Shown in pieces: positions 1 through 64,000 of a DNA stretch of 64,000 nt. Location of the stretch: the IMG/VR virus record IMGVR_UViG_3300036852_000741, positions 1 to 64,000 of that record; one strand, 5' to 3'. The stretch comes from a virus. The position numbers were made by a program, and so were the translations under genes. The notes beneath the pieces are model-generated. The model ran no database searches. It had not been told where the DNA came from and saw only the letters and a program-made list of their open reading frames with translations. Within the stretch, counting starts at the first letter, position 1. Every line of letters starts with the position of its first letter.

Positions 1-234
1 TCAGCCGTTCTCCTCTCGCACCGTGTAGGCGCGGATTGCGGGGCCGGCGCCCTCGGCCAGCCCCAGTTTCTCTGCCACGACCCCGCCGAGCACCTCGACG
101 TGCGCGACCTGCCTCACCGTGGATAGCAGCCCGTCGCCCTGGCGAATCTCGACCTCCGCGAGACGCCCGAGCAACACTGGCTCGGCGCTCACGCGATCGA
201 AGTTCTCGGCCGGGACCACGACCACGAGCCTCAT
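1..234 (-). CDS. hypothetical protein
   Basis: ATG at 234 overlaps the stop of 231..434 (ATGA coupling). Confidence 0.55.
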   Translation of the reverse strand: MRLVVVVPAENFDRVSAEPVLLGRLAEVEIRQGDGLLSTVRQVAHVEVLGGVVAEKLGLAEGAGPAIRAYTVREENG

Positions 235-434
235 TGGATGACGAACTCGATCTTGGCCACGCATTCCAGCGGGAAGTCCACTCCGCTGATCGTCGCGAAC
301 GCCGAGGTTGTCGCCACCCGCTGCACCACTCCCGTGAGCACCGCCGGCTCGCACGGTTCCCGCAGCGTCACGCTCACCGGCAGCCCTGTCAGCAGCGCCT
401 TGCGCAGCCTCCGGTCGGCGTCCTTGGGGCGCAT
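231..434 (-). CDS. hypothetical protein
   Basis: 67 aa ORF in a tightly packed minus-strand operon. Confidence 0.55.
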   Translation of the reverse strand: MRPKDADRRLRKALLTGLPVSVTLREPCEPAVLTGVVQRVATTSAFATISGVDFPLECVAKIEFVIQ

Positions 435-437
435 CGC

Positions 438-887
438 TCACGCGATGTACGTCCGCTCGATGAAGGGCTCCTCACCCAGCGCGCGGGCGAATGCCAGATT
501 GGCCTCGGTCAGGCACCGGCGGGGGATGCGCCTGAAGGCAAGTTCGTGGTGCGAATGGCAGCGCTCGCATACGCAAAGCCCGACCTCGGGCGCCCACAGC
601 AGGTCGGCCGGCGCTACCCCACGCGCACGAGCGATGCGCTTCAGACGATGCTGACTCACCACATGGTGGCCCTCCAGGGTGCGCCGTGAGCCGCACACGG
701 CACACGCGGCCCCCCTGGGTACCACTGCCTCGATCCACGCCCTCATCAGCGCCTGCTCGTACACGGTGGGCGCTGGGCGTGGCCGGCGCCCCAGGGTACC
801 CGCGCCCCGGGGCATCGGTGCGTGACGCTCCAGCGACCCGACGCCGCGCGTCAGGGGGGTTCTACGCGCCAGAGCGCCACGCCTCAT
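438..887 (-). CDS. HNH endonuclease
   Basis: CAVCG..LEGHH..VCERCHSHH zinc/HNH motifs. Confidence 0.75.
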   Translation of the reverse strand: MRRGALARRTPLTRGVGSLERHAPMPRGAGTLGRRPRPAPTVYEQALMRAWIEAVVPRGAACAVCGSRRTLEGHHVVSQHRLKRIARARGVAPADLLWAPEVGLCVCERCHSHHELAFRRIPRRCLTEANLAFARALGEEPFIERTYIA

Positions 888-1213
888 CGCTGTGGATGCC
901 GACGCTGGTGACGGTTGGAGGGCGGCGGTGGGCCGCCGGGAGCCGGCGGTGCGCCCATGGGGATCGCCTGGGCGATCTGAACCTGCGGCTTGTTGTCCAG
1001 CAGCGCCCTGCCGATGGCCTCTGCCGCCGGCACGAACTCCGGTGGCGCGTCGGGCCCCTTGACCTTGGGCAGCGGAACGTCCACCACGATGCCGCTCTGC
1101 GGGTCCACGAACCGCACGAGCTTTACTGGCAGTGGCGGCAGGTCGGGTCGGGGCGGCGGCAGCACCCCGTCGAGCACGTCGTAGTTCACGTCGGTCAGCG
1201 TGATGTGCAGCAC
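884..1213 (-). CDS. hypothetical proline-rich protein
   Basis: Coupled ORF in operon. Confidence 0.5.
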   Translation of the reverse strand: MLHITLTDVNYDVLDGVLPPPRPDLPPLPVKLVRFVDPQSGIVVDVPLPKVKGPDAPPEFVPAAEAIGRALLDNKPQVQIAQAIPMGAPPAPGGPPPPSNRHQRRHPQR

Positions 1214-1214
1214 G

Positions 1215-1778
1215 CTACGCCTCTGTCTTCGTCAGGCTGGCCGGTGGGAACAGGGTGCTCTGCGGTAGGGCCGCCGGTGAGCCGTCCGCCTTGGTGGGCG
1301 CCACCGCCGGGAGTCCTTCCAGCGTGCGCACGTAGCCGCTGTGGCCCTTCTCGGTGAGCACGAGCACGGCGGCGTCCGAGCCGTTGCGGGTCTTGCGGGT
1401 CCGCCGATCGTCCTGGCGCACGAAGCCGCCCTGGACCAGTTCGGTGATCCGGGCGGTGACCGAGTTGATCGGCTTGCTCAGCCACACCGCGGCCTCGTCG
1501 CGGGTCATGCCCTGCTCGCCGGCTCCGGCGATCGCCGCCAGCACCGCAAAGCGCTGCGAGCCCGAGCGCGGGTAGTTATCCAGGGCGGCCTTACGGCTCG
1601 TTGACGAGCCCGCTACGAAGCCACCCAGATTGTCGTCGTCGGGCCGCTTGATGCCGGCGTACAGCCTGCCGAGCGTCTTGGGCTCGCCGGGCACGTTTTC
1701 CTCGATGAACGCTTCCAGGTGCTCGATGTACTCGCGCGCCTCACCGCGCGTACACCGAGCGAGGTCAGGGCGCCGCAT
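1215..1778 (-). CDS. winged-helix DNA-binding protein
   Basis: GMTRDEAAVWLSKPINSVTARITELVQGGFV..RKTRNG wHTH pattern. Confidence 0.65.
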   Translation of the reverse strand: MRRPDLARCTRGEAREYIEHLEAFIEENVPGEPKTLGRLYAGIKRPDDDNLGGFVAGSSTSRKAALDNYPRSGSQRFAVLAAIAGAGEQGMTRDEAAVWLSKPINSVTARITELVQGGFVRQDDRRTRKTRNGSDAAVLVLTEKGHSGYVRTLEGLPAVAPTKADGSPAALPQSTLFPPASLTKTEA

Positions 1779-1849
1779 CAGGGCAGCGGCAGGATGCCGC
1801 CGATGGTGTGCAGCAGCTTGCAGATCACGTCGATGGTCGTCGCCAGCAT
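1778..1849 (-). CDS. 23-aa peptide MLATTIDVICKLLHTIGGILPLP
   Basis: GGAGG RBS before ATG at 1849; TGA overlaps the ATG of the next gene. Confidence 0.5.
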   Translation of the reverse strand: MLATTIDVICKLLHTIGGILPLP

Positions 1850-1907
1850 GGCGTCCTCCACGGGTCGGGGTTTCCAGACGGGAACCGTACGCAGTACAGC
1901 GGATGGA

Positions 1908-3236
1908 TCAGGCGGCGTCTTCGCGGGCCTGCCGTACGGAGCGCTCCATCGCCTCCAGCAGTGCCGCGTCGGCCTCGGCATCCTCGCCGGAGGCCGGCCT
2001 GGGTGTGTGCGGCTCGAAGCGCGAGGCGGTGGATGAGCGCCACAGCCGGCGCACGTCCGGGGGGCGTCTCTCCAGGCGCGCTAGTTCGACCTCGGCCTGC
2101 ACGTCGTCGGGCGAGGGGGCTGCCGTGCGCGTGTAGGCGCGGTGCCCCCAGACCCGCTCGCCCTTGGCGTCCTTGATCGGGATGGGGCCGTGCCTGTCGG
2201 CCCACACCTTGAGCGCCTCCTTGCCCTTTTTGGCGGCGGCGTCAGCCACGATCGTCTCGGCGGCCACTCGCTCCGCGTCGACCTGGGAGACGATGCGCCC
2301 GGCGTTGCGGGCGGTGGGAAAGATCGGGCAGGCGGTCGGACGAGGACACCACGAACAGTGCGCCCCCGGCGAGGGCGACCACGGCCCGATGAGATTCTCG
2401 TGGGCGACGCGCAGTTCCCGACGGCGAACGGGATCGGTCTCGGCCCGCCGGGCATTGTGCAGCGCCCTGGCCTCGTCTGACCACGGTGCCTTGCCCCGCT
2501 CCACGGCGCGGTCGAAGCGTTCCACCAGGGCCGATAGTTCCGCCTCGATGTTCTCCAGGTCCGAGCGCCACACCGTCGCCTCGCGGGGCTCCGAGCGCCG
2601 CACGTACACCTCGCGCAGCGTCACGCTGTGCACGGAGGGGAAGTTGCGCATCACCAGGAAGGCGTACATGCGCTGCTGGAAGTAGCCGTCGAAGCTCACC
2701 TCAGTCGGCGCCGGCAGACTCCACGTATCCTTCCAGTCGAGCACCGTCGCCCGGTCGGCCTCGGCGCCGAAGATGAACAGGGCGTCCAACTGGCCGGTGA
2801 CGACCCGCTCGACGGTACCGCCCTCGGGGTCGGGGTAGCGCAGCGTAGCGTTCAGGCGCTGCTCCACATCCACCAGGGCCTCGACATCGAGACTCGACTC
2901 GTTGGCCCACTTGACGATCGTCCAGCGCATGTCCTTGACCTGCTCGATCGGCAGGTTCACCACGTCGCGGGGGTCCACATCGGCCTGCCGTAGGCACTCC
3001 AGGAGGATCGCGGTCGCCACGTCAGCGGGGATGGTCTTCTCTCGGCGCTCGTACATCTCCGCCAAGCACTTGGCGAGGGCCCGGTGCAGAACCTGCCCGC
3101 GCGCCTGCTCGTGGGTGCTCCAGCCCTCCTCGTACTCCAGGCCCATCACGGTGGCCAGCGCGCAGCGGTCGAACGCTGCCAGCAACGACTGGCGGACGGC
3201 GGGAAACCGCTCCATGGCGGTCGGGTATGGCGGCAT
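1908..3236 (-). CDS. PD-(D/E)xK RecB/Cas4-like exonuclease
   Basis: G..LH, GQLD, VLDWKD, QxxMY and C-terminal CSWC..CP motifs; CCCGACCAGGGAG RBS upstream. Confidence 0.75.
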   Translation of the reverse strand: MPPYPTAMERFPAVRQSLLAAFDRCALATVMGLEYEEGWSTHEQARGQVLHRALAKCLAEMYERREKTIPADVATAILLECLRQADVDPRDVVNLPIEQVKDMRWTIVKWANESSLDVEALVDVEQRLNATLRYPDPEGGTVERVVTGQLDALFIFGAEADRATVLDWKDTWSLPAPTEVSFDGYFQQRMYAFLVMRNFPSVHSVTLREVYVRRSEPREATVWRSDLENIEAELSALVERFDRAVERGKAPWSDEARALHNARRAETDPVRRRELRVAHENLIGPWSPSPGAHCSWCPRPTACPIFPTARNAGRIVSQVDAERVAAETIVADAAAKKGKEALKVWADRHGPIPIKDAKGERVWGHRAYTRTAAPSPDDVQAEVELARLERRPPDVRRLWRSSTASRFEPHTPRPASGEDAEADAALLEAMERSVRQAREDAA

Positions 3237-3446
3237 CTGTGGGCTCCCTGGTCGGGACGGAACGAGAGCCCATAGTGACGGCCGAGTCGGACGGAAGCCG
3301 ACAGACTCAGCGCCGACTCGTAAGCCGGCGCTGGCCCCATACCCGCAAAGGAATGGACCCCAATGCTAACCCAAGTGCGCATACCATGTGTATCACGCCG
3401 TACGCCATCGTGACTGACGCCATACACAATGGTGTATGGCATGAGA

Positions 3447-4595
3447 CTACGCCGCAGCGTCTGCCCACGGTCCCCATGCGGCTTCTAGCTGCTTGAGCGG
3501 AACGCGCGTCGCATCCGTGCTTGCTCTTGGTGCGGGCGCATCCATGGCTTCCAGAAAGCGATCGCACTCGTCGCGCAGGTTGGCCACGCTGGCGCGAACC
3601 CGCTCACGCATCGCGTCTGGCACTTCGGTAGCGATCGGAACTGTCACGCGAAACGAAGTGGCGTACTCGCGCGAGACGATCGCCAGGCGACGGAAGAAGG
3701 CCATCGCGCTCCACGCCTGTGCGTCGCGCTCCTGCACGCGCTTGCGCTCCGCCTGCTCGTTCTCCCAGCGCTCCATCTTCTGCGCCTCCGCGTAGGTCGT
3801 GGACGGCGAGCCCAGCAGTCGCTCGCGGACCGTCGGACTGGCCCGGTCCAGGAACTCCAGGACTTCAGGGAAGCCACCGCCGCCGGGGACCTTGCCGCTG
3901 AGCGCCTTCCGGCCAAGCGCTACCTGCTCGTTCTCGGACAGGCCGGAGCCGGTGAGCGCCGCTCCCACGTTGAGGTCGAGCCTGTGCTCCAGCAGCAGGG
4001 TCTGCACTCCCGGGGCTGCGTTCTTGACGATGCGTACCGAGCGGTCGGCGTGCTGACCGCCGGGTGCCGGGTTGCTCTTGTCGGCGAAGCGCCTGGCCAT
4101 CTTCTTCTTGGTCTCGGGGGGCATGTTGGCTTTGGCGAGTGCGCGGGCGTCCTCGCGCCCGATTTCTCCGTTCTCCGCCATGTCGGCCACCTCGTCGGGC
4201 AGGTTGAGCATCGCCATGAGGCTGGTGATCGTCGCCTCCGTCGTCCCCACGTAGGCGGCGAGTATGGCGTGGCCGACCTTGCCGTCGCTGGACTCGGCGC
4301 GCAGCATCTCGCGCAGGTCGCGCAGCGCCCGCGCCTTGGCCATCGGCGTGAGGTGGGACTTGGCCATCTCGTCCGACAGCCTCAACGCCAACGCCCCCAC
4401 CTCGGTGGCCTGGATGACGTGTGGCGTGACCTCCAGGCCGAGGCGTTCGGCGGCCTGCCGGCGGCCCTCTCCCAGGACGACCTCGCCGCTGGGCAGGGTG
4501 ACGACCGGCTGGGCGAGGCCGAAGCGCCGGATGGACTCGATCAGGTCGGGGGACGGCTCTGGGCGTGGCAGATGCCGTGGGGGCTTGAGGGGCAT
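3447..4595 (-). CDS. ParB/Srx N-terminal domain protein with HTH
   Basis: LIESIRRFGLAQPVV..VLGEGRRQAA ParB box followed by a helical HTH-like region. Confidence 0.7.
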   Translation of the reverse strand: MPLKPPRHLPRPEPSPDLIESIRRFGLAQPVVTLPSGEVVLGEGRRQAAERLGLEVTPHVIQATEVGALALRLSDEMAKSHLTPMAKARALRDLREMLRAESSDGKVGHAILAAYVGTTEATITSLMAMLNLPDEVADMAENGEIGREDARALAKANMPPETKKKMARRFADKSNPAPGGQHADRSVRIVKNAAPGVQTLLLEHRLDLNVGAALTGSGLSENEQVALGRKALSGKVPGGGGFPEVLEFLDRASPTVRERLLGSPSTTYAEAQKMERWENEQAERKRVQERDAQAWSAMAFFRRLAIVSREYATSFRVTVPIATEVPDAMRERVRASVANLRDECDRFLEAMDAPAPRASTDATRVPLKQLEAAWGPWADAAA

Positions 4596-4668
4596 GGTTC
4601 CTCCGAACAGACGTGGGGGGGGGAAACCCCGCGATCGCGCGATTTCCCCCCCAGGTTGAGATAGCCGA

Positions 4669-5280
4669 CTACGCCGTGGGCGGCGCCTGGGCGGGCGTGC
4701 CCTCCTCCGGCGGGACGCCGCCGCCGAGCGCCCTGCGCGTGCGGTCCATCGCCTCCAGGATCGCCTTCTCGGCGAAGGGGGCGAGCGCCGGGATGCGCCC
4801 GACGGTCTCCAGGGTGCCGCGCGCGAAGTTGCCGGCCGCCGACTCCAGGCGGCTGACGGTCGGCTGGTAGTAGCGCTCGTCCACCATTTCCGGGTTGGCG
4901 GTGAACACGCGCCCCACGCGCTTCTGCTTGGTCACGATCCCGCCGGGCCCCGGCACGTGGCGGATCGCCGGCCAGGTGATGAGCCAGCCCGGCTCGCCGC
5001 CGTTGCTCAGGGCCTGCTGGACCGTTCCGGTCACCCCCGGCGCCGCGACCTGGGAGACCAACTCCACGAGGTCGTCGTCCTCGACGCCGAAGAACTTGGC
5101 CGCGGTCTCGGCGTGCAGGATGACCCGCTCGTCGGCCTCGGCGGGCGTGTCCGCCCTGTGGTCGGTCCGGTACAGCGGCGCCAGCATCTCGCCCAACCGC
5201 TTGCGCTCGATGCGGCCGGCGATGGACAGCAGGTCCTTCTGGCGCAACGCTGCGAGCGCGCGCTCTGACTGGATAGGCAT
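4669..5280 (-). CDS. hypothetical protein upstream of ParB-like gene
   Basis: AAGGAGG RBS upstream; about 203 aa. Confidence 0.6.
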   Translation of the reverse strand: MPIQSERALAALRQKDLLSIAGRIERKRLGEMLAPLYRTDHRADTPAEADERVILHAETAAKFFGVEDDDLVELVSQVAAPGVTGTVQQALSNGGEPGWLITWPAIRHVPGPGGIVTKQKRVGRVFTANPEMVDERYYQPTVSRLESAAGNFARGTLETVGRIPALAPFAEKAILEAMDRTRRALGGGVPPEEGTPAQAPPTA

Positions 5281-5529
5281 GAGGGCCAATCCTCCTTTGC
5301 GGGTATGGGACGGCGCCGACGCATTCGGCCGCTGCCCGATTTATTGCGCCCCGCCTTCCCCACCGAGCAGCCTGCCATAAACAGCTTTAGCGCGTCAAGT
5401 CGTGCGCCTGTATGGGCCGTCCGGCCCTCCGGCGATACTGCGCCCGCGGAGGTTCATTGGATAGCCCGCCCTGACGCCGAAAGGCACCTTCGGGAAGGGG
5501 TCGCACGGGCGTTGTGGTTCCTTCTGGCC

Positions 5530-5560
5530 CAGCGCCCCCGGCTAACCACCGGGGGCGCTG
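5530..5560 (-). terminator. GC hairpin, probable terminator
   Basis: CAGCGCCCCCGG..CCGGGGGCGCTG just after the stop at 5567. Confidence 0.5.
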
Positions 5561-5566
5561 GGCTTT

Positions 5567-5854
5567 CTAGCTCTTGTACAGGCTCAAGATGAAGCCGTTG
5601 TAGGGCTCGGCGTGGATGCCCGCGAGGTTGTCGAGGACCGCGCGGGTGGTGGCGTCCTCGCCACCGCTGGCGTCCATCGCCCACTCGTACGGGCCCTCCT
5701 CCCAGACGACCTGAGCCGTGGCGCCGGAGCCCCAGCCGAAGCGAGCCATCTCCTCCTCGCCCCAGATGAGGATGCCCTTGGCCTCGGCCTCGTCCAGCCT
5801 GTAGCGCGTGATGAGCGCCTTGCGGATGCGCTGTGCTGCCTGCCGGCCGGTCAT
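5567..5854 (-). CDS. hypothetical phage protein
   Basis: VVWEEGPYEW..AEPYNG; coupled to upstream ORF. Confidence 0.6.
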   Translation of the reverse strand: MTGRQAAQRIRKALITRYRLDEAEAKGILIWGEEEMARFGWGSGATAQVVWEEGPYEWAMDASGGEDATTRAVLDNLAGIHAEPYNGFILSLYKS

Positions 5855-6126
5855 GCCCAAACCCCCTTCTTGTAGAGCCGTCCGTAGGCGTTGTCGTCGG
5901 ACGCTCGGTGAGCGGCGCTGACGGCCTCCTGCGCCTCGCGCAGCTTGTCGGCCGCCTCGATGAGCAGGTTTGCCTCCTTCGTCCACTCGCTCGCCCGAGC
6001 CTCGCCGTCCTCCCACGTCGAGTTGTCGTGCGCCGTCTCGGCGCGCGCGCGGAGCACTTCGATGATCGCGTCGATCGCCTCGTACGGACTGGCGACGGCG
6101 CCCTTGCGGATCGTGCTAATCAGCAT
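5851..6126 (-). CDS. hypothetical protein
   Basis: Coupled helical ORF. Confidence 0.55.
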   Translation of the reverse strand: MLISTIRKGAVASPYEAIDAIIEVLRARAETAHDNSTWEDGEARASEWTKEANLLIEAADKLREAQEAVSAAHRASDDNAYGRLYKKGVWA

Positions 6127-6356
6127 GTTGCCCACCCGTAGCGCTCCATGGCGGCGGTGAAGCCGATCCCCAGCTTGGCCTTGGTGGCGGCGGCCTCCTC
6201 GACCATCGCGATCATCTCGGTGCGCAGGATCATCTTGCGCCCGCAGGTGGTCTTGACCTCCATCGCGGCGGTGGCCAGGTTTGCCTTGACCGTCTCGTAC
6301 CCAGCCGCCACCGTCAGTGTCCGCCCGGTGGTCAGCGTCAGCGTCGTGGCTTCCAT
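6120..6356 (-). CDS. hypothetical protein
   Basis: CCCGACCAAGGAG RBS at 6363-6375. Confidence 0.6.
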   Translation of the reverse strand: MEATTLTLTTGRTLTVAAGYETVKANLATAAMEVKTTCGRKMILRTEMIAMVEEAAATKAKLGIGFTAAMERYGWATC

Positions 6357-6416
6357 CGTGGGCTCCTTGGTCGGGACGCGACCCCTTTTGGCCGCACACA
6401 CATGGTACCACAATGC

Positions 6417-6431
6417 GCTCACGATGTGAGC
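6417..6431 (-). promoter_or_regulatory. operator palindrome upstream of extended -10
   Basis: GCTCAC-GAT-GTGAGC, then TGTGGTACCAT on the minus strand. Confidence 0.7.
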
Positions 6432-6482
6432 ACTGTAACGGGCTTTCAACCGGGCCCTTGAGAGTGCCTTCAGTACGCCGAG

Positions 6483-6842
6483 CTAGTCCCCGAACACGAA
6501 GACCGCCCTTCTGCGGGCCGGCATGATCGCCGGCACGAAGTCGCGCGACCGCACGGCCACCGGCTGGAGGGCAAGCTCGCTCAGCGCCCCCAGCCAGGGG
6601 GCGCCGACGTTGATGGTGTTGACCGGCTCGGGGCGCCCGTACCCGCCGTAATACTGGCGGTCGAGCATCTTGCTCCCGCCCGCCCCGGCGGCGAACGCCG
6701 CCAGCCACCCGCTGGTTGCGTCCAGGCTGCGCGCCCAGATCGGCCCGGCGTCCGCAAGCGCCGGGAACAGCCGCGTGACGGTTGCCACCGGCTCGGGGAC
6801 TAGTTCAGCCAGGCCCGCGCCGGTGTCGGCCAGGTAGGCCAT
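6483..6842 (-). CDS. hypothetical protein (virion-associated?)
   Basis: Abuts 6843..7721. Confidence 0.5.
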   Translation of the reverse strand: MAYLADTGAGLAELVPEPVATVTRLFPALADAGPIWARSLDATSGWLAAFAAGAGGSKMLDRQYYGGYGRPEPVNTINVGAPWLGALSELALQPVAVRSRDFVPAIMPARRRAVFVFGD

Positions 6843-7721
6843 CTACTCGTAGCGCATGAGCAGGCAACTATTGGCGGACCCGGTGCCTCGGCCGAAGATG
6901 CTCGCGGCGTTTGAGGGCACCCCGACCGGCAGATAGGTGTGAGCCGCGCCGTACATGTTGACCGTGATGGGCACTAGCGCCTGGATGTCTGTTGCCATGT
7001 ACGACAGCAGGCCCAGGCGCGGGTTGATGATGCGCCCATACCAGCCGAAGTGAGGAAAGACCCCAACGTCTGCGCCAACGACCGCTGTCGTGCCGGGGGC
7101 GCTGAACGCGAAGGGCGACGCCTCCACCGCCGGGATCGCGCCGGTGAACGGGATCATCTGCTCCTGGAACGCCTGCGACGTGCTTGCCGCCTTCCACATC
7201 GAGGTGAGGATGCCCGACGAGTCGTCTGCTCCCGCGGCGTCCTTGGTGCGCTCGACGCTGAAGCCGTGGCAGTAGGAGACCGCGCTGGGCCACATCACCA
7301 GGTGGATGCGGTCGGCCGCCCCCGAGACGTAGAAGTAGCTCGTGGTCGTCTGGGCGTTGTAGGCCGCGGCCTGATAGCGGGTGCCGACCTGGCCGGTGAG
7401 GGTCCCCGCACCGTTGGTCCCGGTGGCCACCGTCAGCCACATCCCCGTGGAGGTGGCCGAGCTTATCCCGGTGCCGTACTCCAGCTTGAGAAACACCGGC
7501 TTGGTCGCCTGAAGCGAGTCGTTGAACCGCCAGATTTCGTAGCCGGCGACGCCATTGGCTGCCGTGGGCCGGGCCACCGTTGCCCAGTCGATCTGGCCGG
7601 TGTCGGCGGCCTTTATCAGGCTCACGGCGGCCAACTGCGCCGAGACCGCTGAGCCCCAGGTGCGGAACTCCGCGTCGGTCGTGGCCTGCTGGGGATACGG
7701 ACCGACCTGTGCGAAGGCCAT
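6843..7721 (-). CDS. probable virion/tail-associated protein
   Basis: Beta-rich, T/G/A-rich; IDWATV..GYEIWRFNDSLQ..FLKLEYG resembles actinophage minor structural proteins. Confidence 0.5.
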   Translation of the reverse strand: MAFAQVGPYPQQATTDAEFRTWGSAVSAQLAAVSLIKAADTGQIDWATVARPTAANGVAGYEIWRFNDSLQATKPVFLKLEYGTGISSATSTGMWLTVATGTNGAGTLTGQVGTRYQAAAYNAQTTTSYFYVSGAADRIHLVMWPSAVSYCHGFSVERTKDAAGADDSSGILTSMWKAASTSQAFQEQMIPFTGAIPAVEASPFAFSAPGTTAVVGADVGVFPHFGWYGRIINPRLGLLSYMATDIQALVPITVNMYGAAHTYLPVGVPSNAASIFGRGTGSANSCLLMRYE

Positions 7722-7727
7722 CTGCGC

Positions 7728-8228
7728 TCACACCTCCCGGTAGGTCAGATTGGCCTGCACCGGCCGTCCTGCGGCCGACAGGTTGACGATCAGCGGCGTG
7801 TCGGGCGGGCCGTCGTGCATCTCGCGGTGAGTGAACGCCCCAGGCGCTCCCAGGTTCCAGCGGTAGATCGCGTCTCCGTCGGCACCGAACTTCACGATGA
7901 CGAGCACCTCGCCGGTGTTGGTCTCGCTCGTGCTCAGCCCGATCCAGTAGAAGCGGATCGCGTTGCCGGACGCCGGGGTGAGCACCGTGTTGTCGCCCAG
8001 CGCGCTGACTTCGACGGCCAGCGGCAGCCGGCCCGGCAGCCCGTAGCCGTCGTCGCTGACCGGCATGGGCTGCTCGGGCGACACGTCGTTGAACGCGCCG
8101 TCCGCGCCCCAGCCCGCCTTGACGCGCTGTGCGTGCTCCGGGGCGACCGAGGCACCGTTGCGTGTGGTCACCTCATCGGTCGCGATGCTCGCGCCGGACC
8201 CGGGGGTGACGGGGATGTTGTCGGCCAC
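7728..8228 (-). CDS. probable virion-associated protein
   Basis: MADNIPVTPGSGASIATDEV..QRVK.GWGADG N-terminus resembles phage appendage proteins. Confidence 0.5.
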   Translation of the reverse strand: MADNIPVTPGSGASIATDEVTTRNGASVAPEHAQRVKAGWGADGAFNDVSPEQPMPVSDDGYGLPGRLPLAVEVSALGDNTVLTPASGNAIRFYWIGLSTSETNTGEVLVIVKFGADGDAIYRWNLGAPGAFTHREMHDGPPDTPLIVNLSAAGRPVQANLTYREV

Positions 8229-8401
8229 GCCCGTAGCGTAAGCCCGCGCAGCGGCGGGTCGGGATGTAGGCTGCCCGCGACGCCTGCACCGGCTTGGGCG
8301 TGACCGTTCGGATTCTCACCCCGCATACGACGGGCGGCAGGTCCGCCTCGGCACGGGCTTACCCCGGCGGCTGTAGTGAGACGGCCGCCGGGGGACAGGC
8401 G

Positions 8402-9481
8402 TCAGGCCGCTTCGCCTTCCTCCGGCGGGGGCAGCGTGGGCTCGAACGGCTCGTTGGGCGCGGGGTCGGGAGTCGGCGTGGGCTCCAGCGGCTCGACGGG
8501 CTCCTCCTCGCGCGCGGGCTCGTCAGGCTCCTCGACTGGCACCTCGCCGTCGATCACCAACGCCTCCTCGTCGTCCCAGCGCAGCCGCTGGCCGTCGAGC
8601 GCGGCGAGCCCATCCGGCGGCTGCGGAGCGACGCCTCCGCGGCTTGAGATGAAGTCCACCAACTCCTGGGCGAACACCCGACGGTCGGCGGTGCTGCGGC
8701 CCCGCAGCAGGGCCAGCACCTTCTGGGGTCGGTAGGCATTGCGGCGCACCTCGTTGGCGTTGTCCACCAGCGTCTGGAGGTAGTCGGCCAGCGCTGGGTC
8801 GTCGCCCCACTCGATCACCGACGCCCGCGTCAACGAGGCCGGCTCGGGCCCGCCGACCTCCTCCTCGACCAGCAGCCCGGTGATCGAGAACGCCAGGCGC
8901 AGCGCCGTGCTCTGGGCGACCTTCAAGATCATCGCGCTGGGGTGGCGCTTCCAGAACTTCGAGTTCTCCTTGTTGTACTCGGCGAAGCGCGAGTAGAAGC
9001 CAATCGGCCTGGCGCGGTCTGAGCGCCATACCTGCGCCCACGCGCCGATCACCTTGCCGGTGAGATGCTGCTCCCCCCACTCGTGGACGAACTCGCGGGT
9101 GTCCCGGTCGCGGGTGAGCTTGTCGCCCTCGACCACCACGTCGGAGTCCATGCCGTCGAACTCGTCGTAGCGCTCGGCGATTGACAGCAGCCCGTCGCGG
9201 CCCACGAGGATCGCCACTGGCTGGCCGTCGCCCATCTTGGCCGCCCATATCTGGCGTGCGAATGGGTCCAAGCCGTAGCGGGCGGCAAGCTCCAGGAACA
9301 TCACGAACTCAGCCGGCGAGCACTCGCGCGCCACCGTCTGCTTGATTGCCTCGACCTGCTCGGGCTCCCACGAGAAGCGAGCCGGCGAGGTCAAGTCGGT
9401 GGTGTTGCGTGGCAGACGCGCGATCGCTGCGGGCGGATCGGGCTCGGCGGTGGGGGATTTCTCGACAGGGTGGGGCGACAT
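8402..9481 (-). CDS. bet: ssDNA-annealing recombinase, Bet/RecT family
   Basis: EFVMFLELAARYGLDPFARQIW, GRDGL, W.RHPSAMILKVAQSTALRLAF; RBS at 9488-9500. Confidence 0.85.
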   Translation of the reverse strand: MSPHPVEKSPTAEPDPPAAIARLPRNTTDLTSPARFSWEPEQVEAIKQTVARECSPAEFVMFLELAARYGLDPFARQIWAAKMGDGQPVAILVGRDGLLSIAERYDEFDGMDSDVVVEGDKLTRDRDTREFVHEWGEQHLTGKVIGAWAQVWRSDRARPIGFYSRFAEYNKENSKFWKRHPSAMILKVAQSTALRLAFSITGLLVEEEVGGPEPASLTRASVIEWGDDPALADYLQTLVDNANEVRRNAYRPQKVLALLRGRSTADRRVFAQELVDFISSRGGVAPQPPDGLAALDGQRLRWDDEEALVIDGEVPVEEPDEPAREEEPVEPLEPTPTPDPAPNEPFEPTLPPPEEGEAA

Positions 9482-9656
9482 GGCGGTCTCCTTGGTCGGG
9501 TCGATCACAGCGCCCGGCAGGCTACAGCGCGCTGCGGACGCCATCCCGGAAGCGATTTGCTCTCGGCCGGCTCCGCCGGTTGACTCGCGCAGGGCCAAGG
9601 CGTATCTTGCTCAAAGCTCGCGGAACCGCCACGAGCGATGACCAAGGGAGGACCCG

Positions 9657-10094
9657 ATGGACACCAGCACTATCGTGCGGCTGCTGCGCACGGCCGCCGA
9701 CGTGATGGAGGCCGACGCCAGCGAGAACGGGCACGCAGCCGAGCCGGCCGACGGGGGGCAGACGATCGCCGGGGTGTCGTACCAGAGCTACGTCATCACC
9801 ACCGACCCGGTGCTGCTGCGTCAGTTCTGGGACACCAGCGAGCCGCCGTTCCGGCGGCTGCTCAAGTACCTGGCCGAGCGCCCCGACCAGACCTTGCTCA
9901 CCAAGCGGGTCGCCCAGGAGCTTGGGCTCCCGCGCGGAGACAGGTCGCTCGCTGGCATGTTGGGCGCCGCCGGGCGACGCAAGACGCTGGGCGGGACTGG
10001 GTACTGGCCGTTCCGGGTGCGCTGGTCGCACGCGCAGGGCGGTCGAGTTATCGAGATGCCCGGCGAGGTCGCGGCGATCATCGCCACGTTCTAG
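9657..10094 (+). CDS. DUF6416-like putative wHTH protein
   Basis: LLKYLAERPDQ..LG..MPGEVA; paralog of 17667..18233. Confidence 0.5.
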   Translation: MDTSTIVRLLRTAADVMEADASENGHAAEPADGGQTIAGVSYQSYVITTDPVLLRQFWDTSEPPFRRLLKYLAERPDQTLLTKRVAQELGLPRGDRSLAGMLGAAGRRKTLGGTGYWPFRVRWSHAQGGRVIEMPGEVAAIIATF

Positions 10095-10101
10095 GCTTAG
10101 C

Positions 10102-10140
10102 GGCGCCGGGGGACCGGGCTACGGGCTCCCCCGGCGCCAC
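10102..10140. terminator. hairpin between convergent genes
   Basis: GGCGCCGGGGG..CCCCCGGCGCC. Confidence 0.5.
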
Positions 10141-10146
10141 CAGGCG

Positions 10147-11388
10147 TCACGCCGCCCGTTGGAACGTGACGCGCGTCGGGATCAGCACGACCTCGACGCC
10201 GCCCAACTCACCGTTGCGGTTCTTGGCGATGTAGACCTTGCCGGACTCCTCCGGCGTGCCGTCACTGCCCTGCTCGCGGTGGACGAACGTCACGATGTCC
10301 GCGTCGTTCTTGAGCATCCCCGAGCCCCGGATGTCGCCCAGCGTCGGCGCCGGGCGCGTCTGGCCGGACACCCGGTTCTCGTTGAGATGGATGGTCGCGA
10401 TCACCCCGCAGTTGCAGGTCGACTCCTTGCACATCTGGTTGATCGTGCGGCTGATCGCCGCCAGGTCGCGCTCCTCGCGGTGCTCGATGAGGTGCAGGAT
10501 GTCGATGCCCACCACGTCCCAGTGATGCCAGCGGGCGTGGCGCATGATGTCCTCCGCCGTCCAGCCGGCGCAGTCGGTGATCCCGAACGGGATTTTGTTG
10601 GCCGCCTGAGAGGCTAGGTGAAGCTGCCCGCTCGTCAGCCGGCGTCGCCGGATCAGCGACAACGCAACGCCGGAGTGCCGGGCGAGCATCCGGTCGACGC
10701 GCGCCGCCGTGCTCATCTCGTTGATGTAGAGGTGCACCTTGGCGCCCTCCGCTGCAATGCCTTCCAGGGTCTGGTCTAGCAGTGCCGACTTGCCGAAGCT
10801 CGACCAGCCGCCCAGCAGCATCACCTCGCCGCGCCGCAGCCCACCGGCGCACGCCGTGACCAACTCGGCGAACGGCAAGGTGAACGTCTCCTCCTCGCCG
10901 CTGGTCAGCCGCTCCAGCGCCTGGTCGGCCAGCATCTCCGGCGTCAAGGTGCGCTCCGAGTCGTCGCTCTGCGGGGTGAGCAGTGCCTCGGCCTGCGCCA
11001 CCTTCGCCATGTCCTGGCCGTCGGCGGCTTCGACCAGGAGCAGCCCCGCCGTGCGCCGCGTCCGCCAGTGCGCCAGGTCCATCACGTGGCGCGCGTAGTC
11101 GAGCACCGCCGACACCGCCGGGGCGTACGCCGCCATCCTGTCCACGTGGTTGGGCTCCAGGTCGGTGATCGCGCCGACGGTCACCGGCGTGATCGCCTTG
11201 CCCTGCAACGCCAGGTCGAGCATCGCCCGGTACGCCTTCCGGGGGACCTCGATGCCGAAGTGCTCGGGCCGCAGCCCGACGATCGTCTGCAACGGCCGCA
11301 GGTGCGCATCGCTGAGCATCACCGCACCGACGATGCCGTACTCCGCCTCGGCGTCAAACAGCTTGCCCGAGTCGTACAGGCCGCCCAT
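10147..11388 (-). CDS. DnaB-like replicative helicase
   Basis: EAEYGIVG N-domain, GGLRRGE, Walker A GWSSFGKS, EMS, PTLGDIRGSG.LKNDAD, IAKNRNG. Confidence 0.85.
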   Translation of the reverse strand: MGGLYDSGKLFDAEAEYGIVGAVMLSDAHLRPLQTIVGLRPEHFGIEVPRKAYRAMLDLALQGKAITPVTVGAITDLEPNHVDRMAAYAPAVSAVLDYARHVMDLAHWRTRRTAGLLLVEAADGQDMAKVAQAEALLTPQSDDSERTLTPEMLADQALERLTSGEEETFTLPFAELVTACAGGLRRGEVMLLGGWSSFGKSALLDQTLEGIAAEGAKVHLYINEMSTAARVDRMLARHSGVALSLIRRRRLTSGQLHLASQAANKIPFGITDCAGWTAEDIMRHARWHHWDVVGIDILHLIEHREERDLAAISRTINQMCKESTCNCGVIATIHLNENRVSGQTRPAPTLGDIRGSGMLKNDADIVTFVHREQGSDGTPEESGKVYIAKNRNGELGGVEVVLIPTRVTFQRAA

Positions 11389-12359
11389 CACGCCGCGACG
11401 AGGCCGAGGCGACGCAGCCGACTTGCCATCTCCTCTGCCTGCGCACGCCCCTCGGGCGTCGCCATCAGCCGCTGGTACTCCTCCTCGACCTCGCGGCACG
11501 CCTGTGCCTTCTCGGCCTCGATCTTGCGGTGGTACTCCGCCATCTGCGCGTCGCTGCGGCGCCTCTCGGCGTGCTGGTCGATGGCGGCGCTACGGACGCC
11601 GCGGGCCGCATCCCAGCCCTCCTGCTTCTCCATCCATCGCGAGAAGTGCGCCTGCAAGTCGACCTTGCGCCTGAACCGCCCCTCCTCGTTGGAGAGGTAG
11701 CTCGTCAGCCGCCGCGCCACGTAGACGGCATCGACGGCGGGATGTGTCGTGATCGCTCTGGAGACGGAGCGCCGTGACGGTGGTGCCCAGCGCTTCTTGC
11801 GAGCGAGGTCGGCGAGGACCGTGTAGGCCGGGTGGTCGCCACCGAGGTCCATCTCCTCCTGGGTGGGTGCGCACGCCTCGCGCGCGCTACCCCCCGTAAG
11901 GGGGGTTTCTTCTTTCTTTCCTCTCTTACACGCGAGGGACGTGTCTTCCTGGACGACACGTTGTGTCTTCCTGGACGACACGTTGATCGGTCGCTGGGCG
12001 TTGGACGTGTCTTCTGAGACGACACGTTGGGGCTCATCGAGGACGGTGTAGACGTTGCTCTTGCCGTCGCGCTCAACGAGCACCACGCCGGCTTCAACGA
12101 GCGCCTGGAGGTAGCGGACGGTGCAGTCGCGAGACATGCCGCAGCGCTCGGCGAGGGCGCTCTGGAGGCAGGTGAACGGTCCGCGGCCGGCTTCGTTGCG
12201 AAGCTCGGTGAGGGCCTGGTAGAGCCCGAGGCCGACGACGCGCTGGAGCCTCTTGCCGGAAGGCTCCTCGCGGCCGTCGAAGCGCGCGCGGATCGCGGTG
12301 GTGCTGGGGATGGTCTGGTAGGAGAAGGGGGCGGGGATGTGGCGGATCGTGTCCGTCAT
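11388..12359 (-). CDS. phage replication initiator (lambda O-like, wHTH)
   Basis: LAERCGMSRDCTVRYLQAL..SNVY HTH; internal iterons; coupled to the helicase. Confidence 0.75.
   Translation of the reverse strand: MTDTIRHIPAPFSYQTIPSTTAIRARFDGREEPSGKRLQRVVGLGLYQALTELRNEAGRGPFTCLQSALAERCGMSRDCTVRYLQALVEAGVVLVERDGKSNVYTVLDEPQRVVSEDTSNAQRPINVSSRKTQRVVQEDTSLACKRGKKEETPLTGGSAREACAPTQEEMDLGGDHPAYTVLADLARKKRWAPPSRRSVSRAITTHPAVDAVYVARRLTSYLSNEEGRFRRKVDLQAHFSRWMEKQEGWDAARGVRSAAIDQHAERRRSDAQMAEYHRKIEAEKAQACREVEEEYQRLMATPEGRAQAEEMASRLRRLGLVAA
11906..12029. repeat. iterons / probable origin of replication
   Basis: GTGTCTTCCTGGACGACACGTTG at 11941 and 11963, variant at 12007, next to a pyrimidine tract starting at 11906. 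Confidence 0.75.
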
Positions 12360-12640
12360 CGCTGTGACCGGAAGTCGCTGAGGTCGAGAACGACACGTGG
12401 GGCGGGGATTGAGCGGTCGACATGGAGATGGCAACGCTGCTGGGCGTATCGCTGGGCGGCGGCATCGTCCACGGCGCCGTTCTCCCAGCGGAACTCCTGG
12501 CTGTAGGAGACGGCGTTCCGGCAGCGCCTTCCGCTACGCGCCGTGGCGCTGCACTGCGGATGGATCGCCGCGATGCTCGGCGCCGGAATGACGATGGCCG
12601 CGTCGGAGCCCCATGCCGCCGGCCCATCCTGTACGCTCAT
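12356..12640 (-). CDS. small Cys/His zinc-finger-like protein
   Basis: CSATARSGRRC..CHLH; AAGGAGG RBS. Confidence 0.6.
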   Translation of the reverse strand: MSVQDGPAAWGSDAAIVIPAPSIAAIHPQCSATARSGRRCRNAVSYSQEFRWENGAVDDAAAQRYAQQRCHLHVDRSIPAPRVVLDLSDFRSQR

Positions 12641-12846
12641 GCGCACCTCCTTGTCAGAGGGTTTTAGGCGCCCCGGGCCAGCCGTAAGGCGATCCCGGGG
12701 CGCCTCTGTTACGGGCGTGTGAAGCTCTACTCGATCGGCCCCAGCCTGGGAAGCCCCTGTTCCTGCAAATTGCGGGTTTTTCCTCCGCCGTTCGGCGATA
12801 AAAATGTAGAGTTCGGTGTCGCCCATAGCCCAGTTCTGGGGGTCCG

Positions 12847-13275
12847 ATGCCGAACCTGAGCCCGTCGGCCGACGAGCAGGCCGAGATGGTGTGCCTTTAT
12901 CGTGAGCAGCGCCTGTCGATGGCCGAAATCGGCGACCGCATGAGTTGGAGCGCCACTGCGGTGCGCAACGCGCTGAAGCGCAACGGCGTGGCGATCCGGC
13001 CGCGGTCCTCGGGCGCTTGGCGCAGGCAGCTTGCGACGCCCGAGGTTGAGCGCACCCTGGCGCTTTACCGTTCTGGCGGGCCGAACGGTGGGCCGCTCTC
13101 AATGGCGGAAGTAGCTCGGGTTCTGGGGCTGGCCACCTCAACGATCTGGTTTCGCTTACGCCACATCGCTGGCGAGATGCCCCACCCGCCGCACCGGGGC
13201 CTGCGCCCCCGGGACCCCGAGCAGCCCCGGAGGGCCGCGATCGCGCGCTGGCAGAAAAACCGCGCGGAGTCCTAG
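12847..13275 (+). CDS. tandem HTH DNA-binding protein
   Basis: Two LSMAE(I/V) HTH repeats. Confidence 0.7.
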   Translation: MPNLSPSADEQAEMVCLYREQRLSMAEIGDRMSWSATAVRNALKRNGVAIRPRSSGAWRRQLATPEVERTLALYRSGGPNGGPLSMAEVARVLGLATSTIWFRLRHIAGEMPHPPHRGLRPRDPEQPRRAAIARWQKNRAES

Positions 13276-13343
13276 CTCACATCCTGGGTATCGCCTATCC
13301 TGACGTGAGCTACGAGCGCCGATGCGCCACGAGGAGCCGCGCA

Positions 13344-13907
13344 ATGGAAGGCACCCGCACCCCCATCAAGATCGTCGTCTACGGCACGCCGGCCCCCGCG
13401 GGGTCCAAGACGAGCACCGCCGTCTACCGCAAGGACCCGCAGACCGGCAGGGCGGTTCCGGTGATGACCGGGGACGGCCGGGTCATCACCAGGGTGCGCG
13501 ACGCCAACCCGGACGCCGGGTCGTGGAAGGAGTCGGTGGCTCAGCGCGCCCGCGAGCAGTACGACGGGCCGGTGCTCACGGGCGCGGTGCGCCTGGAGGT
13601 GACGTTCTTCACGCCGCGGGGTGCCAACCACTACGGCACGGGGCGCAACGCGGGGCGCCTGAAGGACTCGGCGCCGCTGTTCGTCACCAAGAAGCCCGAC
13701 GCACTCAAGCTCGCCCGCGCGGTCGAGGACGCACTGACGAACGTCGTCTGGGCCGACGACGCGCTGGTCTGGCAGGGCGCGCAGCGCAAGGTGTGGGTGG
13801 AGCGCACGGAGCCCGCCGGCTGCGAGATACTGGTCACGCCCGAGCCCGTGCTCACAGTGGGCGATCAGCGCGGTGCCGGGCAGGGCACCCTCGCGCTCGT
13901 CGCGTAG
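13344..13907 (+). CDS. rusA: RusA-family Holliday junction resolvase
   Basis: PAPAGSK, KPDALKLARAVEDALT..WADD. Confidence 0.85.
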   Translation: MEGTRTPIKIVVYGTPAPAGSKTSTAVYRKDPQTGRAVPVMTGDGRVITRVRDANPDAGSWKESVAQRAREQYDGPVLTGAVRLEVTFFTPRGANHYGTGRNAGRLKDSAPLFVTKKPDALKLARAVEDALTNVVWADDALVWQGAQRKVWVERTEPAGCEILVTPEPVLTVGDQRGAGQGTLALVA

Positions 13908-14036
13908 AGGCTTGCCAAGGGAGAGCCGGGTCGCCGGAGTGCCTGCGGGCTACCGGTGATCCGGCCTGCTCCAATAGCAAGGTGCGGCATGGCCGCGGTG
14001 CGCCTTCGCGCAATCGCGTTGCGGATCGCTTTAGGG

Positions 14037-14057
14037 GTGCGCACATCGTGTTAGGCT
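14037..14057 (+). promoter_or_regulatory. variant operator/extended -10 promoter of the RAMP-like gene
   Basis: GTGCGCACATCGTGTTAGGCT (TGn-TAGGCT). Confidence 0.55.
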
Positions 14058-14132
14058 GCCGCCTCCTGGCTGGGCGTGGCATGGCAGCCACGACCTCGGG
14101 CTATCACACACAGCGACCAGGAGGGTCGAACA

Positions 14133-14774
14133 TTGAGCACTGTGGCCGAGCGCAAGCGGGTCATCCCCGCCGCGTACCGTGAAGGCACCATCCGAATCGA
14201 GGGGACCGCTCCGCTGCTGATGCACCGGGACACGCTCCTTGACTTGGCGCATCCGATCACCCGCGAGTTTAAGCTGCTCGCCGGCAAGAGCAGTAAGGAC
14301 CGCACGCCGGACGACGAGATGAACCTGGCCAAGCTGGAATGGCTGGCGGGCATCTACCACGACGAGGACCTTGGGCCGTTCATCCCGGGCGTCAACGTCA
14401 AGACGGCGCTGGCGGAGGCCGCCACGCGCTGGAAGAAGGGCGCCACCATCCGGCGCTCCCTCATCGTCCTGGAGCACAAGCTGGCGCTGGAGTTCAGCGG
14501 GCCACGCGACCTGGAGACGCTTTGGGAGGAGGGCTACCGCGACGTGCGCGGCGCCGTCAACTCGGGCTACGGGCGCGGCCGGGTGTCGCGCTGCCGGCCA
14601 TGCTTCCCGGACTGGGCGCTGACCGCCGAGGCCGCCTACGACCCGGCGGAGGTCGGCGAGGACACCGTGGTCGCCGCGCTGGAGGTGGCGCAGATGCGCG
14701 GCCTGGGCGACTTTCGCCCGGAGTTCGGCACGTTCGTAGCGACGTGGACGCCGAAGACGAACGGTACGAAGTGA
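14133..14774 (+). CDS. stand-alone Cas7/RAMP-like protein
   Basis: TIRIEGTAPLLMH, PFIPGVNVKTAL and C-terminal G-rich loop GLGDFRPEFGTF mirror RAMP hallmarks; AGGAGG 8 nt before TTG. Confidence 0.65.
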   Translation: MSTVAERKRVIPAAYREGTIRIEGTAPLLMHRDTLLDLAHPITREFKLLAGKSSKDRTPDDEMNLAKLEWLAGIYHDEDLGPFIPGVNVKTALAEAATRWKKGATIRRSLIVLEHKLALEFSGPRDLETLWEEGYRDVRGAVNSGYGRGRVSRCRPCFPDWALTAEAAYDPAEVGEDTVVAALEVAQMRGLGDFRPEFGTFVATWTPKTNGTK

Positions 14775-14944
14775 TGAGCGCCTACCAGAAGCTCGTCCAG
14801 GCGCGGGACGCCGTGTTCCATGCGATGGGCTGGGTGCCCCGGCAGTTCGACGTGCCCGAGACTGAGGGCTCGATCGAGCGGCTGAACGCAGAGCTACACG
14901 CTCGGAGCCACGCTGCGCTGCGGCGGAGGATCAAGGGCGAGTAG
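14774..14944 (+). CDS. 56-aa protein coupled to the RAMP-like gene
   Basis: TGATG overlap; MSAYQKLVQARDAVFH.. Confidence 0.55.
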   Translation: MSAYQKLVQARDAVFHAMGWVPRQFDVPETEGSIERLNAELHARSHAALRRRIKGE

Positions 14945-14949
14945 GACGA

Positions 14950-15269
14950 GGCCCGGCAAGGCGGGGCTTGGCAACGCGGGGCCTGTCGTGGCAAGGCGTG
15001 GCATGGGCGGGGCATGGGCCAGGTACGGCGTGGCGAGGGATGGCCGCGGCGAGGCTCGGCAAGGCCCGGCCCGGCGTGGCACGGTTCGGTGCGGCTGGGC
15101 GCGGCCTGCCATGGCAAGGCAGGGCGAGGCATTGCGCAGCGTGGCCAGGAGCGGCATGGCCGGGCTGGGCGTGGCGCGGCACGGCGCGGCGAGGTCTGGC
15201 GAGGCGCGGAGGGCATGGCTAGGCCAGGCGCGGCGAGGCTGGGCGCGGCCCGGTGGGTTCGGTGCGGTC
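14950..15269 (+). ncRNA. GGY-NN pentamer array, candidate guide RNA
   Basis: About 60 tandem 5-mers with fixed GGC/GGT and variable NN; no credible ORF. Confidence 0.65.
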
Positions 15270-15294
15270 GGTGGTCACGCTGCCGATCGCACCG

Positions 15295-15558
15295 TCAGAC
15301 CATCTGGCGCACGAGCTTGCGGCCTTCGCGTGAGGCGGTCAGTGCGGTCTGGTGGTCGGCCCCGCGGGCTCGCTCGCTGTGATAAATGGCGGTCTCAAGC
15401 TCCGCAACAAGCACCCAGACGATCGCCTGACGATCGAGTTGGGTCATGCGCTCTGCCATCGTGATCGCAACTAGCAGAGCATCAACCCGGCGGGCGGAGC
15501 GCTCGGCGAGGTGCTTCCAGCGGCGCCGGACTTCGGCGCGGACCTGGGCGGCGGTCAC
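15295..15558 (-). CDS. hypothetical protein
   Basis: GTG overlapping the upstream stop. Confidence 0.45.
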   Translation of the reverse strand: MTAAQVRAEVRRRWKHLAERSARRVDALLVAITMAERMTQLDRQAIVWVLVAELETAIYHSERARGADHQTALTASREGRKLVRQMV

Positions 15559-15812
15559 TAGTCCAGCCACCCGAAGCTGGCGACCTTGGCGTAGGACCCC
15601 GGTGCCGAGAGGTCGTCGCGGGTGACCGTGGCGTACGCGCAGTGCCCGTTGGTCAGGGCCTTGAGCGCGTCGGCGTTGTCGCCGTCGAGCGCGACGACGA
15701 GCTTGTCGTCGTCGGCGGTGGTGTAGACGACGGTGGCGCGCGCCCGCAGCGCGATGCCGGAGCCGTCGTAGGCGTAGGTGACGAGCACCTTGTTGCCGGT
15801 GGTCACGTCCAT
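15558..15812 (-). CDS. hypothetical protein
   Basis: CCCGACCAAGGAG RBS at 15819-15831. Confidence 0.65.
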   Translation of the reverse strand: MDVTTGNKVLVTYAYDGSGIALRARATVVYTTADDDKLVVALDGDNADALKALTNGHCAYATVTRDDLSAPGSYAKVASFGWLD

Positions 15813-16075
15813 CGTGGTCTCCTTGGTCGGGAACTCTCGCTTCCGGGTGGGACCCGCGGAGACAGCGAACGCGGCGGCTGGCCATCCCGGGCGGTACCAG
15901 CCCGGGTGGGCTTCACGCCACTCCAGCCTTCTTTCGACCCGGGGTGCCACCCCCGGACCGCCGCGCTGCTCGCCCTGGCGGGGCGACGGGCGCGGGACGC
16001 CCTGGCTCGTCGCTGCCTTCGTGGGCCTCACCCGGCCCTCCGGCGGCCGGAGCCTTTCCGACCGCACCCACATGG

Positions 16076-16094
16076 TAGCACACATCGTGAGCTA
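16076..16094 (-). promoter_or_regulatory. operator/promoter repeat
   Basis: TAGCTCACGATGTGTGCTA-CCAT on the minus strand. Confidence 0.8.
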
Positions 16095-16104
16095 GTCCTA
16101 CCAA

Positions 16105-16281
16105 TCAGTGCTCGATTGCCGTCATGCGCTGGTCAAGGCGCGCGAGGGCAACCTCTATCGCGCTCACGCGATCCTCGACTCTGCCCAGGCGGGCCTCGAT
16201 GCTCCGCAACGAGCGTGTGATCCAGGCAGTCTGGAGAGCCAGTAGGCCAGCAAACGCCGCGATTGTTTCCCAGTCGATCAT
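16105..16281 (-). CDS. small membrane-anchored coiled-coil protein
   Basis: MIDWETIAAFAGLLALQTAW then heptad repeats; AGGAGG RBS; below the ORF-track cutoff. Confidence 0.6.
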   Translation of the reverse strand: MIDWETIAAFAGLLALQTAWITRSLRSIEARLGRVEDRVSAIEVALARLDQRMTAIEH

Positions 16282-16290
16282 GGCTTCCTC

Positions 16291-16668
16291 CTACTCCCAA
16301 ACGGCGCGCGGGTCGCACTCGCCCAGGAGCGCGTTGAGGTCGCTGCGGCTGTAGCGCAGATGACGCCACTCCTCGGCTGCGAAGCGATGGCCGTGGGCCT
16401 CCAGTAGGGCGCGCCGCGCCCGCACGAGCCCGTCAACCGCCTGGGTGAGCAGGCGCCGGTTGCTGGGCTTGCGGCGGTCCTTGATCGACTGGCGCGTATA
16501 TGCCCGCTCGGCCTCCAGCAGGTTGACCAGTCGGGCAAGCTGCCGGCGTCGCTCGGGGTCCTCGCACGCACGGCGCTCGGCCTGGGCCTCGCGCAGCGCC
16601 TGTGCGATGCGCGCGTTGTAGCCCTCGGCCCAGGCGATCTTGCGTTTCATGAGCCTGGAGACGGCCAT
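16291..16668 (-). CDS. hypothetical protein
   Basis: Coupled ORF. Confidence 0.55.
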   Translation of the reverse strand: MAVSRLMKRKIAWAEGYNARIAQALREAQAERRACEDPERRRQLARLVNLLEAERAYTRQSIKDRRKPSNRRLLTQAVDGLVRARRALLEAHGHRFAAEEWRHLRYSRSDLNALLGECDPRAVWE

Positions 16669-16982
16669 CAGTCGCAGAAGGGCTCCTCGACCCGGACCAT
16701 CCACACCTGCCGGCGCGGTCCCAGCGTGTTGTCGGTCAGCGCCACGTCCTCAGTGCACTCCAGGCGCTTGAGGCGCGGCCGGAAGTGCGAGTCCATCGAG
16801 CCGTCGGAGGGCTCCTCGGTAAACGGGTGCACGCACGCCCGGATCAGGTCTTTCATCTGCCCCTCTAGCAGGCAGTCCCAGCGCTGGGCGCCCTCGATGG
16901 TGATTTTCGCTTCGTAGGTATGCGGCCCATACGGACGGGGCTGGCCCCGCTGTAGGTGTTCGACTGCGATCTTCATGCTCAT
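16668..16982 (-). CDS. hypothetical protein
   Basis: Coupled ORF. Confidence 0.55.
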   Translation of the reverse strand: MSMKIAVEHLQRGQPRPYGPHTYEAKITIEGAQRWDCLLEGQMKDLIRACVHPFTEEPSDGSMDSHFRPRLKRLECTEDVALTDNTLGPRRQVWMVRVEEPFCD

Positions 16983-17593
16983 CCCTGCATCGCCTCCTTG
17001 AGCGTGTCGTTGAACTCCGGGCAGTCCAGGACGCCGTAGGTGCCCTTGGCCATGACGACCTCGATCAGGCGCTCGCGCGAGACGCGCACGCCCAGGTACT
17101 CGGCCGCCTCGCGGCTGGGGTGCTCGTGCTCCTGCTCACCGGTGCCCTGGCACCAGCGGCAGTCGACCTCCTCCCAGCCGGCCTCGTCGCCGTCCTCGTC
17201 CCACTCGACGGCCTTCTGGACGGTGCCGTTGCCCTGGCAGAAGCCGCACTCGGTTCCGCCGTCGCGCCAGGTCACGTCGATGACTTCGCCGCACTCGTTG
17301 ACCACCCAGGCGTGATGGCAGGCGATCAGGCCGGGCGTGTAGGCGTAGCCCTCGCAGTAGGTGAGGGCACCCTCACCGTCGGTGCTGAAGGCGGCGCCGA
17401 AGGCGTTGCCAAAGCAGTTCCTGGTCTCGCCGTACTCCATGCCGGCGGGCAGGTCGATCCGCGGGCCCATCGCCTCACCGTGCTCCAGCAGGTACTTGGC
17501 GATCAGCGAGTCGAGCGTGTCGCGCCCGAACTTCGTGTGCGCGTCGATTGTCTGCTGAAGCCAGTGCCGAACGGTGTCGGCGGATGCGTTCAC
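16979..17593 (-). CDS. putative papain/transglutaminase-fold protein with DnaJ-type zinc finger
   Basis: NCFGNA, YCEGYA, HHAW, IDVTW plus CGFCQGNG..CRWCQGTG. Confidence 0.55.
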   Translation of the reverse strand: MNASADTVRHWLQQTIDAHTKFGRDTLDSLIAKYLLEHGEAMGPRIDLPAGMEYGETRNCFGNAFGAAFSTDGEGALTYCEGYAYTPGLIACHHAWVVNECGEVIDVTWRDGGTECGFCQGNGTVQKAVEWDEDGDEAGWEEVDCRWCQGTGEQEHEHPSREAAEYLGVRVSRERLIEVVMAKGTYGVLDCPEFNDTLKEAMQG

Positions 17594-17641
17594 GGCGCGT
17601 GCTCCTTGGTCGGGTGCGGCCTTCCGACCGCACCCCAAGGA

Positions 17642-17660
17642 TAGCACACGATGTGTGCTG
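17642..17660 (-). promoter_or_regulatory. operator/promoter repeat
   Basis: CAGCACACATCGTGTGCTA-TCCT, hairpin and CCCGACCAAGGAG. Confidence 0.75.
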
Positions 17661-17666
17661 GTGGTG

Positions 17667-18233
17667 CTACCAGCCCATCGCCTGACAGATTGCTGCGGCG
17701 ACCGGCCCCGGCATCGTGTAGTAGGGCTGGCCGGTCACCGTGCGGCCCCGGCGGTAGGGGACGGATGTGCGGCGCCGCGCGAAGTAGCGCGAGGACGGGC
17801 CGAGCCCGAGGCGGCTCTCCGAGCCGATCCCCAGGTGTGTCCGTAGCGCCTCGGCCAGAACCTGCTGGTCGGGGTGCTGCGCCAGGTGGCGCAGGAACTC
17901 CTTGTACATGTCGCTGCGCTCGGGCAGGTGGCGCTCGGCGTGTTCCGGGCGCGTCCACTTTGTGGAGATGCCGTGGAGCGCGCGCGACGGCGCTCCCGGC
18001 TCGGAGGCCGCGACGACGCTCTCGGTCTCCTCGTGCTCGGCGTTCGCCAGCGCGACGAAGGGGTTGGACGAGCCGAGGATGATGTCCTCCGCGCGCGGGG
18101 TGGGGGCGCCTGTCCCCGGCTCGGACACGGCGACCTCTCCGTTGGAAAAGTGCACGAGGTCCGCAAGCTCGCGCACGGCGGTCATTACGTCGGCAGGCGC
18201 GTCGCCCTGGACGCTGATGGTGATATTGGGCAT
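17667..18233 (-). CDS. DUF6416-like putative wHTH protein
   Basis: FLRHLAQHPDQ..LG..MPGPVA; paralog of 9657..10094. Confidence 0.5.
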   Translation of the reverse strand: MPNITISVQGDAPADVMTAVRELADLVHFSNGEVAVSEPGTGAPTPRAEDIILGSSNPFVALANAEHEETESVVAASEPGAPSRALHGISTKWTRPEHAERHLPERSDMYKEFLRHLAQHPDQQVLAEALRTHLGIGSESRLGLGPSSRYFARRRTSVPYRRGRTVTGQPYYTMPGPVAAAICQAMGW

Positions 18234-18274
18234 CCTGTTCCCTCTGTTTGTTGGGGATAAACCTTGACCTGGCG

Positions 18275-18304
18275 AGTCTAGGGCGCCAGATGGCGATGTG
18301 TCAA
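18275..18304 (-). promoter_or_regulatory. sigma70-type promoter
   Basis: TTGACA-18 bp-TAGACT. Confidence 0.6.
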
Positions 18305-18423
18305 GAATCCCGCGAGGTGGATGCGCGTTCTAACCTATTCTAATTGTTATCAGGGGTGAGTCAGATGGGTTGTAGCCATAGAAATAAGGACAGTCAGTTA
18401 CGCCGGTTCAATAAACGAGTAGA

Positions 18424-18453
18424 CCAAAGCGCCGGGGGCGGGGCCCCGGCGCC
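18424..18453 (-). terminator. intrinsic terminator
   Basis: GCGCCGGGG..CCCCGGCGC then TTT on the minus strand. Confidence 0.55.
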
Positions 18454-18466
18454 GGCCGTGGTCGGT

Positions 18467-19138
18467 CTAGTTGATCCACTCGTCGGGGCTCGCGCTGATG
18501 CCTGCCTCGCGCATGACCGCTGCTGCCGCACTGGCCGCCGCGTACAGCCGGGTGACCGACTGGCTACCGTGCGCGCTGCTCTCGGTGACCAGCTTCCACG
18601 CGCTGATGCGCAGGCACTTGGCGTAGCTGTCGTAGCTCCCGTACCCCTCGCGGCGCAGGAAGTTCGCCAGGCGCGAGTTGGCGGGGCGGATCAGCAGGTA
18701 GGCCGACCCGCAGATGCCGCCGGGGACCACGTAGACCGGCTCGTTGGGGTCGAACCCCCCGTCGTCCTTGCCCATGAGCGAGGCCATCATGTCCTTGGGC
18801 GTGCCGACGACCATCGGTGTGGGGATGGTCTCGGTGTACGCCTTGGTGGCCGCCTCACACGCACGCGCCAGAAGCGCCTTCATCTCGTGTGTGGCGAGCT
18901 TGATCGACCCGCCGGTGCCGCTGGCCTTTTTGCGACACGACGCGCACAGCGAGTAGTCGCTGCCCAGGTCGCCATCGACCTCCTTGGTCTGGAGCCTGCC
19001 GCGACCGATGGCGCCGCGGAGGTCGCCCTTGACCGCCGCCACGTCGGTGCCGCAGATTGCCTTGGTGCCCTCGCCGTCGATGAGGTGCCAGCGAGGCTGC
19101 TTGTACGCCATCGGATTCTGGCGTCGCATCGCTTTCAT
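18467..19138 (-). CDS. hypothetical protein
   Basis: Repeat promoter and CCCGACCAAGGAG RBS. Confidence 0.65.
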   Translation of the reverse strand: MKAMRRQNPMAYKQPRWHLIDGEGTKAICGTDVAAVKGDLRGAIGRGRLQTKEVDGDLGSDYSLCASCRKKASGTGGSIKLATHEMKALLARACEAATKAYTETIPTPMVVGTPKDMMASLMGKDDGGFDPNEPVYVVPGGICGSAYLLIRPANSRLANFLRREGYGSYDSYAKCLRISAWKLVTESSAHGSQSVTRLYAAASAAAAVMREAGISASPDEWIN

Positions 19139-19183
19139 GCCGTCTCCTTGGTCGGGGATCGCGCTTTCTGCGCACCAACAGAG

Positions 19184-19281
19184 TAGCACACATCATGCGC
19201 GATGTGGGGCCGCAAAAGGCCGATAGAAACGGGTCTCCCGGCCGGGCGCCGAAAATGGGCCTGCTCACGATGTGGTAAGAT
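19184..19281. promoter_or_regulatory. divergent pair of operator/promoter repeats
   Basis: 19184-19202 (minus, TGCTACTCT) and 19262-19281 (plus, TGGTAAGAT). Confidence 0.7.
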
Positions 19282-19314
19282 ATGTCGAAGAACCCGACCA
19301 AGGAGGCAGCACCC

Positions 19315-19500
19315 ATGAGGCTCTCGGGCGTCAAGCCGGGGGACCTGATCGAGGTCAACGATGGGATGCCGTACGTCGCGCGTGTGCTCGACGTGCCGGC
19401 ACGCCAGCGGGTGCGCGTGCAGCCGCTGACCTTCAGGTCCATGCCCCGCGAAGCCAGGGCCCGCGATGTAGTGGCTCACTATCGGAGGGCGAAGGTGTGA
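19315..19500 (+). CDS. hypothetical protein
   Basis: CCCGACCAAGGAGG RBS. Confidence 0.6.
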   Translation: MRLSGVKPGDLIEVNDGMPYVARVLDVPARQRVRVQPLTFRSMPREARARDVVAHYRRAKV

Positions 19501-19760
19501 CCTGGACGCATGTGCTCAACACGACCGTGCGCCGGGCGCGCAAGCGCTGGGAGTGCGCGGGCGATGGCCGGCTCATCAGCGAGCCGGGCCACGCCGCCGG
19601 CTGCGGCCGGGTGATCGAGCCCGGCGAGTTGCACGTCGAGTGTTTCGAGCACGCCGCGGCGTATCAGTCAGGCACGCGCCACAGCCTGGCGTGCGCGATG
19701 GAGTTTCTCGGCGTCGGCTGGATTGACGACGAGGTGGACAACCCCGACCAAGGGAGGTAG
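19497..19760 (+). CDS. small Cys-containing protein
   Basis: RARK.WEC..C...IEPGE. Confidence 0.55.
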   Translation: MTWTHVLNTTVRRARKRWECAGDGRLISEPGHAAGCGRVIEPGELHVECFEHAAAYQSGTRHSLACAMEFLGVGWIDDEVDNPDQGR

Positions 19761-19764
19761 GACG

Positions 19765-20190
19765 ATGGCTCTGCACTGGAGCGTCGAGGACATCGCAGAC
19801 AGCGACCGGGTGTGCTTCGAGGAGCGCGACCCGCTGCCGTCGGAGGGCAAGCCCGGGGAGAAGGTCCGGGCTCTGCGGCCACTGACCGAGGCGCTGATCT
19901 TCGCCACGCTGGGTGTGAAGATCGGCCACATCACCGAGAGCAACGCGAGCGAGTTCTACGCGCGGCTGAAGGTGACGGAGCGGCTCGACGGGCCGCTGCT
20001 CTACAAGACCGATGACGAGGGCAACCAGATCGACGTGGCGGTCACGCCGGAGATGATTCGCGCGCACGTGGGGCTGAGGACGAACGTGCCCACCGAGAAG
20101 CGCGCGGCGTTCCTGGCGGGCATCCGCGCGGACCTGGACCGGCGGATGCGCGAGTATGAGCACGACGCGCAGCAGGCCGCCACGGCGTAG
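19765..20190 (+). CDS. hypothetical protein
   Basis: CCCGACCAAGGGAGG RBS. Confidence 0.65.
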   Translation: MALHWSVEDIADSDRVCFEERDPLPSEGKPGEKVRALRPLTEALIFATLGVKIGHITESNASEFYARLKVTERLDGPLLYKTDDEGNQIDVAVTPEMIRAHVGLRTNVPTEKRAAFLAGIRADLDRRMREYEHDAQQAATA

Positions 20191-20207
20191 GGGTGAGACC
20201 GGCCAGC

Positions 20208-20226
20208 GTGCTCACGTCGTGTGCTA
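20208..20226 (+). promoter_or_regulatory. operator/promoter repeat
   Basis: GTGCTCACGTCGTGTGCTA-TGCT. Confidence 0.7.
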
Positions 20227-20266
20227 TGCTGGCCGGTAACCCGACCAAGGTGAGAGGAGGTAGCTG

Positions 20267-22045
20267 ATGGGCAAGGCGGCGCGACGTAAGCGCGAGCAGC
20301 GACGACGTGGCGAGGCGCGCGCCGAGCGCACGGCCGAGGCGATCGACGCGGTGCAGGGCGGCACCAAGGCCGCCGACTGGCTGCGCGAGCGACGCCAGCC
20401 CGACCTGGGCACCCCGGTGGGGCGCGCGCCCCTGCCCAACGGCAAGGAGACCTTCGCCTACGGCTTCCTGCGCGATCGCCACGGCGACCTACACATGGAG
20501 CGCCTAGCTCTCCCCGCCAAGCTGTTCATGAGCACGCCAACGCTGCTCAACCTCTCACGCCTCGCGCGCGAGCAGCGCTGGTGCTCCAAGGCGTTGGACG
20601 ACGAGACGCTGGCACGGCTTGACCCGGCGGGCGAGCACATGGTCCTGGGGGCGTTCAAGCACACCACCCAGGACTGGAAGCGCGAGAACGTCCGCGCCCA
20701 CATGTACCTCAAGTTGCGCGGGCAGGGGCCCGACGCTCCCCACGAGCGGATAGTGGACCTCCCGTCGCGGCAGTTCGGCGTGTTCCTCGGCGCCCTGCGG
20801 CCGGGCCGTGCCCCGACTGCCGGCGCGATGCTGCTGGGTGGGGCCGAGCACCCGTTGCGCAAGCCTCACTGGGCGGCCGGGCGATCCTTCCCGAAGGCGT
20901 GGGACGAGTGCGAGACGATGTTCACGCTGTTCTCCGCGGCCCAGGTCAGTGGACCCCACCTTGTCGATGACCTGCGCCTACGGGGCGTCGACACCCCGGA
21001 GAAGGTGGCGGCGGGGGCAACCTCTCCGCGGGCGCTGATGGGAGCGGCGGCGCTGAACTCGTTGGCGGTGGCCAAGCTCATCGTGGTCGAGCCGGAGTGG
21101 GTGGCTGGCATTGACGATCGCCGCCCCGACAACTCCGCGATCGCGGGGTTTGCCAAGGACTGCCACCTGCCCTTCGAGACGATCTACCTGGACTTCGAGG
21201 GGCCCGCCGGCAACCTCCCCACCGTGCCCGTGCGGCTGGACTCCACCACCCGGACCCTGAAGCTGGCCGGTGCGTTGGTCTGGCGCGAGGTCGGCGACGA
21301 GGGGGGGCTGGTGGTCGTGCCGTTCGCCGCTCCCTCCAGCGGTGACGAGGGCTGGTCCGAGCCGTCCTCCTACGCACCGATGGGTCGCTACGTGCTTCAC
21401 GGCGCCCAGCCCGCCGTCGATGTCGGCTTCGCTTCCACCCAGATTGACGGCGAGGCTAGCGATGTGCGCATCACGGTGGTTGAGCCCTGGGTGGTTGATG
21501 TGGACGCGGCGCCTGGGCGCATCGAGGTTCCTCTTGACGGGGCCCGGGAACGCGACCTGGCGGTGGCCTGGGCAAGCGCGCTGTATGCCGCGGCGACCCG
21601 TTCGCTGCGGGTGCTGTACATGCTCCAGGGCGCCAACGTGCAACTCGTGGAGGCCAAGCTGCACTCCGAGGGGCGGCGCCGGCTCAAGCGCGCCGAGAAG
21701 CGGGGCTGGCCGATCGAGATTGGCCTGATGGTCGCCGTGCGCACGCCGAAGAAGCTGTACTACCGCCCTCCGGGCTCGGAGGCGATGGAGGGGCAGGGCA
21801 TCGCCTACTCCCACGCCTTCTGGGTCAGTGGGCATCCCGCCTACTATCCGCTGGGCACGCGCATCGCGGACTCGTTGGCGGAGGCCGATCCCTCCAAGCT
21901 GGTGGAGCACCCCGTCAAGGGGCTGTGCCGGATGGTGTGGCGACCTCCGTACGTCAAGGGCTTGTATGACCCGGATACCGGCGTGGAGCGCGATCCGGTC
22001 GAGAAGGTCAGAAAGGTGGTCGGGGACCTCCCCCCCGACTGCTAG
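20267..22045 (+). CDS. hypothetical phage protein, 592 aa
   Basis: Long ORF; C-terminal HAFWVSGH..WRPPYVKG. Confidence 0.7.
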   Translation: MGKAARRKREQRRRGEARAERTAEAIDAVQGGTKAADWLRERRQPDLGTPVGRAPLPNGKETFAYGFLRDRHGDLHMERLALPAKLFMSTPTLLNLSRLAREQRWCSKALDDETLARLDPAGEHMVLGAFKHTTQDWKRENVRAHMYLKLRGQGPDAPHERIVDLPSRQFGVFLGALRPGRAPTAGAMLLGGAEHPLRKPHWAAGRSFPKAWDECETMFTLFSAAQVSGPHLVDDLRLRGVDTPEKVAAGATSPRALMGAAALNSLAVAKLIVVEPEWVAGIDDRRPDNSAIAGFAKDCHLPFETIYLDFEGPAGNLPTVPVRLDSTTRTLKLAGALVWREVGDEGGLVVVPFAAPSSGDEGWSEPSSYAPMGRYVLHGAQPAVDVGFASTQIDGEASDVRITVVEPWVVDVDAAPGRIEVPLDGARERDLAVAWASALYAAATRSLRVLYMLQGANVQLVEAKLHSEGRRRLKRAEKRGWPIEIGLMVAVRTPKKLYYRPPGSEAMEGQGIAYSHAFWVSGHPAYYPLGTRIADSLAEADPSKLVEHPVKGLCRMVWRPPYVKGLYDPDTGVERDPVEKVRKVVGDLPPDC

Positions 22046-22056
22046 AGTGGCCCGAA

Positions 22057-22075
22057 ATGCTCATGATGTGTGCTA
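22057..22075 (+). promoter_or_regulatory. operator/promoter repeat
   Basis: ATGCTCATGATGTGTGCTA-CCAT. Confidence 0.7.
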
Positions 22076-22113
22076 CCATGTCCGGTTAGCCGATTGGGCG
22101 AGGAGGCGTTTGG

Positions 22114-22548
22114 ATGGCGAAGAACGGGCGAGTGTACGACCTAGTAGGGACGAGCGAGGCCGCCGAGGTACTCGGCGTCGAGAAGCCGCGCATCGGCCGC
22201 TACATACGCACGGGCAAGATGCCGACGCCTGTGGCGTTGCTCGGCGCCACGCCGGTGTGGAACCGCGGCGATGTGGAGGCGCTGCGTGATGCGATGGCCG
22301 CCGCTCGGTCGGGGCACCCCGAGATGCGGGTGGCGCCCGCCCGTGCGCTGGACATCGTGGGCACGCGCGAGGCCGCGGAGATGCTTGGAGTCGAGCGCAC
22401 TCGGATCGGGCGCTGGCTGCGACTGGGCCGGATGCCGGAGCCGCTCGCGCGCCTTCATGCGACGCCCATCTGGTTGCGCAAGGACCTGGAGAAGTTCCGC
22501 GATCGCCTGGTGAGGGAGCGCGCCGAGCGCCAGAAGACGGCGGCGTAA
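22114..22548 (+). CDS. tandem MerR/AlpA-like HTH regulator
   Basis: Two repeats of D(L/I)VGT.EAAE.LGVE..RIGR....G.MP.P.A.L.ATP.W. Confidence 0.8.
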   Translation: MAKNGRVYDLVGTSEAAEVLGVEKPRIGRYIRTGKMPTPVALLGATPVWNRGDVEALRDAMAAARSGHPEMRVAPARALDIVGTREAAEMLGVERTRIGRWLRLGRMPEPLARLHATPIWLRKDLEKFRDRLVRERAERQKTAA

Positions 22549-22949
22549 GGGCGTGGCCGACCGCCTGGCGCAGGGCGCGGTGGCGGTCATTCTCGGCTGC
22601 GTGTGGCTTGTCGGCTTCGGGGTCGCCACCCTTTGTGAGGTGCTGAGGGTGTTCGCTGGCAAGAAGCGCATCTGGTGAGTGGTCTGCGGCTGGACTGGCG
22701 GATGGCCGAGTTGGTGCTCTGGCGGCTGGCCAGTAGTGAGCACCCCGCGGCTCGGGAGGCATACCGGGAGGTGGTCATGGCGATGGGCGCCGGGGATGTT
22801 CGTCGGCAGCAGGTCACCGTCCGGGCCGGTCCGCGGGCGCACGGGGCGCTACTGGCTGCCCTGCCCGAGTGGGCCGGCGCTTCGGCCCAGGTCGTAGGAT
22901 GAATACAGCCCAGGCTGGGTAGCCCGGGAACGCCTACGAAGGGAGCGCA

Positions 22950-23201
22950 GTGAGCGCGCAGGACTACGCCGACCTGTCTGACGCCGAGCTTCAGAGCATC
23001 GCCGCCGAGCGGGGGATCGAGGACATCGAGAGCTTCAGCAGGGACGAACTCGTGGAGGAGCTACAGGAGCGTGATGTGGAGAGCGCCGCCGATGCTGCGG
23101 CGTCCACTTCGCAGGACGCGGCTGTTGCCCAAGTGCAGGCCGATGAGGCCCAGCCGGCGCAGCCCGACGAGCCAGGAGGCGCACCTCAGCCTGGCCAGTA
23201 G
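22950..23201 (+). CDS. acidic Rho-N/SAP-like domain protein
   Basis: YADLSDAELQSIAAERGIEDIESFSRDELVEEL. Confidence 0.6.
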   Translation: MSAQDYADLSDAELQSIAAERGIEDIESFSRDELVEELQERDVESAADAAASTSQDAAVAQVQADEAQPAQPDEPGGAPQPGQ

Positions 23202-23324
23202 CGGCGGAGCCTCCCCCCTCCGTTGCTGCGTAGGGCGGGGGGGTGGGCCGTGTGGACCCACCCCCCGCTCCATCCGTCGGGTGCGCTACCGTCGTGCGCT
23301 CCTACCTCGACCAAGGGAGCGGCT

Positions 23325-23816
23325 GTGTCTGAAAACGTGAACTCCGTGGTGCTCTCGGGACGCCTAACGCGCGACCCCGAGCTTCGCACCCTGCCGTCGG
23401 GCAACACGGTGTGCTCGATCCGCATGGCGGTCAACGGTCGGCGCAAGAACTCCTATGGGGAGTTTGAGGATGTCCCCGGCTTCTACGATGTCACGGTCTG
23501 GGGCAACCGCGGGGAGGCGGTCGCGCGCTACCTGGCCAAGGGTCGGCGCATCCTGGTCCGCGGGCGCTTGCAGTGGCGCGAGTGGGAGACCCAGGATGGG
23601 CACAAACGACAGGCCGTGGAGGTCGTGGCCGACCAGATCGAGTTCATCGACTTCGGCGACGACAAGGACGGCGGCGGAGGCGGCGGGTTCCAGCGGCGTG
23701 AGCCCGAGGTGGCCCCAGACCTCCCGACCCCCGGCGCCGAGGACTTCCAGCCGGCGGCGACGCCCCAGTACGGCGTCCCGGGCGCTGGCCACAGCGACGA
23801 CGACATCCCGTTTTGA
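23325..23816 (+). CDS. ssb: single-stranded DNA-binding protein
   Basis: NSVVLSGRLTRDPELR, YLAKG, C-terminal DDDIPF. Confidence 0.95.
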   Translation: MSENVNSVVLSGRLTRDPELRTLPSGNTVCSIRMAVNGRRKNSYGEFEDVPGFYDVTVWGNRGEAVARYLAKGRRILVRGRLQWREWETQDGHKRQAVEVVADQIEFIDFGDDKDGGGGGGFQRREPEVAPDLPTPGAEDFQPAATPQYGVPGAGHSDDDIPF

Positions 23817-23907
23817 TGCTCGTTGACCTGTTGCAGAGCATCTCACTCGCACTCCTCGGCACGGCGTTTCTGGTCCACCTGCTCTGGCACTACCTACGGG
23901 GTCGCTG

Positions 23908-24141
23908 ATGGAGTCGCGTGAGGTGTTCTACGACTGGGAGGCCGAGCTTCCCAGCGGCCTGTGGCAGATCGGAACGCGCACGCTCAAGGTGCGCACCTGG
24001 GTGGTCGTGCGCGGCCAGGAGAACGACGAGGGCAGCTTCGTCGTGCGCCACATCGTGAGCGTCAAGCGCCACGAGGTGGAGCCGGCCGACTGGCAGGCGC
24101 CGAAGCGGCCCGGCGACGAGCGGCGCCAGTCGCGCGTGTGA
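23908..24141 (+). CDS. hypothetical protein
   Basis: Coupled ORF. Confidence 0.5.
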   Translation: MESREVFYDWEAELPSGLWQIGTRTLKVRTWVVVRGQENDEGSFVVRHIVSVKRHEVEPADWQAPKRPGDERRQSRV

Positions 24142-24377
24142 TGGCGGACCCGCGGACACTGAGCGTCCCGGTGGTCGCCGGCAAGGTGGAGGGGCTGAGG
24201 TGGGGGCAGTTGCCGCCGATCGTCCCGGGCGGCGAGCTTCAGCCGTTCGTGGTCCTGGAGTTCACGACGATCGTGGGCGCCAAGCTGCGCATTCAGGTAC
24301 CGGCCGCTGCCTACGAGGACCTGCTCGCCCACCAGCAGCAGACGATCGAGACCCTGCGAGCCGACGCGTTGAAGTGA
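24141..24377 (+). CDS. hypothetical protein
   Basis: Coupled ORF. Confidence 0.5.
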   Translation: MADPRTLSVPVVAGKVEGLRWGQLPPIVPGGELQPFVVLEFTTIVGAKLRIQVPAAAYEDLLAHQQQTIETLRADALK

Positions 24378-24613
24378 TGGCCGACAAGTGCCGGCGCTGT
24401 GCTGCGCCGATCCGGTGGGGCAAGACCGCCAAGGGGCGCCGGATGCCCCTCGATGCCGAGCCGAACCCGGAGGGCAACGTCGTGATGCTGGACGAGTTCG
24501 GCAACGTCCGGGTGCTCAAGAAGGACGAGGAGCCGCCGCGCGGGGTCGCGAGGTGGATGCCGCATTGGGCAAGCTGTCCGCACGCCGAGGCGTTCCGCAA
24601 CGCCCCACACTAG
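24377..24613 (+). CDS. small zinc-binding phage protein
   Basis: CRRC.APIRW..T.KG..MPLD..HWASC. Confidence 0.65.
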   Translation: MADKCRRCAAPIRWGKTAKGRRMPLDAEPNPEGNVVMLDEFGNVRVLKKDEEPPRGVARWMPHWASCPHAEAFRNAPH

Positions 24614-24629
24614 CTCACATCGTGTGCTA
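24611..24629 (+). promoter_or_regulatory. operator/promoter repeat
   Basis: TAGCTCACATCGTGTGCTA-AGCT; TAG is the upstream stop. Confidence 0.8.
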
Positions 24630-24659
24630 AGCTCCATGTGGACCGACCAAGGGGGCCAC

Positions 24660-24890
24660 ATGAGTATCAAGCTCACCGCGAGGGAGCGCCGGGCGATCGC
24701 GAAGGCGACGAGGCGGCACCTCGCTGCTGAGGGCTACGACGGGGGCTACGGCATCGACACCGCCAGGGCCTTCATCGAGACGCAGGTCGATGACCTGGGG
24801 CGCTTCGAGGGCGTGCCGTACACGGACATCAGCGACTACGCGCAGGGGTTGGCGCGCTTTGTCTGCCCGCGCGAGGCCAGGGACTTCTAG
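24660..24890 (+). CDS. hypothetical protein (single-gene cassette)
   Basis: Lies between two repeat copies. Confidence 0.6.
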   Translation: MSIKLTARERRAIAKATRRHLAAEGYDGGYGIDTARAFIETQVDDLGRFEGVPYTDISDYAQGLARFVCPREARDF

Positions 24891-24909
24891 GTGCTCACGA
24901 TGTGTGCTA
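24891..24909 (+). promoter_or_regulatory. operator/promoter repeat
   Basis: GTGCTCACGATGTGTGCTA-CCAT. Confidence 0.8.
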
Positions 24910-24946
24910 CCATTGGGGTGCAGGATTCCCGACCAAGGAGCCACCA

Positions 24947-25243
24947 ATGAGCGTCACCCAGACGATCGCGCAGCAGGCGAAAGCCCAGGGCGTGAAGGCC
25001 AAGAAGCTCGTCAAGATGGACGAGCGGACGCTGCGCTTCCACCAGAAGCGCGGCGGCTTCGTGTTCAACACCGACGTGGCCTACGACCGCGCCCGCGACC
25101 TCTACAACATCACGGTCCACAAGCTGGACATGCGCCTGGAGGTTGGCGGTGAGTTCAACGCCAACTACGGCGACCTGCTGGCGACCAAGACCTACCAGGG
25201 CGCCTTCTGCGACCAGCTTGGCGACTTGATCGGGAGGCTGTGA
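24947..25243 (+). CDS. hypothetical protein
   Basis: CCCGACCAAGGAG RBS. Confidence 0.65.
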   Translation: MSVTQTIAQQAKAQGVKAKKLVKMDERTLRFHQKRGGFVFNTDVAYDRARDLYNITVHKLDMRLEVGGEFNANYGDLLATKTYQGAFCDQLGDLIGRL

Positions 25244-25554
25244 TGCCGTACATCATCTGCGTCAGCCGACCGGGCTGCCTGCCCGAGCAGGAGCCGTTCG
25301 CGGTCGCCGACCTTGGCGAGGCCAAGGACCATGCGGCGAGTATCGCGGTCGAGGCCAACACATCGCTGAGGCACGTCGGCCAGGCCCACACGCTGCCCGA
25401 GGAGGGCGGCAGAATCGGTCCGCTGCCGGACGGCTATGTGATCGAGGTTCGGCGCGTGGACTGGCTCGAACTGGCCGCCAGCATGGCGCAGCGATTCATC
25501 GGCCAGCCGCCGGACGTGATCCTCCACGCCTACAACGAAGGGACGCGGCGCTAA
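25243..25554 (+). CDS. hypothetical protein
   Basis: Coupled ORF, PGCLP motif. Confidence 0.55.
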   Translation: MPYIICVSRPGCLPEQEPFAVADLGEAKDHAASIAVEANTSLRHVGQAHTLPEEGGRIGPLPDGYVIEVRRVDWLELAASMAQRFIGQPPDVILHAYNEGTRR

Positions 25555-25799
25555 TGCGCGAGTACACCTTTGAGGAGATGCGCGCGATCGAGCGCGGCTG
25601 TCAGATCGAGGTGCGCCTCCACGGCCAGCGGGTCATCGCGGGCACCTTCCTGGGCATCGCCCCGGGCAGGGAGAGCGGCACGGTGCGCCAGCGCCAGGCG
25701 GCGCTGGGCGTGCGCTACGGCGCGATCATCGAGCACCTTCGCGAGGACGACGTGTGCGCCATCCGCGCCGACGCGCGCAGGGCCAGGGCCCGTCGCTGA
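25554..25799 (+). CDS. hypothetical protein
   Basis: Coupled ORF. Confidence 0.5.
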   Translation: MREYTFEEMRAIERGCQIEVRLHGQRVIAGTFLGIAPGRESGTVRQRQAALGVRYGAIIEHLREDDVCAIRADARRARARR

Positions 25800-25920
25800 C
25801 CCTGGCCCTCAAGGACATGAGCCCTCTGGACGAATAGAGGACTACGGGCTCGACGCGAGCGTCCTTGGGGGGGGCTGGCGCCGGGTCATGTGATCCGGGA
25901 CCAAGACCAAGGGGGAGGAC

Positions 25921-26424
25921 ATGAAGAAGGTACTTGCGGTGCTGGTTGCTGCGAGCGTTGGTGCGCTCGCGGTGGGCTGCGCCGAGACACAGACGGGCAG
26001 CATCGCGCCCAAGGCGACGCCGAAGGCGCACGTCTCGGAGCGCGGCGGCGCCCGCGACACCTGGCCGAAGACGCCGGCCCCCGAGCCGGCGCCCGTCGCA
26101 GCCAAGCCGGACGGGAAGTTCTCGTCTAGCTGCGACCTGCTGCTCAACATCGACTCGCCGTCGCATCTGGTGGCGCAGACGAAGTTGCGCAACACCGGCA
26201 ACGTCGGGATTGTGGTCAAGGCGACCGCGGTGTTCGAGCAGGTGGGCACCAGCCCGCTGAAGCTGTCGAAGATCGTCAGGGTGACCCGCGGGCACTCGCG
26301 GCGCGTCAACTTCGACACCGAGGTTAGCTCGGAGCAGATCGACCGCTACCAGGCGGCCTACGGCCAGGGCGACGAGTGTCGGGTGCGCGTGAGCATCATC
26401 GACTCCTTCGGCGAGGCCGTCTAG
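25921..26424 (+). CDS. lipoprotein
   Basis: MKK, hydrophobic stretch, then LAVGC lipobox. Confidence 0.7.
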   Translation: MKKVLAVLVAASVGALAVGCAETQTGSIAPKATPKAHVSERGGARDTWPKTPAPEPAPVAAKPDGKFSSSCDLLLNIDSPSHLVAQTKLRNTGNVGIVVKATAVFEQVGTSPLKLSKIVRVTRGHSRRVNFDTEVSSEQIDRYQAAYGQGDECRVRVSIIDSFGEAV

Positions 26425-26469
26425 CCAGCCTGGGGGGAACCATCCGGCGTGGGCGTTAGCCTGCGCCGG

Positions 26470-26841
26470 ATGCTTGTTCCCGACCCGGCGTATCGCTACC
26501 GCGCCACCGCGCGGAGAGTCATCGACGGCGACACGATTTTGGCGGACGTGGACCTGGGCTTCTACATCCAGACGACCATTCGCGTGCGCCTTTTTGGGGT
26601 GGACACCCCGGAGTTGAATCGCGCCGACCAGCGCGACGCGGCACGGGAGGCGCGAGAGTACGTCTTGCGTCTGCTGTTCACCGACGCCGGCCAGCCGGTC
26701 CCCCTGATCCTGGAGTCCTACAAGGACCACCGCAGCTTCGATCGCTGGGTGTGCCGGGTCTGGTTCGCCCGCCTCAATGGGCCCGTGGACCTCGCGGAGG
26801 CGCTCATCGCGGCCGGGTATGGCAAGCGCATCGAGGCATGA
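26470..26841 (+). CDS. thermonuclease (SNase-like)
   Basis: RVIDGDT, RVRLFGVDTPE. Confidence 0.85.
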   Translation: MLVPDPAYRYRATARRVIDGDTILADVDLGFYIQTTIRVRLFGVDTPELNRADQRDAAREAREYVLRLLFTDAGQPVPLILESYKDHRSFDRWVCRVWFARLNGPVDLAEALIAAGYGKRIEA

Positions 26842-26867
26842 CACCTACACCGAGGAGGTAGAAGCAG

Positions 26868-27263
26868 ATGGGCGACGATGTGGATGGCGTGGCGGGCCTG
26901 ATGACCCAGAAGGCCGCCCCCAAGCCCACCGACTATGTGGTGCTCCAGGCCGTGTATGTGGACAGCGAGGGCCTGGTGGTCAGCGAGGACGCGTCCCGGC
27001 TTCCGGTGGATGACTCTGGGCGGATCATGCTCTGGGCGCCTCTGCTCAACGAGACGCCGGCCCAGGGCTCAGACGGGAAGGCGCGGATTGTGGCGGCGCG
27101 CTCGGACAAGGAGGCGTGCCGGATCGCCACTCGCATGAGCGACGATGAGGACCTCCAGCGGCCCGGCGCCTACAAGGCCATCCCGTGGAGGTCGTGGAAG
27201 GGTGGTGTCGTGTACCACAACGATCAGCGTCTGGTGACCACTGCCGCCGATCTGGAGGACTAG
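26868..27263 (+). CDS. hypothetical protein
   Basis: GAGGAGG RBS. Confidence 0.6.
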   Translation: MGDDVDGVAGLMTQKAAPKPTDYVVLQAVYVDSEGLVVSEDASRLPVDDSGRIMLWAPLLNETPAQGSDGKARIVAARSDKEACRIATRMSDDEDLQRPGAYKAIPWRSWKGGVVYHNDQRLVTTAADLED

Positions 27264-28021
27264 GCTCTAGGTCCGTGAGGCTGAGGCACCCCGCCCCGCC
27301 GTGTCCCGATTCCTCCGGCAGGCCCTTCGGGTTGCTCGCCAGCTACTGCGGAGACTGCCGGCGGCACTGGCTCGACTCGCCCGACGCCCGGCGCCGTTGG
27401 CCGCGGTGCCCGTTCTGTGGGCAGCGCAAGGTGAAGAACGGGTGAGGACGGTGGTCAAGGTGCAGGTCGTCGGTGGGCCGCTGGACGGACTGGTGACGAC
27501 GATCGCCGATCCTCCGCCTGTCATTTTTCTCTGTCAGGCGACCGGGGTTGCCTATGTCGTGCCGGGCACGGGGCGCTGGATGTACATGGCTGAGGACGAC
27601 GAGGGGTGCATCAGGCGCTACGTCTGCGTCGAGCACACCCACGCCTGCTGTCTGGTCTGTGGTGCTGTTCGTGCGCGCGCGGCGTGCTGCGACGCGTGCC
27701 ACAGGCCGGTCGGTGCACGCGGGTGGGCATGATGGCCGGCCGAGCGGCGTTCGTGTACCGCGAGGACGGCGAGCCTGTTCTAAACGCCTACGCGCGGCGC
27801 ATCCACGCCAGGGCGCTGGCGGACGCCTTTTACCTCAGCGTCTGGCGCTCCATGGGTCCGCAGGCGGCGGGGCGCGCGACATGTGCACGCTTCGGCCATG
27901 ATGTGCGCGCCGGCCGTTGTGACAGGTGCGGGCTGGGTGTCGCTGCCGTGCGCGAGGAGCGCCTTCTGGGCAGGTAGCGGCCCAGTCTGGCTGGGTCTTG
28001 CGGTGGGGGTACGCTGTCGGC

Positions 28022-28552
28022 GTGGGCCTCACCAGCACGCAGCGGGCGAAGCGCAACGCTCAGGTCGTGCGCGACCGCCTGGAGGCCGAGCTTCCCTGGG
28101 AGGAGATAGCTAAGCGCAACGGCATCAACGCGCGGCACTGCCGGGAGGTGGTGCGGTCGTGGCTGGGGGAGGCGGGGCCGACCGCCGACGAGGACCCGAT
28201 CAAGGTCGTGGACGATCTTCTGCGCGGCTACTCCACCGACCTGTGGGAGTTGACGGAGGCCGCGAACGCCGCCTGGGATGAGCGCAACGTGGCGGCCGTG
28301 ATTGCTGCGGTGCGTTCGCGCATGGAGGTGCGCAACAAGGCGGTGGAGCTTCTCCAGGCCACCGGCCGACTTCCGAAGGACCTGGGCCGGCTGCGGGTCG
28401 AGGTGGATGTGCGCTGGCTCACCGAAGTCATCCTGGAAATCTTCGCCCGCCACCAGGTCCCGGCGGCAGCACGGCGCGAGCTAATGGAAGCGCTGCGGCC
28501 GAGCCAGCCGGAAAGCAACGGCCACGCGGTCGCGGAGCAGGAGGAGGAGTAG
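28022..28552 (+). CDS. probable terminase small subunit
   Basis: N-terminal HTH (WEEIAKRNG) and helical body; directly upstream of TerL; start uncertain. Confidence 0.6.
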   Translation: MGLTSTQRAKRNAQVVRDRLEAELPWEEIAKRNGINARHCREVVRSWLGEAGPTADEDPIKVVDDLLRGYSTDLWELTEAANAAWDERNVAAVIAAVRSRMEVRNKAVELLQATGRLPKDLGRLRVEVDVRWLTEVILEIFARHQVPAAARRELMEALRPSQPESNGHAVAEQEEE

Positions 28553-30325
28553 GTGTCCTCGGGGCGAGGGCTGGCGGTCTACCACCGGCGTCGGGTGGCC
28601 GCCGACGAGCCGGTGCTGCTGCTGTCGGAGGCGATGTACGAGCGCTTGCGCCTGGCCGACAGCGACGAGAGCGAGCGCCGCACTCCGTTTCTGGACTGGG
28701 CCCTGCGCATCCCCGAGCCCAAGACGGGCACGCTGGACTTCCAGCGCTTCCCGTTCCAGCGCGAGATGTACAAGGAGGGCGCCGACGCCCACGAGGTGGC
28801 CGTGATGAAAGCCACGCAGGTGGGCGTGTCGGCTTATCTCATTCGCTGGGCGATGTACTGGCCGGACATGAAGGGCCTCACCGCCCTCTACGTGTTCCCC
28901 AAGCGCGTGCAGCTTGGCGAGTTTTCACAGCAGCGCATCCGTCCGCTGATCCGCAACGGCGAGTACCTCCAGCGGCGGGTGCCGCGCGACCACATCGACA
29001 ACCTGTTTCAGAAGCAGATCGGGCTGGGGTTCGTGAACTTCCGCGGCTCGGAGGTCAAGGACGACCTGGACGCGGTGGACGCCGACGTGATCGCTTTCGA
29101 TGAATACGACCGGCTCAACCAGCAGAACATCGCCGACGCCGAGCACCGCGTGGACGCCTCGCCGCTGGGCCTGATCCGCCGGGTGGGCAACCCGACGATT
29201 GACGACTTCGGGATCGCCAGGGCGTACGAGCGCTCCGACAAGCGGCGCTGGCACGTCAAGTGTGGCTGCGGGGAGTGGCAGACGCTGGACTTCTACGAGA
29301 ACGTCATCTACGTCCCGCGCGAGCCCACCGAGACCAAGCCGCCGTACGTGGGCTGCCGGCGCTGCTGCCGGCCGCTGGACGTGCGCCAGGGCGCCTGGGT
29401 GGCCGAGCATCCAGGCCGCGACGTGCGCGGCTACCACATCACCCGGCTGATGGTGCCCGAGGTCAACCTGGCCCGGATCATCGCCAACTCCCAGATGCGC
29501 GAGCCCTACGCCGTGCAGACGTTCTTCAACAAGGACCTGGGGCTGCCCTACTCGCCGGCCGAGGGCCGGCTGTCGCTCCAGGCGCTGGCGGCGGCGCAGA
29601 GCGCTGGCGGCATGTACTGCACCGTACCGGGGCATGTGCGCGACGGCTCGCTGGTGACGATGGGGGTCGACGTGGCCAGCGTGCGCAACCTGAGCATTCG
29701 GATTAGCCGCCACCTGCCCTCCGCCGACGGGCGGACCCGCAAGCTCGCGTTGTGGATCGGGGAGGTCGATAGCTTCGATGAGGTGGTAACGCTGATGGAT
29801 CGCTACGCCGTGAACATGGCGGTCATCGACCACCTCCCCGAGTACCGGCTGGCCCAGGGCGTGGCCGAGCGCTTCCCCGGGCGGGTGTACCTGTGCAACT
29901 TCGCCACCCAGAACGACGTGCTCAAGGTCGACGCCGAGATGCGCCGGGCGAGTGTGCGCCGCGTCGAGGCGCTGGACGCCACCCTGGAGATGGTGCGTTC
30001 GCAGCGCAACCTGCTGCCGGCCGACTGGCCCGACAACTACGTCTCCCAGATGCGCGCACCGGTCCGCGTGGCCGAGAAGGATGAGGTGGGGCGTAAGGTG
30101 GTGCGCTACGTGAGCACGGGCCCAGATGACTTCGCCATGAGCGAGGTTTACGACCTGGTGGCCACCGAGTGTTGGCACATCCACACTGAGGTCGAGCAGG
30201 CTGCCGAGGAGCAACTGCGCCCCCTCGATTCGATGCTTGAGTTCACTCGCTCGGGCCTGGCTGACCCCGAGGACATTAGCTATCGCGCTGGCCCGGAGCG
30301 CGAGCCCGGCTTGGACGACGGCTAG
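28553..30325 (+). CDS. terL: terminase large subunit (lambda GpA-like)
   Basis: VMKATQVGVS, FDEYDR Walker B, GNPT, C.CGEWQ zinc motif, MGVD nuclease motif. Confidence 0.88.
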   Translation: MSSGRGLAVYHRRRVAADEPVLLLSEAMYERLRLADSDESERRTPFLDWALRIPEPKTGTLDFQRFPFQREMYKEGADAHEVAVMKATQVGVSAYLIRWAMYWPDMKGLTALYVFPKRVQLGEFSQQRIRPLIRNGEYLQRRVPRDHIDNLFQKQIGLGFVNFRGSEVKDDLDAVDADVIAFDEYDRLNQQNIADAEHRVDASPLGLIRRVGNPTIDDFGIARAYERSDKRRWHVKCGCGEWQTLDFYENVIYVPREPTETKPPYVGCRRCCRPLDVRQGAWVAEHPGRDVRGYHITRLMVPEVNLARIIANSQMREPYAVQTFFNKDLGLPYSPAEGRLSLQALAAAQSAGGMYCTVPGHVRDGSLVTMGVDVASVRNLSIRISRHLPSADGRTRKLALWIGEVDSFDEVVTLMDRYAVNMAVIDHLPEYRLAQGVAERFPGRVYLCNFATQNDVLKVDAEMRRASVRRVEALDATLEMVRSQRNLLPADWPDNYVSQMRAPVRVAEKDEVGRKVVRYVSTGPDDFAMSEVYDLVATECWHIHTEVEQAAEEQLRPLDSMLEFTRSGLADPEDISYRAGPEREPGLDDG

Positions 30326-30426
30326 TCGCCGTAGTCGCGCACTCGCAGGGCGCGCCAACGCATCCGGCGCTCCATCTCCTCGGGGTCGTAGTCGAACAGT
30401 GCGGACATTGCCCCGGAGGGCTCCTG

Positions 30427-30445
30427 TAGCTCACATCGTGTGCTA
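30427..30445 (+). promoter_or_regulatory. operator/promoter repeat
   Basis: TAGCTCACATCGTGTGCTA-TCAT. Confidence 0.8.
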
Positions 30446-30630
30446 TCATCCTGCCTGGTGCGGCGGTAACGCCGCGATCCCGACCAAGGAGGAGTGAGCG
30501 TCATGAGGGTGCAGGCTGTCGGCGGGACCCACGACTGGGTGGTGCTCGCGATCTGGATGGGCGCCGAGCGCGTCGTGTTCCGGGGCGACCTGTTTGCCTG
30601 CCTGGCGTTCGCGCGCGAGGGGGTGGCGTG

Positions 30631-30834
30631 ATGTGGAGCTTCCACAAGCCTGGCCCTGACGGGTGGCGCCGGAGTCTCGGCTACCGCACGCGGCGCACTC
30701 AGTACGGCAACTACGAGCTACAGCGGTGGACTGGTGCCCCCGATTGGGAGCACATCGGCTTCGCTCGGACCTACGGTCAGGTGCGTGCGATGGCCAGCGG
30801 GGACGCCGCGAGGCGCGAGGCTGGCCGCCGATAG
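30631..30834 (+). CDS. hypothetical protein
   Basis: Ends at the TAG of the next repeat. Confidence 0.5.
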   Translation: MWSFHKPGPDGWRRSLGYRTRRTQYGNYELQRWTGAPDWEHIGFARTYGQVRAMASGDAARREAGRR

Positions 30835-30850
30835 CTCACGATGTGTGCTA
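30832..30850 (+). promoter_or_regulatory. operator/promoter repeat
   Basis: TAGCTCACGATGTGTGCTA-CCAT. Confidence 0.8.
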
Positions 30851-30899
30851 CCATGTAGGTGGGTCGAGAGACCCGAGTTCCCGACCAAGGAGGGGCGCG

Positions 30900-31217
30900 A
30901 TGAGCGCGAAGAAGAAGGCGGTCTACCGGCTGGAGCCGGCGGGCCTCATGGACAGGACGAGCGCGCGGGTCATGGCTCACGCGGGCGCCGAGGTCCAGAT
31001 GGTTCAGCCGCACGGCTGTCCGAAGAACGGAGCGATGGGCATGGTCTACGTCCAGGTGGCGGAGACCGGCGAGTTCATCGGCCTGGTCATGAAGACCTCG
31101 CTGGTCAAGACCGGCAAGACCGCGGTCGTCCGCGACCTGGCAGCCGAGGCGCGCGAGGCGTGCAGCGCGAAGCTGCGGCGCCCCTCGCCCTTCACGGTGA
31201 TCGGGGGGAGCTTCTGA
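30900..31217 (+). CDS. hypothetical protein
   Basis: Repeat RBS; QPHGCP..FIGLV. Confidence 0.65.
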   Translation: MSAKKKAVYRLEPAGLMDRTSARVMAHAGAEVQMVQPHGCPKNGAMGMVYVQVAETGEFIGLVMKTSLVKTGKTAVVRDLAAEAREACSAKLRRPSPFTVIGGSF

Positions 31218-31438
31218 TGACGGACCGCGAACTGATGGACCTGTACCCGGATGGCCGTACGTACTACGACGAGACCGACGACCCGGCCGGGTTCATGGCG
31301 GCGTGCCATTCGCTCGACCTGTCGGTTGCGGTGAACCACCCGCCTGCGAGCACGGGGCTGGAGCCGTACGCGACGGTCTACGTTCCGCCGAAGAAGCTCG
31401 GAGACTTCGAGCGGCTCGGGCTGCGGGTGGGGACGTGA
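31217..31438 (+). CDS. hypothetical protein
   Basis: Coupled ORF. Confidence 0.55.
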   Translation: MTDRELMDLYPDGRTYYDETDDPAGFMAACHSLDLSVAVNHPPASTGLEPYATVYVPPKKLGDFERLGLRVGT

Positions 31439-31622
31439 GCACGCTCAAGCACGCCACGCCGAAGGGCGGGATTGCCACCAGGCGCACCGAGCACGACTAC
31501 CTGTACGTGCGGCTCAACGACCGCGGAGACCAGGTGCTCTCCTGGCACAAGACGTACGAGGCGGCACGCCGGGCGGCGGGACGCTTCGACCACGTTGAGG
31601 CAATCAACGGAGGGGAGAGGCG

Positions 31623-31844
31623 GTGATCGACCTGACGACACGTCGCAGGGGCGAGGTCGTGCGGGCGCAGCGGGCGTTCGCGGCGCACGCCAACCGGGAC
31701 GCTTTCGGCCACATCAAGCTCAAGCGCGAGTGCGCCGCGGGCAACCCCTACGTGCTGGCCAGGCTGGCGCGCATGGGGCTGGAGTACCACGACGGAGCAA
31801 TCACGACGACGTACCAGGAATCAATCACGACGGAGGAGTTCTAA
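31623..31844 (+). CDS. hypothetical protein
   Basis: Coupled ORF. Confidence 0.5.
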   Translation: MIDLTTRRRGEVVRAQRAFAAHANRDAFGHIKLKRECAAGNPYVLARLARMGLEYHDGAITTTYQESITTEEF

Positions 31845-32258
31845 ATGGGCCTGACCGCAGACATCTTCAAGGCCGGAGGCCGCAGCTTCTCCAACGGCGG
31901 CATCTCCGACCACTGCGACGAGGTGACGATCGTCAACATCCCGGGGCCGTTCGAGCCCACGCCGGAGCGCCCGGCGGTGCTGCTGGTCATGGGCAACCTG
32001 CCCGGCACCGTCAAGATCATCCCGGCCGCCGACATCAGCGGTCAGCCCGGCGCCGCGGTCGAGTACCACGGCAAGTGGGCGCCGCTGATCCCGGACGGCA
32101 AGCTGGGTCCGATGATGGGCGGCTGCTACGTCGCTACGTCCGACAGCCGGCTGGGCGAGGCGATCGCGAAGCTGCTGGGCACGCGGTTTGCGCCGGGCAT
32201 TGCGCCCCTCCATGACAGGACCGAATCCCAGGCCGAGTACGACGCGCTCTCGGTATGA
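31845..32258 (+). CDS. hypothetical phage protein
   Basis: SNGGIS..MMGG.Y..TSDSR..LHDR.E; GGAGGAG RBS. Confidence 0.7.
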   Translation: MGLTADIFKAGGRSFSNGGISDHCDEVTIVNIPGPFEPTPERPAVLLVMGNLPGTVKIIPAADISGQPGAAVEYHGKWAPLIPDGKLGPMMGGCYVATSDSRLGEAIAKLLGTRFAPGIAPLHDRTESQAEYDALSV

Positions 32259-32491
32259 GCGGGCGGGAGGGGCTGGGCGCCCTGATGGATCAGCGGATGC
32301 AGTGGCTGCGCGTTGCCGCCGTCGAGAACGAGTACGGCACGTGGGACGTGGTGCTCCGGCTCGACGGCTCCTACGCCGAGGCGGGCGACGCCGAGGGGAT
32401 GCTCACCTACTGGCGCGACCAGGTGATGGCCGCGCTCGATGCGGACGGCCTGGATGTCCGGCGACTTCTGCGGGGAGACTGGACCCAGTAG
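32255..32491 (+). CDS. hypothetical protein
   Basis: Ends at the TAG of the repeat. Confidence 0.55.
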   Translation: MSGREGLGALMDQRMQWLRVAAVENEYGTWDVVLRLDGSYAEAGDAEGMLTYWRDQVMAALDADGLDVRRLLRGDWTQ

Positions 32492-32507
32492 CTCACGATG
32501 TGTGCTA
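32489..32507 (+). promoter_or_regulatory. operator/promoter repeat
   Basis: TAGCTCACGATGTGTGCTA-CCAT. Confidence 0.8.
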
Positions 32508-32727
32508 CCATTGGGGTGCGGTCAGAGGGCCGCGACCCGACCAAGGAGGCCGTGATGGACAGGGCGAGGCAGTGGGCACGGGCGCTCAGCGCGCATCTTT
32601 CCCACACCGAGAACTGCACGAGCGCCGCGGCGATCATGGGCGGCGACCTCGCGCACGCGGCCAGCGACTGCCGCAAGTGCGAGGAGACGGCGGGCTACTG
32701 GCGCCGCTACTACGCGAAGGCGGCGGC

Positions 32728-33609
32728 ATGAGCCGGCTCGACTACGAGGCGATCGCCGCTCTCGACCTGACCGCGATGACTGCGGCCGAGATAGACGCGG
32801 CCTGGGAGCCGCTGATGGCTGAGGCGCAGTCGCAGCGTGCGGCGGCGACCCGGTTGCAGGCCACCTACAACGAGGCGGAGCGCCGAGGTCTGGAGTACAC
32901 GTACGCCAGCTACCCCGCGGCGGTCGCCCAGGCGCGTGACCGCGCCGAGCGGGCGGAGGCGGCGATGGGGCCCTTCAACGCGGAGTGGGAGCGCCGCGGC
33001 GGCTGGGAGCGCGTTTTCCTGGTCCAGAACCACGACGGCCACTACCACCGCACCACGGCGTGCACGACGTGTTTCGCGACGACGACGTTCGCCTGGGTTC
33101 CCGCGCTCTCGGACAAGTCCGAGGACGAGGTGATCGCCACGGTCGGCTGCATGGCCTGCACGGTCTGCTGGCCGGCGGCTCCCCGCCACCCCAAGTTCGT
33201 GGCGATGGAGGCCGAGCGCGCCGCGGCGGCGAAGGCGAAGGTCGAGGGCGAGTGCGAGGGCTCGGGCCAGGTCGCCGAGAACCTCCAGATGTCCTACGCC
33301 AGCCCCCGCGGGCGCTGCGCGGCGTGCGGACGCACCGTGTCGGTGACCAAGACCGGCAAGGCGCGAGCGCACAAGACGCGCGAGCAGGAGCGCATTGAGG
33401 AGCAGCGCAAGCGTGGCGAGAAGGAGCTACGCAACCTGGGGCGCATCCAGACGCTGGCGGGCAAGGTGGACGCGGCGCTGGACCTGCTCGACGGGGCCGA
33501 CGCTCTCCAGGCGATCCGGCGAGCGTGGCTGGACGAGCGGATCACCACAAACGTGCGTGAGGTCCTGGAGTCGCTGCTCAAGGAACGGCTCCAGGGGGTG
33601 GGGCGGTGA
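32728..33609 (+). CDS. zinc-binding phage protein
   Basis: GWERVFLV..GHYH...CTTC..ACTVCWP, CEGSG..CAACG. Confidence 0.7.
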   Translation: MSRLDYEAIAALDLTAMTAAEIDAAWEPLMAEAQSQRAAATRLQATYNEAERRGLEYTYASYPAAVAQARDRAERAEAAMGPFNAEWERRGGWERVFLVQNHDGHYHRTTACTTCFATTTFAWVPALSDKSEDEVIATVGCMACTVCWPAAPRHPKFVAMEAERAAAAKAKVEGECEGSGQVAENLQMSYASPRGRCAACGRTVSVTKTGKARAHKTREQERIEEQRKRGEKELRNLGRIQTLAGKVDAALDLLDGADALQAIRRAWLDERITTNVREVLESLLKERLQGVGR

Positions 33610-34198
33610 GCCGCGTCGAGGAGGCGGTCGCGCTGGAGATGGCCAAGCTCGCCCGGGGCGCAGACCAACATCGACGTGGCGGTGGCCGACGGGCGCATCA
33701 GCGAGCACGATGGCGAGGAGCGCAAGGCGCGCGCTGAGCAGTGGACGCTCAACCGAATTGCGTTCATCGAGGGGGCGCCGCGGCCCAGGCAGCGCGAGCA
33801 GCAGCCGCTGGACGATCCGAACGCGGGGGCGGTCGGATGAGGGGCTGGCGCGAGCTTCAACCGGGAGACCGTGTGGTTAGCGTCGCTGGCGCGACCGGCA
33901 CGGTCGTCCGGGTCAGCGTGCCCAAGCGCGGTCAGTCCAAGGGGCTGGCCTGGGTGCGCGTGCGCTGGGACAACGGGGCGGAGGGACGAGTGTCGCCGCC
34001 GACGATCGGGGGTCGGGCGTGAAGACCGCGACGTACGTGATCGACTACGCGGCGAAGGGGCAGCCGGGCGTGCAGCCGCGAAGGCTCCACCGCCTGGACT
34101 GCCCCCACTTCTATCCGGGCACGCCGACGAGGCCGGCGACGCCGTTGGAGCGCCAGGCGCTGCCGACGTGCTTCGACTGCGCGATCAACGCCTGGCGG

Positions 34199-34217
34199 TA
34201 GCTCACATCGTGTGCTA
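34199..34217 (+). promoter_or_regulatory. operator/promoter repeat
   Basis: TAGCTCACATCGTGTGCTA-CACT. Confidence 0.8.
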
Positions 34218-34269
34218 CACTGGGTGTGGCCTACAACGTTTGCGGGCCACACACCGAGGGGGAGGACCA

Positions 34270-35178
34270 ATGCCACGAACCATCAGGGCGCTGCTCGTAG
34301 GCGCCTTCTTACTGGCGCTCTGCGGAACCGCGCAGGCCGCCACCATCAGCTACCACACCGACGACGGGGCGGTCAGCACAGACTGCTCCACGCGACACTG
34401 CGTGCCTGCCGGAGTGGCCGTCCACTTCGAGGTGGCCACCACTGCCTCCGATGATCGGATCACCTGGGATGCCGGTACCGGGTTGACCGGGGTCGGCCGC
34501 ACGGTGGACTTCACCTTCCAGCCGGGGCAGTACCGGGTGGCGGTGAGGATTGCCAGTAGCTCGGGGGGGATGCCTCCTGACACTGGGGTCATCTACCTGG
34601 ACGCGCTGGCACCGCCGCCGCCCCCACCGCCGCCCGCTGAGCCGGTTGCAGAGGCGCCATCGGCAGCGCAGCCGACACCGTGCCAGGAGGTGCACCCGGC
34701 CATCTCGATCAACGGCGGGGCGTTGTTCACCAACACCCTGGCGGTGACGATCGCGGTCCAGAAGGAGTGCGCGGACACCACGACCGTGCTCTCCAACGAC
34801 GGCGGGTTCGCCCAGGCATCCCCGTTCACGGACGCAGCCATCCCGTGGACGCTCAGCGAGGTGGGCCCGGCAGACAGCGTGAGCAGGACGGTCTACGCGC
34901 GCGTCGGCCCCTTCCAGGTCACCGACGACATCATCCTGGACAACGTGGCCCCGCAGCCCACGTCGGCCACCACCGACACGGGGACGGCGAACGCCGCGAG
35001 CATCGGGCGGCTGAGCCGGACCTTCCGCAAGGGGCACCTGCGGATCAGGGTGCGCGACAACGCCTCGGGTCCCAGGAGCGTCCGGGTCCGTCACGCCAGG
35101 CACGGGGTGCGCGTGCAGGCGGTGGACTACGCCGGCAACGTGAGCCGGTGGAAGCTGCTGCGCGTCAAGCGCAGGTAG
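34270..35178 (+). CDS. secreted PKD/Ig-like domain protein
   Basis: Signal peptide (AQAA), ITWD.G..FQPGQY.V PKD-like region, Pro linker, ISINGGA.FTN, AVDYAGN. Confidence 0.7.
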   Translation: MPRTIRALLVGAFLLALCGTAQAATISYHTDDGAVSTDCSTRHCVPAGVAVHFEVATTASDDRITWDAGTGLTGVGRTVDFTFQPGQYRVAVRIASSSGGMPPDTGVIYLDALAPPPPPPPPAEPVAEAPSAAQPTPCQEVHPAISINGGALFTNTLAVTIAVQKECADTTTVLSNDGGFAQASPFTDAAIPWTLSEVGPADSVSRTVYARVGPFQVTDDIILDNVAPQPTSATTDTGTANAASIGRLSRTFRKGHLRIRVRDNASGPRSVRVRHARHGVRVQAVDYAGNVSRWKLLRVKRR

Positions 35179-35206
35179 CTCGCGCTGGGGGGGCGTGAGC
35201 TAGGGC

Positions 35207-35238
35207 GAGGGGCCGTCTTCGGGCGGCCCTTTTCTCTT
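35207..35238 (+). terminator. intrinsic terminator
   Basis: GGGCCGTC-TTCG-GGCGGCCC then TTTTCTCTT. Confidence 0.75.
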
Positions 35239-35267
35239 GGCCGACCCGCCGCGCCCAGCCCTTGCGA

Positions 35268-35286
35268 TAGCTCACATCGTGTGCTA
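35268..35286 (+). promoter_or_regulatory. operator/promoter repeat
   Basis: TAGCTCACATCGTGTGCTA-CCGT. Confidence 0.8.
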
Positions 35287-35337
35287 CCGTCTCTGCACGG
35301 TCCAATTCGGATCGTATCCCGACCAAGGAGTAATCCC

Positions 35338-35676
35338 ATGGAAGCAACCACCCACGAGGCGCCTGCTGCGCCGCAGCAGGTCATCCATGTCACGACCGTC
35401 GGCAAGCAGACGAGCGGCATGGCCATCACCGGGTTCATCCTGAGCCTGGTGGGCATCTCGGCGCTCGGCGTGATCTTCAGCGCCATCGCCCTGCCCAAGA
35501 CCAAGACCGAGATGGGCGGGCGGGGCCTGGCTATCGCCGGGCTCGTCCTCGGCATCCTCGGCAGCATCGGCTGGGTCCTGATGCTGGCGGGCGCCTTCGC
35601 GGGCGCGGAGGCCCTGGACTCCTACAGCAGGTGCATGGATGCCGCCCAGACCCTGAGCGAGATGGGCGCGTGCTGA
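35338..35676 (+). CDS. DUF4190-like membrane protein
   Basis: TSGMAITGFILSL..GRGLAIAGLVLG. Confidence 0.75.
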   Translation: MEATTHEAPAAPQQVIHVTTVGKQTSGMAITGFILSLVGISALGVIFSAIALPKTKTEMGGRGLAIAGLVLGILGSIGWVLMLAGAFAGAEALDSYSRCMDAAQTLSEMGAC

Positions 35677-35927
35677 TGGCCGAGGAGAGGCTGCTGCTGG
35701 GCCTCGTCGTGATGGTGCTCGCGGTCGTGTTCGCGGTACTCATGGCCGGTGCGGTCACTGAGGACGTGCGCCACGTTCGCGAGACGCTCGCGGCGGCTGG
35801 ACTGCTCTAGCCGGCTGGCTGTGCGGGGCGCCTTCTGGGCGCCCCCGACGCGAGCGCTCGCCTGATCGGCGGGCGCTGGCGCCGGGTCGCGTGGCTCGGA
35901 ACCATCACCTCGAAGGGGGACACTCAC

Positions 35928-36422
35928 ATGCAGTTCAAGCAGATCATGGTGCTGGCCGCAGTAGCCAGCATCGCCGGGACCGGCACGGCTGTTGCCGGCT
36001 CGGCCTACGTCACGGGGCGCGACATCAAGAACGGCACCGTGACGGGCAGGGACATCAAGGATCGCTCACTCAGCCCGCGCGATTTCAACGGTTCCGTCCA
36101 GGGACCGCAGGGAGCCCAGGGAGTCCAGGGAGCCCAGGGAGCCCAGGGACCGGCGGGGGCCGCAGGTTCCCAGGGTCCGGCGGGCAGCTTCTCGGACATC
36201 CAGCGCATCACGCAGACGCAGAGCGTGGCGCCCGGCCAGGCGGTCACCATCGTCGCCCAGTGCTCCGCCGGATACAAGGTCGTTGGCGGCGGCTTCTACA
36301 GCGCCAACATCACCTTCGCCAGCGACTCGTTTGGCACCACGACGGCGTGGAAGGTGATCGCTGGCAACCCGAGCAGCACCACCAGCTACGACGCGACCGC
36401 TATCGCGTACTGCGTCCGATGA
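35928..36422 (+). CDS. secreted collagen-repeat protein
   Basis: Signal peptide, VTGRDIK twice, G-x-Q repeats, C..GYKVVGGG..AYC. Confidence 0.7.
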   Translation: MQFKQIMVLAAVASIAGTGTAVAGSAYVTGRDIKNGTVTGRDIKDRSLSPRDFNGSVQGPQGAQGVQGAQGAQGPAGAAGSQGPAGSFSDIQRITQTQSVAPGQAVTIVAQCSAGYKVVGGGFYSANITFASDSFGTTTAWKVIAGNPSSTTSYDATAIAYCVR

Positions 36423-36610
36423 GGCGCCCGGCGATGACTCGGGCGGTCCTCGCGAGCATGGCTGTGGTCCTGCTCGCGACGGGCCTCGCCCTTCCCGAGA
36501 GCGGCGGCAAGATGAAGCCGCTGCTTGAGAGGCACGGCAACATCGGGGCCATCGGATGCGTCCACTTGGCGCCCGACCATGCCGGACCCACGTGGCCGAG
36601 ATGTCCTTGA
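36419..36610 (+). CDS. small secreted peptide precursor A
   Basis: Signal peptide then PESGGKMKPL; duplicated leader. Confidence 0.5.
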   Translation: MRRPAMTRAVLASMAVVLLATGLALPESGGKMKPLLERHGNIGAIGCVHLAPDHAGPTWPRCP

Positions 36611-36873
36611 GGCGCCGGGCGATGACACTGGCGGTCCTCGTGAGCATGGCCGTGACCATGCTTGCGACGGCGGTGGCGGTGCCCGAGGACGGCGGCAAGA
36701 TGAAGCCGCTGTTTGAGGCGCAGCGCGCGTACGAGCGTTGCGTGCAGATCGGCGTGACGATCCCCGGTAGCAGTCAGCGCTGGAACGCGACGCCGGAGTG
36801 TCGAGCGGCGGCACTCAGCGACCTGGCAGGCCGGCGCGCGACGCGGGACTTCCTGCGCAAGATCACTCAGTAG
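36601..36873 (+). CDS. small secreted peptide precursor B
   Basis: Signal peptide then PEDGGKMKPL; duplicated leader. Confidence 0.55.
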   Translation: MSLRRRAMTLAVLVSMAVTMLATAVAVPEDGGKMKPLFEAQRAYERCVQIGVTIPGSSQRWNATPECRAAALSDLAGRRATRDFLRKITQ

Positions 36874-36920
36874 GAGCCCCGGCGCCTCCCTTGTCGCAAG
36901 GCTTGGGGGGCGCCGTGCGT

Positions 36921-36939
36921 TGGCTCACGATGTGTGTTA
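36921..36939 (+). promoter_or_regulatory. operator/promoter repeat
   Basis: TGGCTCACGATGTGTGTTA-GCCT. Confidence 0.7.
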
Positions 36940-36966
36940 GCCTTGGGGCCCGACCAGGAGGACAGA

Positions 36967-37161
36967 ATGCTCTACAACGGCACCGCTACCGACGTGCTGA
37001 CCAAGCGCCCGGTCTGCGACATGTGCGGCAACCGACCGGCGGCGATCGACGGCAAGGTCAAGTACGCCACCGCCTGGGCGTACATGTGCATCCCGTGCTG
37101 GGAGCAGCACGGCGTCGGGCTTGGCGTCGGGCTCGGCCAGCGACTGCTGATCGACCCATGA
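36967..37161 (+). CDS. small zinc-binding phage protein
   Basis: CDMC..DGK..WAYMC..C..G.GLG.G.GQ. Confidence 0.7.
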   Translation: MLYNGTATDVLTKRPVCDMCGNRPAAIDGKVKYATAWAYMCIPCWEQHGVGLGVGLGQRLLIDP

Positions 37162-37860
37162 GCTACGTCGTCGTGCTTTGGCGGATCGGCGTCGAGGGAA
37201 CCGACGTGGCCTACCACGACGTGATCGTCGGGCCGTTTAGGAGCGAGGAGCGCGCGGAGGAGGTCGCTGCTCGCATCTCTAGGCGTGCGGCGAAATGCGG
37301 CGATGACGTGACCGTCACGGTGAGGCCGATCGCGCCCGCGGGCATCGCTGCCATTGATGCGCTGGAGTGGTTCTCCGAGACGGCCGGATGACCGGCTACG
37401 TGATCTTCGAGCGTGACTCTGAGCGGCGCCTAGCGGCGGCGTGGAATGCGGTTGAGGCGGAGGGCAAGGCGCGGGCGCTGGAGGCTGCCGGTCATGCGGT
37501 CGGCATCGCTACCGTCGAGGTGAGCGACGGGGCGCTCCGGGCGGCCCGTCGTCCCAGGCCGCAGGTGCCCTACGGTTACCGTCTGCGCACTCGATCGCCG
37601 CTGGCGCGCAGCACGATGGCCAAGCCGTGGCGTCGGCAGTGGGTGTGGGCGCTTCGCGACATCGCCGCAGCCGGCGATTGGACGACCTGGGGGCACGGGC
37701 ATCTCACGGCGCCGATCCAGAACGCGCTGGAGGCGCGTGGCGCCATCCTGGTGGCGGTGCCGGCGCGCGGGCGGGGGCGCTATCTGTTCAAGGCGACCGA
37801 ACACGGGCGTGCGCTGCTCGCGGAGCGCGCTGCCGGGCGCCTGCGAATCGACGGGTGACC

Positions 37861-37879
37861 TAGCTCACGATGTGTGCTA
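37861..37879 (+). promoter_or_regulatory. operator/promoter repeat
   Basis: TAGCTCACGATGTGTGCTA-TCCT. Confidence 0.8.
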
Positions 37880-37931
37880 TCCTTGGGGTGGTGCTGAGAG
37901 GCACGATTCCCGACCAAGGAGGCAAGGTCCA

Positions 37932-38150
37932 GTGGAGAAGGTCATCACCGTGCGCCGCTCGCGGCGGACCGGGACGACTGTCGCGCTGATCGACAACCGC
38001 GATGAGTCCTTCGACGTGGGCGGTCTGCCGTGGATCACGCTCTGCGAGGACCACGGCAACTACTGCGAGCACGAGACGCGCAAGCTCGCGGAGAGTCACG
38101 CGCCTGAGCCCGACCAGTGGTGCGCGGGCTGTCAGGGGGGCGAGGCATGA
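37932..38150 (+). CDS. small Cys/His protein
   Basis: W.TLCEDHG..WCAGC; repeat RBS. Confidence 0.6.
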   Translation: MEKVITVRRSRRTGTTVALIDNRDESFDVGGLPWITLCEDHGNYCEHETRKLAESHAPEPDQWCAGCQGGEA

Positions 38151-38488
38151 CAAAGCTCATCAAGGACCTGCCCAACGCCAACATGCTGGTCGAACTCTCC
38201 GGCGGCGGTGAGGCCACGCTGTCGCGCATGGATGGCAGGTGGGCGGTGGCGCGCCGGGACTACTACACCGGCGCTTTCCTGATGGCCACCAGCGGTGATC
38301 GCCGGGCGGCGCGCAGGACCGTCGAGGCGTGGGCCAACGGCGAGGGCCGCGCGGAACTGGACAGGCGCTTCCGTGCCAACCGCATCGCCTACAACAAGCG
38401 CCGGATCGAGGAGCTACAGCGCAACCTGCGCGATCGCGAGGCGAAGCTCGCCAGGCTCATCGAGGAGGAGGAAGGCGCTGATGTATGA
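38147..38488 (+). CDS. hypothetical protein
   Basis: Coupled ORF with coiled-coil C-terminus. Confidence 0.55.
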   Translation: MTKLIKDLPNANMLVELSGGGEATLSRMDGRWAVARRDYYTGAFLMATSGDRRAARRTVEAWANGEGRAELDRRFRANRIAYNKRRIEELQRNLRDREAKLARLIEEEEGADV

Positions 38489-38510
38489 CCCCGACCAAGG
38501 AGGCAGTGAG

Positions 38511-38813
38511 ATGACGACCACGCTGAATGCCACCGAGCGTGGCGTGATGGACGCGCTGATCGCCTGGTGCGAGGCGAACCCTCGCAGCGCCGCGCGGATC
38601 GTCTGGGCGGATGGCCGTAGGCACACCGGCTACCTGACGGTGACCCGCCTCAGCGATGGGCGGGTCTCCGTGAGCGTGCGCAACTCCGATCGTCTGCACG
38701 GCCAGTATCGAACCGTGAGCGATTGGATGCTTGCGGGCGAGCAGTTGCAGATCAAGGTGGGCGCTCGCTATCGCCCTGCCCCGGAGGTCATTCTAGCTCA
38801 CGATGTGTGCTAA
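38511..38813 (+). CDS. hypothetical protein
   Basis: CCCGACCAAGGAGG RBS; reads through the next repeat. Confidence 0.55.
   Translation: MTTTLNATERGVMDALIAWCEANPRSAARIVWADGRRHTGYLTVTRLSDGRVSVSVRNSDRLHGQYRTVSDWMLAGEQLQIKVGARYRPAPEVILAHDVC
38794..38812 (+). promoter_or_regulatory. operator/promoter repeat
   Basis: TAGCTCACGATGTGTGCTA-AGCT. Confidence 0.8.
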
Positions 38814-38852
38814 GCTGTAGGTAGGCAAGAACCCCGACCAAGGAGGCAAGCG

Positions 38853-39428
38853 ATGGACTATTCGACTCTCGACCTGCGCTTCGGCCACACGAGCGCGGAG
38901 ACCGCCCTGGCGGTCGAGGACTATCCGTACGGTTTCCATCTGCGGACGACGATCCGCTACTGGATCGAGTCGAAGGCCAAGCATGGCGACCGGCTCGTCT
39001 CGCAGACCCTGAATCCGAAGACGGGCCGCTGGAACAAGCCCAAGGCTGGGACGTACTCCACGCTCCAGGTCCTCTACGTCAACGAGGAGGGGCACGTCAA
39101 GACGGTCGGCCTGGGCACCTGGCCCGACGAGGATCAGATTGCCCGCTTCTGTGCGGCGGTCGGCGCCGAGCGGCTCAACGAGGTCCAGAAGCGCGAGCTT
39201 GCCGGCCTGATCGGGCGCACCCGGGTCTTCAAGCACGTGACCTGGAAGGCCGAGGGGCAGGGCACCTACAACCTCTCCGAGCCCGGCGAGCTTGAGCGCA
39301 TGAAGGCCGACGACGAGGCACGCAAGGACAAGGATGCCGAGCAGGCGGCGATCATGGAGCGCATCTGGAGGGCGTGTGCGGTCGAGGCCAGCCAGGCGCA
39401 TGAGGCGCTGACCGGAGGCGAGTCGTGA
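38853..39428 (+). CDS. hypothetical phage protein
   Basis: HTS.ETA..V.DYPYGF.LR..RYWIE..QT.NPKTG.WNKPK..TY. Confidence 0.75.
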   Translation: MDYSTLDLRFGHTSAETALAVEDYPYGFHLRTTIRYWIESKAKHGDRLVSQTLNPKTGRWNKPKAGTYSTLQVLYVNEEGHVKTVGLGTWPDEDQIARFCAAVGAERLNEVQKRELAGLIGRTRVFKHVTWKAEGQGTYNLSEPGELERMKADDEARKDKDAEQAAIMERIWRACAVEASQAHEALTGGES

Positions 39429-39719
39429 GCGTGAAGACCAGCGCCACCCGCTTCCACGCCGACGACGGACGACTGCTCGCCAGCGTCATCCGCATGGGCA
39501 ACTACCGCGTTCGGCTGTACGGCCCGGACGAGCAGGTCATCGAATACAGCGAATGGGCCACCAGGGACGCGGCCTTCAACGTCGCACGCCGCTACGCGCG
39601 CACGTAGGACTAGAGCGTCGCCCAGCCTGGCGTCCGCTCACAATGTGGGCTAGTATCCGAAGTCGGGTTCCCGGCCAGAGGTAGACCGTATGCGGGCCTG
39701 GTTCCCGGAGGGAGAATCA

Positions 39720-40238
39720 ATGGCCAGGGTGCCAGTAGTGCCGAAGATGACGCCGGGGGCGGCCACGGCCACTCTCGTGCGTTCGCTAGAGCAAGCCCGC
39801 CGCGAGGTGGAGCGCCGCCGCGATGCCGTGCTGAACGAGATGAACCGCGAGATTCGAGCGCTCGACCGGGCGGTGAGGATTCTCCGGGGCGAGCGCCCGC
39901 TCGCAGACAAGTCCGATCCGGTGAAGATCGCCGGTCGCAAGAACGTCGAGGCGGTCCGCGAGTACCTGTGCCAGCGAGAGGCGGCCAGCCAGGCGGCCAT
40001 CGGCAAGGCGTTGGACCTCAACAGCGGCACGCTGTCCTGGGTGATGAAGGCCCTCCAGGAGGAGGGCAGCGTCAAGCCGACAGGCCGTGAGGGGCGCTCG
40101 CGTGTGTGGAGCTACATCGGCTTGCCGGTGGTCCTCAAGGGCGGAGGCGCGGAGGGGAGCGCGACGGGAAGCGGGGAGCGTGACTCCCGTCCTAGTGCGC
40201 AGGGCGTGAGCCGGCCGGGCCGCCGCCGGGCCAGCTAG
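39720..40238 (+). CDS. coiled-coil plus winged-helix protein
   Basis: SQAAIGKALDLNSGTLSWVMKALQEEG; degenerate repeat at 39634-39652 upstream. Confidence 0.6.
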   Translation: MARVPVVPKMTPGAATATLVRSLEQARREVERRRDAVLNEMNREIRALDRAVRILRGERPLADKSDPVKIAGRKNVEAVREYLCQREAASQAAIGKALDLNSGTLSWVMKALQEEGSVKPTGREGRSRVWSYIGLPVVLKGGGAEGSATGSGERDSRPSAQGVSRPGRRRAS

Positions 40239-40847
40239 AGTCCGGCGGCGTGGAGGACTCCGAGGTAGCCGCGCTCGTCCGCGAGGTCGCCGCAAGACGT
40301 GAGCAAGTCCTCGCCCTGGGGCGCGAGCGGGACTGGTACCGCGAGCGCTACGATCGTGCGCTTGCCCTGCTGCTGCGCATCGAGCGCTGCGATGCCTGGG
40401 GGCCGCTGGTACGCGAGTGGCTGTGTGCTGAGGAGGCGCTGTCGTGAGTGGGTCCGCTGTCCCCTGGTACCACGAGGTCGTTGCCACGTGCCCCGTGTGC
40501 GGCAGGCCGGTGCACCGTGACGATCCGAGGGCGCTGGAGATTCGCGAGAAGGACGACACCCGGCTGCGGCGGCTCGGGCATCTGCGCTGCGTGCGCCCGG
40601 ACTGGAAGCCATGAGACATGGACGAGACGGACGCCCAAGCGCAGCGACGCAGGCGCGCCGCGCACCGCAGTCGCCACTATGACTATCGCTCTGGCCGCTA
40701 CCTCTATCTCGTGGGGTGTGAGGCGAAGCTAGCCAGGAACCGTGGGCCTGGGGTGCGATGGTGGTACGTCTCGGGCCCAGGCGCGGCGTCGCCCACCAGT
40801 TCGGCGTGATGTAGTGGCCAGGCCGGGCGGGGGGTAACCTCAGACCC

Positions 40848-41123
40848 ATGGCGGCATACGCCACGGTCAACGAGAGGCTGCCCCGGCCGGCCAGGCTCAT
40901 CGACCAGGCGGATGTCATCTGCCCGGCTGGGTGTGTCGCCAGGGCGGGGGGTGGCGTGCTGTGCCGGATCGAGGGGGACGTGATCGACGCGCGGCTCAAC
41001 CCCCTGTCGGTCGGGGACTTCTGCCTGGGCGACTACCAGTCTTGTCCGACCTGGAGGGCACACAAGAACGCCATCAGTGCCGGCAGCGAGCGGGCCTTCC
41101 GGGAGGCGCTGGGCACGAGGTGA
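40848..41123 (+). CDS. Cys-containing hypothetical protein
   Basis: FCLGDYQSCPTW. Confidence 0.5.
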   Translation: MAAYATVNERLPRPARLIDQADVICPAGCVARAGGGVLCRIEGDVIDARLNPLSVGDFCLGDYQSCPTWRAHKNAISAGSERAFREALGTR

Positions 41124-41331
41124 CCGCATGTCCACCTACATCCGTCAGGGCGACTACCTCACGAACGGTCGGCGGCTGGTCCAGGTGCAGATGCTGCTGC
41201 CCGACGGCGAGGCGCTGGTCGAAGACGCTCAGACCTATCGCGAGGAGCACATGAGCGCCCGCGAGCTAAGCACGTGGATGCCCCCTCGCGACTGGGCGCT
41301 GGCCCACCGACACCGAAAGGCGGCCTGAGCC

Positions 41332-43323
41332 GTGGCACAACGCAAGGGGGGCTGGGTGACGCGGCTGCAAGAGGCCGTCGAGGAGAGGACGGGCTACACC
41401 GTCGCGGAGAAGGGGCGGCTCGACCTGCTGGAGGCGGCGGCGACGGAGGGCCGGGCGCTGCGCCGGGAACTGGACCTCATCGGCTGGAGCGTCCTCGACT
41501 ACCTCAGCGGGCAGCCCCAGGAATTGCGCTTCGAGGAGCGCAAGAAGATGGCCCAGCAGGCGCGCATGGTCTGGGCCCAGGACCCGCAGGCCGGCGCGGC
41601 GGTGGACCTCTCCAACGACTTCGTGTTCGGCCGCGGCGTGCCCAGGCCCAAGTGTCGCGACGAGGCGGTGCAGGAGGTCGTGGACGAGGCGTGGGCCGAT
41701 CCCGACAACCAGGCTGTGCTGACCTCTTACGAGGCCCAGATCGCGCTCAACACCGACCTGGAGCTTCAGAGCAACCTCTTTTTGCTGATGTTCGACGGCG
41801 GCGAGGATGGCAAGGTCAAGCTCGGGCTGCTGGATCACGACACGGTGGAGAACGCGGTGCGCGATCCGCAAAACCGCCTGCGGGTCCTCTACTACGTCGC
41901 CAAGACGCGCCACTTCGAGTGGGACTTCACCCACGATCGCCCCGCTCTGCCGGGTGCCGGCGGCAAGCCGCTGGTGTCCAAGACGATGTACTACGACCAC
42001 TGGCGCAACGTGGCCGACGCCGAGGAGGAGGAACGAGAGGAGCCGCTTCCCAAGCCGCCCAAGGAGAAGCACGCTGACGGCAAGGTGCGCCACGTGGCCG
42101 TCAACCGCACCGCGGAGATGGCCTTCGGGGTGCCGCGGATGCGGCGCACGATCCGCTGGTTCACGGCATACAACGACCTGCTCAAGGCGCGCGTGGACAT
42201 GGCGCAGGCCGCCGCCGCGTTCATCATGAAGCGCAAGGTCCAGGGGACGCCGACGCAGCTTGCCAAGCTGGCCGCCAAGGCGGTGTCGCGGAGGAGTGAC
42301 CTGGCGGAGAGCGGCACGCTGACGGGCCCCCGGCCGGCGTCGGTGCTCAGCGAGTCAGAGACCGTCGAGCACGAGCCGCTGAGCCTGGACTCGGGCGCCG
42401 CCAACGCCGCCCAGGACGCGCAGATGATCCGCGCGCAGGTGAGTGCCGCCACCCACTTCCCGCAGCATTACTTCGGCGGTGAGCCCGGCAGTTTGGCCGG
42501 GGCCACCGCCGCCGAGCTTCCGGTCATCAAGCACATCGAGGGGCGCCAGGAGGTGTGGGAGGGCGTCTTCCGCTGGTTCATCGACCGGGTGATCGAGAAG
42601 GCGGTGGACGACGGGCGCCTGGATCGCTACATCGAGGGCGAGGCGGCCGGGGGGCAGGGAGCCGAGGCGATCGGCAGCCCGAACGGCGGAGCGCCGGAGT
42701 GGGCGCCGGACCTGGGCGCACCGGCAGGCTCGCCGTATCTGGGCGAGGCCCACGAGGACCAGGCCGACGACGAGCGCTCGACCGAGCGCGACCTGTCCTA
42801 CGAGTTCTCGATGCCCAACGCGCTCAAGCGGATGATGGCCGACCTGGTGGGCGCGGTGACCAACATCGCGCGCACCTTCGACCCCAACAACACCAACGTC
42901 GAACTGAGCCGCATCCTGCTGGCGATCGTGCTGGGGGAGGGCCTGGAGGTCGAGGACCCGCAGGGCCTGGTGGAGCGCATCTTCCCCGAGGACTACGTGG
43001 ACCCGGCGGTCGCAGCGGCGCAGGCGGCAGCCCAAGGCGGCGGCCCTCCGGGCGAAGGAGAGCCGCCGACGGCCACGGGCGCCGACGGCGAGCAGCACGG
43101 GGCAGGCAACCCATACGGGGCACCCATGAACTCGCCGTACCCCGAGGAGATGGCGCAGGGGCTCAGCGAGGCGCGCTTCGGCGACCTCTCCGACGTGCTC
43201 CAGGTACGTCAGCGCGGCCGGGTCACCGAGGTCGAAAGGATGTTCAACGAGGAGGTGCGATCCGTCGTAGACGAGGCATTGGCGGGCCTGCTCGCCGGTG
43301 CGTCAACCAACGGCAAGCACTAG
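41332..43323 (+). CDS. probable portal protein
   Basis: 663 aa between TerL and the MuF protein; DP.AGAAVD..DFVFG.G, W.DPDN, P.HYFG portal-like patterns. Confidence 0.75.
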   Translation: MAQRKGGWVTRLQEAVEERTGYTVAEKGRLDLLEAAATEGRALRRELDLIGWSVLDYLSGQPQELRFEERKKMAQQARMVWAQDPQAGAAVDLSNDFVFGRGVPRPKCRDEAVQEVVDEAWADPDNQAVLTSYEAQIALNTDLELQSNLFLLMFDGGEDGKVKLGLLDHDTVENAVRDPQNRLRVLYYVAKTRHFEWDFTHDRPALPGAGGKPLVSKTMYYDHWRNVADAEEEEREEPLPKPPKEKHADGKVRHVAVNRTAEMAFGVPRMRRTIRWFTAYNDLLKARVDMAQAAAAFIMKRKVQGTPTQLAKLAAKAVSRRSDLAESGTLTGPRPASVLSESETVEHEPLSLDSGAANAAQDAQMIRAQVSAATHFPQHYFGGEPGSLAGATAAELPVIKHIEGRQEVWEGVFRWFIDRVIEKAVDDGRLDRYIEGEAAGGQGAEAIGSPNGGAPEWAPDLGAPAGSPYLGEAHEDQADDERSTERDLSYEFSMPNALKRMMADLVGAVTNIARTFDPNNTNVELSRILLAIVLGEGLEVEDPQGLVERIFPEDYVDPAVAAAQAAAQGGGPPGEGEPPTATGADGEQHGAGNPYGAPMNSPYPEEMAQGLSEARFGDLSDVLQVRQRGRVTEVERMFNEEVRSVVDEALAGLLAGASTNGKH

Positions 43324-43329
43324 GAGGGC

Positions 43330-43521
43330 ATGGGAATGCTTGCGCTCTCTCGCGCCGATACCGTCTCGGTCGAGGCGCTGCTCGTGGGCCTGCTCGTCAC
43401 GGTTCTCGTGGCGGCGGTCGTGTACTTCGGAGGACGGGAGGTGGCCCCGCGGTGGGCGGGAGGCGGCGCCTTCATCGTCCTGCTCGTCGGCTGCCTGCTG
43501 ACGCTGCTCGCTGCGCTGTAG
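43330..43521 (+). CDS. small two-TM membrane protein
   Basis: Two hydrophobic helices; AGGAGG RBS. Confidence 0.55.
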   Translation: MGMLALSRADTVSVEALLVGLLVTVLVAAVVYFGGREVAPRWAGGGAFIVLLVGCLLTLLAAL

Positions 43522-43911
43522 AGGGGAACGGGGTGTTTGAGCATGGTCTTTTTCAGCACGGAGACGCCGGGGATCGTGGGCTTCGCGGTGCACGTAGGGC
43601 CACTGGCGGTGTGCCTTGCCCTGGGCCATATCCCCACCATGGAAGCGGTTGGCGCGGCCGTAGACTCCGGGGCAGATGGCGTTCCCTCGCGAACTCGGGG
43701 TAGCTCTAGCCGCGTTGCCTAGACCACCAGGGGTGGGGACCGACGCGGTGGCGTCCTGGTATTCGGTCCCCACCCGGCCCTTTCTCGCATGTTTGGTGCG
43801 CGGGCATGACTGGACTCAGCAGGCGCAGATAGACGCACCGTCGGGCCGGCGTTTCACGGTGTACCTGTGCGCCCAGTGCGGGGTGCGCATCCAGTACGAC
43901 GAGTCGTTCTG

Positions 43912-46900
43912 ATGGCGGCGCGGCGCCCGCAGCCCGCACCACCGCCGAGCTTTGACCAGGCAGCCCAGGGGCAGGACGCCGGCTCGCTCAGTGCGCCGGT
44001 AGCCGGCCTCGCCGTCGGGGGTGTGGGCGCTGGTGCCGGAGTGGGCGCCGGCTACGTGGCGGGGGCCGTCACCGCCGCCGCGGGCGCTGCCGCGATCGCC
44101 AAGGCCACCAAGGCGATCCTCGCCGCGCTCGTGCGGTTCTTCAGGCGCAAGAACGCCGACGACCTGGTGTGGCTCGTGGGCGCCCTGCGCCAGGCCCGAG
44201 CGGCGGAGGGCGTCACCGACGACGAGCTACGCGCGATCGCCCGCGACGAAATCAAGCTGGAGCAGCAGTTTCAGAAGAAGGCGATGGCCCGCTGGGCCGC
44301 GGCGCTGCCCAGGCTCCTGGCGATCGCCGACCCGCAGGAGCGTAACTCCGCGATCGCCAAGTTCCAGGCCCTCGAACGCCACTATCTCAACCTGCGCCAG
44401 CAGGCGATGGTCACCCGCGCCGACTCCCGCATCGAGCAGCGCCTGCTCAAGGAGCTATCCCCCCGCGGCGCCTACTGGAAGCTGTCGCCCTTCGTGATGA
44501 AGTCCACCCCCGACTGCATCGCCCTCGCCGGCAAGGTGTGGCCGTGGAGCGTGATAGATGCCGTGGGCCCACCGCCCCGGCATTTTGGTTGCGCGTGCAC
44601 CCTCTACGGAGTGGACGAGGCCAAGGCCGCCGGCTGGATCACCGACGCCCAGGTCCCCACCGACGAGCACGCCGCGCTGCGCCAGGCCCGCGACCTCCTG
44701 CGCCGAGCCGAGAAGCTGGAGGAGGCCGTCGGCGAGCACTTCGACCACTGGGCGGCTTATCACGACGGTAAGACCGAGGACCCCCCCACCCGGGTTGCTG
44801 CCCTCGCGCTCGACCACTTTTTGGAGGAGGGCCACAAACCAAAAGCTACGCAGGCGGAGGAAGCGGCCTACGAGGAGCACCTCCACCCCCGAAACCGACT
44901 CGGGCGCTGGGCCGAGGTCCTCAAGTACAACCCCCACCTCCCCGGCGAGGCGCGCAACAGCCGCTACCGCGACGCCGAAGGCAAGCTCACCGGGCACATC
45001 GAGTACGGGCCGAAGTTCCTGGACCTCCCCGCCCGCCAGCAGGAGCACGTGCTCGCCCACGAGATAGGCCACGACCTGGACGACGACCTGCTGCGCGACC
45101 CGCACTCCTGGGTGTGGGACGAGTGGAACTGGGCCGACCGCGCCTTCGAGCACCTCATGGGCGGGCCGAACACCACCCCGGGCGAGCGCATCGCAGACGC
45201 CTACGCCGCCGCGTTCGTGGGCAGCGTCGAGGACGCCGTGCGCTGGCCGGCGGTGCTGCGCATCGCCCAAGAGGCCAAGGCGCGCGGGCTCCCGATCCAC
45301 GAGCGCATCGAGGCACTGCTGCCCGAGGAGCCCAACGACGAGCCCGGCGAGGTGCTGGCCGACCTGGACTGGCGCGCCGGCTACGAGGGGCGCAGGCGCT
45401 GGGAGGCGCTACCCGACGACGCCTGGGTGTGGCTGTTTCACGCCACCCGCCGTGAGGACGCCGAGGCGTTCGCGCAGCGCGGCATCGACCCGCTGGCCAA
45501 GCCGCGTTCGCTGGCGCGCGAGCGCTACGAGGCCGGCGAGCACGCCACCTTCCAGCCGGGTGCCGGCGTCGGCGGCGGCCTGTACGTCTCCCCCACCGCG
45601 CATGGCGCCAGCGGCTACGGCCGCGAGCTACTGGCGGTCAAGGTCCGCAAGCGCGACGTGATCGTGCCGCCCGAGCAGCACGGGGCGACGGTGGCGATGG
45701 CGCTGGGCGTCAGCGACGCGATGGTGGCCAGGGCGATCCCACCCGAGCACGTGCGACGCATCGAGACCGGTGGACGGGAGCTAGCGCCGGAGGCGGCAGC
45801 GGCGCTCCTGCGCGAGCCGAAGGCCGAGCCCGCCCGGCGACTGTACGGGGCGACCCCCGAGCGCCTGGCCGACTTCGCCGCGGCGCTGCACAGGCTGGAC
45901 CGGATCACCCGGGCGGACGTGGAGGCGGGGCGAGTGCCGGGCGTGGCGATGGGCGGGCTGGCCGCGGGCGTCGCGGGACGTGCGGACCTGGCGGAGGGGA
46001 CGATCACGCTCACCCCGAGCAGCTTCAACGCGGACGGCACGATCGACTCCGTGCACTTCGCCCACGAGGTCGGGCACTTCCTCGTGCACGCGGTCCTGCG
46101 TGACGGCAAGGTGCCACCCGAGCTTGAGGCGATGGCGGCGGGGCATGGTCGGGCCGAGGGGCGCTACGGCAAGATCGCCGGGGAGGGCGCCAGGCTGTTT
46201 GGGCCGGACGCCAAGCTGCCGGAGGAGTTCATCGCGGACTCCTACGCCGACCTGATCCACGGCCGAGCGGAGTTCTCCTACGTGCCGGGCCTGGACGGAC
46301 CCGATGATCCCGAGTCCCGCGAGGCGGCGCTGCGCGAGTTCGACGCCAGGCCGCAGACGCGGTGGCTGCGCTGGCTGGCGGGCGTGGCCGGGGAGCACGG
46401 CCTGCCCGACCGGGGCCTGTGGCGGTTCGTGCGCGACGAGGACGGCATCTACCGACTCGTGGCGCGTGAACTCCAGGAGGCCGAGTACGACGACACGCTG
46501 CACCCAAGGGGCCGCCTTGAGACGGTCGGGCATGAACTGCCACGGCTGGAGTGGGTGGACCCGCCGCCGCTCAAGCCCAGAACCGGCGAGCGCAAGGCGG
46601 GCGGTTTCACCGCGACCGGCCAGACGACTACCAAGCTCGGCGACCTGATCGAGGGCCTGCTTGTGGGCCAGCTTGGACTGCGGTCGCTGCTGCCGGAGGG
46701 CGGGCGCCAAAGCCCGCTGGACGCGGGGATTGGCGAGTGGGGCTTCGAGGTCAAGGTGGTCACGACGGCGGCGTCCGAACTGAAGATCAAGCCCAAGAAG
46801 CACGAGGTGGCGAGCAAGGTCGCCTACGCGCAGGAGAACGGGCTGACGGCGGCGTCGATGATCGTGGTGGTGGACGTGGACGCCAAGAGGGCGTGGGCCT

Positions 46901-46989
46901 ATTGGCGTGAGGGGATCGGCGCCTACCGACTCACGAGGGAGCCCCCGTGGCATTTCATGGGGTCGCTGGAGCTACCGGCGGCGGCGTGA
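43912..46989 (+). CDS. MuF-domain minor head polyprotein with effector domains
   Basis: C.ALAGKVW..PPRHFGCAC MuF motif; HEIGH and HEVGH; LFHAT..GLYVS..YG ART-like region; D..FEVK nuclease-like C-terminus. Confidence 0.75.
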   Translation: MAARRPQPAPPPSFDQAAQGQDAGSLSAPVAGLAVGGVGAGAGVGAGYVAGAVTAAAGAAAIAKATKAILAALVRFFRRKNADDLVWLVGALRQARAAEGVTDDELRAIARDEIKLEQQFQKKAMARWAAALPRLLAIADPQERNSAIAKFQALERHYLNLRQQAMVTRADSRIEQRLLKELSPRGAYWKLSPFVMKSTPDCIALAGKVWPWSVIDAVGPPPRHFGCACTLYGVDEAKAAGWITDAQVPTDEHAALRQARDLLRRAEKLEEAVGEHFDHWAAYHDGKTEDPPTRVAALALDHFLEEGHKPKATQAEEAAYEEHLHPRNRLGRWAEVLKYNPHLPGEARNSRYRDAEGKLTGHIEYGPKFLDLPARQQEHVLAHEIGHDLDDDLLRDPHSWVWDEWNWADRAFEHLMGGPNTTPGERIADAYAAAFVGSVEDAVRWPAVLRIAQEAKARGLPIHERIEALLPEEPNDEPGEVLADLDWRAGYEGRRRWEALPDDAWVWLFHATRREDAEAFAQRGIDPLAKPRSLARERYEAGEHATFQPGAGVGGGLYVSPTAHGASGYGRELLAVKVRKRDVIVPPEQHGATVAMALGVSDAMVARAIPPEHVRRIETGGRELAPEAAAALLREPKAEPARRLYGATPERLADFAAALHRLDRITRADVEAGRVPGVAMGGLAAGVAGRADLAEGTITLTPSSFNADGTIDSVHFAHEVGHFLVHAVLRDGKVPPELEAMAAGHGRAEGRYGKIAGEGARLFGPDAKLPEEFIADSYADLIHGRAEFSYVPGLDGPDDPESREAALREFDARPQTRWLRWLAGVAGEHGLPDRGLWRFVRDEDGIYRLVARELQEAEYDDTLHPRGRLETVGHELPRLEWVDPPPLKPRTGERKAGGFTATGQTTTKLGDLIEGLLVGQLGLRSLLPEGGRQSPLDAGIGEWGFEVKVVTTAASELKIKPKKHEVASKVAYAQENGLTAASMIVVVDVDAKRAWAYWREGIGAYRLTREPPWHFMGSLELPAAA

Positions 46990-49015
46990 CGTAGGTAGCC
47001 TGCGCGGCCCCGACGGAGGAGTGCGCGTGCCGAGCCCCCGCCGCAAGTCCGACGACCCGCCGCCGGCACCCCGGGTGGTTCGGGGCCCTGGCGACGGGTG
47101 GCGCTACACCGACAGGGAGACCGGCGAGACGATCGGCTACGTCGAGGCGTTCACGCGGATGAGCGCTCGCAAGTTCCGCTTCAAGAAGAAGGCCAAGGAG
47201 TAGGCTGCCGGCTGGCGGTGCTGGCGAGACTCCACGGCCGAGTCCTGCGGGGCGTTGAGGCCAAGAACGAAGCTGCGCGATGAGCGACCGGGTGCGCGCG
47301 TAGCCCCTCGTCTGGGGGCACCCGGGCTAGCGCCGCCCCCTCGAACGCCTCAAGCCAGTACCTTGCCGCGCCATGACCAACACCAATCTGCGAGTAATCG
47401 TGGCGGGCCTGGTCGTGACGGCCGCGACCGTCGGGCTCTACGCGATCGAGGCGCCGTTGTGGCTTCTGGCGCTGGTGAGCGTGGTGGGCTCCCTGTCGAT
47501 GATCGCCTGGGCGTTTGACGAGTGAGCGCTGGGGCGTCCGGGCCGGCTGAGAGACTGGCGGGCCCGACCTTCCAGGAGGCCCACATGCGCGAGGCGATCA
47601 TGAGTGAGCTAGCGGCACGCAACGGCGGGCCGGGACTCACGGCCCGTGAGCTTGCCAGCTTCCTGCACGCGCCCGAGGCGATCGTGCGCAACATGCTCGC
47701 GGCGCTCGTGTTCCGCGAGAAGTGCGTGACGTGCGATGCGCGTGGCCGCTTCTCTATCGGTGAGCCCTCGGCGCTGCTGGCCGCCGGGCCGATGCCGCTG
47801 GGGGCGTGATGGCCGAGGCCGAGGAGAACGGCTGGATTCGGTGTGAGCGCAGCCACGAGGTCAAGGTGGGCGTGCTCTCCGGTCGGCTTGTGGTCCTGTA
47901 CGTCAACGTGGACGGCCGCGCGGCGAGCCTCTCGCTGCTGGACCCGGAGGTCGCGCGCGAGCTTGGTGACGCGCTGGAGGCGGCGGCGGTGAAGGTCGGG
48001 GCGCCGATCCGCGCGGCGCATGAGAACCCGAGGGCGGGGCGGTGAGCATCGAGCGCATGTTCTACTGCGAGGGGCCGGGCTGTGGCGACCAGCACGACGA
48101 CGGCCTGCCGGTGCACGCCATCACCGCGAGCCCGTACCCCCATCTTCCGATGGGCTTCATCGAGACCCGCCAGCGCCAGGACGGCGAGGACTTCGAGCAC
48201 CACTTCTGCTCGTGGGACTGCTTGATGAAGTACGCCGCCCAGCACCCACCGCCGGAGATGATCGAGGTGGAGGACCCCGGCTCGTGAACGCCGAGGATGA
48301 GCGGCGGCTGGCGCACGCGTTCTGGCGCGGCTACTACTTCGGCGCGGCCGTCGGGGTCGCCGGGTTCGTCGGCGGGATGCTGTTGGCGAGGCTGGCCTGA
48401 TGCGAGGGAAGCAAGCCCCGACGCGCGGGGAGTGGGGGCGGATGCCGGCGGCCTTCGGCGCGATGATTGTCGTGGGCTTGTACCTGCGCTGGGCCGACCC
48501 GCCCGTTGGCCTCGGCTTCGTTGTCCTGCTGGTGTGCAACCTCATCGTGGGGCGGTGGGTCGAGCATGGCTGAGGGGCAGTGATGGATCGGCTTGGGCCG
48601 CGCTGCGGGTGTTGCGGGCAGCCGCTGGACCCGCCGCTGGACTTCCTGGCCCGAGTGGTGATGCGGGGTGCGGCGACGTGGCTGTGGACGCTGCCCTGCC
48701 GAATCTGCGAGGCGTTCGCCCGGCTGCGGGCGCTGCGTGACGGGGGTCCGTGGTGACTGGCGCCCCGCGGGAAAAGCGACTGTCCGTGTTCCGGCGGGTC
48801 TACCTGTTCGCCCGCGACTACTTCAGCGAGTTCGGCATCGCCTGGTCGTTGGCGCGGATGCACGACTGCGAGCGCAACGGCGGACACCGCTGGGGCGACG
48901 TGCAGCCCGACGAAACGATGGGCCGCGGGCAGACCTGCTCGCGCTGCGGGACCTTCCGTGGCGTGACGAAGACCAGCGGGACGGCTGTCACGAACACGCC
49001 GCTGTCTGTCCAGAT

Positions 49016-50772
49016 GCGGACGAAGTGACCGAGGACAGAGATGACGGTGTTTGCAGCGTTCAACGATGAGCAACTTGACGAACTGACGGAGGCATTGGAT
49101 GCCGCCTACCGCGAGGGCGGTTTCGACACCGAGGGCGATCTTGCAGGCGCGTTACGCACTGAGCATGAGGCGCGTGCAAGGCCGATGGCCAAGGCTCATG
49201 GGGCGCCGCCCTGCACGCCCAAGGAGTGGGGGCGTTGATAGCTGCCACATCGCGGACGGAGAAGCCATGAGGCGCCGCCTCCTGCTGCTGTGGCTGCGCA
49301 CCGGCTACCGGCCGCTCGCGCGGCTACTCCACCGCTTCGACCTGCACCACACCGTTCGCATGGGCCCGCTGGAGGACGGCGTGACCGTCCACCGCTGCGA
49401 GTGGTGCGGCGTCAGCAGGACCGAGGTTCCGATGGAGGTCACGATGCGCCGGATGGCTGCTGCTTCGCGGACGACCGGAGGGACGCCGAATGCCTGACTG
49501 GCAGCAGAACGAGTACGGCAACTGGGTTCCTGCCGAGCCGCTGGAAGGCACGTTCGGGCTGCGATGGGAGTTCGCGTGGCAGCATCGCCGCTCGCTGGGC
49601 CAAAACATCGTTCGTGCCGTCGTGGGCGGCTGGCGCGACACGCGCACCGTCGATCGGCTGGCTGCTACGTCGCGGACGGAGAGCCAGCGATGACCCAGCG
49701 GGATCGGCGGCAATTGTCACAAACGGCGCTCGCGGAGACTCCACTAGATATGAGCCAACCCCGCAAGACCGCAGACGACCTGCTCCGCGAGTGGATGCAG
49801 GAGAACGACGACGCCAAGCGCGCAGTCCTCCGCAGGCAGTACTTCGACGCCAGAGCCATCGAGCTTCGTCGCCCGGCGAAACGACGGGCCGCCCCTAAGC
49901 GGACGACCGGAGAGACGCCATGAGCGAGTGCGATTGCCCGCACATGCCCGGACGCCCCCCGGCGTACCACGCGATCGACTGCCCGCTCGCGCCTCCTGGG
50001 GACCAGAAGGTCATCTTCGAGGAACACGCCATCGAGGCGATCGGATGGCTCAGCGCCGAACTGGCGGGTCGCGCCGACGCCTGGAACGGCAACGCGCCCG
50101 ACTGGTTCCCTGAGCCGCCCGAGTTCCTCGACCTGTGGCGTCAGGCGTTGGCTTCTACTAAGCGGACGACCGAGGGGACGCCGTGAGCTACCCGTTGCTC
50201 TGTCAACGCTGCGGTCGCCCGGCCGGTCTGACAAGCGAGCCCAAGCAGCCCGATCCCGAACGGGTGGTCGTACGGTGCTGGGACTGCCATCGCCGTGGGC
50301 GCATCTCGCTGGCTGTCCCTAAGCGGACGGAGAAATCGTGAGCGCGGTCTACTGGTTCATCCGGTATCTGCTGGCGCTCTGCTTCCGCCGCCCCGACGCC
50401 GTTGCGATCTATCGGTCGATGGCTGCTACTTCGCGGACGATCCAGCAGCCAGCGGAGGGCGAGGGCCCATGACGGAGCCGCGCAATGAGCCGCCAGCTTC
50501 CGCTCCGCGGGAAACTCAGAAGCTGGCCGATCCGGACGTGGCCTTCATCCTTGAGCGACTCAGGCAATCGGGCAGGGAGAAGGACGAGCCGGTGCTGGCG
50601 CTTGCGGCGGCGCTCGTCGTGGCCGAGGCCGAGGTCGAGCGGCTGCGCGAGGCGCTGCGCCGGATCGCCGAGGAGCCGTGCCCGCATCCCGGACCAACCG
50701 TCCCGATGTGCCCCTACTGCGCTGAGGATGCGCGCGAGGCACTGGCGCTCGGTATGCGGACGACCGGAGGGC
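49016..50772 (+). repeat. nine GCGGACG-core junction repeats between small ORFs
   Basis: Cores at 49016, 49252, 49467, 49672, 49899, 50162, 50323, 50433, 50756. Confidence 0.7.
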
Positions 50773-50776
50773 CGAC

Positions 50777-52732
50777 GTGACGTTCGTGTTGTGGATCAGC
50801 GAGGACGATGGCATCGACCTTGGGCCAACGCCGGAACTGCTCGCCGCCTTCCGTGAGATGGCGCAGGCGGCCGACGGCGACGAGTACGGGCAACTCTGGT
50901 ACGTCCCGCAGACCGCCGACGAGACGATGCCGGCTGACTACATCGCGGCGGCGTCCGCCCAGGCGGCGGACCTGCTGGTGGCGGCCGGCGACAGGCTGGG
51001 CGGGCACGCGCGCTGGGTCCTGGAGCGCCTGGCGGCGGCGGGTGCCCTGGAGGAGGCGTTCAGCCCGGACCAGCCGCGCTACCCGAAGGGCCACCCGAAG
51101 GCCGGGCAGTGGCGTCCGAAGATCGCCGCCGGCCGGGGCCGGATCGCCCCCGGGCATCTGAAGAACGACCTGTTCTACCTGCGCTACTCGATCAAGGCCG
51201 CCCAGGAGGCGCCGCAGGCGCAGGGCGCGGTGGTGGGCACCCGTCGCCTGGCGGAAATCGGCCACGAGGTCGAGAAGATCGCGCTGCGCTACTCGACGCG
51301 CCGCGACTACGAGAAGCGTCTGGCGGACATCCGCGCGGAGCGCAGGCGCATCTCTGATGCGCACTGGGAGCGTTGGGAGGGGTGGGCCCATACCGCCACC
51401 GGGGAGGAGTGGAAGGCCGCCTCGATGGACGAGGAGCGCTTTCTGTCCGCGCGCGACAAGGAGCGCCTGGCGGAGATAGTGACCGAGGAACTGAAGCTCG
51501 CGCGCGACCGCGATCGCGCCGACAAGGACGCGATCCTGGGGGTGCTCGCCGAGATGCGCAAAATGGGCGGCAAGGTGCGCCAGGGGTCAGTGAACATCGA
51601 CCCGGAGGACCCCGACGGCTACTTCTTCATCGCGCTCAAGAGCGGCGAGCAGCGGGAGGTCACCCACGAGACGACGATTCAGGCGATAGAGGAGTCGCGC
51701 ACCAAGGTGCAGGCCGCCTACCGCAACGTGGCCAAGCTGTTGCCGGCGGACTGGCTGGCGGATACGTCGGCAAAGGGCGAGGTGCACACGCTGTTGTCCA
51801 CCAAGCGGGCGTGGCATCGCCGGGAGACGCCGAGCGTGCTGCGCGACCCGTGGGAGGCGGCCCGCCACAAGTTCACCGAGCTACAGAGCGAGGGCCACAA
51901 GTTCCTGGGCCTGCACAAGCAGTACCCGTTCGCGCTGTTCGCCGACAGGGACACCGGCGAGGTCTTCGCGCTGCGCCAGGACGGCACTGTGGTCACCGAG
52001 GCGTGGGATCGCGTCAGGCTCGTGAGCTTCCCGATGGCCGGCGAGGGCACCCTGGAGGACATCTTGGTGCCGGCGCACAGTCTGCCGGCCGCCCCGCTCA
52101 AGCCGGGCGCGAAGGACTACTACGCCGAGATGCGCGCGGAGGCTCTGCGGCTGATGCGCGAGGAGGGCTACGCCTGGGTGGGGATGCGCGGCAAGTGGGG
52201 AACGCTGCGCTCGCCGCAGGGCGAGGAGGTGAGCCTGGACTGGGCGGGCAAGCCGCTGACCTCGCAGGTGGGCGCGGGCGGCACCAAGGCCGCCCTGCCG
52301 CCGCTGCTGCCCGGTGTGATCCCCGACCCACCGCCACCGAAGGTCGAGGACTCCACCATCCGGGTGGACCCTCGGGACGAGCACAAGGTCCTCCACGAGC
52401 TAGCCCACCGTATGGAGGTCGTGGTGGGCGAGGAGAACCAGGCCGGCTACCGTCCGCTGCACTATGCCGCCCTGCTGTTCTTGCAGCAGCGCACCCAGGG
52501 TGAGAGCCTGGTGAAACTCATCGACCTGTACCCCGGCTACGCCTACGAGGACGACGAGGTGACCCGCCCGGACAAGTTTGTGGACGCCTACGTTGGCAAG
52601 GACTATGGCGGCCGGGCCACCGAGGTCATCACAATGGGCCTCGAAATGCTGTTCTATCCGCGCTACAAGCGTGATCTGGCCGACGACCCGGAGATGAAGC
52701 GATGGGTGCTGGGACTGCTGGCAGCGGCGTGA
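50777..52732 (+). CDS. large protein with QPR motif and C-terminal zincin-like domain
   Basis: LEEAFSPDQPRYPKGHPKAGQW; LHELAHRME..YVGKDY..TEVITMG. Confidence 0.7.
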   Translation: MTFVLWISEDDGIDLGPTPELLAAFREMAQAADGDEYGQLWYVPQTADETMPADYIAAASAQAADLLVAAGDRLGGHARWVLERLAAAGALEEAFSPDQPRYPKGHPKAGQWRPKIAAGRGRIAPGHLKNDLFYLRYSIKAAQEAPQAQGAVVGTRRLAEIGHEVEKIALRYSTRRDYEKRLADIRAERRRISDAHWERWEGWAHTATGEEWKAASMDEERFLSARDKERLAEIVTEELKLARDRDRADKDAILGVLAEMRKMGGKVRQGSVNIDPEDPDGYFFIALKSGEQREVTHETTIQAIEESRTKVQAAYRNVAKLLPADWLADTSAKGEVHTLLSTKRAWHRRETPSVLRDPWEAARHKFTELQSEGHKFLGLHKQYPFALFADRDTGEVFALRQDGTVVTEAWDRVRLVSFPMAGEGTLEDILVPAHSLPAAPLKPGAKDYYAEMRAEALRLMREEGYAWVGMRGKWGTLRSPQGEEVSLDWAGKPLTSQVGAGGTKAALPPLLPGVIPDPPPPKVEDSTIRVDPRDEHKVLHELAHRMEVVVGEENQAGYRPLHYAALLFLQQRTQGESLVKLIDLYPGYAYEDDEVTRPDKFVDAYVGKDYGGRATEVITMGLEMLFYPRYKRDLADDPEMKRWVLGLLAAA

Positions 52733-53001
52733 CCTTCCACTGGCGGGGAGCCCTGGACGGCCGTCCCGTCGAGGGCGAGGTGGACGAGGGCATGATTCTC
52801 GGGCCGCCGGTGGTCACGATCTGGGTGGAGGCGCTGGTGGACGGCAAGGCGCACGTGGGCGAGGGCCCGTGGTCAGGCCGGGCGACGCTGGACGACGAGG
52901 TGCTGGCTCGGGCGACGATCGCCGCCGTGCTCGACACGGGGAGCGCCAGCTTCGATCCGCCCGCGCCGGTGGACGATGTTCCCGTCGATGCCGTGGCGTG
53001 A
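52729..53001 (+). CDS. acidic small protein, candidate immunity protein
   Basis: GTGA coupling to the preceding effector-like gene. Confidence 0.5.
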   Translation: MTFHWRGALDGRPVEGEVDEGMILGPPVVTIWVEALVDGKAHVGEGPWSGRATLDDEVLARATIAAVLDTGSASFDPPAPVDDVPVDAVA

Positions 53002-53599
53002 GACGTGGCCGAGCCATGCACGGTGCTCCTAGACGGCTCGCCTATGACATGGGCGGCGGCCCTGAGCCTCGTGCGCGCCGGCCACGCCGCTCGCGACCAT
53101 CCGCCGCTGGAGTTCGACTCGGCCAGCGACCTGCCTTGCCCGCTTGCTCGGACGCTGTTCGTCTGGGGCGAGAAGCGCGCCCCCGGTCGCGTGACTATCA
53201 AGATGGGAGACACCTGGCGATGATCGAACATGGCGGCGGCGGGTGGACGGCGAGGCATCTGCTGGCCGACTACAAGGCGGCGCTTGTGGCCGCGCGCGAG
53301 CGTGCCGACCTCTACGAGCGCACGCTGCGCGGTATCGCCCAGCGCGGCGAGTGGGCGACTGCGCGGGCCGCTCGCCGGGCACTGAAGAAGGCAGAAGCAG
53401 CACTGGAGAAGGCAGAGGCAGCATGACGACGATCGCCCCACCGCGTCGGTGTGACCCCGAGGCCGAGCACGGCGAGGGGCACGACCTGTTCGTGGGCGCC
53501 TGCGAGGAGGGTCCGTACGCGCAGACGCTGTGGATGAAGTGCCGCGACTGCGGCTACTGGTGGGAGCGCCGGCTCGACTTTGGCTACGAGGGCGTCACC

Positions 53600-53618
53600 T
53601 AGCTCACGTCGCGTGCTA
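53600..53618 (+). promoter_or_regulatory. operator/promoter repeat
   Basis: TAGCTCACGTCGCGTGCTA-GGCT. Confidence 0.7.
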
Positions 53619-53842
53619 GGCTCCGCGCGATCGAGACCGTTGGGTCTCGCGCGACCAAGGGAGCGCCATGACGGAGAAGCCGGAGAGGCCGAAGTCCACA
53701 CCGGGCAGGCCGATCATCAAGGACGGGCCGCGCCACGGGCAGCCACGCACCCGCGTGCAGGGCGGCGGGTACGGCAAGCCGCCGCACCTGCGCCGCACGC
53801 GGAGCGACAAGGGCGTCCCGCGCAAGCCGAAGTGACGGCCGA

Positions 53843-54364
53843 GTGAGGCGCAACGCCAGGCAGAAGGCGCGTCTCAGGGCACTGCGCGAGGTGTACGAGC
53901 GGCTGCCCAGGCTGGACTGCAAGGGCTTGTGCGGGCACTCCTGCGGGCCGATCGGGATGTCGCCAGCCGAGTACGAGCGCTTCTGCGACCGGTTGGGTCG
54001 CGAGCCCAGGGAGCGGGTGACCTACAAGAACGATGGCGCGACGATGCTCACGGCGACCTGGTGCCCGGCCTTGACGGCGGTGGGCCGCTGCCGCATCTAC
54101 TCCGACCGGCCGATGGTTTGTCGCCTCTGGGGCGTGGTCGAGTCGATGCCCTGCCCGTACGGCTGCCTGCCCGAGGGCGGCTTGCTCAGCGACGTGGATG
54201 GGATGGCGCTGCTGGGCGACGCGATGGTGGCGGGCGGGGCGGTCTTGGTGGACGGCGAGACCTTCCGGCAGCGGGTCGCCGAGGACCCGTCGCTGCTGGA
54301 GTTGGGGCGGCGCTGGACTCGGGATGGCATGGCGGCCGAGGAGCGCCGCGCCGGCTTACGCTAG
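53843..54364 (+). CDS. YkgJ-family cysteine-cluster protein
   Basis: CKGLCGHSCG, CPAL..CRIY.DRP.VCRLW. Confidence 0.75.
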   Translation: MRRNARQKARLRALREVYERLPRLDCKGLCGHSCGPIGMSPAEYERFCDRLGREPRERVTYKNDGATMLTATWCPALTAVGRCRIYSDRPMVCRLWGVVESMPCPYGCLPEGGLLSDVDGMALLGDAMVAGGAVLVDGETFRQRVAEDPSLLELGRRWTRDGMAAEERRAGLR

Positions 54365-54380
54365 CTCATGATGTGTGCTA
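54362..54380 (+). promoter_or_regulatory. operator/promoter repeat
   Basis: TAGCTCATGATGTGTGCTA-CCAT. Confidence 0.75.
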
Positions 54381-57300
54381 CCATTCGGGTGCCCTCATGG
54401 GGGCGCACCCGACCGAGGAGCGCGGATGACCGACCTGACGACGATGCCGGATCGCCACATCGTGGACGCGATGATCTACGCGGAGCGCCGGCTGGCCGAG
54501 CATCTGGAGATGGACTGCATGGGCGGCGGCGAGTACGACTGCCCACGGTGCTCAGCCGACCGGGACTTCATGCGGGCCGCCAACGCCGAGATGAAGCGCC
54601 GGGAGGAGGCGGGCATCCTCATCGAGGACCCAGACGAGCCGTCGTTCGAGGAGCGCCATGCGCCGTGGGGCCCGGAGTGGCAGCTTGAGCAGCGCGAGCG
54701 GGAGGGGTGGCACAGCCTATGAGCTTCAAGCCCGAGGTGATCGCCGACGCCAGCGGCAAGTGGGCCGGCAACGCGCTGCGCTTCGCCACCCGCGGGGAGG
54801 CGGAGGCATACGTGGCCGACCTGGCGAGGCGCTGGACGCTTGTGCGCGAGACGCGGGTGGTGGAGTCCGAGGACGCGGTGAACTACCGGATCGTGGCTGG
54901 CATGATGGAGCGGGTCGAGCTATGAGCCGGATCAGGGTCAAGCTCGACGGTGGGCGGGAGGTTGTGATGGGCTGGGATCAGCCGATGCGCACCTACTACG
55001 CGCAGTTGTGGGACTCCGCGTTTGACCCGGACTTCGATCTTGGCGCGCCCGCCAAGGCGGCTGGCTACCACGAGGCGGAGAAGATCGCGCCACTGGCGGG
55101 CGAGTACGGGCCTTACCCGATCACGACGATCGCGGCTCTTGAGGAGCAACTCGCATCGTGGGGCGTGGCCCAGGCGCTGACGAGCCGTCGGGCCGACGAA
55201 CTGGTGAGAGGCAGAGAACTGGCACAAAAGGAGTCTGAGCGATGGGTGCGCTGAACGCGATGGGCTGGGTGCTGTGCGTGAGCGCGGCCGAAGGTCCCGA
55301 CGAGGTGTGGGACCTGCTCAACGAGTTCGGTGAACGGACGGGTACCGACGGCCCGACGGTGCACGCGATGGCGCGCGACAGCGGCCAGCCGCGCTACTGC
55401 GTGCACCCCGACTCGACGCCCGAGGTGGAGTTCCGCCATGACGACCTGCGCGAGGCGCTGCTGCTGGGCGCCGTGTGGAAGGCCGAGCGGATGGATGCGG
55501 CCGAGATGTGGCGGCGAGATGGGTGACCTTGCGGTGGGTCGGCGGGTAGGCACGGTGCACGGGCCGGGCACGGTGGAGGGGGTCGAGCCCGACGCGGTGC
55601 TCGTGGCGCTCGATGATGGCGTGCCGGCGTGGTTTGTGCCTAACCTGGTGCACCCGATCGAGGAGACGGTGTGGCATCGGCGTGACGACGATCAGCCGGT
55701 GTACCGGCCGTGAGTGGGGAGGCGGCCCACCTAGTGGGGATGGGCCTGGGGCTCGGCTTTGCGGTGGCGTACGCAGCGTGGAGACTGCCGAGACGGAGAC
55801 GTATGGCCCCTGGCGCCAGCCGGGAAGGCTGGAGGCCGGCATTTCGTTCGTGGCAGCGGATCGCCTTCTCGATCCTCTACGCGTGGGCGATCTACGGCAT
55901 GTGGGTGACGGACGCCCAGTTCGCTCGCGTCACCGCGACGGGATTTTTTGTTGCCCTGGGGCTGCTTACTTGGCGCTTGCGGGTGCGCTCGTGACGCGGG
56001 AAAAGCAGGGGACAGTCTCGTGGCTCTGCCCAGCCTGCGGGGCCATGATGTACGAGGCTCGGCTCCTGAAGGGCTACCCGAAGACCGGGCCGGAGAGCGA
56101 GCGCCTGACGTGCGCGCTACATGGGCCTCGCGGCCGGTTCCACCACATTGCCACCGACCGGCGGGCTGCCGTATCGCGGACAAGGGGGGCGCTGGATGGC
56201 CCGTCGTGACGATCGTCCCCGCGTCCGCTTTCGCGGGGGCGGACTCGACGGCGCGATCGCTCCTGCTGGCGAGGTCGAGCCCAAGGTGGACTACCGGGCG
56301 TGGCGCCTGGCGCCATGCGCGAGCACGACCGGGCCCCAATACGACCTGTACCGCTGGGAGCCAGGCGGCGGCACGATGGCCTACGTGGGTACCGTGTTCG
56401 ACCTGGATGGGCCGGCGCTGGCGCGCGTGCCCGAGCGCCCGCTGCCGAAGATCGACCCGCCGAAGCGGTGGAATTGGAGGTAACACATGGGCGTCCGCAT
56501 CCTGCATGACCCCAGCGAAGGCAAGGCCGCGCTCTACGACTCCGTGAGCGGGCACGCCTTCGGGCCGGTGATAGGTGACCTGGAGCTATTCGCGAGCGCC
56601 CAGGACGCCGCCCTGGCGTTCCTGGACCATCTCAACGTGGACGCTCGCACCCTTGCACCTTCCATCCTGGAGGTGCGCCTGGAGGCGTTCCGTCAAGCGC
56701 TGGAGAAGGCCACCGAGTGAGTCGTCCCCAGCCTGGGTTACGCTCCCGGTGTGAGCGAGGTGGAGTGCTGCGCGGCGTGCGGGTATGAGCACGCGGACCC
56801 CAAGACAGCGGTCCGCGTTGGGATCGCCTTCATCGCGGCCGAGTGCGCCTGGACGCTGCGCTACCCCGGCCATTCGGCCAACGAGGTCATCGACATGCTG
56901 GAGGCGCGGATCGCCGGCTACGCGGAGGGCGGTGTCACCTCGAAGGCCGTGGAGTCGTGGACGGCGCCACCGGGGCCCGAGCCGAGTCCGGCCCGCAACG
57001 GTGATCCCGACCCGGCGCTGACGGGCCTAACAGAGAAGCTGTGTCCGGTGTGCGAGGGCGACGGGGAGCTTGTGGACCCAGCGGTCCCCGACACGGTGGT
57101 GGTGTGTGCACGCTGCGATGGGAGCGGTCGCGTCAAGGTGATGGCGTGACGGATGGGGATTCAGGGGCGGATCGCGGTGTTCAGGAGGCTGCCGGTGGGG
57201 ACACTGCTGACGCTGGTGCTGGGGCCCGCCGAGCCGCTGCCCGATTCGCTGGGGGAACTGGAGGGCACGACGCGGGTGCGGGTGCGCGGGAGCTACATGG

Positions 57301-57507
57301 GGCTTAGCGACGCTGGGCTGGCGTGTCCGAAGGTGCATCTGCGCTATTTCTCTCGCGCGGGCTATGAGCAGGAGGCGGTATTCCTGCTGGCCGATGTCGT
57401 GAGAGTGGAGAACGTGTGCCTGCCGGAGGCGGCGTGAGAACGCAGCGGCGATACGTGGGTTACGATGTGAGCTTCGTTTGTTCTCGACCACCGATAGGGG
57501 TGCGCTC

Positions 57508-58035
57508 ATGAAGGAAGCTCTCAAGGCCATAGAGGCCGCGTTGACGGATGCTCGCGAGGCCCGTGACAGGGCCCAGGTCCGACTGGCTGACGCGCAGGCG
57601 GCGGTGGACCGGCTGGAGGCCGCCAAGGCGGTGCTGCGAGGCGAGCCGGTCGCCGGGGCCGAGCGCGGAAAGACCGAGCGCGACCAGGTGGCGCAGGGAA
57701 GGTCCAAGCGTCTGTCGGCGCACGCTCGGCCGCGGGGCGGCTCGCCGCGGGCGCGCAAGAACGGAGGGCCGACGACATCGCAGGCTGCCGCCACGCTTAT
57801 GGAGGAGGCGATGCGCAAGGTGGGCAACGGCGGCATGACCGAGCACCAGTTGGCCGAGGCCATCGGCCTGGTGGGCCGCGGGGCGCACATGAAGCGCCAG
57901 GCGGCGTTGCGCTCGCTGGTGGCTGCCAACGTCTTCGTCGTGGCCAACGAGTCTTCCTCGGACGGCTCGCCGCTGTACACGCTGAGTGCCAGGGCCGCCG
58001 GGGCGGTGGCCGGGGGGCCGGCGGAGGTGGTTTGA
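57508..58035 (+). CDS. coiled-coil plus possible wHTH protein
   Basis: Layout similar to 39720..40238. Confidence 0.5.
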   Translation: MKEALKAIEAALTDAREARDRAQVRLADAQAAVDRLEAAKAVLRGEPVAGAERGKTERDQVAQGRSKRLSAHARPRGGSPRARKNGGPTTSQAAATLMEEAMRKVGNGGMTEHQLAEAIGLVGRGAHMKRQAALRSLVAANVFVVANESSSDGSPLYTLSARAAGAVAGGPAEVV

Positions 58036-59494
58036 CGTACGCCTACCTCTTTACCTTGGAGGCGGTCGGCCGCTGTGTGAACGAGCGCGATGCGGAGTAT
58101 TGGCTGCGCGTCGCTGCGCACGCGCTTGAGCAGGCGGGGTTTGTGATGGACGACGCGCAGGCCATAGGGATCGACGGGGGGCGGGGGGCGGCGCTGGACT
58201 TCCCCGACCCGGTGGCCCGGGTGCTGGTGGATGCCAACCGTGCCGATCCTGACACGCGCCGGTTCTCGGACGTACCGGGTCGACTGCGGTGACCGAGCGG
58301 CAGGCGGCGGCCTTCGCCGATCCGCTGGCACGAGCCACGGGCGAGCTTGAGCGCTTCCGGCGCTACCGCGGCGTGTGCGGCGGCGTGCTCACCACGATCC
58401 TCACGGTGAACCGCTGAATGGATGCGTTTGACGGCGTGCCCGTGTGGCACGTCTCGCTGAGCTTCCAGAGGGCGCAGGCGGTCGTAGCGGTGAACGCCTG
58501 GCCGCGCGAGGTACGCGCCGAGGTCGAGCGCGAGGCGCGCAGGCTGTTGCGTGGCGTGGGTGCGGGGCCGCGCCGGTGGGAGCACGGCGAGGCGGCACAC
58601 GTCCTACACGTACGCCAACGGCTCAGCGACGCGGAGGTTGCGGCTTTGCCGCGGGGACCTGAGCCGGTGGACATGGCGGGCGGCGGCCCGCTCTACCGTC
58701 CGCTTACGGTGCGACCATGACCGCCGTGGACGACGACGCCCTCGTGGCCCGGTTCCCGGCGATTGCATGGAGAGCGCCGATCCTCATAACGGTCGCGGGC
58801 GGTGCGACGGGGCTCGGCTGTCGGCTTTGCATCGCTCGCAAGGGCCTCCATGCCAGCCAGGTCAAGGCGCTGGCGCGCACCCAGGCTGAGTTCGAGCGCC
58901 ACATGGAGCGGGAGCACCCGCAGTGACCGAGGTGCAGCGCATCCGTGCGGCGTTGCCCAGTCTGGAGCGCCAATTCACCGGGCACGATGTGGACTTCGTG
59001 ATCCCGCTGGGCGACAACTGGCTGGCCGCGTGGAACTGGGCGCTTAGGCTTGAACGCGAGCAGGGCGTCGACCACCAGGCGGCGCTGCGCGTGGTGCACG
59101 CCAAGCACTTTGTGGACCGGCAGGGCCGGCCGTGAATCGCGCCGAGACCGAGCCGAACCCCTATTTCGGCGACCTGGAGGGCGTGCCGGCGACCGAGGGT
59201 GCGCGCAGGGTCACGACGCCGACGGGGGCGCGCTGCCTGTACTGCCGTGAGGCGGTGCGGGCGGGCGACAGCGGCTACCTGATGGCGTCCTACGAGCCGG
59301 AGGGCGCCCGGGTGGTGGCCGTCCACGCGGAATGCCAGCTACGTCAGGTCGTTGGTGGGGTGGAGTGCCTCAAGCGTCAGCACGCGGGCACGCACGTCGT
59401 GGGCGACCACGACCCCGACCCACCGGGGCTGAGCCGGCGCGAAGCGGCGCAGGCGACGTGGGCGTGGATTCATGAGCATGGGCTTCCGTAGTGG

Positions 59495-60100
59495 ATGAGC
59501 GTGGAGGTTTTCCTGTGGACGGACGGGAGCGGCACCACGAGTGGGCCGATCGGCTGGGCGTACGTCCTGAGAGCGGTGGACCCGGAGACGGGAGCGGTGC
59601 TCAAGGAGCGCGAGGGGATGGGGGCGTTCCCGGAGGGGACGAGTCAGCGCGCTGAGCTTATGGCGGTGATCGAGGGGCTGCTGGTTCTCTCGCGCCGCGC
59701 CCGGGTGACCGTGGTGACCGATAGCAAGTACGTGAGGATGGGTGCCACCGAGTGGGTGGCCGGCTGGGAGAAGCACCGGTGGCGAACCGTCGGGCCGTCG
59801 GAGCGCGACGACCCCGACCTGGCGTGGCAGTGCCCGCTGTGCGCCTGCCCGACCAAGGCCGAGGCGGACGTGTGCGCCCGCCACGACCCGCCGGCTGCTA
59901 TGTGCGCGTCCTATGATTCGCGCGCGGTGCGCAACCGGGACCTCTGGCAGATGCTGCTGGGAGCGATGAAGCTCCACGACGTGTCGTTTCGCCAGGTGCC
60001 TGGCCACGACAAGCAGGGGCGCTACCCGCTCAACGAGCGTGCCGACGAACTGGCGGGGCAGGCGCGGCGGGCGCTGATCGAGGCGTGTACGACCGTCTGA
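59495..60100 (+). CDS. rnhA: ribonuclease HI with Cys-rich insertion
   Basis: TDGS, RAELMAVIEGL, TDSKYV, NRDLW, VPGH, NERADELA. Confidence 0.9.
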   Translation: MSVEVFLWTDGSGTTSGPIGWAYVLRAVDPETGAVLKEREGMGAFPEGTSQRAELMAVIEGLLVLSRRARVTVVTDSKYVRMGATEWVAGWEKHRWRTVGPSERDDPDLAWQCPLCACPTKAEADVCARHDPPAAMCASYDSRAVRNRDLWQMLLGAMKLHDVSFRQVPGHDKQGRYPLNERADELAGQARRALIEACTTV

Positions 60101-60327
60101 AGCTCGTCCCGTCCGAGCGGCGCGCGATCGCCTACCTCAGCCACTCGCACTGGGCGTCGGCCGAGCAGGTGGGTGACGGCGTGGGCCTTACCGCGCTGAT
60201 CGCCGCCGGCAAGCTGCGCCGTCTGTCCAGCCGGGGGCTGGTGGAGTCGATGCCGGGGCGCGGCCGGCGGGTCTACCGGCTCACCAAGGCCGGCGTGCAC
60301 TACAAGCGCACACTGCCCCGCGAATAG
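60085..60327 (+). CDS. small winged-helix protein
   Basis: LRRL..RGLVE..VYRLT.AG. Confidence 0.55.
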   Translation: MYDRLKLVPSERRAIAYLSHSHWASAEQVGDGVGLTALIAAGKLRRLSSRGLVESMPGRGRRVYRLTKAGVHYKRTLPRE

Positions 60328-60373
60328 GCCCGCGTGGCGTTCGGTCTCCCCGAGCGCCTACGATGGGTTCACC

Positions 60374-63304
60374 GTGACCCAGCCTGGCGCAGAGGAGCTT
60401 GTCGTGGGACGGGTCGATCCGTTCGTCGCTTTGCGGGGGCGGATCGAGGAGGCCAGCAACGGGGGCAAGGATGCTGGCGAGCGGGCGCTGGCGCTCAAGC
60501 GGGTGCGCTACGGCCTGCTGGCGGCACTGAGGGACGTGGAGGGCCGCATCGAGGAGGCCGAGGGCGACCGCGAGCGCGAGGTGCGTCGCGAGGTGCTGCG
60601 CCGGGTGCGTGAGAACGCCGACCTGCGCGAGCAACTGGAGCGCCGGGGGCTGGTGGCGCCGGAGCGCTTGGACGCGATGGGGCTGGTCTCCCATGACGCG
60701 CTCGATGAGGCCGGGGTCGAGGGGCGCCTGGAGGAGTTCGCGGCCGGCGCCCTGGCGAAGCTCGACAACATCGGGCAGGGCTCTGGCGTGTTGGGCAAGT
60801 GGCTGGAGAAACTGCACCCGCGCGATCGCGGGGGCCAGTTTGCGAAGAAGCCCGGCTCGGGGGTGATGACGGCTCACGTGGGCCCGGACGCCGGTGGCAG
60901 GGGGACGGTGAAGCGTACGGTCAAGGCACCGGCCGCCAAGCGGCCCGAGCGGGTGTTCAAGACGCAGAAGGTCATGCCCGAGGAGCTTGTGGCTCAGCAG
61001 AAGACGCCCGAGCAGAAGGACGTGCCGGAGGCCGAGCGTGTCGGGTTCGAGGGCCTGGCCCCGGGTGCTCGCCCGGCCGGGATGAGCGAGCGGCAGTGGC
61101 GCCAGGAGCGTGCTCGTACCCCGGAGGGGGCTCGTCGGACCAAGGGGCCGGTGCAGGCGCCCGAGGAGATTGAGAAGGCCAAGGCCAAGGACCGCGAGAA
61201 GCGCCAGCGGGGAATGGCCAAGCGTGTCGAGCGCGAGGTGGCCAAGGGCGTCAAGGGCGGGGCCGCCCAGCACTTCAATCCGGCCGGCAAGGTCAGCCAG
61301 AAGGCGCTGTTGGACTACGTGCGCAACACGCTGACCACGCCGTCAACGGCCGATGCGCACTCCGAGGTGCGCGGCGAGCAGCGCTTCTATCACCCCGACC
61401 GCAAGCAGCTTCACGACACGATTATCGACACGTTGCTGCGGCGCCCCAACGAGGACGGCACCATCTCGGCGTCCAACGAGTACCTGCCCTCCCAGGAGAC
61501 GCCGGAGGTCCTGTTCATGGGCGGCGGCTATGCGGCGGGCAAGTCGAGCGCGGAGAAGTTGCTGCGGGCCCGCAACGAGGTGCCGGCGGACTCGCTGAAG
61601 ATCGACCCCGACCAGATCAAGTCGATGCTGCCCGAGTTCGTGGCGACGGCCGGCCACGACCCGGAGGCCAACCTGCGCGTCTACGAGGAGGCGTGGGACA
61701 TCGCCCAGGAGCTTCAGCGTCAGGCCAAGGAGCGCAAGCTCAACGTGGTGGTGGACGGCATCACCAACACCTCGGCCGACGAGGTGTTCGGTCGGGTGCA
61801 GAGCTTCAAGGACGCCGGCTACGGCAACGCGCGGATCGCCTACGTGGATGTGCCCACCGACGTGGCGCTCACCCGGGCCGCCGACCGGATGGCCAAGGCG
61901 ATCGAGCGTGGCGACGGGCCGAACATGCGCCACATCCCCGAGCCGATCATGCGCGCTGTGCACCGCGACGTGGCGGCGACGATTCCGGCAGTGATGGGCG
62001 ACCCCCGCCGCGAGGGCCTGGGGGTGCATGTGGACGTGTACGACGGCCAGTCGGGGGCGCTGCCGATCGCCTCGATCGCCCCCGACGCCGCCGAGCCGAC
62101 GATCCACAACGACCCGGCGTGGGCGCGGCTGCGCGAGAAGGCCGACGAGAAGATCGCCGGGGTGGACGCGGCCAAGAGCGCCACCGACCCGTGGGCTGCC
62201 GGGCGCCTGGCGGAGAACCACGAGGACTTCTTCAACGTGACGCCGCAGACGACGCGGGTGTCGCTGGACAAGCTGCGCCCGTCCAAGCAGCCCGAGAGCC
62301 AGCCCAAGTCGGTGGACAACGCCGAGCGGTTCATGCGTCAGGCGGCGGCCGGCGAGAAGGGCAAGCGCGACCCGATCAGGGTGCGCGACGATGGCGATGG
62401 GACCTACACCGTGCTCGACGGCAACGCCACCTACGGGGCGGCGGTGCGCAACGACTGGAAGGACCTCCCCGTCGAGGTGGTCAACGCCAAGCCCGGCGGC
62501 GAGACCACGGGCGGAGCGGCGGTGCGGCCCGGCGATGACGAGGCCCGAGCCGTGCACCAGCGGATCGTGGAGTCTGTCGGCGATGTGCCCGCGGAGGCGC
62601 CTCCTCAGCCGGCCAGCACCGAGGAGGAGTTGTATGCGCTGGCGCCTGCCGCCCAGGAGGGCTTCGTTGACATCCTGGACCGCGGTGTGGGCGTCTCAGC
62701 GTCGTTGGGGGCGCGTACTCACCAGATCACGAACGAGGACGACTTCAAGGAGGCGGTGGCCGCGGTCGAGGCCGACCCCGACAGCCCGCACATCCTCCTG
62801 GCGCCGTTGAAGGGCACCGAGCGTGCGCGCGAGAAGGTCGAGGGCAAGTACAAGGGCGACTGGGGCAAGCTCTCCGATGTTGTGCGCGGGACGGTCGTGG
62901 TGCCGGACATCGAGACGCTTGAACAGGCGATGGACGCGGTACGCCGGGAGGCGGAGGCCAACGGCTGGAAGGTCAGCGCCCTGGAGAACCGGATGGTCAA
63001 CATCCAGGGCGAGGGCAAGCGTGCGCCGGGGCCGACCTCCTCGGGCTACACGGACTTCAACATCCGCCTGGAGGCGCCCAACGGCATCCAGGCTGAGCTT
63101 CAGTTCAACACCTCGCACATGGTGATCGCCAAGGAGGGCACGCCAGGCGGCCACAAGCTGTTTGAGGAGGAGCGCACGATTGTGGATCGGGCGAACGCGA
63201 GGGGACTCCCGCTCACCGCCGCGGAGCGCGCCAGGGTGTTCGAGCTTCGCAAGCAGCAGACGGCGATCTACACCCAGGCATGGGAGGCCGGCATCCCATC
63301 GTAG
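60374..63304 (+). CDS. zeta-toxin kinase / ParB-like / RelA-SpoT synthetase fusion
   Basis: GGGYAAGKS, IDPD.IK, VVDG (zeta); PIRVR..YTVLDGN (ParB/Srx); LKG..RA.EK, DVVRG, SGY.D.N, ELQF (RelA_SpoT). Confidence 0.8.
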   Translation: MTQPGAEELVVGRVDPFVALRGRIEEASNGGKDAGERALALKRVRYGLLAALRDVEGRIEEAEGDREREVRREVLRRVRENADLREQLERRGLVAPERLDAMGLVSHDALDEAGVEGRLEEFAAGALAKLDNIGQGSGVLGKWLEKLHPRDRGGQFAKKPGSGVMTAHVGPDAGGRGTVKRTVKAPAAKRPERVFKTQKVMPEELVAQQKTPEQKDVPEAERVGFEGLAPGARPAGMSERQWRQERARTPEGARRTKGPVQAPEEIEKAKAKDREKRQRGMAKRVEREVAKGVKGGAAQHFNPAGKVSQKALLDYVRNTLTTPSTADAHSEVRGEQRFYHPDRKQLHDTIIDTLLRRPNEDGTISASNEYLPSQETPEVLFMGGGYAAGKSSAEKLLRARNEVPADSLKIDPDQIKSMLPEFVATAGHDPEANLRVYEEAWDIAQELQRQAKERKLNVVVDGITNTSADEVFGRVQSFKDAGYGNARIAYVDVPTDVALTRAADRMAKAIERGDGPNMRHIPEPIMRAVHRDVAATIPAVMGDPRREGLGVHVDVYDGQSGALPIASIAPDAAEPTIHNDPAWARLREKADEKIAGVDAAKSATDPWAAGRLAENHEDFFNVTPQTTRVSLDKLRPSKQPESQPKSVDNAERFMRQAAAGEKGKRDPIRVRDDGDGTYTVLDGNATYGAAVRNDWKDLPVEVVNAKPGGETTGGAAVRPGDDEARAVHQRIVESVGDVPAEAPPQPASTEEELYALAPAAQEGFVDILDRGVGVSASLGARTHQITNEDDFKEAVAAVEADPDSPHILLAPLKGTERAREKVEGKYKGDWGKLSDVVRGTVVVPDIETLEQAMDAVRREAEANGWKVSALENRMVNIQGEGKRAPGPTSSGYTDFNIRLEAPNGIQAELQFNTSHMVIAKEGTPGGHKLFEEERTIVDRANARGLPLTAAERARVFELRKQQTAIYTQAWEAGIPS

Positions 63305-63320
63305 CTCACGATGTGTGCTA
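63302..63320 (+). promoter_or_regulatory. operator/promoter repeat
   Basis: TAGCTCACGATGTGTGCTA-TCAT; TAG is the stop of the fusion gene. Confidence 0.8.
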
Positions 63321-63345
63321 TCATTCAGGCTGGAGGTGATGCCAC

Positions 63346-63657
63346 GTGGCATCCAATGAGACCACGCCAGAGGTCCCCACCGGGGCCACGATGTACTACA
63401 GGGACAACGAGGGCAGCCTATTCCGGGAACGAGACGGGTGGGGCGGCGAGATACTCAACGGCGACGAGTGGCAGTTCTACGCGATCGACATGACCAGGGT
63501 CGTGACGATTGACGAGGCCGAGGCCGAGGAGATGGCCGCCGGCACACCGCTGGACGCCGAGAACCAGGGGATCAGCGTAGCGGCCGGCATCAGTGCTGAC
63601 CAGTACGCCGAGGAGACGCCTGGCGAGAAGCCGGAGGAGGAGCAGAGTGCCGTCTGA
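63346..63657 (+). CDS. acidic protein, candidate immunity/antitoxin
   Basis: YY..LFR..W..IDEAEA pattern; own promoter and GGAGG RBS. Confidence 0.6.
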   Translation: MASNETTPEVPTGATMYYRDNEGSLFRERDGWGGEILNGDEWQFYAIDMTRVVTIDEAEAEEMAAGTPLDAENQGISVAAGISADQYAEETPGEKPEEEQSAV

Positions 63658-63955
63658 GCGCAAGGACGAGGGCAAGGAGACGAAGGGCAGGGAGCCCGCG
63701 ATCGCGCCCGGGATGTCGCACGAGGACATCGCGACGGCCGGCGGGATGATCGACCTGCCCTACGAGGCGCCTCCGGGCGACGCGCAGCCGCTCCAGTACG
63801 CCGACGACCTGCCCGACGAGAAGGGCTGGACACCCCCCGAGGGGTTCAAGATCGCGGGGGTGGACTTCGCAGACGCAGTGGCCGGGATCGGGGGTGGCGC
63901 GCAGATACCACCGCCGGCCCCGGTCGAGGAGGAGGAGAACGGCTCGACCGAGTAG
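63647..63955 (+). CDS. acidic hypothetical protein
   Basis: GGAGGAGG RBS; overlaps the preceding ORF. Confidence 0.55.
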   Translation: MPSERKDEGKETKGREPAIAPGMSHEDIATAGGMIDLPYEAPPGDAQPLQYADDLPDEKGWTPPEGFKIAGVDFADAVAGIGGGAQIPPPAPVEEEENGSTE

Positions 63956-64000
63956 GAGCGGGGCATGGCGGCAGAGAGCCGGGCGACGCCCGCCGAGCAG

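What the first reader, a model, noticed from the sequence alone, without database searches (positions are those of the whole stretch)
14037..15269. Phage Cas7/RAMP-like gene plus GGY-NN pentamer array: candidate CRISPR-independent RNA-guided system
Seen: a promoter (14037-14057), a 213-aa ORF (14133-14774), a coupled 56-aa ORF, then from 14950 about 60 tandem 5-mers (GGC cc GGC aa GGC gg GGC tt ..). The first three bases are nearly invariant GGY while the last two vary freely. In 15048-15207, 32 units stay in phase and 28 begin with GGY. Microsatellite slippage would homogenise NN, and a 5-nt period does not fit codons, so NN may carry information. Known: RAMP/Cas7 proteins (Csm3/Cmr-type) have an N-terminal strand like TPLH, a P.IPGSS.KG motif and a C-terminal G-rich loop, and polymerise along RNA with a fixed period. 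This ORF has GTAPLLMH, PFIPGVNVKTAL and GLGDFRPEFGTF. No cas1/cas2 or CRISPR repeats are present. Inference: one protomer binds each GGY and presents NN for pairing, giving a gapped guide against host or competing-phage nucleic acid. I recall a recent preprint using the name VIPR for phage RAMP plus GGY/NN loci; I cannot verify that here, so novelty needs checking.
Basis: partly seen in the sequence, partly recalled or inferred. Interest (0 to 1): 0.95.

Follow-up and report, generated by a model that had tools for sequence, protein, structure and literature searches.

The report
VIPR guide-RNA system in a provirus
This is a real example of the recently published VIPR system, in which a small phage Cas7-like protein coats an RNA made of GGY-NN five-base repeats and uses the NN bases as a gapped guide, so it is a new member of a known kind and not a new discovery.

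Summary
Window 14133-14774 (+) encodes a 213-aa protein. A translationally coupled 56-aa ORF follows (14774-14944). Region 14950-15270 holds 63 pentamers, 56 of them GGY-NN. The first three positions are nearly fixed and the NN positions are nearly random.

The kind is therefore known. This locus is a new member, in a 105-kb, 70 % G+C IMG/VR provirus record.

Local differences are:
- a 56-aa accessory ORF unrelated to vap1;
- a tail-less array cut by one-base phase slips, which looks like the paper's "staggered" arrays;
- one terminal hairpin;
- non-conserved non-target-strand clamp residues;
- a four-unit GGY-NN run in the vipr leader.

No natural target was found. The VIPR type could not be assigned, because the paper's tables were not available.

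The parts
14042..14058 (+). Promoter-like element. It has the core CACATCGTGT followed by TAGGCT (TGnTAnnnT, extended -10 type). It is a divergent copy of a motif repeated across this phage.
   Evidence: The generic sigma-70 scan found nothing, so the function is inferred.
14068..14087 (+). Four perfect in-phase GGY-NN units in the vipr 5' leader. The adjacent CCTCCTGG (14063-14070) is complementary to the Shine-Dalgarno CCAGGAGG (14117-14124). This may be a relic of an upstream vrRNA or a Vipr autoregulation site.
   Evidence: One search finds only 3 such runs elsewhere in the record, counting both strands. folds the leader at -32.3 kcal/mol, z -2.07. The role is speculative.
14133..14774 (+). 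vipr: a 213-aa minimal RAMP (Cas7-like) protein.
14774..14944 (+). A 56-aa ORF in the position of a vap accessory gene. It is translationally coupled and predicted to form two helices.
   Evidence: It is conserved in metagenome locus L001 (45 % identity, E 5e-15). The model has helices 3-17 and 34-54, pLDDT 77. It shows no similarity to vap1-family proteins and has no Pfam, PHROG, PADLOC or NCBIfam hit.
14950..15270 (+). vrRNA array of 63 GGY-NN pentamers in phase blocks: A 14950-15004 (11 units), 15006-15015 (2), B 15017-15046 (6), C1 15048-15132 (17), two degenerate units 15133-15142, C2 15143-15207 (13), D 15212-15256 (9), then 3 units 15256-15270.
   Evidence: The same kind of same-strand array lies next to vipr in all 7 related loci examined.
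15260..15294 (+). A 16-bp hairpin whose 5' arm is formed by the last repeat units. It ends one base before the stop codon of the convergent gene (15295). It is a candidate terminator or 3' cap.
   Evidence: region 15240-15330: -51 kcal/mol, z -2.5. There is no U-tract. The function is inferred.

Best explanation
The locus is a VIPR (Viral Interference Programmable Repeat) system carried by a 105-kb, 70 % G+C provirus. Steps marked 'shown' rest on tool results here. Steps marked 'inferred' rest on homology to published VIPR systems. Shown: a Vipr homologue, a conserved coupled small ORF and a same-strand GGY-NN array lie in one block behind a phage promoter-like motif. Inferred: vipr, the 56-aa ORF and the array are made as one transcript, since no separate promoter for the array was found. 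Inferred: Vipr protomers then bind one per pentamer, holding G1 and G2 through H31, R155, D193 and F194, and the pyrimidine through R195 and neighbouring residues. This leaves N4 and N5 free. Inferred: the one-base phase slips at 15005, 15016, 15047 and 15208-15211 and the two degenerate units at 15133-15142 break the filament register. That would give about four to five separate ribonucleoproteins of roughly 9-17 units. Inferred: each one reads double-stranded DNA as NN-x-NN-x (one skipped base, usually the codon wobble position) and blocks transcription of a competing phage, prophage or satellite.
Against: Nothing here shows transcription, processing or binding. No natural target was found. 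Exact NN-x scans of IMG/VR and of GTDB genomes gave zero hits for five guides. Eight-unit seeds extended only to chance level. The array lacks the ~40-nt conserved tail that follows each type II vrRNA, and one in-phase block is 32 units long, against the published 9-16. The non-target-strand clamp residues of SUSP1 (K82, K88, R39) align with T, A and S here, although K82A abolishes silencing in SUSP1. The accessory ORF is not vap1-like.
Confidence: 0.88

Rival explanations
1. It is a VIPR relative that engages its target differently from SUSP1. For example, it might bind RNA or single-stranded DNA, or need the 56-aa protein to hold the displaced strand, because the residues that clamp the non-target strand are not conserved.
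For: SUSP1 K82, K88 and R39 align with T, A and S in the window protein, and with T, E and P in L001. K82A abolishes and R39A reduces silencing in SUSP1, and the SUSP1 filament can also pair with RNA. The accessory gene differs from vap1.
Against: Basic residues lie next to the aligned positions (R99, K101, K102; K52, K55, R57), so the clamps may only be shifted. K33/K47, which contacts the target backbone, is conserved. The NN composition suggests gene-coding DNA or its mRNA and cannot separate the two.
Confidence: 0.1
2. It is a decaying or inactive VIPR locus. The array would be eroding through slips and degenerate units and no longer yield working guides.
For: There are four phase slips, seven non-GGY units, very short blocks (2, 3 and 6 units) and no detectable target.
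Against: The Vipr ORF is intact with all RNA-contact residues, a strong ribosome-binding site and a coupled conserved downstream ORF. The closest relative, L001, has the same slip-punctuated arrays, and the discovery paper reports staggered arrays and frequent internal degeneracy as normal. Runs of 12, 11 and 9 perfect units remain.
Confidence: 0.05
3. The pentamer tract is an ordinary microsatellite, G-quadruplex-prone spacer or terminator region that merely lies beside the gene.
For: Tandem Repeats Finder gives only low scores (36-67). The tract sits between convergent genes, and the RNA is predicted to be highly structured.
Against: Slippage would homogenise whole units, whereas here GGY is fixed and NN is at 1.9-2.0 bits. 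The same arrangement recurs beside Vipr genes in seven unrelated phages, always on the gene's strand. It is experimentally shown to be the guide RNA in SUSP1 and P. fulva.
Confidence: 0.01

Closest known systems
Type II VIPR of Escherichia phage SUSP1 and the Pseudomonas fulva prophage (bioRxiv 10.64898/2026.04.26.720920 and .720927; PDB 36pp)
   Same: A homologous ~200-aa Vipr (30 % identity, E 1e-16 to 8e-19) with the same GG-binding residues. GGY-NN pentamer guides lie on the gene's strand. It is a two-gene operon in a phage, with no cas1/cas2 and no self-target.
   Different: In SUSP1 the vrRNAs are discrete, with 11-15 units each, roughly 55-100-nt gaps between runs that hold the conserved 3' tail or pseudoknot, and one vrRNA upstream of vipr. 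Here about 320 nt of repeats run on with only one-base slips and a single terminal hairpin. The accessory gene here is 56 aa and unrelated to the 146-aa vap1. W178 is F, and K82, K88 and R39 are not conserved.
'Staggered' vrRNA arrays described in fig. S18 of the discovery preprint
   Same: These are contiguous arrays in which one vrRNA ends where the next begins, offset by one nucleotide (legend read). The window and L001 show exactly such one-base register shifts.
   Different: The figure, the type it belongs to and its loci could not be seen, because no supplementary files were held. Identity with that architecture is therefore a resemblance and was not tested.
Unannotated Vipr loci of actinobacteriophages: Gordonia phages Trine (gp41/gp40) and MakoManhole (gp78/gp77), Mycobacterium phages LittleE (gp34/gp33) and prophiBWHA-1 (gp43/gp42)
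   Same: Among cultured phages these carry some of the nearest Vipr relatives (35-40 % identity). The hosts are high-G+C, and GGC-rich arrays lie next to the gene.
   Different: Their downstream genes belong to the vap1 family (mutually E 1e-5 to 1e-64, and to SUSP1 vap1). Their arrays are discrete blocks of 6-15 units.
Class 1 CRISPR backbone subunits Cas7/Csm3/Cmr4 (e.g. PDB 6IFN chain E)
   Different: Sequence identity is 9-15 % only, and no Cas family model is hit. The period is 5 nt, not 6. There are no CRISPR repeats and no cas1, cas2, Cas10 or Cas5/6. The guide information sits inside the repeats, not in spacers.

Membership tests
VIPR system | Protein homologous to an experimentally characterised Vipr | tested here: met
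   phmmer against the PDB gives only 36pp_D 'SUSP1 Vipr protein', E 8.2e-19, covering 183 of 213 residues. tblastn to the SUSP1 genome gives E 1e-16.
VIPR system | Residues that hold G1, G2 and Y3 of each repeat (SUSP1 H17, R138, D177, W178, R179) | tested here: met
   H31, R155, D193, F194 (aromatic in place of W) and R195. D193, R195 and R155 are invariant in 30 homologues, and the H31 column is H in most rows.
VIPR system | At least 4 tandem YNNGG/GGYNN units next to vipr, with a conserved scaffold and hypervariable NN | tested here: met
   63 units, 56 of them GGY, with entropy 0.2-0.8 bits against 1.9-2.0 bits. Relatives carry arrays with different NN.
VIPR system | Discrete vrRNAs of 9-16 repeats, each followed by a conserved structured 3' tail (type II architecture) | tested here: not met
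   The blocks have 11, 2, 6, 17(+2)+13, 9 and 3 units, separated by 1-4 nt only. There is no tail between blocks. One hairpin follows the whole array, and no hammerhead or other Rfam family is present. This argues against type II specifically, not against VIPR, since other array architectures are published.
VIPR system | Accessory vap gene (vap1-6) in the operon | tested here: inconclusive
   A coupled 56-aa ORF is conserved in L001, but it is not similar to vap1-family proteins of six other loci. Sequences of vap2-6 were not available.
VIPR system | Viral or proviral context without CRISPR adaptation genes or CRISPR repeats | tested here: met
   IMG/VR provirus record, 85 % complete by CheckV. 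Terminase, portal, DnaB and RecT are present. No Cas1 or Cas2 and no CRISPR-like repeats.
VIPR system | Natural targets that match at least 80 % of NN under the one-base-skip rule, and none in the element itself | tested here: inconclusive
   There is no self-target: skip-1 is no better than the skip-0, -2 or -3 controls. No target was found in IMG/VR or GTDB by exact scans. The best seeded extension, 22 of 26, is within chance. Searches allowing mismatches over whole collections were not possible.
VIPR system | vrRNAs are expressed, co-purify with Vipr and direct DNA binding or silencing | not testable with these tools
   Needs small-RNA sequencing, pull-down and reporter assays.
CRISPR-Cas class 1 (type III/VII Cas7) | A Cas7 gene within a cas operon, with a CRISPR repeat-spacer array and other effector subunits | tested here: not met
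   No Cas family hit in Pfam, PADLOC or NCBIfam. No Cas1 or Cas2. No 25-40-nt repeats. The similarity is in fold only.

The most novel reading that the evidence does not exclude
The window clade consists of the window, L001 and about 20 metagenome-only proteins at 55-81 % identity, none from NCBI sources. It may be a VIPR type not covered by the seven published ones. Its features would be a 56-aa helical-hairpin accessory protein in place of a Vap, a tail-less guide array embedded in the 3' UTR of the vipr mRNA and divided only by one-base register slips, a single terminal hairpin, shifted non-target-strand clamps, and a four-unit GGY-NN site in the leader through which Vipr could regulate its own translation.
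Probability: 0.2. Interest if true: 0.5.

Novelty: new member of a known kind. Interest (0 to 1): 0.35.

Why it matters
VIPR is a months-old discovery: RNA-guided DNA recognition by a noncontiguous code, proposed to be ancestral to CRISPR. This locus shows that the scan can recover such a system from raw sequence. It adds a high-G+C, metagenome-only lineage. The published census was built from NCBI NR, and every homologue of this clade found here comes from metagenome sources, so the lineage may be missing from that census. Its tail-less, slip-punctuated array and tiny accessory ORF could help show how vrRNA boundaries are set and what the minimal parts of the system are. The basic biology is already described, so the gain is incremental.

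Tried and rejected
1. Natural targets. Exact NN-x patterns for blocks A, C1 (two halves), C2 and D in IMG/VR, and for C2 units 3-13 in GTDB genomes, gave 0 hits.
2. Eight-unit seeds gave 21 and 64 hits. The best full-guide scores were 23 of 34 (C1) and 22 of 26 (C2). The C2 hit lies in frame in a major head gene of five related 57-58 % G+C contigs. Six of the 10 non-seed bases matching is expected by chance among ~55 independent hits, so it was rejected as a target.
3. Self-targeting, and cross-targeting between the window and L001-L007, gave nothing: skip-1 scored the same as the controls.
As a result, neither the host nor co-resident prophages could be examined.
5. A peptide-style tblastn of the guides was considered and dropped, because expected scores would be far below any usable E-value.
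6. The type could not be assigned, because the supplementary tables and figures of the preprint are not held.
7. The small ORF has no family hit, and a word-based homologue search returned only itself. Its two-helix model was too small and too low in confidence (pTM 0.35) to justify a fold search.
8. Rfam found no ribozyme or known RNA in 13500-16000.
9. Coding of the array was rejected. A period of 5 is incompatible with codons, and no ORF across it passes the G+C-at-third-position test used for this genome.

Full report
**What is in the sequence**

One search shows, on the + strand, the following elements:
- a 226-nt gap after a RusA gene (13305-13907; Pfam RusA, E 1.6e-12);
- a 213-aa ORF from TTG 14133 to TGA 14774, with GGAGG 8 nt before the start;
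- a 56-aa ORF whose ATG (14774) overlaps that stop codon;
- a G-rich tract starting at 14950.

Read as pentamers, the tract falls into phase blocks:
- A: 14950-15004 (11 units)
- 15006-15015 (2 units)
- B: 15017-15046 (6 units)
- C1: 15048-15132 (17 units)
- two degenerate units, 15133-15142
- C2: 15143-15207 (13 units)
- D: 15212-15256 (9 units)
- three more units to 15270.

Of the 63 units, 56 start with GGY. Entropy is 0.35, 0.23 and 0.78 bits at the three scaffold positions, against 1.88 and 1.97 bits at the NN positions, and all 16 dinucleotides occur.

The signal is unique in the window. The best 160-nt stretch holds 27 in-phase GGY units, against a mean of 3.5 and a 99th percentile of 7. 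Tandem Repeats Finder sees the tract only weakly, as expected when two of every five bases vary.

**The protein is a Vipr**

Pfam, PADLOC and NCBIfam give nothing. PHROGs places it in phrog_4652, of unknown function (E 3e-41).

A sequence search of the PDB returns one chain only, 36pp_D "SUSP1 Vipr protein", at E 8.2e-19 over residues 20-202. tblastn finds the gene in 128 phage records. These include SUSP1 and its relatives (30 % identity) and, closer at 35-40 %, Gordonia phages Trine and MakoManhole, Mycobacterium phages LittleE and prophiBWHA-1, and Pseudomonas phages LESphi2 and Medea1.

The structure preprint names the residues that hold each repeat:
- H17 and D177 for G1;
- R138 and W178 for G2;
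- R179 for the pyrimidine;
- K33 for the target backbone.

In my alignment these are H31, D193, R155, F194, R195 and K47. D193, R195 and R155 are invariant among 30 homologues, and the H31 column is H in most rows.

A profile search finds 7,180 clusters (at 50 % identity) of this family in metagenomes at E 1e-3 or better, so the family is large.

**The array goes with the gene**

I fetched seven related loci: one soil metagenome contig (L001, 59 % identity) and six phages. Every one has GGY-NN runs next to vipr and on its strand, with NN strings unlike one another.

The SUSP1 locus reproduces the published layout of one upstream and three downstream vrRNAs. This validates my caller, which is in effect the same as the one later published.

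**What is known**

Four preprints bear on this:
[quoted passage not shown] - an October 2026 paper on phage-satellite competition;
- a language-model survey that recovers 99 VIPR-like clusters from metagenomes.

The first two describe the following:
- Vipr plus vrRNAs of 9-16 YNNGG repeats;
- one protomer per repeat;
- NN pairing with double-stranded DNA while every third target base is skipped;
- transcriptional silencing of competing phages and satellites;
- seven types and six vap families;
- array variants that include "staggered" arrays.

The kind of system is therefore already known.

**How this locus probably works**

The record is an IMG/VR provirus of 105,351 bp, 70 % G+C, with an estimated completeness of 85 %. 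It carries terminase, portal, DnaB and RecT genes.

About 20 genes of this phage are headed by a palindrome-plus-extended-minus-10 motif (30 matches against 0.46 expected). The site before vipr (14042-14058) is a divergent copy that keeps the core and a TAnnnT box. I found no second promoter before the array. I therefore infer a single transcript containing vipr, the small ORF and the array, ending at a 16-bp hairpin (15260-15294) that abuts the stop codon of the convergent gene.

By homology, Vipr would coat the repeats. The one-base slips and the two degenerate units would break the five-base register and so delimit four to five guide particles. None of this is shown here.

Two indirect points fit the published code:
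- No site in the phage's own genome matches any guide better under skip 1 than under skips 0, 2 or 3.
- The NN composition (N4: G 41 %, A 25 %; N5: C 32 %, T 27 %) matches first and second codon positions of this genome's genes. It fits that model better than uniform, genome-dinucleotide or any other frame or strand model, by 8 to 67 log2 units. The same test on L001 was uninformative.

**Where it differs from the characterised systems**

1. There is no tail between guides and no ribozyme. The nearest relative, L001, shows the same run-on, slip-punctuated arrays on both sides of vipr. This looks like the "staggered" arrays of the paper's fig. S18, but I could read only the legend.
2. The downstream gene is a 56-aa, two-helix protein, conserved in L001 (45 % identity; model). 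In contrast, the downstream genes of the six phage loci are 146-267 aa and mutually homologous to SUSP1 vap1.
3. The SUSP1 residues that clamp the non-target strand (K82, K88, R39) align with T, A and S here. Basic neighbours may compensate.
4. The leader holds four perfect GGY-NN units (14068-14087), and such runs occur only three times elsewhere in the record. A CCTCCTGG stretch in the leader can pair with the ribosome-binding site. This may be a relic of an upstream guide or a feedback site.

**Targets**

Exact NN-x scans found nothing. Seeded scans gave only chance-level extensions; the best was 22 of 26, in a major head gene of unrelated 57-58 % G+C contigs. The host is unknown. The target therefore remains open.

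**Verdict**

The locus is a new member of a known, very recently described kind of system, with some local peculiarities that deserve a look but do not yet amount to a new variant. All homologues of its close clade come from metagenome sources and none from NCBI, so it may be absent from the published NR-based census. I could not check this.

Noticed in passing
window 14058-14135: The vipr leader holds four perfect in-phase GGY-NN units (14068-14087). It also has a CCTCCTGG stretch complementary to the Shine-Dalgarno sequence. This may be a relic of an upstream vrRNA or a Vipr autoregulation site.
   Followed up: partly
window 6412-63320 (about 20 sites, e.g. 16076, 20210, 24613, 30429, 37863, 63304): A phage-wide palindromic motif, GCTCACnnnGTGTGCTA, runs into a TAnnnT box and is usually followed by a hairpin and CCCGACCAAGGAGG. 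There are 30 matches against 0.46 expected. It looks like a shared operator-promoter of non-structural genes.
   Followed up: partly
window 15260-15294: A 16-bp G+C-rich hairpin without a U-tract lies between the array and the convergent gene's stop codon. It may be a bidirectional terminator or a 3' cap for the last guide.
   Followed up: partly
L001 1939-4100 (metagenome contig Ga0066395_10000330): The same gene order as the window (RusA, vipr, small ORF), but with GGY-NN arrays both upstream (2676-2934) and downstream (3828-4071) of vipr, totalling about 94 units.
   Followed up: partly
L002-L005 and L007 (phages Trine, LittleE, prophiBWHA-1, MakoManhole, LESphi2): Cultured actinophages and a Pseudomonas aeruginosa phage carry unannotated VIPR loci. 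The Vipr and vap1-like genes are labelled 'hypothetical protein' (in one case 'DNA binding protein') and sit next to GGY-NN arrays.
   Followed up: partly
L084 2422-2460 (also L036, L041, L067, L070): This is the best seeded match to guide C2 (22 of 26 NN bases). It lies in frame, with the skipped base at the wobble position, in a major head protein gene of 57-58 % G+C IMG/VR contigs. It is statistically indistinguishable from chance.
   Followed up: yes
window 11941-11985 and 36096-36149: A perfect 22-nt tandem duplication lies inside or next to the replication-initiator-like gene (11388-12434, - strand). A 9-nt-period repeat (CCAGGGAGC, 5.8 copies) lies near 36.1 kb.
   Followed up: no

What the first reader, a model, noticed from the sequence alone, without database searches (positions are those of the whole stretch)
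15048..15207. NN string of the array gives a testable target code
Seen: NN series GA TC AA CC CC GT AC TC GC TG GC CT AT AA AG GA AT GC GT CA GC AT CG TG GT GC AC GC GA CT GA GC. Single-base phase slips near 15005, 15016, 15047 and 15211 split the array into blocks that could be separate guides. Inference: if each NN pairs and one target base is skipped (NNx), the code could ignore codon wobble positions and resist synonymous escape. Read that way the string has no forced stop, which is weak evidence. I found no self-target in the window by eye.
Basis: inference. Interest (0 to 1): 0.75.

Follow-up and report, generated by a model that had tools for sequence, protein, structure and literature searches.

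The report
VIPR guide-RNA array in soil phage

Summary
They lie in a roughly 64-unit GGY-NN array at 14950-15270, the only such array in this 105-kb phage genome.

The gene just upstream (14133-14774) is a Vipr protein:
- It matches the solved SUSP1 Vipr structure, PDB 36pp (phmmer E 8e-19; family profile E 1e-38).
- Its predicted fold is that of Cas7/Csm3.
- The residues that hold the GGY bases in SUSP1 Vipr are conserved.

Of 123 phage contigs found only by the DNA pattern (GGCNN)8GGC or by similarity to the array, 88 encode this protein.

My target searches found nothing above background. I tested skips of 0-3 bases on two blocks of the array in full and three more locally, against the phage's own genome, IMG/VR, GTDB genomes and JGI metagenomes. 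The best 1-skip hit (22 of 24 bases, in a prophage replication-initiator gene) was equalled by a chance 22 of 24 hit under the 3-skip model.

Earlier notes of this scan report VIPR loci in at least 20 other genomes.

The parts
14133..14774 (+). vipr gene, encoding a stand-alone RAMP/Cas7-like protein of about 210 aa. The start is uncertain: 14076, 14133 or 14142.
   Evidence: It matches phrog_4652 (E 4e-41). phmmer gives E 8e-19 to PDB 36pp_D 'SUSP1 Vipr protein' over residues 20-202, and a family profile gives E 1e-38. The AlphaFold2 model has pLDDT 92, and the top Foldseek hits are Csm3/Cas7 chains. In the alignment, H31, K47, R155, D193, F194 and R195 align with SUSP1 H17, K33, R138, D177, W178 and R179, the residues that contact GGY and the skipped base.
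14774..14944 (+). 56-aa ORF whose start overlaps the vipr stop codon (ATGA); a possible small accessory (vap-like) gene.
   Evidence: The ORF is open. It has no Pfam or PHROG family and no homologue in 123 other array-bearing loci. Its role is inferred from position only.
14950..15270 (+). vrRNA array of about 64 GGY-NN pentamers. The in-phase runs are 11, 6, 17, 11 and 9 units long, separated by +1 or -1 slips or by degenerate units.
   Evidence: Shown. It is on the same strand as vipr and just downstream, as are 382 of 392 repeat runs in Vipr-bearing loci.
15048..15207 (+). It probably holds two or more guides. I treated units 1-12 (15048-15107) and 22-32 (15153-15207) as the candidate guides, because the units between them include the non-GGY units GCCAT, TGCGC, AGCGT and GGAGC.
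   Evidence: Shown. The guide boundaries are inferred, not shown.
15261..15293 (+). Strong hairpin (16-pair stem) at the 3' end of the array. It may be the 3' cap of the last guide, or a terminator between the convergent genes.
   Evidence: Folding 15240-15310 as RNA gives dG -42.6 kcal/mol, z -2.75 against shuffles. Its function is inferred.

Best explanation
The array is the guide-RNA (vrRNA) array of a phage VIPR system. It is transcribed with, or just after, vipr.

By homology with SUSP1, one Vipr protomer binds each pentamer. Each GGY is flipped out and held by two neighbouring protomers, and the two NN bases are presented for pairing. A filament of about 9-16 protomers then reads double-stranded DNA in the pattern NNxNNx. 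One target base per unit is skipped, usually the codon's third base. The bound filament blocks transcription of a competing phage, prophage or satellite.

On this reading the NN string is the targeting information, and the slips and degenerate units separate neighbouring guides.

Shown here: the anatomy of the array, the family membership of the protein, the conserved contact residues and the co-occurrence of array and protein.

Inferred from the family: expression, processing, the 1-nt skip for this particular protein, and silencing.

Unknown: the target.
For: - The protein is a Vipr, and the residues that contact GGY and the skipped base are conserved.
- Of 123 phage loci found only through the array (by the (GGCNN)8GGC pattern, or by DNA similarity for three F1 phages), with GC contents of 39-76%, 88 encode the same protein family. 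382 of 392 repeat runs lie on the vipr strand.
- Over 4,520 pooled units, positions 1-3 carry 1.5-1.9 bits of information each. The NN positions carry 0.0-0.1 bits, and the NN dinucleotide entropy is 3.86 of 4 bits.
- Three F1 mycobacteriophages have nearly identical Vipr proteins but carry different sets of 10-14-unit NN blocks, as guide cassettes would.
- In low-GC phages the arrays are plainly intergenic.
- The published experiments establish the NNx rule, its reprogrammability and the silencing.
- There is no self-target, as the paper also reports.
Against: - No natural target was found. Eight-unit seeds from units 5-12, scanned over IMG/VR, gave 52, 10, 19 and 14 hits for skips 0, 1, 2 and 3.
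- The best 1-skip extension was 22 of 24 bases (L140). A chance 22 of 24 hit under skip 3 (L339, ordinary sequence) equalled it.
- The skipped bases of the L140 site fall on codon position 2 of the real gene, not on the wobble position.
- Nine-unit seeds (units 4-12) gave 18 hits in the GTDB genomes and 24 in the JGI metagenomes, about my rough chance estimate (17-20 under assumed collection sizes). Apart from L247, which repeats the L140 site, none extended.
- The punctuation is less regular than in the F1 phages.
- No per-guide 3' tails are visible.
- No recognisable vap gene is present.
Confidence: 0.85

Rival explanations
1. The array is a decayed or non-guiding VIPR array. Vipr still coats the RNA, but the NN letters no longer specify a target. 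It could be a relic, a scaffold, or a decoy that soaks up a rival phage's Vipr.
For: No target exceeds background under any skip model. 4 of the 32 units are non-GGY and the slip punctuation is irregular. Guide-only 'solo' vrRNAs that redirect a rival's VIPR are described in 10.64898/2026.10.15.759431.
Against: The vipr gene is intact and keeps its key residues. The runs of 11, 11 and 9 units fall in the published range of 9-16. The target searches were weak: they needed exact 8-9-unit seeds, and the host is unknown.
Confidence: 0.1
2. The array is translated as a low-complexity protein with the five-residue repeat G-x-A-x-x. It is annotated this way in some mycobacteriophages (Donkeykong gene 48, Florinda gene 59).
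For: All three forward frames stay open across much of the array. Genes are annotated over the homologous arrays in those phages.
Against: The open frames follow from the composition: GGCNN can give a stop only when NN is TA. Five single-base slips would shift the reading frame. The period is 5 nt, not 3. In 39-43% GC phages the same arrays lie between a stop codon and the next gene's ribosome-binding site. Saal leaves the homologous array unannotated.
Confidence: 0.02
3. The array is a structural nucleic-acid element with no guide role. It could be a two-tetrad G-quadruplex tract, or a terminator or insulator between the convergent transcription units.
For: GG runs spaced 3 nt apart fit the loose G-quadruplex motif (visible in the sequence). 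The array sits between convergent genes and ends in a strong hairpin.
Against: This does not explain the tight, cross-phylum linkage to one protein family, nor the strand rule. It also does not explain why position 3 is a pyrimidine in 98% of units. In the F1 phages the array lies between co-directional genes.
Confidence: 0.03

Closest known systems
VIPR system of Escherichia phage SUSP1 (type II; Vipr structure PDB 36pp; bioRxiv 10.64898/2026.04.26.720920 and 10.64898/2026.04.26.720927)
   Same: The Vipr proteins are homologous, with the same fold and the same GGY-contact residues. The repeats are GGY-NN pentamers on the vipr strand. The system is phage-encoded and has no self-target.
   Different: SUSP1 has separate vrRNAs of about 100 nt, each with 9-16 repeats and a pseudoknot tail, and a DNA-binding vap1 gene. 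This locus has one continuous array of about 64 units. It is broken only by single-base slips and degenerate units, it has a single hairpin at its end, and its only neighbouring ORF is an unclassifiable 56-aa one. Position 3 is almost always C. The phage has 70% GC and its host is unknown.
VIPR 'staggered' vrRNA arrays (same paper, fig. S18 legend)
   Same: In both, a continuous array is read as successive guides whose ends touch. In the F1 mycobacteriophages, 4-nt GGCA units (a 1-nt overlap of registers) fall every 10-14 units. The window also has -1 slips, at 15208 and 15252.
   Different: Three of the window's five slips are +1 (6-nt units), not overlaps. One in-phase run is 32 units long. 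The figure itself could not be read, so the match rests on its legend.
Cas7 backbone of Class 1 CRISPR effectors (Csm3, Cmr4, Cas7)
   Same: The fold is shared: an RRM core, a glycine-rich loop and a thumb. One protomer binds per RNA period, and the thumb interrupts the guide-target duplex.
   Different: In CRISPR the period is 6 nt, with 5 bases paired and 1 flipped out on each strand, and the spacers are contiguous and flanked by long repeats. Here the period is 5 nt in the guide (2 paired, 3 sequestered) and 3 nt in the target. No other cas genes or CRISPR repeats were seen next to the locus; the rest of the genome was not searched for them.

Membership tests
VIPR system | Encodes a Vipr protein homologous to characterised Viprs | tested here: met
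   phmmer gives E 8e-19 to PDB 36pp_D (SUSP1 Vipr), covering residues 20-202 of 213. A profile of 64 homologues gives E 1e-38.
VIPR system | Minimal RAMP fold (single RRM, glycine-rich loop, thumb) | tested here: met
   The AlphaFold2 model has pLDDT 92.2 and pTM 0.85. The top Foldseek hits are Csm3/Cas7 chains of type III and type VII complexes (E about 1e-6, TM about 0.5).
VIPR system | Residues that hold GGY and the skipped target base (SUSP1 H17, K33, R138, D177, W178, R179) | tested here: met
   In the alignment these pair with H31, K47, R155, D193, F194 (W to F) and R195. R155 is invariant and R195 at least 90% conserved across the 64 homologues.
VIPR system | Tandem GGY-NN pentamers next to vipr on the same strand | tested here: met
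   About 64 units lie at 14950-15270, starting 176 nt downstream of vipr on the + strand.
VIPR system | NN positions are hypervariable while GGY is conserved among relatives | tested here: inconclusive
   This holds for homologous arrays: pooled NN entropy is 3.86 of 4 bits, and F1 phages with nearly identical Vipr carry different NN blocks. It was not testable for the window's own lineage.
VIPR system | Guides of 9-16 repeats, each capped by a conserved 3' tail | tested here: inconclusive
   The in-phase GGY runs are 11, 6, 17, 11 and 9 units long. There is a single hairpin at the end of the array and no tail after each guide. The published 'staggered' arrays may also lack per-guide tails.
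VIPR system | A natural target that matches under the 1-nt skip rule and not under other skips | tested here: not met
   No skip model exceeded background in the phage's own genome, IMG/VR, GTDB genomes, JGI metagenomes or 1 Mb of Vipr-bearing contigs. Power was low, because the collection scans accept only exact seeds. Many published vrRNAs also lack identified targets (only 20 of the 41 vrRNAs of the SUSP1 clade had one).
VIPR system | A vipr-accessory (vap) gene | tested here: inconclusive
   The 56-aa ORF coupled to vipr has no family and no homologue in the other loci. The RusA gene upstream is an ordinary phage recombination gene.
VIPR system | vrRNA expression, Vipr-vrRNA complex formation, DNA binding and silencing | not testable with these tools
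   These need RNA sequencing and biochemistry.
CRISPR-Cas | Repeats of 25-40 nt alternating with contiguous spacers, together with adaptation and effector cas genes | tested here: not met
   The repeat unit is 5 nt, of which 2 are variable. The neighbours examined are an HTH protein, RusA, Vipr and small ORFs. The rest of the genome was not searched for cas genes.

The most novel reading that the evidence does not exclude
This array may represent a VIPR architecture or reading mode that has not been described. Its features are a long, untailed array in which +1 slips (6-nt units) as well as -1 overlaps set the guide boundaries, and possibly filaments much longer than 16 units (the 32-unit in-phase run). 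Alternatively, this distant Vipr (its closest relatives among the contigs fetched here are about 40% identical) may use a skip length other than one. My searches could not tell the skip models apart.
Probability: 0.1. Interest if true: 0.55.

Novelty: new member of a known kind. Interest (0 to 1): 0.3.

Why it matters
The finding independently recovers, from raw sequence, the non-contiguous guide code of VIPR systems. It adds a 70%-GC soil phage to the family.

Two practical points follow:
- GGY-NN arrays are easy to find by DNA pattern alone. Of 123 loci found only through the array (120 by the pattern, 3 by similarity to it), 88 carry a Vipr gene.
- Such arrays are sometimes annotated as protein-coding genes, for example in Cluster F1 mycobacteriophages. 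Those phages can be grown and manipulated in the laboratory, so they could be used to test staggered arrays directly.

The finding does not open a new question. The mechanism was published in 2026.

Tried and rejected
**RNA families.** Rfam over 13500-16500 gave only a sub-threshold mir-602 match (23 bits against a gathering score of 90). I rejected it.

**Early ideas, dropped once the Vipr homology appeared.**
- A TRAP-like RNA-binding array.
- A G-quadruplex tract.
- A Rho-loading site.
- A pentapeptide-repeat coding region.

**Literature.** Searches for 'pentanucleotide' with 'mycobacteriophage', and for Cluster F tandem repeats, found nothing relevant.

**Target hunting with window guides.**
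- Own genome: background only.
- IMG/VR, 1-skip seeds from units 1-8, 5-12, 22-29 and 25-32 gave 15, 10, 3 and 64 hits.
- The best extensions were L140 (22 of 24), the L158 family (20 of 22) and L151 (19 of 22). By rough binomial estimates (which assume about 1.2e11 searchable positions), and by the 0-, 2- and 3-skip control scans run for the first guide block, all three are within what chance gives in a collection of that size.
- No other block of the array hits the whole 52.9-kb L140 provirus.
- Genome contigs gave 18 hits and metagenome contigs 24. This is about my rough chance estimate, and the only hit that extends (L247) repeats the L140 site exactly.

**F1 mycobacteriophage guides.**
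- Three blocks scanned against genome contigs gave no Mycobacterium hit.
- Twelve blocks scanned against 40-kb regions of Saal, Donkeykong and Florinda showed no self- or cross-targeting under the 1-skip rule. The only values beyond the shuffles came under skip 2 for two Florinda blocks, which is unremarkable among 48 tests.

- Pattern mismatches are capped at 3.
- The search for related loci found no close Vipr relative in genome contigs.
- The consensus promoter/terminator scan of 13900-15500 found nothing useful.
- The VIPR type (I-VII) could not be assigned, because the paper's figures and data files are not held.

Full report
**1. What is in the sequence**

Of these units, 25 begin with GGC, 3 with GGT and 29 with GG, and no other phase gives any GGC.

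A segmentation that allows 4- and 6-nt units shows that this block is part of an array of about 64 units at 14950-15270. The array has 6-nt units at 15000, 15011 and 15042, and 4-nt units at 15208 and 15252.

No other period-5 GGC array exists on either strand of the 105,351-base genome, of which the window is the first 64 kb.

Upstream on the same strand lie an HTH protein, a RusA resolvase, a gene of about 210 aa (14133-14774) and a 56-aa ORF coupled to it. Downstream genes are on the opposite strand. A strong hairpin closes the array at 15261-15293 (dG -42.6 kcal/mol, z -2.75).

**2. The array is one half of a conserved two-part module**

A distant BLAST of the region against cultured phages matched only the array. 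The hits were 21 records of Cluster F-type mycobacteriophages, including Saal, Donkeykong and Florinda. These carry arrays of 50-70 units after their antirepressor gene.

Their GC contents range from 39% to 76%, so the array is not a by-product of high GC. In 39-43% GC phages the arrays sit plainly between genes.

An iterated profile started from the window protein found a homologue in 88 of the 123 loci that were recovered only through the array. Of 392 repeat runs within 3 kb of such a gene, 382 lie on its strand.

**3. Identity of the protein**

- It matches PHROG 4652, a family of unknown function (E 4e-41), and has no Pfam or NCBIfam family.
- A profile of 64 homologues hits one solved structure, PDB 36pp 'SUSP1 Vipr protein', at E 1e-38. 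The window protein alone gives E 8e-19 over residues 20-202.
- The AlphaFold2 model is confident (pLDDT 92), and its best structural matches are Csm3/Cas7 subunits of type III and type VII CRISPR complexes.
- In the alignment to SUSP1 Vipr, the residues reported to hold G1, G2 and Y3 and to contact the backbone at the skipped base are H17, R138, D177, W178, R179 and K33. They correspond to H31, R155, D193, F194, R195 and K47 in the window protein. R155 is invariant in my family alignment.

**4. What is already known**

[quoted passage not shown] A VIPR system consists of a Vipr protein plus vrRNAs made of 9-16 GGY/NN pentamers.

The authors tested target models with 0-3 skipped bases. They used pangenome searches, competitor-challenged binding assays and GFP silencing, and only the 1-nt skip (NNx) worked. 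The skipped base usually falls on the codon wobble position, and either DNA strand can be targeted. No PAM is needed and no self-targets were seen. The natural targets are rival satellites, prophages and other VIPR loci.

Cryo-EM shows one protomer per repeat. The GGY bases are sequestered and the NN bases are presented for pairing.

The paper lists seven types and several array architectures. [quoted passage not shown]

**5. Do the slips separate guides?**

In Saal, Donkeykong and Florinda the Vipr proteins are nearly identical. Their arrays are built of 10-14-unit blocks, most ending in GGCAT and followed by a 4-nt GGCA unit. This is the 1-nt register overlap of a staggered array.

Some blocks are shared between these phages with one or two changes. 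Others are entirely different, and all three arrays end in the same terminal block and hairpin.

Across all the loci, the lengths of in-phase runs peak at 9-12 units.

In the window the GGY runs are 11, 6, 17, 11 and 9 units long. The 32-unit block is too long for one guide. It contains the non-GGY units GCCAT, TGCGC, AGCGT and GGAGC, which probably interrupt the filament.

**6.

*Own genome.* The array was masked and both strands scanned. For windows of 10, 12 and 16 units and skips of 0-3, the best scores equal those of shuffled NN strings.

*IMG/VR, 1-skip seeds.* Exact 8-unit seeds from units 1-8, 5-12, 22-29 and 25-32 gave 15, 10, 3 and 64 hits.

*The best extension.* The best hit is a provirus (L140), matching 22 of 24 bases over units 1-12 and ending at the degenerate 13th unit. 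It lies in a replication-initiator gene (phrog_2447). Four things count against it:
- The skipped bases fall on codon position 2 of that gene.
- No other block of the array hits the 52.9-kb provirus.
- The same 8 units searched at skips 0, 2 and 3 gave 52, 19 and 14 seed hits.
- Skip 3 produced an equally good 22 of 24 hit in ordinary sequence (L339).

*Larger collections.* Nine-unit seeds gave 18 hits in GTDB genomes and 24 in JGI metagenomes, about my rough chance estimate of 17-20. The only hit that extends (L247) repeats the L140 site exactly.

*Vipr-bearing contigs.* Against 1 Mb of Vipr-bearing contigs, no block exceeded shuffles at skips 0-2.

*F1 guides.* These found nothing in Mycobacterium genomes and nothing in each other's genomes.

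*Conclusion of the test.* No skip model beats background for this array in what I could search. The test is weak, because the collection scans take exact seeds only and the host is unknown. It does not outweigh the published evidence for the family.

**7. Other points**

- The remark about 'no forced stop' is empty, because no NN dinucleotide forces a stop when read as NNx.
- In the pooled units, N4 is 69% purine and N5 is unbiased. This is the bias expected if N4 usually reads codon position 1. It is a hint, not a test.
- I could not assign the VIPR type.

**8. Verdict**

The feature is real, it is correctly read, and it is already known. It is a new member of the VIPR family with a long staggered-type array and an unidentified target. 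Earlier notes of this scan report VIPR loci in at least 20 other genomes.

Noticed in passing
L001 2916-3262 and 3254-4000; L002 3002-3250 and 3241-3987; L003 3002-3250 and 3378-3977: Cluster F1 mycobacteriophages Donkeykong, Saal and Florinda carry a VIPR locus just after the antirepressor gene. The Vipr genes are Donkeykong gene 49, Saal gene 51 and Florinda gene 60, all annotated as hypothetical. In Donkeykong (gene 48) and Florinda (gene 59) the vrRNA array itself is annotated as a protein-coding gene, which is probably wrong. The arrays are built of 10-14-unit blocks separated by a 4-nt GGCA unit. The sets of blocks differ between phages whose Vipr proteins are nearly identical.
   Followed up: partly
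None of 600 shuffles reached 20; their maximum was 19. The published rule gives no role to a 3-skip match. This is unexplained and probably chance.
   Followed up: partly
L140 8470-8504 (identical sequence in L247, on a 2.6-Mb contig): This is the best 1-skip candidate target for units 1-12, at 22 of 24 bases. It lies inside a prophage replication-initiator gene (phrog_2447) in a 67% GC provirus. The skipped bases fall on codon position 2, and the score is no better than the control hits. It is a lead only.
   Followed up: yes
window 14068-14087: Four in-phase GGY-NN units lie just upstream of the vipr start; my run-finder picked them up. This could be a short solo guide, a Vipr-binding site for feedback control, or chance in 70% GC DNA. 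Similar 4-6-unit runs occur at 4492, 35982 and 46137.
   Followed up: no
L019 422-501 and 1063-1142; L037 1613-1697 and 2352-2426: In low-GC phages, arrays of 13-14 units flank single genes. In L037 the two arrays bracket vipr itself, and each ends in the same small hairpin. In L019 the second array runs straight into a good sigma-70-like promoter (TTGCAA, 17 nt, TATAAT).
   Followed up: no
pooled arrays of 89 Vipr-bearing loci (L001-L123 plus the window): The first variable base (N4) is 69% purine, while N5 is unbiased. This is the bias expected if N4 usually reads codon position 1 on the sense strand of the target.
   Followed up: partly
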